Shown here: piece after piece, positions 1 through 64,000 of the stretch
How the letters are laid out: the number at the start of each line of letters is the position of its first letter
Numbering within the stretch: the first letter of the stretch is position 1
DNA from: Phallusia mammillata
Taxonomy: Eukaryota
DNA length: 64,000 bases
Reading direction: 5' to 3'
Assembly (NCBI GenBank): GCA_965637545.1
Contig: OZ281495.1
Coordinates: 7,502,001-7,566,000, forward strand
Made by a program: the position numbers and the translations under genes
The notes under the pieces: generated by a model
What the model saw: the letters and a program-made list of their open reading frames with translations, nothing else
Database searches by the model: none
Told to the model about the DNA's origin: nothing

Positions 1-12400: not shown

Positions 12401-15400
12401 TGCTATTTAACTTATAGTGGAGCTACTAACACAGGAACTCACACCAGGGGTTTGGGTATTTCCGGTAAGAGGCGCAACGGAGCATAGGCGTATACGATAA
12501 CAATAATTGCAGAATCAGCCAATGGCTGCAAATAGCTAACTTAGCAATTATTGCCATTGCAAACGCCTATGCTCCGTTGCGCCACCTACAGGAAATTCCC
12601 AAAACCTCTTTCTGTGTGTTCCTGTGTTAGTAGCTCTACCGTTTAACTTACCACTCCAACAGCTGGTGAAGAAAGTAGTTCATCCATTGACATCACAGAT
12701 AAATAAGCAACGTTTGTGAGGAAATAAAGACCAGTAACAATCGCCATTCCAGTAACTACAGCTCTAGGAACGGTGCGATAAGGGTCCTGAAATTCCAAAT
12801 ATGCCGTGAAAAGGTACAACCTAATTTAAGTGTTGAACTATTTCAACACAGTGTTGGCAAGTGAACATAAGTCTTAAATTGTCCCCATTAGATCAACCCT
12901 ATTTTTCTGCAGAGTAATATTGCGACTGGAATCACAAAATGTACTGGTTGTTAACTTAATATATGCGTGTTTGGTACGCAAGAAAAAAAGACAATCTGTG
13001 CTAAATGAAGGAGCGGCCCGGCGTATAATCAAGCTAATGTATTTTACCTTTCAGTGGTAAAGGTTGCACATGCTTTACGCCAGCGGTTCCCAACCTGTTG
13101 GTCGCCAACTGCTGGGGTTGCCTAACAATTTGCCTGGGGTCGCCTAAGGCATGGTTTCCAACTCGTTTTAGGCCATGGACCACTAGGCCATGGGCGGATC
13201 TAGACGGGGGTGTTTGGTGTTTTGACACCCCCCTCAGAAAATTGCCCGACTCCTATTTGGAAAAAGTTGTGCGTACATTAACTAGGCCAAACGTTCCGTT
13301 TATCGCTGCGTAATTCCAGAAAGTCGTTATTTTAAAGCCGTGCGCCTTTATGATTTTATACCGGCTTATCTAATAGTCTATTGTGACGTAACAAGGGTTA
13401 AAATGAAGAGTTTATTGCGCTGACAATACAAAAGTGATTATCCGCCAAGGACAACAAAGTCAAAAGTGCTGACTGCACTAAATGTTATGCATTAAACTGT
13501 TTTCGTATTCAAACAATGTTAATGTTTATGACCTACCAAACACGTGGTTTGTCACAAATATTCGATCGATAAAAATCGAACCATGTTAAGATACACGTAA
13601 TTGGTAACTTCCCAATGCTTGGCATTTTTTATGCCTTGCATAGTAACCAACTTTATTGCATTCGTAACATTGCAAACCTTACTAGGTTAACCAGCGTTTC
13701 AAAACGTTCAGTCCTTCAAAAGTTTTTTTTTTAAAGCAACTAATGTATTTTGATTACCTGACAGTTACGTTTATCTTGCAACTGCAGTTTGATGAGTAAG
13801 CCAGGATGGTAGATCCGTAATTGGAAATTAAAAAAAAAAAAAATCTTTTCGTCTATTGGATAACGGGTAGTAACAGATGCTGCTCGCCGTTGCGGCATGC
13901 CAAAGTTGCGAGTTAGGTTGAGGTCTTATACTCTCTGGTTTGACCTGCATGTAATTCTGGACAAAGCAAACTGCCGCTTAACTCGTCGTTTCGGACTAGA
14001 AAATCAAATTGACAACGAAACAATTAACTACTGGACATTTGATGTGCAAATTAAGTATTTCACGTGAGGCGTATTGTGATAATATGATCAACGTTATGAC
14101 GTTTTTTTAGAAAGGGGAATACCCAAATCGTATTATGTAACGTCAGTATCGCATCAGGGAAATTCCCAAATAATTGTTGGACACCTCCCTTAATTTTTTT
14201 CTAGATCCGCCCCTGCACTAGGCCCAAAATAAATAAATTAATGGACCACTTTATTGTTGAAAAAAAATACAGTCAATGCTACTTTAGACTTAGAGTCTAC
14301 TAATTTTATCCTTGGGGTCACCGCAACTTGGCAAATGTTATCAAGGGGTCACGGCACCAGAAAGGTTGGGAACCGCTGCTTTAGGCGGTGTGTAGTGGCA
14401 ATGGACAGACTCGACAATTGTCCACCTAAGTTTTGAAAATAAAAGTGTTTGGGGCATTTACCTTGACTTCTTCGACCATACAGTTTAGCTGATCCCATCC
14501 ACCGAAAGCATAAAGACCTTGATATAACGCCAACGAGATTTCGCGTACGCCAGGGGGCGATCCGGAGAATGCGTCTTGAAAATGTTCAGTGTGACCTGGG
14601 GTTACAAAACTACGAAAGTTAATCATTTATAGATAATGCTTGCATTGTTACGTCACTGTCAAGTTAGCCAAGGCATTGTAAACCAGTGCTTAGAGACGTT
14701 TAAGACTAACCCACCTTCATTTTGAGATAAAATCGTGTTATTGATTTTGATATTTCGAGAAGAAAATATTGGTTTTAATATTTCAACAAGAAAGTAGCTT
14801 TTTTTCGGCACCTATATTATGACCTTAAAACATATTGAGGATATTTTGCGAAACTAGAAACTACCTATTGTGATAAACTAGAAAAAGTTAAGTGTAATGT
14901 ATCAACATGAGAAAGGGTCACAAACTTGCCTTTTGCTAACCACACAATCCCACCAACAATAATAATGCCAAGACTGACGGATTTTCCAACACTGAACACC
15001 GTCACTACCTTGGATGACACCTCGGAACTGTAGCAATTCAGCAGGACCACCAGGAGGATGAGCGTAGCGGCGACCAACTTGACCGCGTTTGGGGGTATTC
15101 CCCCACAGTTACCAGCTGCAATAGTAAAAATTGTTCGAAACCCTACATAAGTATACCTATTTTAACTGATGAAGAAGATAAGACTGTTAGACAATTACAG
15201 ATCGGGTAACCACGAAATTAAAGCTCACGTATACAAGCAGGTGGCAAATAATTGGCAATTAGGCTGCAGACATAGCACATACTGTTTCGACTTAAGGTCC
15301 CATCAGTGCAGCAAGTGACAAGACATTGACCGTATAGGCGTATAAGTGTAGTCACGTTACGCCACCCCAGTTTTCAGTGGGCAACAGGCAAGTACGTAAG

Positions 15401-17333
15401 ATGTCACAACTGGGTATAAACCTTATAACCGGAAACTAAGTGCACAGTCTGCATCTTACTGATCAAAGTCCACGCGTATTTACCATATAGTGGTTTTAGC
15501 ACGTATTCTGCAAAAGTGAGAGCAAGCAAAGAAAAGGTTGAAGGTTTAAGGATAAACGATGAAGTCCAGGCAAAGAGGTACGCCGGTATCGGACCAAAAG
15601 CCTCCAGAAAAACGTAAAACTCCGCGCCGGACTTGGGGATCATTGTGCCCAGTTCGATGTAACACAGTGCACCGAACATGCTCAGGACGCCGCTAGCCAA
15701 CCAGATCTGCGAATTGGTTTTAGCAAGTTAGACACGTGTGTATATAAGACACATTTAAATTTTAAACGGTTAAACAGATTAAGTTTCAACCTAATTCCAT
15801 TGTGGTGAAAATTTTAGTGCTGCCTTCAAATCAACATAATTTAGCGTATAAATGCCTTAACCACATACTTACACCACGAACATTTAATGTTGCTACATTT
15901 GCAAGTTGCTTCTGTTTAGAAAAAAAGCTAACATGGTTGCCATTTAGTTAAATATGTTTTCCAGTTCGAACCACAATGACGCTAAATTAATGATACGAAT
16001 TGATCCGGTTTGACAATATAAATTTATTTAACGCAATTTTAATACAGTTAAAAGCACAACAAATTAAAAATATGCACTGCAACCACAATATATTATTCAT
16101 ATTTTGTTCATACCATCATTCCGACTCCTACAGATCCGGCATTGCTGAATACGCCTTTAGGTGTGATAAAAATCCCCGAACCGATAATGGCACCGACAAT
16201 GAAACCGACGGCGCCGACAAAGCCGATATGTCGGGGTATCGCCACTGCATCATCAGCTATCGTGTGTATAAAAAAAAACCTTCAATTACATGTGTATGTA
16301 GGTAATATGCAGCGGTGAGACTGCATGGTTCTATAGAACCGTCTCGCGAAATTTTATGAGATTAGCGAACCGGTTAGCATTACTGTCTATGGATTTACTG
16401 TAAATAAACCGGCTGAAAAATATGACTTTTGTAATAGAACCGGCTGTCAAAAAATGTAAATCCCACTATTGGTACCATGCGTAAAAAAACGTAGCCCGCG
16501 GCAAGACAAGTGTTTGCTTACGTTTACCACCAAGACATGAAATTGGTGTCATTGTGTGGTTCGTTCAAACCTTAAAATTTGATTTGTGGCCATCAATTTG
16601 TTGCGTAAAAGTGTTTTTGCGACACCTTACCTTTCTGTTTAAAACTTCATGACCGTTTAGCTAAAATAAGCCTCTGACGGGTTTAATATATTCTTTCCTT
16701 TGGACTTATTCGGACCCCACACAGTTGTGCAATGTTTCAAGCTAGCGCAACAAGCTTAATGACGATGACAATAACGGCAATATCATAATTTCTTAAAACG
16801 ATGTTTTAGTCAGCAAAATTATTATTTGCGCATACATAAGGCCAATTACATCCTTGAAATAGCGACAGTATGACTTAGAAAGAACAAAAAGCCGAACGTC
16901 TACACGACATTCGCCATGAACGCGCAGTTTTGACAGCTGTTTCCTGTCTGTGTGTGTAGTTGATACCATACGATTGGTTTCAACTTTCAAAAGAGATTTT
17001 ATAACTTCCTATCCGAACACATACTCCACACAGCTTGTCCAAACTACACCAGTGTCCACAACTTAAATGCAAAAATTAATGTTTAACAAGCCATGTTGTT
17101 ATTCGCACAACACGATACAAAAACAGTCTTTGCCAACGTTTTAGTAGTTAGTTTTGCTTTGTGCTCTGCTGATGCCGCATTTATATTGTAAACCTGATTT
17201 AAATATGACTAAGTTTGATAGATTTTGTATCTTTGCAGCGCGGTTTGTACACTTAGCACTAACTGCGTTAAATAAACTAGCAGACAAAACAACAAACATA
17301 TCCACCTTTAGTATCAGGCTCTGTAGATGGCAT
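9492..17333 (-). CDS. SLC7 light-chain amino-acid transporter, tandem paralog gene B (about 476 aa)
   Basis: Exons 17333-17306 (best candidate first exon, MPSTEPDTK), 16256-16114, 15706-15484, 15115-14930, 14595-14462, 12786-12652, 12083-11883, 11084-10935, 10519-10351, 9553-9492 ([20 protein letters not shown]). Sum is 1431 nt in frame. Exon sizes 223/134/135/201/150 match gene A. The first exon is less certain than the rest. Confidence 0.9.
9626..10037. mobile_element. hAT-type MITE with TAG(A/T)GATG termini
   Basis: TIR TAGAGATGTACCGAAT / ATTCGGTACATCACTA; related ends at 39027-39348, about 40500 and about 53412. Confidence 0.7.
11341..11662. mobile_element. hAT (Buster-type) MITE
   Basis: TIR CAAGGGTGGGCAACCT / AGGTTGCCCACCTATG; perfect 8-bp TSD CTTTAGTT. 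Confidence 0.85.
12420..12636. mobile_element. Palindromic (fold-back) MITE-like element
   Basis: GAGCTACTAACACAGGAAC (19 bp) and GGCGCAACGGAGCATAGGCGT (21 bp) each have an exact reverse complement in the right half. Confidence 0.75.
13081..14378. mobile_element. hAT MITE carrying nested insertions
   Basis: TIR CAGCGGTTCCCAACCT; TSD CTTTACGC/CTTTAGGC; inner element 13189-14215. Confidence 0.8.
13189..14215. mobile_element. Nested hAT-type non-autonomous element
   Basis: TIR CATGGGCGGATCTAG / CTAGATCCGCCCCTG; perfect TSD CACTAGGC. Confidence 0.85.
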
Positions 17334-17995
17334 TGTGTCAAATGCACGACTAAACGACTTCATCAACTTACGGAATGAACTGACGTTCAAAATACTGCGC
17401 GAAAAAGGGCTAAGGTTGCACGCAGTCGACCGTGTCCAATTGTCGCGTTAAGCTTGCCGCCAAAAACAAATATTGTGAAATGACAATCGCCAAAAACCTC
17501 AAAGTGGTATTTTATGTAGTTGGTTTGGAACCCTGTACAGTTGAGTTTATTTCGCTTGGTGAAAGGAAGAAAAGCGGCACTAAAATGGCACTAAAACATT
17601 TAACAAGCTGGAAATAGCTGTGCAACGTTGGTTATGTAGCGCATGAAGTGGAGTGACTGCCAACAAGTAAGGTTGGCGCATTGGGAATAGAAACGACTGG
17701 GGGTGGGGCGTAAGTGGACTCAGTCGAGGGGCTCTATATACTAACAACCAAGTTGCTTTGAATGGAATTTCCACTTCAAGTGCATTATATCTTACAACAA
17801 CCCAAAAGAATGTCAAGCGTTAATGACGCCGGGTTCATGAAATAGAAAAGTAAAATCGTAGGTTTATTGTCGCCGTACCTATCGAGAAAAATAACAATAT
17901 ACAAAGTGTCGAATTGTTGTGGACATTTAAGAGTGTGTTTTTTACATGTAGTAAATGCTGTACATATATATTGTAACGAAGATAACGGCTCCGAT

Positions 17996-18059
17996 ATTGT
18001 CGGACATAGACGTAGGGGAAGTTATACATAGGCTTGCCCTTACGTATATGTTCCATAAT
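17996..18059 (-). ncRNA. pre-miRNA-like hairpin 12; 5p UGGAACAUAUACGUAAGGGCAA (18055-18034), seed class C
   Basis: acata pairs tatgt; acgta pairs tacgt; ggg pairs ccc; aag pairs ctt. Confidence 0.8.
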
Positions 18060-18112
18060 GTCGTGGCCAGATATCAAACATTTCAAATTCCATAGTAGAT
18101 TAAGGCGAACTG

Positions 18113-18180
18113 AGCAGAGGAACTTACACGAAAAGACTTCAGTGATGCTATTAAGCCTGTTCATTGTAAGTTCCATTGCT
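18113..18180 (-). ncRNA. pre-miRNA-like hairpin 11; 5p UGGAACUUACAAUGAACAGGCU (18175-18154), seed class A
   Basis: ggaacttaca pairs tgtaagttcc (10 bp perfect); aggctt pairs aagtct; agca pairs tgct. Confidence 0.82.
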
Positions 18181-18242
18181 AAACCGCTGTGCAATAATGC
18201 TTCTTGATTTATGTAGATTGTAGACCGTGGTACAATTTGAGT

Positions 18243-18304
18243 GGAAATTACGGAAAACAGCCGGAGTATTTTGCGGAATACGGCCTGTTTCCCGTAAGTT
18301 TCAG
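18243..18304 (-). ncRNA. pre-miRNA-like hairpin 10; 5p UGAAACUUACGGGAAACAGGCCG (18303-18281), seed class B
   Basis: ttacgggaa pairs tttccgtaa; acaggccg pairs cggctgt; gaaa pairs tttc. Confidence 0.8.
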
Positions 18305-18340
18305 TCAAAAACAACCGAAAAATCTTTGCAAGTAGTGAAT

Positions 18341-18420
18341 TTTGTTTCAAACTGTGGGACATACTAGCAGTGGCTGGGGTCAACACAGCCCTTACAAGCA
18401 TGTTCCATTGTTTAAACAAA
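18341..18420 (-). ncRNA. pre-miRNA-like hairpin 9; 5p UGGAACAUGCUUGUAAGGGCUG (18407-18386), seed class C
   Basis: ggctg pairs cagcc; acatgct pairs agtatgt; lower stem tttgttt pairs aaacaaa. Confidence 0.8.
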
Positions 18421-18458
18421 AGTTATATAGAACAAGGCCACGTTGACATTAGCAAGGC

Positions 18459-18527
18459 GCACTGGGGATCTTACAGAAAACGGACCAATCGGCTTTGCAC
18501 TGTCCGTTCTAGTAAGTTCCATAGAGC
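18459..18527 (-). ncRNA. pre-miRNA-like hairpin 8; 5p UGGAACUUACUAGAACGGACAG (18521-18500), seed class A
   Basis: aacggac pairs gtccgtt; cttac pairs gtaag; gga pairs tcc. Confidence 0.78.
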
Positions 18528-18580
18528 AGCTGCTTTTATAAACCTATGAAATATCCTGTATGGTGAAGTTTGTCGCTTGT

Positions 18581-18649
18581 GTGCATTGAGACATTATGTT
18601 AAGGACTGGTGAGTTATTACACAGCCCTTACCAGTATGTTCCATACCAC
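18581..18649 (-). ncRNA. pre-miRNA-like hairpin 7; 5p UGGAACAUACUGGUAAGGGCUG (18643-18622), seed class C
   Basis: taagggctg pairs cagtcctta; acat pairs atgt. Confidence 0.75.
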
Positions 18650-18695
18650 GAAAGCAAATAATACTCGGATGCCGCTAGATGGCGTGCGAGAACCT

Positions 18696-18758
18696 CGTGT
18701 TGAACGCTTCCACGGGACAGCCGAGGAACACGGCCTGTTCCGAAGAAGTTTCAAAACG
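18696..18758 (-). ncRNA. pre-miRNA-like hairpin 6; 5p UGAAACUUCUUCGGAACAGGCCG (18753-18731), seed class B
   Basis: acaggccg pairs cggctgt; cttct pairs ggaag; ttgaa pairs ttcaa. Confidence 0.78.
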
Positions 18759-18815
18759 CAAATCCCAAGTGTTCAAGCAGCGGATATAATGATGACATGA
18801 AGAAGTTGCAACAAC

Positions 18816-18883
18816 CAAGCATTGGACATTGCTTGAATCGGTCGCAATGTTGGCAGCCAATTCAAAACAAGTTCCACTGCTTG
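18816..18883 (-). ncRNA. pre-miRNA-like hairpin 5; 5p UGGAACUUGUUUUGAAUUGGCUG (18876-18854), seed class A
   Basis: caagca pairs tgcttg; tgga pairs tcca; ttgaattgg pairs ccgattcaa. Confidence 0.75.
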
Positions 18884-18930
18884 CTGTGCATAGAAATAAT
18901 ACTAAACCGACGACGTGCCATAATAAGCAT

Positions 18931-18989
18931 GCTGAACTTGTTGGAGCAAGCCGAAGTATGCTACCGGCCCGTTCCTAACAAGTTTCAAT
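18931..18989 (-). ncRNA. pre-miRNA-like hairpin 4; 5p UGAAACUUGUUAGGAACGGGCCG (18987-18965), seed class B
   Basis: acttgtt pairs aacaagt; gggccg pairs cggctt; gga pairs tcc. Confidence 0.78.
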
Positions 18990-19046
18990 GGCTCAATGGC
19001 AAAAATTGTTGTTTGTAGAATCGTTCGATGAAACTTCCGACAAAAA

Positions 19047-19113
19047 CCGGGGAACTACCAGTCAAGGGCTGCTTCATTAACGACTCTCAGCCCTTACAAG
19101 TATGTTCCATGGC
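19047..19113 (-). ncRNA. pre-miRNA-like hairpin 3; 5p UGGAACAUACUUGUAAGGGCUG (19109-19088), seed class C GGAACAU
   Basis: aagggctg pairs cagccctt; ggaac pairs gttcc; tac pairs gta. Confidence 0.8.
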
Positions 19114-19159
19114 TTATAGCGGCATGGGCCAAAATCCTTGGTGCAGAAGGTGACACAAG

Positions 19160-19217
19160 CATGTCGAAACTTGCTAAAATCGACCGAAATGATCGGCCAG
19201 TTCCAGTAAGTTTCAAA
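19160..19217 (-). ncRNA. pre-miRNA-like hairpin 2; 5p UGAAACUUACUGGAACUGGCCGA (19215-19193), seed class B GAAACUU
   Basis: ttgaaactt pairs aagtttcga; tggccga pairs tcggtcg. Confidence 0.8.
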
Positions 19218-19272
19218 GTACAAATGTCAAACCGAAACTATATAACTATAAGCTGGTAAAAACACACGGTAA

Positions 19273-19330
19273 TTGGGACTTTACAAGAAAAGGCTGCTAC
19301 TTTAAACCAGCCAGTTCCTGTAAGTTCCAA
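19273..19330 (-). ncRNA. pre-miRNA-like hairpin 1; predicted 5p UGGAACUUACAGGAACUGGCUGG (19329-19307), seed class A GGAACUU
   Basis: 5' arm ttggaact/tacagga/ggctg pairs with 3' arm cagcc/tcttgta/agtcccaa; about 60-nt stem-loop. Confidence 0.8.
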
Positions 19331-21338
19331 ATCCCAAGTGCCAAGATGCTTCTTAAGCCACTTACTTGCTGCTGGTTGAACTGATGCTTTGGTTGTTGAT
19401 GACTCGATGAACTGATGATTTAAACTGCAACCGGGCTAGTTTTTGTACTCTGTGTCTGACAACTTTTTTCACCCAAAGAGAGATAAAAAATTACACGAGG
19501 TGCTTCTAAACAATGCGCAGACGCACCTTATCACCGTGTTTGCAAGTTCGAAGTCAAACAAAACGTGCGCCGCGTCTGATAGTGGCGTTGTTAGGCTCCA
19601 AGGCGCAAGGGACTATTGATAAAGGCTACAAGCCGTTCCTTTCCAGGTGTTAGGAAAGATAAGACCTTTGTTGTACTGTTGTTACGAAATTTGCTGACTA
19701 TTGCGTAACTCTATAGTGACTTACATCCGAACACTGAGGTCATATCTTAGAGTTTCAGTTGTTTCCACATCAGTTCTTTAAAAACACATTAGATGTATAG
19801 ATGAACATTTTATCAAATTCAACATATACTATGACATATTTTCTTTCCTCAAATCCATATTTGCCTGAAGATAGTAAACTATAGATGTCACTCAATTGCA
19901 AACCCCAAATGCCACTTAAATAACGCAATTGCCCAATGGTCCCCATATTTTGTTTGTCTCAACGTTTTCGTTTTAAATAATTTTGGTAGGGTTTCTTTCC
20001 GGTCATTGTGCACGGTTGTATGATTTGGCCAATGCCAGATCATATTATGTCACCGCAACCAAAATGTAAACAAGGGTAATATCCCGGTGCATGCCCTATA
20101 TGAGTTTTCGTATTTTCAACTATGATGTATGTGTCACTTATAGTGTAGTTTTCGTCTGTGTAGTGTGGTATCACTGCAATTAATAGAATCAAAATTCATA
20201 CCATACAATGCAATTTGACAACAAAAGATGCACGAATCGTTTTAGAAAGAGTCATGTGGGTAAATGTGGCGACTAAAACACAACTTTGTTTCATCAATAT
20301 GTTATGGAATGACTACTTGAATGAGTCTGTAAAAGAAATCAAAAAACTTTTCAAAAACGGCTGTTGCTGCCAGACAGTATGTATAAACGAGTATTGCTCT
20401 TCCAGCAGTTTTTGTGTGTTACCGATGCTTCTGTGGCTTCATAGGCATTTCGTTTTCCAAGACACGCCATTACCTTGATGAAAAAAAATGCTAGAAGAGC
20501 TTCATGTGGGGGAAACAGTATTTGGCGACTGAAACACCGATTAAATTGAAAACAAATTTGTTCCATCAACATGTCATGGAATTACCATTTGAACGTTTAT
20601 AAGAAACAAATCATTGAAATGCATGAACATTAAATACATTAGTTTAATATTCCTGTAATATTTTTCTCTTTCTTTCAGTTTGATCAAAAAAATCCAGACA
20701 GGGTCAGCATTAAACCTTATTTGTCTTTACAACTTAATATCAGCTCCGATTTCGATTATGTCACGGAAACATGGGTGTTACATCCGTTTAATTCTGCGAT
20801 AAACAAACAACCCTTAATTTCCTTTACTCTTGCCGGAGTTGCCTGATAGGATTACGTCACACGAAAAAATCGTTATTTGGTATTTGGAGCCAAATTTTGA
20901 ACAGTTAGTCCAAATTCAACAAAATTATTCCTATACCGACAAACCGTTTTAGCTGCTAGGCACATTTCAACGTTTTTGAAGCAAAATGTCAGGGATTGAT
21001 TACCACCGAAAATATTTTACAAATTCATCACCATTTAATCAACAGTCTTGTGTAAAAAAATATTTGTTAGCTTATTGATGTAGTTGTATTTTGTACACTT
21101 TCTTGGAAACTACATGCAAATGTGAGATGTCGTTTTACGCATATTAATTTTCATATTGTCAACCAGTTTCAAATACGATGTCATGGTTTAAACTTTAAAG
21201 TTTAATTAAAGTATAATCGTGAATATATAAGCGATTGCTGCCAGGCATAATATCAAGGTGTTTTGTTGCGTTGTGACGTACTTTAACTCTTTTTTCCTTT
21301 GTTTATCGTTACTGTACTATAGTCGCATTCAGTGTTAT

Positions 21339-21387
21339 TTACCCTGATGAAGACGACCTGTATAGGACGTCGAAACGTCGGAATAAA
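21339..21387 (+). mobile_element. Penelope-like element 3' end remnant with minimal type-I hammerhead (CTGATGA-stem II-GAAACGTC) followed by AATAAA
   Basis: CTGATGA 21344-21350; stem II gacg.cct/agg.cgtc; GAAA 21372-21375; CGTC; AATAAA 21382-21387. This is the known architecture of PLE pseudo-LTR hammerheads. Confidence 0.65.
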
Positions 21388-22560
21388 ATTACACTTGCCA
21401 GAAGAGCTCTATAAATTTTATAATCGTGAATGTTATTATTTTTACGTACAGCCATACAATTCCCATTTCAAATATAACTTGAATTGTTCAACGGCCAATG
21501 TGTTTAAAATGTAATTTTTTTGTGGCTTGTGTTATTTTTCCACCCGACTTACGCAGTCCACTACGGACATTTCATTTCTTTCGGTGTCCAGAAAAGGTTA
21601 AAGGTCATAAATCTATTCGCGGGTAGGATAAAATGCTTATTGTGAACGCGTTAAACATCATGTAAACGACCGTTGCAACACACACATATAAAGGTCGTGC
21701 ACACCAGAGCACTTACACCTGTGCCTTCATGTCCCGCAGTCAGGCCACCACGCGAGCGTTTTACAATTTACAGCCCAACACCAAATTGTGACGTCATTGG
21801 CTCGTTGACGTTGTCGGTGGCAATAAAACTGGACTATTTGTTCAATTTGATTGAGGCGTTCAGGTGATTGACATTTACGTAAAAGCGTGGATCCTGTCGG
21901 CTCTCTGCGCAAATGATCTAAGCAGCAATAACACGTCTATTTATTTTTATGGGATTTTACTACACCGTTTGTCGTTCTCTTCAGTATTTACGAGCCTTTG
22001 ATTGTCAACACGGGTATGAGTTAAATGTCAAGACTGTATTTTGTTGTCACTTCCACCTTGTAACGATCTGCTCTGCTTTATATTGCGACCAGAATTGTAA
22101 CTACATTCGTTTTTTTGGGGGGTAGTGTTTGGGCTTAAGTTTAAATAAAAAAAGGCTTGATTCGGGCCTGACCTTATATTCGGCCAAATTTGTGTCCTTT
22201 TTAAGTTAGTAGATCTAATATTGGGGTCTAATTAGGATTTTTTTGAAAAAAATGAAGGTCAAAACCTGGTTTCGGGCTTTGTTTCGGGTTTGGATCACAA
22301 TTTTGCGTATAATTTAGATTTGGATGCAACTGATCTGTTCATCAACTCATGTAACTGCAACCCAACAAATCTTTTCAAACAGTAACAATTTTGATGCAGG
22401 GTGTTTTTATGTATGACAGTTCGCAGCGAATGTGTTGTATATGTAAAAAAGCACAAATATCTTATTTTGATATTGTTTAAAACACGAAGTGTATTGTTTG
22501 CTACATTTTATCTGGAGCATTACACATACACTAGCCAATATACGGCCGATCTCTCGTCAC

Positions 22561-22614
22561 CAGCTGCACTGATGAGACCTTACAAGTCGAAACAGTGTGC
22601 ATTGTCTGCAGCTG
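22561..22614 (+). ncRNA. Complete type-I hammerhead ribozyme
   Basis: Stem I CAGCTGCA/TGCAGCTG (8 bp perfect); core CTGATGA (22569-22575); stem II GAC/GTC with 7-nt loop; GAAA (22589-22592); stem III ACAGT/ATTGT; GUC cleavage triplet (cut after C22606). Confidence 0.85.
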
Positions 22615-24421
22615 TTTCAATGAATTGTAAAAGTTCTGCCAACGTAGTGCGAGTGTAAAAAACATGACTTAGTGTTTCACATACGTGTTTATCCCAACGT
22701 GCACCTACGAAATACCGAAAATTTCAGAATACCATCATATTATGTAAAACTTTTGTGTTATCCTCGTACATACCTGGCTACCTACCAGGGCGCACCATAT
22801 AAAACTACCGCGGTCTAGTGTAATGTTTGTCAATCACAATATAATATAATAATTTTAGGCCTACATCCAAATGCTTGAATTTTCTTACCTTTTGCATTAC
22901 TTGTTTATTACTTCATTTGGACCTATCTCTCAAGTTTTGAAATCCGTGAAAAAAATACATAAAAATGCAATTTAATGTGGGAATTGCTTATATTATAACA
23001 ATCTTGATAAAAAACAGCGGTTCTCAAACGGGGGTCTGCGGTCCTTTAGGGTTCCGCCACGCGATTTTATGGGGACCGCGAGAAGCTTAAAGTATTTCTA
23101 CAATGTAATATCAGATCTTATGTAACATCAGATCTTGCGAGTATAAGCAAAAATTGGACAAAGTGGTCAATTGCTTCATTTTCACAAAACGCACAGAGGA
23201 ACGACAATTTTGTCACATTTTAAAAACGAAGAAACTCTTCAAAAATGTAGCATTTGCTGAGCCTTTGCCCTTTGGGCGAAAAACAAACTTCATATAATCC
23301 GTTCTAACACGGCAACGGGATAGTTCAAGATATAGTCAACACTTCAGAGCACAAGAAACACTCTTCTATTCAACGCCTCATTAACACTTTATCCCCAAAC
23401 TTGTCAGAACATTAATCACAAAACTCTGAGCCTTTCATCCCCACCCAACATAATGTAATAACATAACGCCCAGCTCTTTGAAGGCAAAAGGGACGGGGCT
23501 GGGGCTATTTGGGGGTCCTTTGTACCTGGGGCCAAACCGGGACCCCTAATGCTCTTTAAGTAGGGTATTGGGGCCGGTTTGTTTACTTTTGGGTAAGCCT
23601 GGTTTAATCCCATGCTTGTTAAACATGCCGCACTGTTGTGTACATTAGGGGTTAAGCCCAAAAAGATAGTGTTACGTTTGGGAAGCGAAAAAGTAGAAAA
23701 TGACAAACATTTAAATCATGAAACTGATTTTGTCTAATTACTTTTGTAACATATTTGTGTAGTGCTGGTATTACAGTGAGTGTATTAATTTTTGTTGTGG
23801 CAGTATGTAAAAAAATAATGCAAAGAAAAATTCAATGCTTTAGATTTTTAATTACTCTTTCTTTGTTTCCTCGATTGATGCCTTGTAGCGACGATGATTT
23901 GACTTTTAATTTAATTTCAGCTTTCTAGTTTATGTTAAAATTATTTTTTAGTTGATTTCCCCTTTAAACTGAAGCGTGTTTGTAAATGCTAAACTAGGTG
24001 TCAAAACACACAGCAGCAAAGCTTCAAGCAAAAATCCTGCGCCACGGAAGATTGATTCTGCCACTCACACCAATGTGTACACGATTTTTCGCTACATTAA
24101 CGGCAAGTTCTAAACAGCATAATGTAAATGCTCGGTTCTGTTCACACAAAACGCGGTTCGTTAGTTCCGGGTTTGAAGCCTATTTTGTGGTAAAGATGTT
24201 TCAGAAAAGGATGAAAAACTTCTATTGGTTCTAAGTTGATTTATGATTGTTTTAAGTGAAAAGCCACAAAAATGGAAATGGCCCAGTTACTTGGTACACT
24301 GCTTGTATTTATATAATTCAAGAATGCTCTTTACTGCAGATAAATTACTTGCCTAAGCTGTTTTTGCTCTTGGAAGGCTGCGGGTTCCAACCCCGACGTG
24401 GTTTGTAAGCTCCCTTTAGAA

Positions 24422-24841
24422 CAGCGGTTCCCAAACAGGGGTCCGCGGTCCTTTAGGGGTCCGTGAGGCAATTTTGGGGGGACCGCGAAGCGGTTGAAGT
24501 AATTCTGAAATCTTATTTGGCGTCAGTTTGTGCCACTAAATAAGTTTTAATCAAAGTAGAATTGAGAATCGACTGTCTCTATTGCTAAACAATGGCCTTT
24601 ATTATATGACAACTATCAAAATGCAATTGTTCGCGCACAATCGTAATGTTTTTGTCCTGTTTGTGATGTCACATGCTGTCTTTGGATGATTGTTATACGC
24701 AAATTTTGCATAACTAGCTAAAATAGTGCAATCAGCTTTTGTATTTATGTAATACACATTTAGGCTGAAGGACCGCGAGCCCTCGAAATAATGGCAAAGG
24801 GGCCGTTTTGAAAAAAATATAAAAAAGTCTGGAAACCGCTG
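24422..24841. mobile_element. hAT (Buster-type) MITE
   Basis: TIR CAGCGGTT(C)CCA; perfect TSD CTTTAGAA; truncated relative at about 23017-23090. Confidence 0.85.
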
Positions 24842-25584
24842 CTTTAGAACTACAGAAGTACACTTTTGTAGCGGTTGGGACGTAGTTTGTGCAAACTTTG
24901 CAATAATTGTTTACCAAAGTAGCTCGTTTTGACTCGCTAGCTCAAAGCTTGCGAGGAAGTTAAATTGTGTAGCACCAAATTCAACTGTATTGACGAATCA
25001 TGTTCGGACTTTGTAATATTTTCTGTCGCAGTTAATTGGGATGTAGAAGCGTCTTTGTGATCTGGTGTTCATGTGCTTTTGCCGTATGTTTTGTCTCGTG
25101 TTGTGATTGGACGTTGCTTTCTGTGGGAATTTGTGCAAGAGCCAATCGCAAAAGCACATGTGTACGATTTAATGCCTTTATCCGGGGTATATATGTATAA
25201 CCGCACTCGTTCATTTCAATCTTTTTAGTTTTTTTTTTTCAGCTCTCTTCTTCTGTTTCTCATTCTCTCCAATAAACAAACGAACCGAAGTGCAAGACAC
25301 GCGTGTGTGGAGTTTCCAGGACTCCGGTCCTGACAAGCTCAGGAGCTTATGGGAGGTTAAGGACGGTGGTATACCTTTCTAATTTGTAGTGACTCGGTTT
25401 ATAGCTTGTACCGAGACACCTTGTTAACACTACACTTTTACATTGCTTTTGATCCAGAATAAGTCGATGTTCTGCGTTAATTCATTATTACGCCTCTGAT
25501 AAACCATCCGGTTCAAACAACAGCAGGAAAAACGTTTTAAACTACAGCAGAAATAAGTTACACGAGGCATAATCCATAACAGAT

Positions 25585-25745
25585 GGTAAGGTTAGTGGTT
25601 AGCGCAAATCACCTGTTCACAAGGTTGCTGGTTCTAACCTCGTCTCGACCAGTAGGGTTAACCTGGGAAACTTAAACGGCATTGTTCCAACCAAGTGGAA
25701 TAGGATGGGTTAAACTAAATTAAGGCCGCAAACCCGCATAGTCGA
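25585..25745 (+). mobile_element. Possible tRNA-derived SINE
   Basis: A-box-like TAGTGGTTAG (25593) and B-box-like GGTTCTAACC (25630) at tRNA spacing. Confidence 0.4.
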
Positions 25746-25786
25746 AAAACTAAAAAAATGAAGGTACACATGCGCGATAATCTGAG

Positions 25787-25916
25787 CAAAAAGATACAAG
25801 CAAGTATTTAAGTGTAAAAGATCACAACGCCCCTTCTGTTGGTTTCATTCACCGATGACAAAAGAAACTGTCGAAACGTTTTGGTGTTTTACACTCAAAT
25901 ACGGACTTGTATCTTT
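25787..25916 (+). mobile_element. Degenerate Penelope-type hammerhead (CCGATGA...GAAACGTT) flanked by about 31-bp imperfect inverted repeats
   Basis: Core 25852-25880 with gaca/tgtc stem II; left aaaagatacaag..gtgtaaaa versus right ttttacac..cttgtatctttt. Confidence 0.5.
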
Positions 25917-26867
25917 TTATCTTAAAACGAAAATGAACTTGCGATGAAACCGGCAGCTCGTCGGCGATTCATTGTGAGCATGACACATTCAGATGTTGCT
26001 GGTCAACCGAGGATAAAAATTCAACCATTTGTCATTAAGAAAGTAAAGCGAACTCAAGACAGTTAAGTTTCGATTTTTTAAGTACTCGACTCATGGACGA
26101 TTTAAAACACACATAGATGCACCTTTTTTCACATTTATAACAACAAATAGGTGTCGGTTGATTTCTTTGTAAACTTACATCAGGAAAAAGAAAGTTCTTA
26201 AAGTTTGAATAATAAAGTATGTCGCTTTTACGTCTATTTGGGCGGTTATTTTCCTCATTTAACTCACAGATCCGTGTATAGTGTTCCAACGGAGAAAGAA
26301 GGTTTGGGAAATGTTTTTGTGGCTTCGTTTGTCTGCATTGCAGAGATGTTCAGCGTAAATCTTAAATATATTACATTAGAAGTTGTGCATAAACTGAAAG
26401 CTATTGCAATATGAATATGACCATCTGTCTTATAAACTGGTAAACATTTAATTAAGCTTTGGTCATTTAGGGGGCAGCTAATATATCACTTGTAAATGTG
26501 CCAAGTCGTAATGAGAAACGCATATGCTGAAAATAGAGCAAATCCTAATGCGCCATAAACTGCGTATTAATACATGGCATTGGCCATTTGCATGTGATAT
26601 AAACGGATTTTCAGCGCATTATCATTTCTTTCTATCCCAAAACCCATCAGCAAAGCGACTAAATTGATCCACGGGTCAGAATAAAATGTTAAATATAGAG
26701 CGCTGGTCAATAAATCAATCGTGCCTGCTAATTTGTTTTTAAAGGCGCTCCACAGGTGGGTACATTGTGACAAAATAATAGCAGCGCAAAGAAGGCAATT
26801 TCACGCCAGCCAAAACCAATGCAACGCTTCTTTGTGAACGATTTGAAGTGTTTCGACAACAATGCTC

Positions 26868-26980
26868 AACCGACAGATTGGGTTTCGATTGGATAGGGTG
26901 TCAATTTCCTTGATTAGGAGATGACAGTCGCATAAACAGTTGGTGGAGTTCCACAGGGATCGCAAATAGGCCCTTTCAAG
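26868..26980 (+). pseudogene. Possible decayed non-LTR retrotransposon RT fragment
   Basis: VGGVPQGSQIGP resembles the CR1/L2 RT motif GVPQGSxLGP, preceded out of frame by NRQIGFRLD; stops and a frameshift are present and there is no YADD motif. Confidence 0.3.
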
Positions 26981-29900
26981 CGCGGTGAAAAAATGGTTTA
27001 AAATTGTAAAGGTGACAAACATGCACACAAACAAAATACTCTCCTCCTTTGAAACTCAAACTTTTGATTGTTTTTACTTAACGTGTGATACCTCATCTGC
27101 CAGAAGTTTATGCTGTAAACACTTTAATGGTGTTTTCGTAAAGTGATTGATTGTGCATTTGCATTCTTTCACCACGACCAAGTCGATTGTCAAAACTGCT
27201 CGCTTGCCAAATGCACAAGCTATTATTTTTTTGACACCTAATTTTCTTTGCGACAAATCAAGTGTTTCTAAACATCGACACCTCGCGCATGGAAAGCGTT
27301 CGTCGGTTTATTGCTTGTTTGTTATCTTCGCAAACGAGAGTGCCATAAAACAAGTTGACCGTTAAATTGTGCTTACAAGGTTCGCAAAACTTCTGTTGTG
27401 ATTGCTTGATAAAATGCAAGGCACTAAAGCCATAGGTCTGTAATGAGATTGTAAATTTTAACTTGCTTTGTCAATACAGATTGCCTTACGGGTTATTACA
27501 AAAATGCTGTAAAATGTCATAAATTGTTTCCAAAGGTGTACAGTCAACAAAGTTGTGCAAAAACTATGTCGAGAAAATAACAATAAACTACATAATACCA
27601 AAAGTATATTGAATAACAAAACAGATAATAAAGTAGCCACAACTGAAAAATAGTTAGTGATAATGTTTGTTTCCTTTACAATAATGTAAAAAATATATTG
27701 TAAAAAAATATGCCAAACGTTATCAAAACAATCGTTCATTAACATTACACTTTTCAAAATACAATTTCAATAATGTTACTTGTAGACTCTATATAGCTAG
27801 CTCGACCACGTGAGCAAATGTCGGGGCATTTTAATCAGTATGAGATCTTAATGCCTTCGGGACATTGCTCAATGCTTCAAATCAAACTTTGACGGTGGAC
27901 ACCTGTGCTTGTATTTACATTAAAAAGGGATTTGTTTTCCGTCGATTTCCGGATATATCTCTTGATATTCAGACGTAGCGTAAACTATCAAGAAGTCGAT
28001 TTAACAGGGTCAAAAATGCTACAGTAGAAAAAACCCTTAAATCCGATTTCATAAAAAAGTTTAGTGTTTAACAGGCATGAAATAATTTTTGTTGCCAACG
28101 AAAACTTTGACTGGCACTTTGGAGTTTAGTTTGTGACATCCCCTGCTTATAATAAGCAGACGTGATATGTTGAACTATATATTGAAAAATATATTTTTGG
28201 ACCAGTTTTTTTTTTAAATATATGTTTTAATGGTCAATAAACTATAGTTAAAATATAAAATCTGTAATTAAAATGGTACGACAACTTTCCTTGCATGAAT
28301 TTTACACAACGATAATCAAAAATTTCTTTACTAACAGTTTAATGTAGTAACTGCCGATACATCAGAAATCTTATTTTAAGCCTAGATTTTGCATACAAAA
28401 AGTTTCTTTCATCTTTGCCCGTTTCAATTACACACGATACAGATTAGAAGGAATTTCGCAAGCTACTCCGTCAAACTTTCACAGTCGCAAGGAACACTAG
28501 CCAAACAACGCGCCACCGAAAGTGGCAGGATATTTACAATTGCCGATACCAAACAGATCGTACGATAACTTTCTTCTGGTCGACGATAAAACAACACTGC
28601 CGACGAATTATTTGGATTATCGTCGTTCGACGTCACCACGCAACAGGTGTTTCAAATCAGGGAGGGCAGAAATGGTCACACTTGAGCAAACATACATTGG
28701 TGAATGTGCGAATGGTGAGTTTGTAAACATGTCATCAGGGGTGCACAGTCATTCATCACTGCAACGTACAGGCGATTGATCAAGAACAGCAAACACTGGA
28801 CAATGAATTGGTCAAGGCCGATGGCAAACAGGTGGCGAACGCCTGCAGCAGTGTTTCAGTCATTGTTAGCGCTTTCGCTCTCTTTTACCCTGGAGGTCAA
28901 TATTTGGATAAACTTGAGCACTAGTTCATTATAATAAACCTTTATCAGTTCATTGTTTTTTACTGCTTTGAATTTTTGCGAGTTTGAAATCAAGTTCCTG
29001 AACAACAAAAATTTGAATACGTTGTGCGTTTGAATTGATTTGAACAACTGTTTCCAGTTCGATCCGAGTTTTTGCAAAATCTTTTATGAACCGGCTTATA
29101 TTCCAAAACATTCGCAAATGCTTCGACCAAAACAAGAATTGTGTGATATAGTAGTCTAGAAATGAACCAAGCTAATTATCAATGTGCTTTCTTTTGCAAC
29201 TGTTATAGTTGTTAAAACAAAAATTGATCTAACCAACAAATATTATCGAGAAAAAATCATAAAACAAACAAATTCGAGATCTATGAATATGTGCTGCGTT
29301 TGGCTGAGTTGACAAATCTATCAATTTTAGATAATTTATGAATTGCTTATTTTATATTAACAAACTTTCAGTCAAAAGTTACACACAAAAACATTTTTGT
29401 GAAACAACCCCACTACAGATTGAAAACCCCAAACAGTTGTTAATTCATCAAGAGTACAAGTGGGCGATGCATTGCTCAAGATAATTGCTCTTTTTTGGCA
29501 GGGTTTACTAACACTGAAATCGATTACATTCAGATACAAATATCGTTTTTACGAGTTATTAATACCACTCTATAATGCCACAAAAAGCGCTTGAAAGGCG
29601 GTTTTGTAATGAACTAAGCCTCCGAGAGTGTGATTGCGACAAATGGAAGAATCTCTTTCCAATTGCGTCACATTTGTCAACGCTGCACGCGACCCCTTGT
29701 TTAAAATGATAAAATATCGACCGGTGGTGAAGGCGAGGTTTGAACGACTAACCTTTGGCTGCATAGGCCAATCGAGGGAAGCATGCAAATCCGACATAAG
29801 CTTGATAGGGGGCTTAGGATCAACCGATATCGGATTTATCGCATTTACTGATCGTTTGCAGCGCGTTTGTGCTCATTTGGGCGATAAGGGATCAGAATTG

Positions 29901-32900
29901 AAGATGTTTAAATGCGAAGCGAAGTAGGAATTATACCCACTCAACGTGATACAGATTTACTTAAACTCTCTAAGAGAGATTTCGTTTACAAACAGACGCT
30001 AGAAAACGTGGTTGTTGGGTTAAGAGGCGTTTTCTTTCATTGCTTATTCGGATTAGGTTTGTAATTAAACTCACTAATGAGGGTAGATATCTTCAAGTGC
30101 CGTGGAGAAAAAAAAACAAGGTTGCGCAAAAACACATACGGTTTGATCTCAAACATAAACGGGGTTCATGTTGCCGAAGAGAAGCTTTCAAAAAGTTCAT
30201 CAAATGATTTGACTGTTCTTTATGTACGAGATCGGTAAAAAAAACTGTTAACGAAATCAATGTCAAAACCGCTTATAATTCGAGTAGTTAAAAGGATTTT
30301 TGAAATTATTTGTAAAAATTATTATGCTGATAAATAACAAACACATTACAAGCTCCTAGTAGGCATATAGTTATCACATTTATAATTTAAGACAGATAAA
30401 AACAATTGACGAAACAAAAAGTAAATATCATATTGGGACGATTTGCAAACGAATCAGAATTTAAATTAATGACTCTGTTGAAAAGCAAAAATGATTACTG
30501 TTGCACTAAGTAAGGCCAAATTAATAAGTGGGGTCAAAAAGAATGCTCTTAACATATTGGTTTAAATATAATATGTCAACAAAAACAAAAATGTAATAAA
30601 CTATCATCCGTATAACAGGTGCATGAACTTTTCAACCAACAAAACATGGATGTTTAGAAATCTAAACCAATCTTTTTTTCGTTGCACATCCAATTACAAA
30701 TCTGCCACGGTTAATTAAAAATTAGCGCCGCAAAATGCTACAGTTTCCCATGCCGACGAACACATTGGGGTCATCAGATATACGACGCCAATACAAACTG
30801 GTCTAATCCATTTATGCGAACAAATATGTATCATACAAAACCAGTCGTAGATTCCGTTTGACGCTGAAAACGGAAGTACGCATGGGTTTCGCAACCGGAT
30901 CAAGGCCGCCATGGGTTTTAGGCGCCACATAGATTTAAAAAAACTAATAAAATGTGGATTTTCGTTTGTGTGTTGTAACGGCGGCTGTGTATTGTAATTG
31001 AAAAGAGAAGTCATTTTTTTCGCCTGGACGCCTACGCAGCCTCGAGAGAATAGCCCTTTCACACGCACACAAGTAAGATTGAATCCTTATTGGCATTTTG
31101 AAACGATGCCGTAAGCACGTTTTTGTTCATCACCGGGCAAAAATTGATCGCAATGACAGTTTCTCATTGAGTAACTTGACAAGAAGGAGATTTTGTTGCC
31201 GGCATTTGTGTATTGACACCTGCCTTGTTCTGTTATCGACAAAACAACAGCTTTAGCCCATAGGGACACTGACTTAACTAACATCTCTGTAAATCGTGCG
31301 TTTCCATTTGCAATTACGAAAATTAAAAACGAATGTAAAATGTACTTAAAAATGCATTCTTATTCAAATAGAAAATAAGGTGGCGTTTTTTCACAAATAA
31401 AAAGAAAAGAAAATAACAAAAATAAAGCGCAAATAAACAAAATAAACAGAAAAATAAAAAATATGATGTAAAAAACAAAATAAGGTAAGTACAAGCACAA
31501 CAATTTTAGTTTTTTTGGAATTTGTTAACGGTCGCAATAAAAAAAAGATATATTTAAAACAAAGATTGAGGTAGTTTAATAAGGAAGTATAGGGCGTGTG
31601 TCAGAAATGCATCTTTGTGTTGTAAAAGTATCTATAATATGAACGGATTAACAAAATGCCTAAACTGACATTAATATAAGTAAATGGAACGACTTTACAA
31701 TAGGGGTTCTCCTTTTCAAACAGTCCTAATTGCTTTCTAATTATTCCCCGAGTAAAACAAATTAATTAAACAGTACGATTGAGTTCACTACGCTTGGTAG
31801 TGAAGACTTCCAAGGGAGCTCTTACTTTGCCAACACACTGCGTTCAATGTCAAACGCACGTGCTGTATAGGGCAGCGGCACCTGGTAAATAAAGGGCCTA
31901 ACTTTCGCAAATAAAGCGCAAACTGGACTCGTTTATTTGCAAGTGTATTTCGGATCGCCGAACAAACAATTAAACGCCTCGTTACGACTGATCACTCTTC
32001 GGAAACAACGGCCTCCAATCGCGCCAGAAGTATCATTGAACGCTTCGTAGATGCGTAACCAACCGATTTGAAATGAGTTCACACTTAAATATTGAAATAA
32101 GTGACTGAGTTTATCAAGAACAATGCGCTGCTGGTGAACAAAATGTCACAATAACTTTTATTCATGACAATTTTTTTCAAAATTAATCATTTAGTTTTTT
32201 TAGAGGGGACTTCGTGGTGATGGATTGTAATGAAAGATATTTTTCGCGCCTTTTTGTCGCTATAGCTATTTGGATCAAAACATAATTTGTTTTAAGCTTA
32301 CAATTAATGCTGAAAAATGATTTTTTCGACGAAAAATTTGGAATAGTGGTTTATTAAAACTATAATTTTATGACATAATTTGTCCCGAAAAATAAATAAA
32401 AGCACTGCACTGGTGTTATTACATTACATATCAACGTAAAAATCAGGAACTAGATTCGTAAGGTTGAATTCTAATGAGTATGTTTAGCACATAAAGCCAA
32501 TTAAATATTTTTATATTTTGGATAACATTTAACATCGTGATTGAGGGTTTCTTTTTAAGTCAACGAACTGTTAGCGACGCGTGATTTCATTACAGATTTC
32601 CTTAAAAAGAAGGTCCATGTGTTAAGGTAATGGAGAATAGGCATATGCAAGTATTTTTAGGGAAATATCGTTAGACAGAAAAAACATTCTCCTTAGGCCA
32701 CCTGCTTAATACTACAACACCCAAACTAGCACCTACCATCAGGTCAGTTACTCAAAATAAAAGCAAGTTCCAATTAAAACGTTGCAACCCATCAAAACCA
32801 ACAGTCTCCCACGGTGTTGTGTATTTCTCTTAATATTTGCTTAATCACCTGAAATACAGAGAGCAGGGGTATTGGACTCGCCACAGCGGGATGACAAACT

Positions 32901-33934
32901 TCGATGCACGGCCGGGACGAGAAAAAATATCGCGACTGACGGGAGTTTAAAAGCTGTCGCGCCGCAATGTTTCGCCACATTGTTGTATTCGGCTTCGAGA
33001 CCAGCACATCTCCTGATATTAGCAGCGCTAAAACGCAAAGGTAGTTTACTAGAACAGTTTATAAACAAATATTTTAGCTCAACAAAATGAGTAACGTATT
33101 TGAGACGTTTTTTCAAGGTTTTACATCATTATAGGTATATAAATGTAGAAAGACAGCGCTGCGGTTAAGATTATGTTCAGTATCTGTACACTTTATAAGT
33201 CTAAATTTAGTTTTTGACAGAGTGTTTTATTAACGAAGTATTTATTAACGAAGTGGTCTTTAACAATTAACTTTACCAAAACAAACCAATTTGTTTTGCG
33301 ACCATTTCTGGCAACAGTCGCTTTTGTCGATAACCGGGGTACATGGAATCGTATCGTCCTAAGAAACAATGGTCACGAAAATTGCAAGTGAATGAACAAA
33401 TTAGCGACGGTCAATTCCGGTCGCAGACCAACACTCAGCCGTCTGGCACTTTCCATAAGCGGCGAGAAAGTGACAAACGACCGACATTTGCAATGAGTTG
33501 GCCCAGACGTCGTCGCTTGCAACATTACGACATAGCGCCTTGGCGCGCACACACGGTAACAGGTGTAACGACGCCGTAGAGTGATAGATGAGGTTGTTAG
33601 CAAGAAAGTTTTGCTGTATGTTTGTGCAGAAGAGATTACAGTGAGAATTTGATCTAAAGAGAGCTGCCTTAGAGACTTTATTTTGAACAGTTTTTTTGAA
33701 TTTTTGATTAACATAATGTCATTTGAAGCTTAAATTGTGTGTTTTTCGTTAAATCAACTTGCAGTCCAATTCAAATGTTAGAATAAAAACACGCTTTATT
33801 GTTATTATTTTTACAAAATGTTACACTGTGGCAATACATTTTGGTGCAATCTAACCCATTTTCTCTATATTTAGATCAATCTATTACGAACTTATTCAGT
33901 GCATATTAAACCAACTTATTTGAAACTTACAAGA

Positions 33935-35413
33935 ATGCCACGACCAGGCAGAGATTCGTACGGAGACCAGAAACCTCCATATTCCTATATCGCCCTCACA
34001 GCAATGGCGATTCAATCGTCTCCCAACAAAATGATGAGCTTGTCGGAAATTTACCGTTACATCATGGACCGTTTTCCATTCTACCGGAAAAATACGCAGC
34101 GCTGGCAGAACTCTCTGCGTCACAATCTATCCTTCAACGATTGTTTCGTCAAAGTTCCGCGGCGCGGAGATCAACCTGGTAAAGGCAGTCTTTGGGCGAT
34201 GCACCCCACTTGCGGGGAAATGTTTGAAAACGGAAGTTTCCTGCGTCGTCGCAAAAGGTTCAAAACTGAAGACAAAAACCAACAGTCATCAGCACACAGC
34301 TATCCCCACGACGCTTTCAACCAAAGAATGTTCAACCAATCAACGGGCGAACCTGTACACCACGTGATCAACAACAGAGGGGTGTACGACGTCCCAGGGT
34401 TAAGGGCCTTTCCCCAGTACCCGGGTTACCCTCTACCTGGACAACATCGTCACCCAACTGTTCCTCCGACCCCGATGTATCCACAGATGACACCAGGCAG
34501 TCCAGCAAACACCGCGGCAGCTGTGGCGTATTTCCAAACCGCTATGGCGGGTTACCGAAACGCCATGGCGTCTTTGTCAATGCGGGGAAATTCACTTCAC
34601 CCACTGATGAGGGGTTACGGCTTTCCGCACTCCGAAGCTTTCCGAAGCTTTTTGGCGCCGAGGCGATCGGCCGACGACGGCGTTTTATCGGCGCCCACAC
34701 GAAGCGAGTGCGATTCGGCCAGCGAGGTAAAATCAAACTCTTTCGACTCGAGTCGTTCCGGAGTCGGTAGCAGCTCGCCACTCGCTCAGAGTTCGTCAGG
34801 CGATGAGTCGCACTCGAATGACCGAGTTACGAGTTCCAAAGCCATCAGCTTCTCGATTGAGAATATCATTAGTGGAAGATTTTCCCCAAAGAGCGCAAGC
34901 AAACAAAAGTCAACCGAAGCAGGACCAAGGCGCAAGCGACAATCTAGCGATGGACCCGAAACTCCAAGCAAGAAACTCAAGCTCGACGGCGATACCCCGG
35001 CAAAATTGGACGACAAATCAAGCTCAAAAATACAAAATGGCGACATCGGCGTTTCGCAGACGTCTCCTACCGAACTTCGCTTGCAGTGCGCCCCGCGAAC
35101 AAGCACCCCAAAGTCCGACGGTTTTTACTTGCCCTTCTACCTGCAAAAACGCGACGACCAAACTTCACCAAGCGCACAGGCTGATACGATTTCTATTCCG
35201 ACATCGGGAGGAAGAAATGGCGACAGTGTAGCGCATCACCCAACCAGCACAGCGCCAACAACAAACTTTAGCGCTTGTTATTTGTCGCAGGGACAGAGAA
35301 TGTTGCAATTGGGCCAATCCACTCACAGTCCTACGTCTGAATCTAAAGACCCACCACTTGCTTATTCGGCGTTTGCCCGCCTAAAGCGTTTCACCGAGTT
35401 GCAAGTCCAATAG
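33935..35413 (+). CDS. FoxB: Forkhead box B transcription factor, single coding exon, 492 aa
   Basis: N-terminus [28 protein letters not shown]...[16 protein letters not shown]...GKGSLW...[14 protein letters not shown] is diagnostic of FoxB; eh1 Groucho-binding motif FSIENII at 34850-34870. The ORF-track start at 33899 is an upstream GTG; the ATG is at 33935. Confidence 0.97.
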
Positions 35414-35568
35414 GATCATGCCAACGGACCAAACACAGCGAACTAGTTCATGACGTATTTTTCATTATCTTTGTGTCTCTGTCTGAAATCATTTTTTTCG
35501 CGTTCCATTGTAATTTGTGTTTCGTTCTGTTAACTTATACCCGTATCTCTTGGCTGTGATCTTTCCTA

Positions 35569-35574
35569 AATAAA
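35569..35574 (+). terminator. Candidate poly(A) signal of FoxB
   Basis: First AATAAA about 155 nt after the stop codon. Confidence 0.4.
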
Positions 35575-38500
35575 AAAGCCATTTTGGGTTGTCTGAAAAA
35601 GCGTTGCAGATATTGCAGTCGTAACGTTAGACCAGTAATTCTCAAACTGTGTGCCGCGACACACAAGTGCACCATGCGAGATTTTTAAGTATGTAGCAAA
35701 ATATCTGCTTGTGTTTTAGCAACTGACGACGAAGTACGAGCGTGCATAATAACCTTAATAAGCTTATTTTTATCTTATTTGTCATTAAAAAAATCAATCT
35801 CAGCCAAAAAAAGTTGCAAATTAACTTTCTTTTGACAAATTTAATGTGGTCGGCTTGCAAAGTGTAAGTTTGTACATGCCGCGTGCTTAAAAAGTGTGAC
35901 AACAACTGCGCTAGGCAATACGATTTTGGGCGTTTTAATAAACAAACAACGCGCGTAAATGTTGCGGTAACGGTGACTGTCCGCGTCCCAAAGCCAACGT
36001 GTTGTAATTTATCACGCAAAGATTTCATTGTTTCGATTGCTATTTCATTTAAGAGTATGTTTCAAGGACCATTCCGACAAACCGACGATAAATTTTTGTC
36101 TCCTTTAATCCTTAGTCAATGTTGAAACCAAAATTAATTCCAAGGGAATTTTAACAAACCAAACGCGAAATTTGTGCAAAAGCAAAGACAAGAAAGAAAA
36201 GCAACTTCCATTGGCGATTTGTTAAAAGTATGTTGCTAACGTGCTTGCAATATATGGCATTGCGAAAACAATGTTAACCGAATCACATCCCATTTTTCAT
36301 CTTAATAGTGATGTCAAAACTTTATGCTTCCTTATAATTACCCCCAGGGAATGTCCAATGTATACAAAATATGTAACATATTCCACTGTCAAAAGATTTT
36401 ATATGGAAAAAGGTACCTTTCTCATCATTACGAAAGTCTAATAAATTACAAAGTACGTAGCAGGCAATAGAATACAATGTCACATGAAAAAGTCTACCAG
36501 GTCTTCAAGCAAGAAAAAGTGTTCTTTACTTGTTTTGTTTGTCATTTGTTACATCACAGATGATGACAAATGGTTTTGTGAAACGTTCTATTATTACCAT
36601 GACCAAGTTTTATGCTACTTTAAACGGAATATTTTAGCAGGTGTACTGTGTACCTAACTTTAGAAAAGTTTTAGTGGAATAAATAGGGAAAAATAATAAT
36701 AGCTGAACTCCCTGACTCCAAATAGACCGTTGTACGGAAGCAGACGAGACTGTCATATGGAATACGATCCCAACGTTATGACTGCCTGTTAAAATGCCGG
36801 AGATATACGATCTCGTATAGTAAACTCTCAGGTCATCTGTGTAGCAATAACCGTGGTAGGTTGACAAGTGTTTGTTGCATTTCCTTTACTCGAGACAGTT
36901 TCGGGTTCGCTTAGCATCTCCTAGTGATCAGTTTACAGCCGTGTTGTCCCTCACGCGACGAACGTAGGTAGCAGCTGTTTGAATGCCTTCGACTATTGGG
37001 AAAGACTATCTTGAAGTGTTGTTTGGAAATGCATTGAATGTATTTTGTGTCATTTGTGTTTAAAAAGTTAAACAAATTGTTGCAGAAAAAAATCTCATTT
37101 TAAAGCAAGTAGGGTTAATATTCAAGAGACACTAGAGGCGAAAGGATATTAAAAACCACATCTAAAGTAGGGCATGCTGGTAGTACACAAATTTTACTTC
37201 TGACAAAACGGGCCAGTTTACAAACTCCTGGAAACTATTCCTTTTCATGTGGCATTTTAATTTTTTTTTTTACACTTGTTTAACATTTATCAATTCCAAT
37301 TTTTTTTTAAAGTAAAGGACTTCATTGTGTAAAGCCCCATTAAAAAACATACAGTATATATGTAAATTATTAATAATTTGTTTGGAAGATCAGTAAAATT
37401 AATTATAGTTAAACAGAATTTGATACACCTAATTAAATGGGGTGATTAGCTGAAAACACTAATAGATTTCTACGAAACTTTGAACGTAACGGTTTTTAGA
37501 AGTAGCTAATAAAACTGCTGACATCATAAGCATTTAGCGATTGTAGCGTGTGTGTTTTGGTAACTCGATATCGGACCCCCACACCTGACAGAACAAATAC
37601 GATTGGGGGCGAAGGGTGGTGGGTAAGGGGTAATAACAGGGGTCACTGGGCCTTAACGAGGCACGGAACATAGATTGTGCATGAGAGACCTATCTTAGGC
37701 ATAATAATAGAAGTTATTAACTTAAAATGAAAATGTAGTAACTTTAAAGCGGTATTCTAATGCAAAATATAAAGTTAGTTAAGATTTTATTGTAACCCTT
37801 AACATACAAAGCCTACAATAAGTTATGAGTTTAGTAAGTTGCTTTTGGTGCATAATAATATATCTACATTCAATGAAACAGTGGCAAGTATAATAATATC
37901 TACCAACACTCGTATTATACACCGTCAATTAAACACCCCAAACATCAATTTTTGACCCCCAGTTTGATTATGTAAGCTCTGCCAACTCAATATGAGTGTC
38001 GAGGTATAACTGACAGCTGGCAGGCACGAAAGTTCAATTTAGCTTATGTGGTTCACTTGCAGCGGTCAAGTGCAATTCTGCGGAGCTGAAGACCCACAGG
38101 AAAAAACACAAACGATGGAGAGGCTTTAACCCAAAATCCCAGTGACGACATGTTACACGCAACAACCATTACTGAATGTTATCGAAGTGTTTCAATTGCA
38201 GATGAGGTAACCGTTCATATTCTTTTGCTGCATTCGAAACTATAATAGCAGCCATCTTATATGTTGACATTCATTGTGTTCGACATAATACTTTATGGAA
38301 AAATATATTGATTCCATGTGAATAAGGAATGACCAACGCCTTTTCTGGTGACACGTATATCTTAAAAAACACTTCGGGTCGGTTTTAAGTCATTTTTTAT
38401 CGATAAAACATTTTTAACACATAAGCTACTTGTCATTGGGGGTAGACTACATCTTTTCCATTAAGGCAAAATATTTGAAACGTATTTAACTGCTAACATG

Positions 38501-39026
38501 ATTCGCAATGTGTATTCACAAATTTTGTATGACATCATCGATATTGCGTCCGTTGACGACTTACTTATAACGGAAAAACAACAACAACAGCTTGGCCCAT
38601 AGAAATGCAAGCAAGTTAACCTTAAATGCCGGATATTTGCCTTCAGCTTATGTGTCAAACAGCGTACTTGCCCAAACCCGCGGTGCTGTCATTGGATACA
38701 GCTTGGGTCAGACGGCAACTGTTCGAACATGACGTTGCAATGCCAGAAGTTACGTATGTGTTAAAACGTGATTTATGCTTGCAGCGGCTCTAAAGACAAG
38801 ATTTTTTCAATGCTTGCAGCAAACTTTTCACCTCAGGAAGTAGAGAACAATTTTTCTGTTTTACTCACAAAGATTAAAGAATTTAATTTGCAGTTTCCAC
38901 ATTTTTCGAAGAAGATTTAAAGATTAAAGTTTGACGTTCAAACCAACTCAGACAGAAAAGAAAAATGCTTGACAAAAGTAAGTGAAAGAATAGTCTGTTC
39001 GGCTTTTTATCGTCAGAGGCTACAAT

Positions 39027-39348
39027 TAGTGATTCACCGAAAACATTTCGGCCGAAATATGCTGTTTTCCAATGTTTCGGAATTGGCCCAAACACTTTTA
39101 AAAAATCGACCGAAACCGAAATTTTTGATTCTATGAAATTAATACCTGTCATTTCAAATCTCCAATATGAAACGTCACAGATTAACCAATCGTTGCATCT
39201 AAGATATACAAGCCACGTTGTCTGCTAAATATTAAAGTGTTTAGTAAAACTTACGCATTGTGGCAGTGATTTTGAAGTATCATAAACCAGTTCAGAATAG
39301 ATTTTAGGTTCGTCCCGAAACTTTTGAGGCGGGCTCAGTGCATCACTA
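39027..39348. mobile_element. hAT-type MITE, TAGTGAT family
   Basis: Ends TAGTGATTCACCG / CAGTGCATCACTA; perfect TSD GCTACAAT. Confidence 0.75.
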
Positions 39349-42150
39349 GCTACAATCTCAATGTTTAAAGCGTATCAATTGGTAAATATAAAATCAGCAG
39401 GACCTTGGAGAAAAGCAACATAAAACCTTAAATTCGTACAGTCAATTAAATCACCCCGACTGACCAAAAAAGGACCAACCACTTTAAAGAGCAAATAGCC
39501 TTGTTGGCCAAATGGCATTTGATTGATAAGTCAATAAGGAGTGCACGGTCGGTGAAGCAAGCAGCTGTAGGGCCACCAGCAAAGACGAATATTTACATTA
39601 ACTCGCTACGTATTTTTCTCACTTCAAACGGTCGATACACTGGCTTGGTTGGTGGCCACAGCATTTCACAAGCTAACGTCAATTCGGACTCAGCGTGACG
39701 TCTTTGATTTCTCCCGCACGACCGGCATGACCTCTGACCCCTGTTCCTCGGTTAAGCGTATTTGAGAGAAATCACAGTTGATTCTAGAAGATTGGAAATC
39801 TGACTCACTTAGGAAATAAGACGTCGGCGAAAATATATTTACTTTGACGAAGAGAAGAACTTTTTTGAATAGCTCGCACATCTTAATATTTTTTCTTTTT
39901 ACATCCAATATATTAAGTCGCACTTCTTAATTAATTGGATGTGAAAAGAACAAATATTTCATATACATCTGCTATTCAGTGTAGGCTAGCAGTTATTTTA
40001 CTCGATTATTGATTAGTTTATAATGATTGTTATCATCTTTTTTCGCCTGGCTGGTTTTACAGGAGAAATGTGACATAAATAATTGCTTATTAAAATACGA
40101 AAGGGGTTTAACGAACAAACAATTAATTTGAGGCCGAATAATTTCGGCAAAATCAGGCCGAACCTAAAATCCCCGTTTTTTGGATGGTTTCAACTGAACC
40201 TTGTATTGTTGATGCGAGTGAACTCAATTTTGACAAACTAAAATCGCTTTCACACGTGGTAAACTTTGCTAAACATCTAATATTTTGCAGACAACGTGGC
40301 TGGTATTTCATAGATACAACAAATAGTTAATTAATGATGTTTCGTATGGGCGTAAATGAAATTTAAGGCCTTAATTCCATGCAATAAAAAAGTTCGGTTT
40401 CGACCGAATTTTCAAAAAAGTTCGGGCCGAAACCGAAACATTGGAAAACAGCGGATTCGGCCGAAATGTTTCGGCCAACCGAAACTTCGGTGCATCACTA
40501 GTTAGAACCACGAAGGCTGTAAGGCTGTAAAACAGACAAAAGGTACGTGGGATTCGATCTTTTAAACTCTCGAGTACAAAGCGGTTGCGTAGTAACTATA
40601 CGGTATTAGATTTTATTGAACATCAATTTTGTTAACATTTTTTCGAACATTATTTATGACTTTCAATAAAAACGTAGTTGTCGCGTATGTGGTGAATACC
40701 TTATGCTCGTAATGCCAACATCGATAGCTGAAATCTTTGCAGCAAAACTGACTAAAAACACTGTTTTCATCTCTCGCACTGGGTCTCTGGTGACTTACAA
40801 TATACTTGCAGCAAAATTGATACACTAGGTAACTTACGCGTTTGACGGCATTTAAAGTTTCAAACTGGATTCTAACCGTTCTAAAATCAACAATTCTCGT
40901 GGGTGAAAAATGGAACACCATAGTCAGTCAGCTTCATTGTAATGAAAATGGCGTTTATGAGCATTTATTTTCACCAAGTTCGACATAACAGCAAATTAGA
41001 ACGGGTACATTTGCCACCAAACACACATAGCGAGTACATGGAACATATTGGAATGAAACAAAACGAGACATGTAAGCAAAGGATGAGCTTGTTGAAATTA
41101 TAATGAGATTAGAGTTGGTTTTGCTGAAATCCGGCTTTTCTGGGGGAATAAATTTCCTTTTCAGACAATTTTGTCGCCGCTGGGTGGCGCACAGTGACGA
41201 TGAGAGGTAACAATGAGACGAGCGATGTGAAGAACAAATATATACGTGGAAAAATGTATGATATAACATGAAAATGTGATAGGTAATGAAGTAGCACAGT
41301 TGTAATGAAAGGGGCGAAATCTCATGTCAAACTGATATTAGGGATGTGTCGAACCCAACACTAGCTTTTAGATACTCGGTAGTAGGCCAAGCACTTGCCG
41401 TTGTCAAAATTGGTTGAATGTAGTAGGAGCAAATATGAAAAAAAATTGAAGGTCAAAATGGGTAATAGCCTTTTTAGTTTTAAAGCTAAAATTGGCCTAC
41501 ATTTTTCAGTTCTACACGATCCCTTTGTACGTGGTAATAAAGTGACCAGCCTCAATTTTTACTTCACTTTTTTGCTTTTAGTGTGCAGTTTTTTCCGCGA
41601 ATTGACTTTTTTACCACTTGACATTCTTTCTAAAGATGTTGTTTTACTGATTTGATAAGTGTTGGACAGGTTCCAAAAAATCTGCAATAAGCTAAAATAT
41701 CGGCTTGTAGGAATAAATGAAAGCATGTAAACAAACCAATTTTATGTAAACAACAATTTCATCGACAGCTGGAACCACAAGCTCATTGCAAATAAGCGAA
41801 GGAATGCCCAAGCTTTACATCAAAAGACAAATATTCGACATAACTTAACATTAAAAGGATTGTATATGGGATTTAGAATTGGCTCTTAAAATTTTGCATA
41901 AACGCAGATTTCACAATGCTGTTGTTTTTAGACGAAGAAGAAATAAAAATGCTATGCATGTTTTATACATTGAAACTTTATATGGGAGTTCAATACTGCT
42001 GCTGTGTGTATCATATATCATACAGGAGTTAGTCTGCGTGTTGCATGTTCATGTATATGTACCCAATGATAATGCACCAATGCGTTGGTTTGTACAGCGC
42101 GAACTGTCAATATCCAGTATATAACCAAGTGGAAATATAGTTAAAATAAA

Positions 42151-43790
42151 CTAGAAGGGTGGCTCAGCACATATTGCCATTGCACATACACTACGTACAC
42201 TTTATTAAATAGGTCCCATATCAGCCACTGTCTTTTATAGCCTTAGTTGTTTCTGCAAGCAGAAACTCATGGGTCCCCCACACATGCAAAGTTGTAAATA
42301 ATGCATTTTGCAAAAAAAAACTATGAAAAATTTTGGTGCTATCTGTTTAAACAAGGCGATATAAAGTCTGCAGACATAATCATGCTATATGAGGTACAGC
42401 TATTCAAGTCACATTCAATTCGGCAATTGTTTGCAAAATTTAACCATTGCAGGGGTTAATGGGGTAAATGGTGGGACTGCAGAGCAAAACTCAACAATCA
42501 ACATCTCAAAATAGAATATAATAAACAATTTCTAAATTTCATGACATTGTTTAAAAAGTTAACCCTTTTTAAGGGGCTAATGGGGTAATTGATCGGACTA
42601 CAGGGTAAAACGTCAAATTTGACACCTAAGAATGCAACATGGTCAATGTTTAAAAATCACACCCACTTAGGGGTTACTGGGGTGAAGGTGGGACTCACAG
42701 GGTAAAAAAGATCAATGGATGATGTATTTTATAAACCATCTATATTTCATTAAATTTAGACATTGTTTATAAAATTCACTCATTATAGGGGGCCAGTGGC
42801 ATTAATCTTGGGGATGCAGTGTGAAAAACTGCAATTAACACCTAATTATGGCAAACTGTCAAAATTTCATCGAATTCGGACATTGTTTAAGAAATTCACC
42901 AATATTAGCGGGCCAGTAGGGTAAATATTGGGGCTGCAGGATGAAACACAACAATCGACACCTAATTATGGCAAACTGAACAAACTGTCAATACTTTTTG
43001 CAATTCAGACTTTGTTTAAAAAATTAAACGTTTTTAGGGGGCCAGTTGGGTAAATATTGGGGCTGCAGGGTGAAACACAACAGTAGACACCTAATTACGG
43101 CAAAATGAACAAACTGTCCAAATTTCATCCAATTCGGACATTGTTTAAAAATCACCCGTTTTGGGCTGCTGGTGGGGCAAATATTGGGGCTGCAGGGTGA
43201 AACACAACAATCGACACCTAATTATGGCACAAAGAACAAACTGTCCGAGTTTCATCCAATTCGGACATTGTTTAAAATTTTACCCATTTTAGGGGGCTGG
43301 TGGGGTAAATATTGGGGCTGCAGGGTGAAACACAACAATCGACACCTAATTATGGCACAAAGAACAAACTGTCCAAATTTCATCCAATTCGGACATTGTT
43401 TAAAATTTTACCCATTTTAGGGGGCTGGTGGGGTAAATATTGGGGGTGCAGGGTAAAACACAACAATCGATACCTAATTATGGCACAAAGAACAAACTGT
43501 CCAAATTTTATCCAATTCGGACATTGTTTAAAATTTTACCCATTTTAGGGGGCTGGTGGGGTAAATACTGGGGTGATTAAGTCAAACAAACCAAAAGGCA
43601 CATCTACATAACCATATCTTCAATCTGTGAAAGTTTCATCCAAATCCAACAAAGATTTGTTGCCAAAAGTGCATGGACAAACTTCACGGCGGAAAAAAGA
43701 AAAAAAAAAGAAAAAAAAAAGAAAAAAAAAAAAAAAAAAAAAACATAGTGAAATCAAGATGCGTCCCCTTCAGGGAAGGGGACCCATAAT
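42151..43790 (-). mobile_element. Non-autonomous Helitron2/Helentron (DINE-1-like) element, copy 1
   Basis: On the minus strand: 5' hairpin GTCCCCTTC/GAAGGGGAC (43763-43783); asymmetric inverted repeat ATGGGTCCCC (42269-42278 versus 43778-43787); A-rich microsatellite; central tandem array; CTAG|T 3' end at 42151. Both ends are shared with copy 2. Confidence 0.7.
42410..43580. repeat. About 128-bp tandem array inside Helentron-like copy 1 (about 9 units, degenerating leftward)
   Basis: Anchor TCGGACATTG or variants at 42875, 43005, 43134, 43261, 43389, 43517 (spacing 127-130). Confidence 0.9.
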
Positions 43791-43936
43791 AACGTAGACA
43801 AGCCGTTGAATGGTTGCAGCCAGTTTACAAATAAATAAACACCATTGAGATATTGCTAATGGCTCCTCATTAATCCAATTAAACAACTTTTTAATCAATC
43901 GTAGCCTGAAGTCCAAAACGAAATGTGTGGATTAAT

Positions 43937-43942
43937 TTTATT
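43937..43942 (-). terminator. Candidate poly(A) signal of AGTPBP1
   Basis: AATAAA on the minus strand about 180 nt after the stop codon. Confidence 0.4.
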
Positions 43943-44120
43943 CGGATTTTGCAATAGAGTCGTAACATAATCCGTTGGTTCTTTCCATTTAGCAGCACAG
44001 CGGGCATTTCTTTTTTGCCCATATAGCACCATGTCAAATTCCTCATGAGACGGTGAAATTTGCTACATGAGGTTAGCATGCGTTGCCACGGTTACCTACT
44101 AACTCACGTGACAACCTTCG

Positions 44121-47100
44121 TCACGACTGGCCACGCTTGAGTGATCGCCGCCTGCTCCGAGCAGTTTTACCTTCTGCTCTGGCCGCCGCCACAAGGGATG
44201 TTACTGTGATCTGACTTGGCATTTCGGCGGGCTTGCAAACTCCCAAATCCCGCCGTAGCACCAAGCCGGACTCAAAGGGACGCGGGGCGGTGGCGATAGT
44301 TACCTCCTCTGGTTCAGGCCTGGAGTATTCGTAGCAAATCAAACGCCCGGTGTCTGGCGAAATCTTGGCGGTGATTACTGGCAGCTCAGTTCGGTGCTTA
44401 CACGTCACGGGGTCACCAGAGGTCATGCTAATACGGACGGGGTCGCTGACCTTGGGATTCGCTCTGGGGTTACTTGCGGTCAAAGTTGGGTCTTTGGGGT
44501 CGTACCTCCAAAAAGCAAGATCGGTTTTGCTGGAACTTGGTTCGTCGTTGGAATAGTTGAAGCCACTTGCGTGGTTGTAGGAAGGGTCGTCTTCAAACCC
44601 CGGGAGAAAGTAGGAAGTGTCGACGGGAGAAAGGTCGTCCTCGTCCGGCGTAAGTTCAGCGTCGGAGTTGGCCGGACAACCCGGGATCTGACCAGGGTTT
44701 TTTATTCCGTCCTCATTGTTTTCATGGCGGCTGGTAAAAAAGCACAGACTGTTATAAGGTTGCTTCAAGTCGTAGGCACTTGTATACAGCCGAGTTGTAA
44801 GTCGGGCCGAGTTCGGGCTTCTAATAAAAAATAAAAAACAGGCCTGATTCGGGCTTGACACTATGTCAGTAATTTTTTGAATGAATTTAACTAGGTAAGT
44901 AGCTAGTTGTTGGACCTGCTCAAACAGACCTAAAACGCCTTGTTCAAGACCAATTGTCTATAACTATCTATTGTGTTTGTTGTCTTGGCCTTTCCTGGTG
45001 CTTAAATGTAGCCTATAGGCCTGTCAAACAAACTTTCGGACATAAAGGGCTTCATAAAAACGATTTTGATTCGGGCCGGGTTTCGGGCTTGTGCTTTTGG
45101 GTTCGGGACGGATTCAGGCTCCAATTTCAGGCTCGTTTAGTTTACAGTTTGAATTCAAAGCCGAGAATAAAAACACAAAGACAAAAATGGAAAACAGACG
45201 GGTTCAAAAAATCCAAGTTCACGGGTTAAATGTTGGGGGAGAAATGATCAAGAACTAACACTTGAGGGTTCCAAATTTCAGTACAATACACAAAAATCGT
45301 ACAACAAAAAAGAACCCACGTCTTGCTATGTAGCTTGCTGGCCGGTTGATTCGGTACAACGCCTTTAATAGGCCTGGTGTACTATGTTCGTATCAAAAAA
45401 TTACCTTTTATTCACACCAATAGAAACAAGACTTACCATATCCCATCATCGTCAATATCAAACACAGGCAATCCTCTGGTTTTGTTCCTCGCTTTTAAGT
45501 GTAAAAGAACTTCGCAAAACTTGCTTCCCATTTGTTCCAGGTCCTTGGTTGAAAGCTGTTTTCCCCTTAGCATACCTTGGTCGCACCCACAGTAAGTACT
45601 TTCCATTGTATAACTGCGCGCCACGCCCATTTCACGCCACACAACAACACGTGCTGTGGACGCTTTGGCCTTTTCCACCACAAAATTGCAGTTCTTCATT
45701 GAGAAAGTTGGAGCAAAATGGTTGAGGAGACGGGGTAAGGCCTGAGAGATATTTGTAACAAAATATAGGAACAAAATTACACAAAAGATTTAAGTAGAAA
45801 TAATAAACATTTAAATTTCAACTAAGAAAAAAATCAATTAACAATAATAGAAAAAAATATAATGGCAAGAATATAACCAGTTTGTACAATTGGACACCCA
45901 TTTATTACGTTGATATTTGGACCATCTATCCGCAAACCCTAGAATTCGGTTATATTAGCGTTTAAAAGTTAGTTTAAAGAATATTACAGGTAATGAAAGT
46001 TTATCTTAAAATTTTCTTGTAAATTGTTTATTTTAATAGCTGTACAAAATAAAATTTTTGCAGCATATTTTTAGGTAACACACTTAGTTGTGACAAAACT
46101 GCGTAAGTATTATGACTTTGTGTAAAGACAAACGTTGCTAATACAAGCCGTATTCTTTGGCCTATTGTTCAGCATTTAAAATCAATAAAGTTAAGAATTC
46201 ACCTTGCAGCCAGAGTCATCGGGACCATCCAAAACAGTTGAAGCTTCACCTGATGCTATTGAATCCTTATGCGAGCAACCGTACAAAAATACGTTCATCT
46301 TACGAGAGTGACCGTGGTAATCACAATAAACCAGTGGCGCTGTAAAAACGGAAATATTCTATTCTATAGATAAATATATTTATTATATACTGTAACTCAA
46401 ATGCATATTTAATACAGTGCTTTATCGGGAATAGTTTGCAGCTGTTTATTAAATTCCAGACTACACCTTCACCTTGACTTCTTAAAGTCGGCCGTTATAA
46501 GTTGGGAAAGACAGATAAACAATAAATATGTCAGTCTGCTTACATTTATGTATTGAGTACAGATACTGAAGGAGGCCTTTGGTGTGAAAGATTGTAGGAA
46601 AGAGTTGGGGATGTGGGTCGTTCCACGTCCGGTTCAAGTCATCACCACTCAAAGAACACCGATGACTGGGAAAAAATAGAAGAGGTTGATTAGTATTTCA
46701 AAGCATTAAACGACACAGTGATGCCAAGTCTCAATTGTTAATCTTAGCTTAAGAGTGATTATACTGAGCAATATCAGATCCCCCAACAATCAGCAAAGTC
46801 ATTTACCATCACCGTTTAAATGGCATCTTTGCTTCCCACAAAACACAGAATAAAACATATTAAAACGTGACTGTTTACTTAAAATAACTTATTTTCAGTT
46901 GTTAATCGTTGGTGGTTAGCTATATGCACAAAAGAGCTGTGACGTAGCAATAGATTGATGGCAACGTCAGAGTTCACCTAAGGTCATGACAAAAGCGTAT
47001 TTAGAGTTTTACTATTAAGTATGGCACCAAAAAACTTATTAAAGACTCCAGTGTCATGGAACGTTCACCAATGTTGCGACACCATGAACATTAAAACGGA

Positions 47101-50100
47101 CGAACTAATTAAAACGCTGCAACATGTAGGAAGGTTGGGCAACCTTTGTCACTGTAGATCACAGGCCGCACCTTTATATACCACAAGGTGACTTTACTTC
47201 GTTGCATACCAAAATGCCTTACTACTAAGTAAAATTCGCATTTGATTCTAGCAGCATATTGTCAGGTCGCAGAAAAATACCACCGGACGCACCAATCTGT
47301 TCAAAAAAGTACAACAATTGGGCTCGTTTGCCAGTACATTTGAATCCCAAGTGTCTGTGCTCTGACGTCATGCATTTATGACGCAGCAAGAGATTAATTG
47401 CAACTTAGATAAAAGTTTTATACGTAAGTATGGCAGTGTCAAAAAATTTGTATACATTATTTATGGTCTTATAAACAAGCAAATGTCTTACTGTCCGTTA
47501 ATGACTCCATCGGGGTTCAGCATAGGGACGATCTTGAATATATACGACCTCCTCAGTTCATCTGCAACCGCCGCTAGCGTGCTCCCTGCACCCTCATCTA
47601 ATCCTGCATCCTCTCCTGGAGGAGGAGTAAGCAGAAGTTTGAGAGTTCCTCGCATTGTCCATGAGGCGTTTGACTCTCCAGGATGAACGCGAGCGGTTAG
47701 GAAAATGTAAGGACGAGATCCTGGAAAATAAAAAATATGATTTTTGAAATGAACAGCGTCAATTTCTTGATAATGGAGCAAACATACTGGTATTTATTTA
47801 CCTAAAAATAAAAACTTTTTTTTTCAAAATGTGACGTCCCACTAATGTGGCAAAATTATTTCCCCGTAACACGCGTTCTTTGTGTTAACTTTGTATTCCA
47901 ATAAAATTTATTTATTATGTATTTATTACAGATGACTGATTTCAATGTTAAGTGATTTTGTATATGTGGCAACTTGGTTGACCTCTCACTCAGTATGTTT
48001 AGTTCAGTAGTTGTTAGTTCGACTTATGTGACTTGCCTATTTGAAATACCTTGCATATGTTTCATATTTATGTTAAATGACAACTTGATTATTTGTTTCT
48101 ATGTGAAAAGTAAAAAAAAAAAAATTAAAAATCGACAAATGTAGATTAGACAGTAATACAACCTTAGTTAATCAAATTGGCCTTTACACATTCGTAAAAA
48201 AACACAAGTTGGCCTAAAGATATTAGTAAATTTTCAGTGGTTTACTTTTTTTGTCCAACCGAACCAATACAGTTTCATTTTGTATTTAAACCACTTCGAC
48301 CCACTTAAATATCCCAGCTTAAGTTCCAGCTATAAAATCACTCACTCAGTTCTTCAACTGCTTGCCGGTGTGTGGTGAACTCTCCTGACCTCGGCTGTGA
48401 CGTAATAGTGAGAAGTGGAAGGGGGTTCCCCGAGAGTGTGTGACAGAAATTCTGCCGCCGGACGAACATCGTGCTCTCATCCACTCGCTGCAGCAAATTG
48501 CGTAAATCCATCTGGATGACAGGTAGGTCGGTTTACGAATAGCGCGTTAGTTTAAGAAAACAGCTCAATTCGTATTGATGACGTTTCGCTGGACGAATGA
48601 CGTCACAATTTCTATGACATGATGATCAGGTTGTTTTGAAACATAATGTTTTTTTTCATGAGTTGTTTACCAAACATATAAAAAACTTTTTTAATGACGC
48701 CATCAATATGTGACGTAACAACATCGCCACATGATCCTATTCCTGTCTATGTTTCGTGGGTGAAAAAAATGCTTTCCTAATTTTATTTTGAAAGGTTTCC
48801 TACCTGCAGACTTGTGTACGTATAAGGGTAGTGATAGGCAAAGTAGCAAACGTCATTCTCGTATTGGAAGGTCACGGTGAAGGTCAGAGTGAAATACGTT
48901 CGGTTTCGAGTACCACCGGCCGAGACTGAGTGTCGGAGAAAGTGGTTGCGGTAATAACACGTCTCTTTTCCCGCGCGACGCCAGCACGGACGCCCGTTGT
49001 TGGCTTCGATCATCGAGTACATGACAGGTTGCATGCCTGAGAACAACAAGTATAGGAGTTTTCGAGTGTGCCAAAACTATTAAAAGGTTTGATACTGAAG
49101 GCAAGGCACAGGCTAGGAAAATCTAACCCGAGGTGGGATTCGAACCCACGACCGGAACCCGCGCTCTACTAATTGAGAAACTAATTGAGAAGGGGCCAGC
49201 GCTCTAGTAATTGAGAAACATAGGCTCGAAAGTTGAATTAAGCAACGTTGTCTGTTTAGGGTGCTACATATGTCATATCTCAAAATCACTTTGGTTAAAG
49301 TTTGTAATTGTAAAACTGTTTTAAACCTAGCTGCTAAATAAATGTTTCCAATTAATAAAATGGCTCAAAAAGGGTTAAATCTGGCCAAATATACAGATTA
49401 AAGTCAAAACAATTGTTACAAGTCCCTTAAATGCCAAATTGCTATTTTTTGAGTTGATTCGTTGGGGGAACAATCGAGCTAAAGCGATATAAACTTACAA
49501 AGATACCAACGGCGTCAAGACTTCAACCACCAACCACAGGGCTTACTGGACCAATGAAGCAGTATTAAAAACCACTTAAGGTAAGGCAGGTCGAAAACCA
49601 ACCTTCGTTGAACACACTGCCTTTCTTCTCGCAGTTGACGATGTTGAATCTGTACGCTTGGTTTGGCAACATCCGGGACACTTGGAAGTAAAACCACTGG
49701 TGGTGATTGGTGCAGTTGCAATCCGAGTTTAGTACGAGGTCGTATTCGAATTCACGAACCTTGAAATGAAAAACTTTTCATGAAGGGTACAAACAAATGC
49801 ATGTTTCATGAAGTTGTAACAGTTTTAAATTCAAGGAGTAGAAATTCATTTTTCTGTAAAAGTCGGTACCGGGCCTACAAGATCTCGGTACCTTGTTAAC
49901 TATAGCTTTATATGGAGTTAAGTTTATTTTGCTTGGTGAAAGAAACCATAGCGACACTATAGGCATAAAAAAGTCGGAAATAGATACACAACGTTAAAAT
50001 GTTATGAAATGCAAAACAGGGAATGACACTTTTTCTGGATAATGGCTGAACGCGCTGTAACTGCATCGATACTTATCTGACTGGGGCTCACGAGAAAACA

Positions 50101-53100
50101 AGTTTGGCGCATTGTGAGTAAACTCGCCTGGGGTGGGACCAGCCGATAATACCATGTGTGCAGTGACAAACGATTAACGTTAATGTCAGTGCTCTTATGG
50201 TTACGGGTTCTTATGGTAAAGCTTTCCCTTATCATGGTTTAAATATTTCAACACTACAAAGCACGACACGGCTTTTCGGCATAAAACAAATTGAGGGTTT
50301 AAAATGCATGTTATGATAGTCCAGCAGTACACGCTTGCAAACGGAAAACGCTACAATCAAATTTAAAAAGCAGCACTTACCCTGACAGCAGTACGCAAAT
50401 TCCCGCTTTCAAATTTGGAATCGAACTTCAGCGAGGGAGAAGAATTTTCCTCCGCCGTCTCCCACTCCTCTTTCACCTCCTGCTCTTCCGGAGCATCCCC
50501 ATTAGTGAGATGCGGCAATTTCTCAACGCCTTCAGCACTTCGACCAATGGCAGCTGGCCACGTATCATCAGAAACTGTTGTAGACGTTGATTCAACTTCA
50601 AGGGCATCTTTGTGTTTTGGTACTGGTTCCAGTCCAGTGGGTATGGTTACGTGCGTTTCAGGATAGCCGTCGGAGGGCGCACGCACGTCGCATTTGTAGA
50701 TACGACCGTTGGTAAACTCAGTATTTAGGGTAGAGTGTTGTTGGTGATTTTGGTGCTGTTGCGGTTCCGGGTAAACAGCCCGATTTATGAGCTGCTCTGG
50801 ATTGAGGAAACGAGCCACGTCTTCCAGAACTTTGCTTTTGATTAGTCTGTTCAAATGACAAAAAAATGTGTTGAATTTTGCACGCAGTTAGTTATGGAAT
50901 TATTGAATTGGTAAAATATAGTAATTAAAATTGATTTTCTTCTGCTTTTTAAGCCTCGTCGAACTTAATTTTTGCATTGTTTTTAACGCCTCGGTGAGTT
51001 TAAGATTTTATAATCTTGAAACAAATAAAATAAATGTACTCAAGTTGATGAGCCTAAGAGTACAGATGTATAATGTCCAGCAAAAAGCAACACATACAAC
51101 TGCATGCACAGTTAGTTCAAAATTTGGATTAAATTCATTACTCTGACTCCGGCTTAAACCAAAAACAGTAGCCTACTTTCATGTTTGACAATTTATTGCA
51201 GTTTTTTTTAAACAAAATCGACTCCAACCACAGAATATTTACCATTTCGAGTTTTGACTCAATAAAGGTCAAATAATTCGTTCATGTCCAATTACAGTAA
51301 TTGCAGTATTTTCTGGGTTAAACTGTCGTTTTTACCTCTGCACATTTCTCTTGTTGGCTTGGGGTTCGGGTTTCGATGGAGGGAGATTCCCCCACTGATC
51401 GGCAAGAGATAATCGGTTTCTATCTTCTTTTACTGAAACCGTTTCAGTAGCAAGTTGGCAAATGTTGCGAATCAGTTCAGCGTGTTCAGCGTTGAGACCT
51501 GGAAAATGTTGTTGTTTTTGCGTTTACGAAATTCATTTGGTTTGATCAGCAGAAAAAATTAAAGTGCAGTACTGTTTTGTTGTGTTAGAAAAAAAAATCA
51601 TTTTTATTCAATTTTAAATAACATGGAATTTTAACAATGCAAGTCTTAAGGGACTTGAGTATCAACTTAAGTAACGCCCAAAGTGGGTAAAGTCTAAACT
51701 CAGGTCAGGTCTAAAGTGGTTAAATCTTAACTGAAGTCATAAGTGATTTTGAATTTCACTCAAGTCAATCTTATATTCTTACTTAAGTCAAGTTTGAATA
51801 TAATCAGTGGTGGGATTCAATCTTTTTGTCAGCCGGTTCTATTACAAAAGTCATATTTTTCAGCCCGTTCCATTACAAACAGATCATTGACAGTAACCAG
51901 TAATGCTAACCGGTTCGCTGATTGCATTAAATTTCGTGAGACGGTTCTATAGCACCGATGCGAACCGGCTGAATCCCACCACTGCCTATAACCCCAGTTA
52001 ACAAATTCAATGGTAATAATTTCAGAGTTAAGAGTCGTCTCAAGTCAAAACAGGTCACATTATGTCATCTGAAACGCGAAAAAAGGGGCAATATCATATT
52101 AACCGTCTTGGAATCGTTCGAGTTCGTAATCGTCACGTTGAAATCCGTTGGAAATATGAGGCAAGTTCACTTGTTTCTGCACATCTAAAAACAAAAATAA
52201 GTGCAAACTTTTATGAATCACAACACAAGCTCACATGAATTTTTTTAAAACACTTCACAAAAAACTATAGGACGGGCTGCGCTTTTCAGGTACGGGTTTA
52301 AAGTAAAACAATGTGCTAGAATCGTGCCTGTCTTCACAATCGGGTTTATTTGTGCTGCAATTTTAACACATATCAGACCTAATTGAGAAGTTGTTTTAAA
52401 AAGTTTTAGGGATTTGGGCTTGTACTTTCAGGTTAGAGCCTCATGAGCAGAGTTTTTTTTAAGGCAAAAGTTTTTTTTTTTTCTTTTTAAGGCAAATTTC
52501 TCCAGCGGTTTCTCAAAATTTGGACTTGCAACTACAGTAGAACTACTACAACTACAACTACAGTACTTGCGGTCTCTTAAAACTACTTAGCGGTCACCCA
52601 AACCAAACCTTTAAAAAAACCTGGCTCATGAGTACTTATACCCACTCATACATCTGCATTAACCTTTTTAATCAATTAAAACAACAGCAGGCCCGTTTAG
52701 TTTGTGTTAGCAAATCCCTCATAAATTCTTCACGTCTGCGTGCACCGATGTAAAATTTGATCAAATCTTAGGTTGGGAACCATTGACAACGATTCGTTAA
52801 AAATAGAAGTACTGCCCTCTGGTGGGATTCGAACCCATGACAGCAATTTGCAAGTTATCAACCATAAGAATTTGGCCATAAACGAACCTGTCTGATTCTT
52901 TTCCCAGGCCATCGTCGGTAGAGGGCGCGCTAATCTCTCATCTCCGCAACTCATGTTCACTTGCTGGTGTTGTTGTCCGTTTCTAAGCGACGTCGGTTGC
53001 TTAGCAACGTAACTTGCCGACGAAGAGTTTGTGTTTTGATGATAAGAACTTGTCTAAAACAAAAAGACACTAAAATAAAAAAAATATTTTGTTTACGACT

Positions 53101-56100
53101 AAAAAACTTTTCTTTTCTTCACTTTCCGCTTTTTCACAAAGATTCGGTTTCGGCCAAACAATTTGTTGCGATAAAACAAACTGAATATTTTACAAACACA
53201 AATTTAAAGCGTAAAACGTGTCATTTCTGTTTAATAAGAAATCCCACAATTTTTCAAACTACGCCACAACTAAACGTTTCATGTCAAATGCGTAGCGTAC
53301 GACTTCGCGTGACGTCATAAACGATTCGGTTGATTCGGACAAATTTATTCTGCAAAACTTCACAGTATTCGGTTTGGGCCGAACCGAAACGAAGCCGATT
53401 CAGTACATCTCTAGTATTTACTGCATAAGCATTTTAGTGGATTAAATTAGGGAAAAAACACCTATTTTTTTTAGGCAAAACACCTACCTCTCGCTGGGCC
53501 ATCTTCTGTCTATCAGCGACACCTAGGGTCTGAAGAGCGGTCGATACGTTGGTGACGTCACAAGGCAGCTCCCACGGGTTACAATTGTCGCTGTTGTTAA
53601 GCAAGGGTAGCAACGTGCCGAGTGCACTGAGGTTAGGATCACTGTAATGTCCGAACTGCCTCTGCTTCACAATGGTTGGTTTACCGACTTCACCGCTGGA
53701 GTGCGGACGGTGGGACGAATCCATGTCAATCCAATTTGCAGCATCTGGTGTCAACTGCAGAAGCAATATGTGAGATTGAGTTTCAACCGAGAGGGACGCA
53801 ATTACAAATTGACCAAGGTTTGAAAATCATGACGTCATCAGGTGGTGACGTCACAAACAATCAAAAACACTAAAGACGGACTTAAAAAGTAGATTGATAA
53901 GAATTTTTTCAGTAGGTGCCCATGTATTATGTGGTTTAAATTCTTTTACAATTTTGTACAATATGAATAATAGCGATTGTAAAAAATGCTTGGAATGAAA
54001 TGTATTTACTGTATGCAAGCTCTTTGGTCAAAATCATCAACAAATATTAACATTACTTTACAAAATTTGTGGTTCATATTACCACAAAGTTTTCAGAATG
54101 CCAACAAAAAGGTAAAAAAAAAATATATTTTATGGGAAAACTGGTTTGCGGTACACTTATAAATTCATTTAGCAGATAAAAACTTGATAAAACTTGGATT
54201 ATAGCACTTTGTAACTTACTGGAAACTCTTGAAGTTCGGGAAAGTATTTCTCGTACATTTTCAAGTCCTCGTGCGTTCGCTGTTTGGGGAAAGCACCCGT
54301 TTCCTTGTCACTTGCTTGTGACAACTTCGAAATCTGTAGCGTAATGCAAATTGGACATGCTGCAACAAAACTACTGAAAACGTTTTCGCTTCTTATGTTC
54401 TTCGTAAAATTATAAGGGAACATTAGGGCGTCAACAATAATGCAATAAATCGGAAATGTGGCTTTTGAATACATTGTCAATTTTTGTGTGATATTCTTTG
54501 TTTCATGATTAATAACATACACACTTCGGCACACTTACAATTGGGTACTTATACGCAAGCGGAAACGAAAGGGTCCCCAAATAGGTGTATATACGAATTG
54601 GTATCAGGAATAATACAATGCGACCCTTTGCAGGTCTAAACGACAAACGAAAAAAAAAAAAAAACGTAATACACACTTTAAATTTAATCCCAACACCATA
54701 AAAGCTAAAATTGTATGCCGCTCGCAAGACAATGCATGGCCCAACAGTCGAAAACCAGCTAGAGTGCATTTCAACTAAGCATCTTCAGCTACGCCCGTTA
54801 AGGTAAAGTCTTACTGAGTAGGTAGAATCTCTTCTCTTGCATGGAGCAGTGTCCTCAGCATCTTCCTGCTCCTGTGGGGTGTGAGAAAGATTCCCTTCTT
54901 CCTCATCGTCATCAAACGCGTCATCATCCTCGCTTTCGTCATCTGACAGTGGACAAAAATTGGTAAAAATTTTCAAAGAAAAAACAAGATTGGCAGTGGC
55001 TTGCGTAACATCCATTAGTGTAAGTCAGCTGTTGCTACCAGGCATAATGCAAACGAGTATTGCTCTTCCGGCAAATTTTGAATAATCAACCGACGTTTCT
55101 TTGTGTTTTACAACATGCGATTATATTGATGAAGGCGTCTCTTATGGGACGTGTAAACGACGGTTGTTTACAAAACTTCTGGATAGCCAATACTCAGATA
55201 CAAAAAACACATTTGTGTATCAGATACAATATGTTCAAATTTAAAAACTTTTGTCCAGCGTGGGCTCACCAATCTCAACTAACCTTGGAATTTTATATAT
55301 TATACCTTAAATAAAAAAAACTTTCAACAACGGACTGTTCAAACAAGTGACTTTGGCACAAAATATAATTTATGTTATCAATTCTGAAAAAAAAGTTTTA
55401 ATTTTGGCCCCAAGATTTTAATTGTTTTAACGACGTACTTTCAATAAAACTCAAGTTTTGCACAAAAGATAGTATATTGGGCCCTGGACGAAAAGAAATC
55501 TTTGGAATTCTGTATAAGAGACCAAGATTTAAGTTTTTAATATAACGTACTTTCATGAAAAAACAACGATCTTAACACCTCCTACACAGCTTTATAAGCG
55601 ATGGGAATAAATGGAACATCTTGTACAGAACTGAGGGTGCCACTGCCATATATAACGGCGAAATCGACATTACTACCAGTACTTATAAAACAAGAAGCTC
55701 ATTTAAGTTTTCTGGAGCCTTAAAGCAGTGGTTCTCAACTCGTTTCAGGCCATGGACCACTGGTCCAGAAAAAATAATATCGTGGACCATATTATTTATG
55801 AGCAAGATCGAATTACGAACACAAAACTTCTATTTGGACTTGAAACATAGTTGTTTAAAACCGATTTTCAAGAAGTGAGATACAATTATTTTAGCTAACA
55901 TTTTAATACTCTTTCAAAATGTAATATGCAATCATCTCTAGTTTATCACCAAACTTAGTGGACGTCCTGTGGACCACCCAAAAATCATCATGGATCACCA
56001 GTTGAGAACCAATGCCTTAGGGCTTATACAAACCGAAGCACTCCGTTGAGCTGGTGGACTCTGATCTACGTCTCCCAGGAAGTCGAAAGCGGAAAGTACA

Positions 56101-59100
56101 ATGCGAGTTGGTGACAGGGAGGCGACATTTCTTCTGGCAACGTCGAAGTATGAGAGTAGCAACAGAAAGTAGGGATTCGACCGATTTATTAGTTGCTGAG
56201 CCGCTCACTGTATAGGAAATACAGTGTAGCATGCATTCAATCACTGTGTACTCAAAAGTGATACCGATTGCTTATGTGCTACATGCAGTTGGTTTGTAAA
56301 TTGATGTGTCATGCATGCAGGGTTACATTATAGGTTTATGGCACACATTGATTGCTTATAATCATGTAGGCTATATTTGAAATCACGTTTTCCGGATAAA
56401 ACGTTAGGGGATATTGCAGAAGCATTTTAATTTGGTCTGCTGCGACACACAGAAATGGGAAGTCATTATTTGCAACGCAAGGTAGGGAAATTAGCGGCAA
56501 AAAGCTATGATTGATATATTCTTGTTTAGCAAAGTTGATTTTGGTTTTGCCATAATATATAATGGAGTTAGTACCAAACAAAAGCATATGATTAAATGCA
56601 AAACACCATATAATTCGTAAACTAAAGACAGTGCACACTGTCTTCTCATTAGTGCAGCCAGGGTTTTTTAAGGTTTGGTTTGGGTGACCGCTAAGTAGTT
56701 TTAAGAGACCGCAAGTGTTTCATTTAAATATCAAAAAATAGCCATATTTGCTTTTGGGAAACCGCTGGAGAAATTTGAACACCTTAAACAACACTGAGTG
56801 CAGCTGGTGTTAAGACATTTTCTTATGGGCTAATGTAAACGTCCCTCCAGCTTGTTGGGAATAGCAAGCTGAAAAGTCATGTCTCACCAAATCTGTTCCA
56901 TGCCACAAACAGGCATAAACCACATGAGAAGCTGGTGCATTGTCTGCAGCTTAACTATTATGCAATATCTCGATGCTTTTAGTTAAACCAAATAAATAAA
57001 TTTCACATTTTAGGTGCCAGAGGATTATCAGTATGACCACTGCAAAAAATCAAAATCTTACTTCATGACTTAATGAGAGGGGCCGAAAACTAACAAACAA
57101 ACAAAAAAATACGTACATAAAATCATTAAGAGTTATGCCAGTCAGTTTCAGCCTAAATCAAGTATAAAATTCTGTGATCCTATTTCACACCTGTGGTTTA
57201 GCCAAGGGAACGCTTCCTTATGCATATTTTACACAGGAATGACGTGCGTTGAAACGAGAGGTGCTAATGTTAACATGCATAATGTATCTGTGTAAACATG
57301 TCTTCGCGAAAAGACTGCGCAAACGCATGCAAATACAAGTATTCTGACATGTGTATATATGTGCAGTAAGCAGCTATGTATAGAACCAAGTAAAGGCAAT
57401 AAAAACTGCAGTGTTGCCAGATTCTTAAAAAACGCCAGGCTGCCTGTCAAAACTCGCCTTATAAAACCGCAACTGCTAATTTATGCTACAACAAGCCAAA
57501 AACAAGCCTAATGTGATCATCATTCAATTGCTTGTATAGACGGATAAAGGTAAAAAAAAACAAAAAAAACATCGCGTTTTAGAAAAGCCGCCAAAAAAAA
57601 ACGCAACCCGCAATTTGAGGCCAGAAACCAGTCAAATTTGGCGGGTAAATCGCCACCCTGGCAACTCTGCAAAACAGTTTACAACAAAAGCAACCTCCAT
57701 TTAAAAGGTCATTTTTTACAGTTTGAACAACTTACCAGCCAAATAATCCTTGCACGAAGCGTAGAGAACTTCAATTCCACCTGCTTCGATAAACGAGCGT
57801 CTTCCAGATTCTAAATGATAAAAAAACTTTAAAATTAACGAAACATTTCCTTTTGCACGTTAGGCCGTGGCTGTGTGATACAGTGGTTTGCATTTGTGGC
57901 TTTACCGAGCTCCAGTCGTGGGTTCGAATCTCTTATTAACCTGGTGTTTGGGTCTACGCCAGGGGTGTCCAAACTTTTTTTGATAGGGGCCAATTTTTAC
58001 CAGATGAAGACGCCCGCGAGCCAACGTTTTTTTAGAATCAGAACACAAATATACGGGATTTAAGGAAACTGTGGGGTATTGTTGCGTCATCACCATGTAC
58101 ACTTTCTTTTTAACCGGTAAATAAAGTTCCATGAAAAGTTTTGGCGTGAAGTCGCCAAAAACCCCAAAACGTAATCCAAACTATGGCAGTACATACCCAA
58201 CACAGTTTGAACAAACAGCCGAGGGCCACGTGAAATGCCGCCTGGGGCCGCATTTGGACACCCCTGGTCTACGCCTTTCCGCCTCAAAATGCTTGGGATA
58301 AAAACTGGGTTTCAACCATAATGGTAAGCAAACCCAAAACCGGGGGTCAAACCCGTATTTTTTTGATGTAAATCTCAAAAGTTAGATTTCTTAAGGCGCA
58401 ATTACGATAAAAACGCGGCCTATGGTCCAAACTAGACCCGAAAGATGCTTGTTTTATTCAAACTTAAGCCCGAATTGCGGCCCTATTTATTATGATTCAA
58501 TACTCTTGTTTATGCGAAAAGTCTTCGGTTCATAACCTTGTTTGTGTTTCAAAGACTGGCGACTGATTTACGATGTTAACGTATAAGCTGGATTGCATTT
58601 GTCTGGTCGGAAGCAATGACCGAAAGAGTTTTTCAGAACAGAACTGTTGATCTGTGGGCTATTATTAGCACGCTGGGGGAAACCAAGCAGGAAATAAGAT
58701 AACTGTTTTCGGTTATGCTGTTGTAATTTGCGCTAAGCATAAAATAGTTATGTTGTTTTAGCAAAGGGTATATGCGTCTGTATAAGCCTTGCGATTATTA
58801 TCATAAGTTTTAAGCACGCACATCCGCCACAAAAACGATTTAAATCTCGTCTAATGACCCTTGACCAAAAGTAAAAAAAACTGGTCATTTTATCGTTTAA
58901 GTGCTGTACACAGTGCAAGCTGCAAAGCCTACGGCGGCATTCGAATCCCCGAAAGAAGCTTATCCGAGAAAAGCGTTCCAATAGCTGAATTACAGACCAC
59001 ATGTTGCTTTTTTAAGAGCCAGCGCAAGCCTAATTGGCACAGAGTCACAGCATGTTTATTATGGGCGTGACATCCAACAATGTATGCCGACGATTTGGTA

Positions 59101-62100
59101 ACGTTTCTTCTGGTCGTTAGGATGTTTCAAACATTTGTACATCTATACAATTTACATATCTGGCCTCAACCAATCTTTTATTATGTTTTACGCAAAAGTA
59201 ATGAATATTTTGGAACACTATATACGGATCTGTTCATAAGTTTAATGGTGAAAATAACGGCCCAAATAGACGTTAAAAGCGACATGCTTTATTGTTCAAA
59301 CGTTTCGGCAACCAGACAGAAATTGACCAAAAGCAGGATAAAAATAGATCGCATGTTTACTGTGTTATTTTATCCGATGTCAAAAAGGAAATGTTCTACT
59401 TATTCAAATAACTGGGTGCAATTGATGTGGCCTTCATATCACTGATGATGGCATGAGCATTTGCCGAAACGTTTGAACAATAAAGCATGTCGCTTTTAAC
59501 GTCTATTTGGGCCGTTATTTTCACCAGTAATGAATATTAATTTCTAAACGCGAAAAACCAAAAACCTAGCGAGTTTAAAAATGAACTTGATAGTTTTGTT
59601 GGGCTAAAAATGCGAAACTAATGTTTTTCATAAAAAAAACCGATTAAGTGGTGGTAAGAATCTTATCACACTTTTTCAACTTTGGTCAACCCATATATAC
59701 CTCTTGGTACCCCTGTGACTGATATGGTGCACATAGGCGTCGATTTTTTAGCATAAATTTTCCTTTGTGGGGTGGCGAAATTCAGTAAAGTCGTTTTTAC
59801 GTGATCAAAACACTCTAGGTTACACGTTAGGATTTGTAGACGGTGTTTGCGGTTATTGGCAAGGAATAAACACGTACATTACTCTGCACGCAATCTTGCT
59901 TAACTTGGATATAACACCTATAAAGTTACTTCACATTCACAAATCGTCCATCTAGTTGGGAAGTTATGGTGTCACAATACGTTAGTGATGTAATCACAGC
60001 AGCGTACACCGGTTCGAACTGGGCAGCGTTATTAATTCGTAAAAAGTAGTGTGTTTCAAAACGTAACATAACGCACAAAACGCAAACGTGGAATACTTAA
60101 ATAGGGAAATGTAAATTTATTTCACATGTTCAAGTTTGCAAAAGTATCGAATCGGCATTGCAGTTCGACACGAAATTTGCGCACATGAGCAATTCTATTT
60201 CCCGCGCTTAGAAATGGAACACTGTGTAACAATATACTCCCAAACTGCCAATTAACATCCAGACTACACGAAAACGTGAAAATTGCCATTGTTACGTCAT
60301 AAGTTTTGTGCAGACTTGCTACGGAGGAGCAAATTTGACGAAAATCACTGGAGCGAGTAGCGCAAAGTGGGTTTCCCCCATGCGTTGTTCAAAAACAACA
60401 AAGGTTTTGCGTAGCTTGCTTTGCACATGCTCGAAATATACCGACCATTTGAAAGAGCGCATGTAAATGTAAGAAACGCATATCTGCAATGCACGAATAT
60501 AAACACGGCCAAACAATTTCTGGGGTGGCAGCATAGCTTTTTTATAATGGCTGCCACCCCAGCGATTTTCAGTGGGGAGGCACGCCACCCCTGCCACCCC
60601 GGGAATCGACGCCTATGATGGTGCACCCAGGGGTTCGTCGTGCATCAAGTTTGATAAGTGTGGATTAAAACATAATTTGGAACCTAAGTTTACTGTATAT
60701 ATATAATTGGGCATTTACTTCCGGATGGGTCGAACTTACTTAGCACTGCGGTATTCTTGACGATGTTGAGTAGGGATTTCCTCACAGCAACATGACGGTT
60801 GGCTCGAAAATCGACTTTGTGATATTCCCGATGCATGGAAAGCATATGCGGGGTGATACTGAGGGCCACAGCACGAGACGCGTTGGCTTCTGCAACCAAA
60901 AAACACATAGCACTTGTATACCAAAGAATATGGCATGTTCAGAAAAGATACATTTGGATTCATTTAATGTAAAGGTGACAAAAATGTGAAATAACTTGGT
61001 TTACGGAAAGACAACATCTATCTTTACGAAATGGGGTTTAAAGATAAATAAAAACGTGTGTAAATGCTGTACAAGTATAACTCCCATTTACATCATATAT
61101 TACATTGCAAGAAGCTACTAAATTACATTGTAAAATATTTAAACAACTTTATTCTTAATTTTTAGGGGTCTAGTCACTAGACACTAGACTCTAGTGCAGT
61201 GGTTCTTAACCTTTTTTCCTTGCTGCACCCCATTCAATTCAGCAACCAATTTTCGCACCCCCTTTTAAATCACCAACCAATTTTCGCTCCCCCTTCTGTA
61301 ATTGCTTAAATAGAATAGACCTAACCAACCTTAATGATTCAGCATCCCCGCACCCCCTAGGAACAGTTCTCGCACCCCTTGGGGGTGCGTGCACCCCTGG
61401 TTAAGAACCCCTGCTCTAGTGTTTCTAGTTATGCATGCGTTTGAAACTTTTTTGGTTCATACCAATTAGAAACTAGAAGGGTGGCTTAGCACATATTGCC
61501 CTTGCATTTACACTATAACCTATTTTAAAACATAAATATATTTCCTATGCTTATTTTGTATTGGGTCCCATATTAGCCATCTTCTTTTATTACTTTAGTC
61601 GTTTCTGCAGGCAAAAACTCATGGGTCCCCACACATGCAAAGTTGAAAATATTGCAATTCAAGAGATAACCATGAGAAAGTTGGGTGTTGTCAGGTAAAA
61701 CACAGTGATCGGCACTGGGCTTAAATAATAATACTATAAAATTAGATTTACCCCAGATATTGTTTGAAGTATGTCCTATTTAACGTTTTAAAAAACTGAT
61801 CCATTTTAGGGGGCTAGTAGGGCAACTAATTGGGTTCGACACACAAACTAAAAAATATATAAAAACCACAATGACTCAATCAATAGTACTGCAAAATTTC
61901 AGCCCAATCCGCCAATGTTAAAAATTTCGACCACTAGAGGTGTTTTGAGCAACAACCGTTAATGTTTCTGACGTCATAAGGCTGTTAACAAGCCCCTAAC
62001 TGACATGGCGCAAAAACGACCACCAAGCAACATACAACTGGTTGCCCTTGTAACAGTATTGCTCCAAAGAAATCTTTCGTTTGTGGTGCCCAGTAACATA

Positions 62101-63580
62101 CAAATACGTTTTACACTTTAGGGGCTTGTGGGGTAAATGTTAGGACTACAGGGTTGAACACAACAATCGACACCTATAAATGGCATACTATACAAGAAAT
62201 CCAAATTTCAGCCAATTCTGACACTGTTTGAAACCTCACCCATTTTAGGGGGCTAGCGGGGTAAATACTGGGGTTATCAACAAAAACAAAGTGGGATGCA
62301 CATCTACATGAATATATCTACCATCTGTGTAAATTTCAGCCAAATCCATCAAACATTTGATGGAAAAACGAGTCGGACAAACTTTGGGTAAAAACACCCA
62401 TTTTAGGGGGCGAGCGGGGTAAATACTGGGGTTATCAACAAAAACAAAGTGGGATGCACATCTACATGAATATATCTACCATCTGTGTAAATTTCAGCCA
62501 AATCCATCAAACATTTGATGGAAAAACGAGTCGGACAAACTTTGGGTAAAAACACCCATTTTAGGGGGCGAGCGGGGTAAATACTGGGGTTATCAACAAA
62601 AACAAAGTGGGATGCACATCTACATAACTATATCTACCATCTGTGTAAATTTCAGCCAAATCCATCAAACATTTGATGGAAAAACGAGTCGGACAAACTT
62701 TGGGTAGAAAAAAAAAAGAAGAAAGAAAAACAAAAAAAACAAAAACAATTCGAGTAAAATCAATATGTGTCCCCTTCAGGGAAGGGGACCCATAACTAAT
62801 GGTGTATGTTTAATAATAAAGGAAAGAAAATGCCAACCAAGAAACAAGTAATGACTAAAACCAGTATTTCCTAAATGGCTAAGCACATGATGAAAGACAT
62901 TGTGGTCACCCAATGCACTGGCACAAACACCCAACAGGAAATAGCTATTCGGTTTTCAGACCATAAGGAAATAATGCCAAGATCACAGCAATGTTGTGTT
63001 GAAATGATATTTCAAACCCTTTATGTTTGCCATTTTATGCGCCTCCGGGGGACGGGTGCAATCTTTACGAAAGTTGTAGTCAAAAACAGTAAATATGAAC
63101 TTACTTGAATGACGAATTAGTAGATTCAAGGCAGCTAAGGAGGTTCTGCAATAAAAATGTTGTTCATTTTTGTGTAAAACAGATCAAATCTTTAGAATTG
63201 TACGGAACCCAAAAGTACAAGCCCAAAACCGAATCGGCTCCAAAAGTTTGATTGACAGCCTATTAATAAAGCAGACATACACAATGGACAACGGCTTACG
63301 CACGACGTTTTATGGCTGATGGACCATCCAGCAACTAACTCTTTAGCTAGGTAATTTTATTTATTTTAATTACGGACATGTCCGTGATGTAAAGTTCGGC
63401 CCGAATCAAGTCCGTTTGTTAAACAATCCTAAGCCCAAATCCAGCCCGACATACGACTATGGAACTCATTAATGTGTACATACTTCAAAGGTATTGGATG
63501 CTTTCTAGTCAAGCTTGTTGCTACTTTAAATAGAACATTGACAGCTCCCGCCCGTCCAAGTAAGCTGGCATTCGACGAAG
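44121..63580 (-). CDS. AGTPBP1: Cytosolic carboxypeptidase 1 (Nna1/CCP1; AGTPBP1/AGBL1 family tubulin deglutamylase); 5'-partial
   Basis: 19 phase-consistent GT-AG exons: 63580-63484, 63145-63105, 60889-60740, 57810-57736, 56207-56034, 54942-54815, 53754-53488, 53053-52888, 52184-52104, 51498-51336, 50846-50381, 49759-49603, 49036-48804, 48511-48346, 47720-47492, 46665-46544, 46339-46203, 45741-45437, 44730-44121 (about 1255 codons). Motifs [58 protein letters not shown]. Confidence 0.95.
44790..45150. mobile_element. Second copy of the CAGAGTTGTAA MITE, in the last AGTPBP1 intron
   Basis: Colinear similarity to 1996-2351. Confidence 0.7.
49127..49219 (-). mobile_element. Degenerate tRNA-derived (SINE-head or pseudo-tRNA) sequence
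   Basis: Duplicated A-box-like TCTCAATTAGTAGAGCGC and B-box GGTTCGAATCCC; no anticodon arm. Similar B-box fragments at about 52820-52842 (-) and 57869-57930 (+). Confidence 0.5.
51805..51984. mobile_element. MITE with CAGTGGTGGGATTCA TIR
   Basis: 15-bp TIR; an inverted, decayed second copy at about 16310-16472. Confidence 0.75.
52441..52631. mobile_element. MITE (TCATGAGC...AAGG TIR); inverted partial copy at about 56655-56790
   Basis: Terminal inverted repeats, plus a shared internal block ACTTGCGGTCTCTTAAAACTACTTAGCGGTCACCCAAACCAAACC. Confidence 0.65.
55726..56014. mobile_element. hAT MITE
   Basis: TIR CAGTGGTTCTCAACT / AGTTGAGAACCAATG; TSD CCTTAAAG/CCTTAGGG; ends 20 nt from the exon donor at 56034. 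Confidence 0.75.
57409..57669. mobile_element. MITE with CAG(T/A)GTTGCCAG TIR
   Basis: CAGTGTTGCCAG / CTGGCAACTCTG; imperfect 8-bp flanking duplication. Confidence 0.65.
57960..58266. mobile_element. hAT (Buster-type) MITE
   Basis: TIR CAGGGGTGTCCAAA; perfect TSD GTCTACGC. Confidence 0.85.
59246..59526 (+). mobile_element. Penelope-like remnant: perfect 66-bp inverted repeat (59246-59311 / 59461-59526) with a minimal hammerhead (59442-59473)
   Basis: The two arms are exact reverse complements; CTGATGA-t-ggca...tgcc-GAAA-CGTT overlaps the right arm, followed by AATAAA. Confidence 0.7.
59732..60617. mobile_element. Non-autonomous hAT-type element (886 bp)
   Basis: TIR CATAGGCGTCGATT; perfect TSD ATGGTGCA. 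Confidence 0.85.
61197..61413. mobile_element. hAT (Buster-type) MITE
   Basis: TIR CAG(T/G)GGTTCTTAACC; perfect TSD CTCTAGTG; internal CGCACCCC repeats. Confidence 0.85.
61473..62795 (-). mobile_element. Non-autonomous Helitron2/Helentron-like element, copy 2 (in an AGTPBP1 intron)
   Basis: Same termini as copy 1: CTAGAAGGGTGGC at 61473, ATGGGTCCCC at 61621, hairpin at 62769-62789, A-rich tract before it. Confidence 0.7.
62237..62707. repeat. 158-bp tandem repeat x3 inside Helentron-like copy 2
   Basis: CATTTTAGGG at 62241, 62399, 62557; units near-identical. Confidence 0.92.
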
Positions 63581-64000
63581 CTTGAAAAAAAATAGAATTA
63601 TTACCCTAATTTTTCATACTAATGTTGTCATAAAATTCATCACACATTTCAAAACACAACAGTTTTAAGATCAATTGTAAGGCAATACTTAAGTTTACAA
63701 CATGTAAGGAAATAAATGATAAAAAACTGCAAAGGTTGCGTTTTCGGCAGGGTTAAGGTTTAGTTAATGCATGAGCAAGCTTAATTGATTATGACGTCAT
63801 AGGTATGTGACGTGACAATAAACAATCGCCGCGTTCCATTTGCTTGGCAATTACAGAACGTTTCTTCTTTTCAATCTTTTGATCAGTTGCATTTTTTTTC
63901 TACTAGAAGCAGAATTTCATTACTTTCAACAGATCACTGAACATCCAAAACGGCGCGACTACTCATTAGGACAAGTGGTTCCCAATCTTTATTGACAAAT

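What the first reader, a model, noticed from the sequence alone, without database searches (positions are those of the whole stretch)
17996..19330. Polycistronic cluster of 12 paralogous pre-miRNA-like hairpins
Seen: twelve ~60-80-nt stem-loops on the minus strand, with predicted 5p starts at 19329, 19215, 19109, 18987, 18876, 18753, 18643, 18521, 18407, 18303, 18175 and 18055 (spacing 104-128, mean about 116 nt). Each 5' arm has a 22-23-nt segment starting with U and reading UG(G/A)AAC(U/A)U. Loops and spacers share no visible similarity, while each 3' arm differs in sequence yet still pairs with its own 5' arm. Known: that pattern (conserved 5p arm, structure kept by covariation, 5' U) marks a duplicated miRNA family rather than a satellite, and ascidians are known to carry lineage-specific miRNA clusters. 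Inference: one primary transcript yields a 12-member family. I recall Ciona miR-4001/miR-4006-type arms starting UGGAAC but cannot verify this, so novelty is open.
Basis: partly seen in the sequence, partly recalled or inferred. Interest (0 to 1): 0.92.

Follow-up and report, generated by a model that had tools for sequence, protein, structure and literature searches.

The report
Twelve-hairpin microRNA cluster in Phallusia
This is a real tandem cluster of twelve microRNA precursor hairpins in the sea squirt Phallusia mammillata, belonging to three microRNA families (mir-4000/4001/4006) so far described only in Ciona, so it shows that this "Ciona-specific" cluster is much older than thought.

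Summary
Twelve minus-strand hairpins have 5' arms starting at the listed positions, 104-128 nt apart. All twelve fold better than shuffles and each 3' arm pairs preferentially with its own 5' arm (permutation p<1e-5).

New evidence supports Microprocessor processing. All twelve have an 8-14 bp basal stem. CNNC lies 16-18 nt past the inferred 3' cut in 12/12 (p=3e-10). UG lies at -14 in 6/12 (p=9e-5).

The genome is Phallusia mammillata (neighbouring FoxB 99% identical). The arms fall into three seed classes, four each, matching Ciona mir-4000, mir-4001 and mir-4006. All twelve meet the published family criterion. Rfam scores them below threshold and no paper found reports them outside Ciona.

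I also found a homologous array next to FoxB in Clavelina lepadiformis, in the same gene order (CCP1-FoxB-array). No member lies within 10 kb of FoxB in Ciona intestinalis.

RNA contigs are absent over the array. They begin at its last two or three hairpins and continue, spliced on the minus strand, into an SLC7A9-like transporter gene.

No small-RNA reads could be examined, so mature products remain inferred.

Verdict: a real microRNA cluster, a new member of a known kind, of moderate interest.

The parts
19272..19329 (-). hairpin h01, mir-4001-type (5p UGGAACUU...)
   Evidence: -23.7 kcal/mol, 8-bp basal stem, CNNC at +17, UG at -14
19163..19215 (-). hairpin h02, mir-4000-type (5p UGAAACUU...)
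   Evidence: Rfam mir-4000 28.4 bits (below the gathering score), -22.8 kcal/mol, CNNC at +17, UG at -14
19048..19109 (-). hairpin h03, mir-4006-type (5p UGGAACAU..GUAAGGGC)
   Evidence: -25.5 kcal/mol, 2 mismatches to Ci-mir-2203-3, CNNC at +18
18931..18987 (-). hairpin h04, mir-4000-type
   Evidence: -24.8 kcal/mol, 3 mismatches to Ci-mir-2200-1, CNNC at +16, UG at -14; weak Rfam mir-4018 hit
18821..18876 (-). hairpin h05, mir-4001-type
   Evidence: -19.6 kcal/mol, 2 mismatches to Ci-mir-2201-5, 13-bp basal stem, CNNC at +16, UG at -14
18699..18753 (-). hairpin h06, mir-4000-type
   Evidence: first 20 nt identical to Ci-mir-2200-5 / csa-miR-4000e, loop different; CNNC at +18, UG at -14
18585..18643 (-). 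hairpin h07, mir-4006-type
   Evidence: -18.1 kcal/mol, 1 mismatch to Ci-mir-2203-3, CNNC at +17
18463..18521 (-). hairpin h08, mir-4001-type (most divergent arm)
   Evidence: -20.3 kcal/mol, z -1.56 (weakest), 4 mismatches to Ci-mir-2201-10, CNNC at +18
18353..18407 (-). hairpin h09, mir-4006-type
   Evidence: differs from csa-miR-n5 only at nt 1; CNNC at +18
18241..18303 (-). hairpin h10, mir-4000-type
   Evidence: -23.7 kcal/mol, 4 mismatches to Ci-mir-2200-1, CNNC at +18
18116..18175 (-). hairpin h11, mir-4001-type
   Evidence: best Rfam mir-4000 hit (33.1 bits, E 4e-4), -22.8 kcal/mol, edit distance 2 to Ci-mir-2201-7, CNNC at +18
17999..18055 (-). hairpin h12, mir-4006-type, last of the array
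   Evidence: -18.0 kcal/mol, 1 mismatch to Ci-mir-2203-1, 14-bp basal stem, CNNC at +18, UG at -14
17306..18105 (-). RNA-covered leader and first coding exon of the SLC7A9-like gene (ATG at 17363 or 17333); RNA contigs end at 18034-18105, and at 18250 in one run
16257..17305 (-). intron, GT..AG on the minus strand; spliced in one run and retained in others; contains a dispersed repeat at 16198-16591
16114..16256 (-). coding exon 2 of the SLC7A9-like transporter
15404..15706 (-). coding exon 3 of the SLC7A9-like transporter (Pfam AA_permease_2 positions 40-118, E 7e-8)
33899..35413 (+). FoxB (single ORF), syntenic anchor; identifies the organism
   Evidence: 99% identical to P. mammillata FoxB
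44133..44717 (-). last coding exon of the CCP1-type peptidase M14 gene, second syntenic anchor
   Evidence: tblastn hits from the Clavelina and Ciona loci, E 2e-23 and 9e-30

Best explanation
The region is a polycistronic cluster of 12 canonical microRNA genes in Phallusia mammillata. It is homologous to the Ciona mir-4000/mir-4001/mir-4006 cluster (Ci-mir-2200/2201/2203 on scaffold 71 in Hendrix et al. 2010).

Shown here:
- There are twelve minus-strand stem-loops, each with an upper stem of about 22 bp and an 8-14 bp basal stem.
- A CNNC motif lies 16-18 nt downstream of the inferred 3' cut in all twelve, and a UG lies 14 nt upstream of the 5' cut in six.
- There are three 5p seed classes, four hairpins each, interspersed in the order BACABACBCABC: GAAACUU (A), GGAACUU (B) and GGAACAU (C).
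- Arms co-vary, while loops and spacers are unrelated.
- Homologous arrays exist in Ciona (literature) and Clavelina (found here).

Inferred:
- RNA polymerase II transcribes the array on the minus strand from a start site upstream of 19330.
- Drosha/DGCR8, positioned by the basal junction, the UG motif and SRSF3 bound to CNNC, cuts just before the U of UGRAAC and releases 53-63-nt pre-miRNAs.
- Dicer then yields 5'-U 5p guides of about 22 nt.
- Conservation of nt 1-8 and 13-20 with free nt 9-12 fits seed plus 3'-supplementary target pairing.
- The long RNA that survives starts at the last two or three hairpins and runs into the downstream SLC7A9-like gene. The array therefore most likely lies in that gene's primary-transcript leader (about 60%) rather than forming a fully separate unit.
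For: - Motif and positions.
- Folding against shuffles.
- Hairpin sizes.
- Cognate-arm test: -22.7 vs -13.8 kcal/mol, p<1e-5, with compensatory changes at 10 positions.
- Basal stems of 8-14 bp in 12/12, mean z -2.05.
- CNNC at +16..+18 in 12/12 (binomial p 3e-10) and UG at -14 in 6/12 (p 9e-5). These are the positions reported for human pri-miRNAs (PMC6004053).
- Conservation: 5p z=30.7, 3p z=5.7, loops and spacers near 0.
- Family match: all 12 arms are within 4 mismatches or edits of published Ciona members and share their nt 2-7 seed. For h01 the script's tie-break listed a member of another seed class at 3 mismatches. The same-seed match to Ci-mir-2201-1, also 3 mismatches, was checked by eye.
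- Rfam best hits are mir-4000 and mir-4018.
- In Ciona these families give up to about 1.5e5 reads. Relatives (csa-miR-4000f, 4018a/b) were validated in C. savignyi by northern blot and in situ hybridisation, and csa-miR-4000f by a Mapk1 reporter assay (PMC5831862).
- Clavelina has a FoxB-linked array with the same seeds, CNNC at +16..+18 in 10/11 and UG at -14 in 5/11. Its arms are 94.8% identical between duplicated copies against 85.1% for the surrounding sequence (p 1.6e-5).
- RNA: zero contig depth over 18365-20334 in four runs, against depth 17-174 downstream. Contig ends differ between runs (18034-18250). Two minus-strand GT..AG introns are present. Seven RNA runs hold only 11-19% of the words of 17700-19700.
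Against: - No small-RNA reads were available, so mature length, 5' homogeneity, 2-nt overhangs and arm choice are untested.
- None of the hairpins reaches the Rfam mir-4000 gathering score (best 33.1 vs 58 bits).
- Sense hairpins are not significantly more stable than antisense ones (9/12, p=0.09). Strand assignment therefore rests on the 5'-U conserved arm, the asymmetric CNNC/UG motifs and the splice orientation downstream.
- No promoter or 5' end was found, and there is no RNA contig over hairpins 1-9 or upstream. The array could simply be silent in the sampled libraries.
- Contigs carry no direction and drop low-depth sequence.
- The CNNC window was applied after I had seen the offsets, although 16-18 nt is the literature window.
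Confidence: 0.88

Rival explanations
1. The hairpins act mainly in cis. They would be Drosha cleavage sites in the 5' leader of the SLC7A9-like transporter transcript, so Microprocessor activity destabilises or gates the mRNA (as with the DGCR8 5'UTR hairpins), and the small RNAs would be by-products.
For: RNA contigs run from the last hairpins into the transporter's coding exons on the same strand. Coverage falls stepwise into the array.
Against: The 5p arms keep seed and nt 13-20 across Phallusia, Ciona and (seed only) Clavelina, while the rest of each hairpin drifts. That pattern indicates selection on a trans-acting guide. In Ciona the family members are abundant, and one has a validated target. 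Twelve sites are far more than cleavage alone would need.
Confidence: 0.05
2. The array is a structured tandem repeat or a transposon-derived inverted-repeat array with no small-RNA function.
For: The units are regularly spaced at about 116 nt, and some antisense strands also fold and start NGRAACUU.
Against: TRF finds no tandem repeat. Spacers and loops are unrelated while arms co-vary. There are no dispersed copies in 64 kb. CNNC and UG sit at Microprocessor distances. Homologues with the same seeds exist in two other ascidian lineages, and the arms in Clavelina are under purifying selection.
Confidence: 0.03
3. The hairpins are precursors of another small-RNA class, such as endo-siRNAs from hairpin RNA or piRNA-cluster transcripts.
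For: None that is specific. It remains only because no small-RNA size profile is available.
Against: The stems are about 33-36 bp with terminal loops of 6-17 nt, which is miRNA-sized rather than long hairpin RNA. The conserved 5'-U arm with a fixed register, and CNNC/UG at fixed distances, are Drosha features. Published Ciona reads from the homologous loci were called as miR/miR* pairs.
Confidence: 0.03

Closest known systems
Ciona intestinalis type A (C. robusta) scaffold_71 cluster: 25 miRs of Ci-mir-2200/2201/2203, i.e. miRBase cin-mir-4000/4001/4006 (Hendrix et al. 2010, PMC2884542)
   Same: It has the same three seeds (GAAACUU, GGAACUU, GGAACAU) and the same class-specific 3' halves (..GGAAC.GG..GAAC.GGC..GUAAGGGC). 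The 5p arm is dominant, and the hairpins are similarly short (e.g. mir-2200-4, 54 nt). The families are interspersed in one dense same-strand array with little spacer.
   Different: There are 12 members in 1.33 kb here, against about 25 in about 4 kb. Only one arm is identical over 20 nt, and its loop differs. The species belongs to a different family, with an ancestor shared with Ciona several hundred million years ago (abstract of 10.1101/371005). No member lies within 10 kb of FoxB in Ciona intestinalis, whereas here FoxB is 14.6 kb away. Orthology to scaffold 71 rather than to the scaffold 20 cluster is inferred from family composition only.
Ciona savignyi csa-miR-4018a/4018b/4000f cluster and csa-miR-4006/n1/n3/n5/n7/n13 (Zhang et al. 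2018, PMC5831862)
   Same: It is the same superfamily. h09 differs from csa-miR-n5 only at nt 1, and h06 equals csa-miR-4000e over 23 of 24 nt. These are the only members with northern blot, in situ (mesenchyme-like cells, switched off at metamorphosis) and reporter (Mapk1) evidence.
   Different: The validated C. savignyi cluster is the mir-4018/4000 type (the scaffold-20 type in C. robusta), whose CGGAACAU/AGGAACAU arms are absent here. No expression data exist for Phallusia.
FoxB-linked hairpin array in Clavelina lepadiformis
   Same: It has the same three seeds, 47-59-nt hairpins, CNNC at +16..+18 in 10/11 and UG at -14 in 5/11. The gene order CCP1 - FoxB - array is the same, and the array is on the CCP1 strand.
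   Different: The 3' halves of the 5p arms differ from the Phallusia/Ciona consensus. Spacing is wider (128-1033 nt), with a segmental duplication of about 2.8 kb at 85% identity. FoxB is not inverted relative to CCP1. The array runs towards the end of the fetched locus, so its full extent is unknown.
Large same-seed tandem miRNA arrays in other animals, such as zebrafish mir-430 and vertebrate mir-17~92 (from general knowledge, not tested here)
   Same: They share the principle: many paralogous hairpins with shared or near-identical seeds, processed from one primary transcript, which raises dosage and slightly diversifies targeting.
   Different: The seeds and lineage are unrelated. This array has three seeds that differ by single nucleotides.

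Membership tests
mir-4000 / mir-4001 / mir-4006 seed families (definition of Hendrix et al. 2010: exact nt 2-7 seed and at most 4 mismatches to a known member's mature sequence) | Exact seed (nt 2-7) shared with a known member | tested here: met
   all 12 arms share nt 2-7 with a Ciona member of the same class (4 x GAAACU, 4 x GGAACU followed by U, 4 x GGAACA). For h01 the same-seed match is Ci-mir-2201-1, which I checked by eye.
mir-4000 / mir-4001 / mir-4006 seed families | At most 4 mismatches over the 20-nt mature sequence to a known member | tested here: met
   best mismatch counts are 3, 2, 2, 3, 2, 0, 1, 4, 1, 4, 4 and 1. By edit distance h11 is 2 from Ci-mir-2201-7. Only 13 published arms were used as references.
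Rfam RF03485 mir-4000 (covariance model built from Ciona precursors) | Score at or above the curated gathering score (58 bits) | tested here: not met
   the best hit is 33.1 bits (E 4e-4), and only 4 of 12 hairpins have E<1. I therefore do not file them under the Rfam model's threshold. That threshold is a curators' cut-off for automatic annotation, not the biological definition of the family.
Canonical animal miRNA gene (Microprocessor/Dicer substrate) | Single stem-loop with about 35 bp of stem (about 22 bp upper plus about 11 bp basal) flanked by single strands | tested here: met
   12/12. Basal stems are 8-14 bp, with mean z -2.05 against shuffled flanks.
Canonical animal miRNA gene | Primary-sequence determinants at fixed distances: CNNC 16-18 nt 3' of the cut and UG 14 nt 5' of the cut (PMC6004053) | tested here: met
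   CNNC in 12/12 (p 3e-10) and UG at -14 in 6/12 (p 9e-5). An apical UGU/GUG is present in 5/12; its enrichment was not tested.
Canonical animal miRNA gene | Reads of 21-23 nt from both arms with homogeneous 5' ends and 2-nt 3' overhangs | not testable with these tools
   Only assembled contigs of long-RNA runs were offered. Small-RNA reads cannot form 31-mers, and none was listed.
Canonical animal miRNA gene | Evolutionary conservation of the mature arm with structure kept by compensatory change | tested here: met
Polycistronic cluster (one primary transcript) | A single transcript spanning all hairpins | tested here: inconclusive
   no contig covers hairpins 1-9. RNA starts at hairpins 10-12 and continues downstream on the same strand. 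This fits a processed precursor but does not show it.

The most novel reading that the evidence does not exclude
The twelve hairpins and the SLC7A9-like amino-acid transporter mRNA come from one primary transcript, with the whole array lying in the transporter's 5' leader (or in an outron removed by spliced-leader trans-splicing). Microprocessor cleavage would then couple, or trade off, miRNA output and transporter expression. The locus CCP1-FoxB-array would be an ancient ascidian synteny block kept across at least two orders.
Probability: 0.3. Interest if true: 0.6.

Novelty: new member of a known kind. Interest (0 to 1): 0.4.

Why it matters
The mir-4000/4001/4006 clusters are among the most highly expressed Ciona miRNAs. 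They were introduced as "found only in C. intestinalis" (PMC2884542), and the only functional work is in C. savignyi (PMC5831862). Finding all three seeds in Phallusia (Ascidiidae) and in Clavelina (Aplousobranchia) dates the family, and its split into three seeds, to before these lineages diverged. In both species the array lies in the same CCP1-FoxB neighbourhood.

The comparison gives a clean conservation pattern: seed and nt 13-20 are kept, nt 9-12 are free. It also shows that the vertebrate CNNC and basal-UG determinants are used at the same distances in tunicates.

It provides twelve precise, testable mature sequences for a model ascidian that has no miRNA annotation in the literature I could search. 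It also shows that Rfam gathering thresholds miss this family outside Ciona. The adjacency to a transporter gene offers a testable case of a miRNA array in an mRNA leader.

Tried and rejected
- **Structural alignment.** MAFFT alignment of the 12 hairpins plus RNAalifold gave no consensus structure, because the 3' arms are not in register. Model R1 is therefore sequence-only. I replaced it with per-hairpin folds and an own-versus-other arm test.
- **Strand asymmetry.** Comparing sense and antisense stability gave no significant result.
- **More members or relics.** I found none in the window or flanking the array. The string UCGAACUUGC at about 19551 does not form a hairpin.
- **Published mature sequences.** Searching the supplements of two papers found only h06 as an exact match. 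This ruled out C. robusta and C. savignyi as the source species.
- **Literature on Phallusia miRNAs or these families outside Ciona.** Nothing was found.
- **Ciona synteny.** Two FoxB entries were not on record. A third gave locus L004, which has no array within 10 kb either side of FoxB. Two unidentified FoxB-like loci (L002, L003) also have none.
- **Reaching the Ciona SLC7 orthologue.** The representative library returned mainly unnamed fragments, and a search with a full-length hit returned only fish SLC7A9. Whether the Ciona cluster also sits upstream of an SLC7 gene is unresolved.
- **Loose ends at 21320-21415.** This block behaves as a dispersed repeat, not an upstream exon.
- **Promoter.** The promoter tool is bacterial and was not used. 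No convincing TATA or initiator was seen by eye upstream of 19330.
Full report
**1. What is in the sequence.**

Reading the minus strand of 17800-19600 shows the motif UG(G/A)AAC(U/A)U twelve times. A pattern search finds 36 matches in the whole window on both strands, against 19.0 ± 4.2 expected. Twelve of them lie on one strand within 1.33 kb.

Spacings run from 104 to 128 nt, with a mean of 115.8. Tandem Repeats Finder reports no array there, so this is not a satellite at the sequence level. The window has no N.

**2. The hairpins are real and the arms co-vary.**

- With 12 nt of upstream flank, every unit folds more stably than dinucleotide shuffles (z -1.6 to -5.0).
- Trimmed, each unit is a single 52-61-nt stem-loop of -18 to -25.5 kcal/mol.
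- Pairing every 5' arm with every 3' arm gives -22.7 kcal/mol on average for cognate pairs and -13.8 for non-cognate ones. None of 100,000 permutations reached the cognate mean. Same-class non-cognate pairs average only -17.6.
- Compensatory pair types occur at 5p positions 3 (G:C/A:U), 7 (U:A/A:U), 9, 11, 12, 14, 17, 18, 21 and 22.
- The 5' arms are strongly alike (z=30.7 versus shuffles) and the 3' arms weakly so (z=5.7). Loops (z=-0.5) and spacers (z=1.8) are not alike.
- A sliding-window fold shows strongly structured windows only between 18070 and 19360, apart from one isolated window near 20080 (z -3.0). Both flanks are otherwise near z=0.
- A sequence profile of the twelve and a relaxed motif-plus-fold scan find no other member in the 64 kb.

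**3. Features that point specifically to the Microprocessor.**

- With 20-nt flanks added, all twelve hairpins extend into a basal stem of 8-14 bp (mean z -2.05 against shuffled flanks). This gives the stem of about three helical turns that Drosha/DGCR8 measures.
- I placed the 3' cut from the structure, as the partner of 5p nt 1 plus a 2-nt overhang. A CNNC motif then starts 16-18 nt downstream in 12 of 12 hairpins. The chance rate is 0.16 per hairpin, giving a binomial p of 3e-10, and the peak is at +18.
- A UG lies exactly 14 nt upstream of the 5p start in 6 of 12 hairpins (background 0.072, p 9e-5).
- These are the positions reported for human pri-miRNAs: CNNC 16-18 nt and basal UG 14 nt from the cleavage sites (PMC6004053).
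- The two motifs lie on opposite sides of the hairpin. They therefore also support the minus strand as the processed strand. Thermodynamic asymmetry does not settle this (sense is better in 9/12, p=0.09).
- Caveat: I looked at the offsets before formalising the test, although the window used is the literature one.

**4. Which organism and which family.**

The ORF at 33899-35413 (+) carries a Forkhead domain. It is 99% identical to FoxB of Phallusia mammillata, while Ciona FoxB proteins are 40-41% identical. The window is therefore Phallusia mammillata.

Rfam at gathering thresholds finds only a U6 gene. A permissive scan gives below-threshold hits of four hairpins to mir-4000 (best 33.1 bits against 58) and one to mir-4018, both Ciona families.

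Hendrix et al. 2010 describe a Ciona cluster of about 4 kb on scaffold 71. [quoted passage not shown] Their table lists:
- Ci-mir-2200: UGAAACUU...GGAAC.GG
- Ci-mir-2201: UGGAACUU...GAACAGGC
- Ci-mir-2203: UGGAACAU....GUAAGGGC

The C. savignyi table gives the miRBase names mir-4000, mir-4001 and mir-4006 for the same sequences.

The window's arms fall into exactly these classes, four each, in the order B-A-C-A-B-A-C-B-C-A-B-C. By the authors' own family criterion (exact nt 2-7 and at most 4 mismatches), all twelve qualify:
- h06 equals Ci-mir-2200-5 over 20 of 20 nt.
- h09 differs from csa-miR-n5 only at nt 1.
- For h01 I checked the same-seed match by eye.

In both genera, nt 1-8 and 13-20 are kept while nt 9-12 vary. 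For example, class C reads UGGAACAU-NNNN-GUAAGGGC in both. This is the pattern expected of a guide strand that uses seed plus 3'-supplementary pairing.

I found no paper that reports it in Phallusia or anywhere outside Ciona. Hendrix et al. called the clusters "found only in C. intestinalis".

**5. A third lineage and a conserved neighbourhood.**

I used FoxB proteins as handles to fetch the FoxB loci of other ascidians.

*Clavelina lepadiformis* (L001):
- The motif is enriched, with 20 matches against 6.8 expected.
- At least eleven hairpins of 47-59 nt with UGAAACUU, UGGAACUU, UGGAACAU or AGGAACA(U/C) arms lie on one strand, 4-10 kb downstream of FoxB. There are also two profile hits.
- CNNC lies at +16..+18 in 10 of 11 and UG at -14 in 5 of 11.
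- Part of that array is a segmental duplication at 85% identity. Between the two copies the hairpin arms are 94.8% identical against 85.1% elsewhere (Fisher p 1.6e-5), so the arms are under purifying selection.

*Gene order* (translated comparison):
- The last exon of a CCP1-type peptidase M14 gene lies about 9 kb upstream of FoxB in Clavelina and Ciona. It matches the window at 44133-44717 on the minus strand.
- Read in the CCP1 direction, Phallusia is CCP1 - FoxB (inverted) - array - SLC7 gene, and Clavelina is CCP1 - FoxB - array. The array is on the CCP1 strand in both.

*Ciona intestinalis* (L004): the order is CCP1 - FoxB - BCL_N gene - MRPL46 gene, with no family member within 10 kb. 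Two unidentified FoxB-like loci also lack it.

The three seeds therefore predate the separation of the Ciona, Phallusia and Clavelina lineages. Phallusia and Ciona are "several hundred million years" apart according to the abstract of 10.1101/371005. The FoxB linkage is shared by at least two of the three lineages.

**6. Transcription.**

The runs are coded. Seven RNA runs hold only 11-19% of the sampled words of 17700-19700, while DNA runs hold 81-93%.

I laid four runs from four studies on 16001-21900.
- Contigs cover about 16.6 kb up to 18034, 18045, 18052 or 18105, and in one run up to 18250, at word depths of 17-174.
- Depth is zero across 18365-20334 in all four runs.
- One joint (16256 to 17306) has CT..AC ends on the + strand, which is GT..AG on the minus strand.
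- Loose ends in three runs map to 15677-15706 and define a second minus-strand GT..AG intron, 15707-16113.

The material is therefore spliced RNA from the same strand as the hairpins.

The spliced frame reads [19 protein letters not shown] / [30 protein letters not shown]..., with the ATG at 17363 or 17333. The next exon matches Pfam AA_permease_2, and the nearest full-length relative is a b(0,+)-type transporter, SLC7A9. A second copy of the gene follows further down.

So the long RNA that survives begins in the last two or three hairpins and is the leader of an SLC7A9-like mRNA. Hairpins 1-9 and everything upstream are missing. The upper ends differ between runs and depth falls stepwise into the array. 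That fits 3' remnants of a precursor cut at successive hairpins better than it fits a fixed start site.

However, contigs have no direction and lose low-depth sequence, and the array might simply be silent in these libraries. I put about 60% on a shared transcription unit. My one read-laying run is used, so this cannot be refined here.

**7. Mechanism, and what is shown versus inferred.**

- Shown: hairpin architecture, covariation, motif placement, family identity, conservation in three lineages, selection on the arms, and same-strand RNA downstream.
- Inferred: Pol II transcription from upstream of 19330; Drosha cuts immediately 5' of U1 and at the listed 3' ends, releasing 53-63-nt pre-miRNAs; Dicer processing to 5p guides of about 22 nt with three seeds; target repression.
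- By analogy only: expression in mesenchyme-like cells and a link to MAPK signalling, as for csa-miR-4000f (PMC5831862).

**8. Rivals.**

- A satellite or transposon array is excluded by unrelated spacers, covariation, the absence of dispersed copies and cross-species conservation.
- A purely cis-acting set of Drosha sites in the transporter's leader is possible as an added role. It does not explain selection on the seed and on nt 13-20.
- Other small-RNA classes do not fit the stem length or the fixed register.

**9. Verdict.**

The cluster is a new member of a known kind: the Phallusia homologue of the Ciona mir-4000/4001/4006 cluster.

Three additions go beyond the finding:
- canonical CNNC and UG determinants in all or half of the members;
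- a homologous array and conserved CCP1-FoxB-array order in Clavelina;
- placement directly upstream of, and probably co-transcribed with, an SLC7A9-like gene.

Interest is moderate. A specialist would find the age and synteny of the family useful rather than surprising. The missing decisive evidence is small-RNA sequencing.

Noticed in passing
window 8620-8726 (+): A U6 spliceosomal snRNA gene (Rfam RF00026, 116.7 bits, full length). It lies between two tandem SLC7A9-like transporter genes on the opposite strand.
   Followed up: no
window about 17363-10217 (-) and about 5377 to the window start (-): Two tandem paralogous b(0,+)-type (SLC7A9-like) amino-acid transporter genes. The first starts directly downstream of the miRNA array.
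   Followed up: partly
window 16198-16591: This stretch lies inside the transporter's first intron. It has RNA contig depth 5-15 times that of its surroundings and many loose ends running into unrelated sequence in all four runs, so it behaves as a dispersed, transcribed repeat.
   Followed up: no
window 21320-21415: A 96-nt block covered by RNA contigs, with loose ends on both sides in several runs. One side is just polymorphic genomic sequence and the other matches nothing in the window. It is probably another dispersed repeat rather than an upstream exon.
   Followed up: partly
window 33899-35413 (+) versus 44133-44717 (-): FoxB is inverted relative to the CCP1-type peptidase M14 gene in Phallusia (convergent orientation). 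In Clavelina (L001) and Ciona intestinalis (L004) the two genes are in tandem, about 9 kb apart.
   Followed up: partly
L001 15280-17493 versus 18039-20355: In Clavelina lepadiformis the miRNA array contains a segmental duplication at about 85% identity, offset by about 2.8 kb. A 113-nt unit carrying one hairpin is present four times. The array may continue beyond the end of the fetched locus.
   Followed up: partly
window 18118-18175 (+) and 19165-19215 (+): The antisense strands of h11 and h02 also fold (-17.3 and -17.4 kcal/mol) and begin AGGAACUU and CGAAACUU, which are family-like seeds. Hendrix et al. reported antisense miRs from the related Ciona scaffold-20 cluster.
   Followed up: no
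runs X10 and X13: Two DNA runs labelled as a second organism (B) hold 69% and 20% of the 31-mers of this stretch. That is too similar for a distant species, so it suggests either a very close relative or a labelling difference.
   Followed up: no
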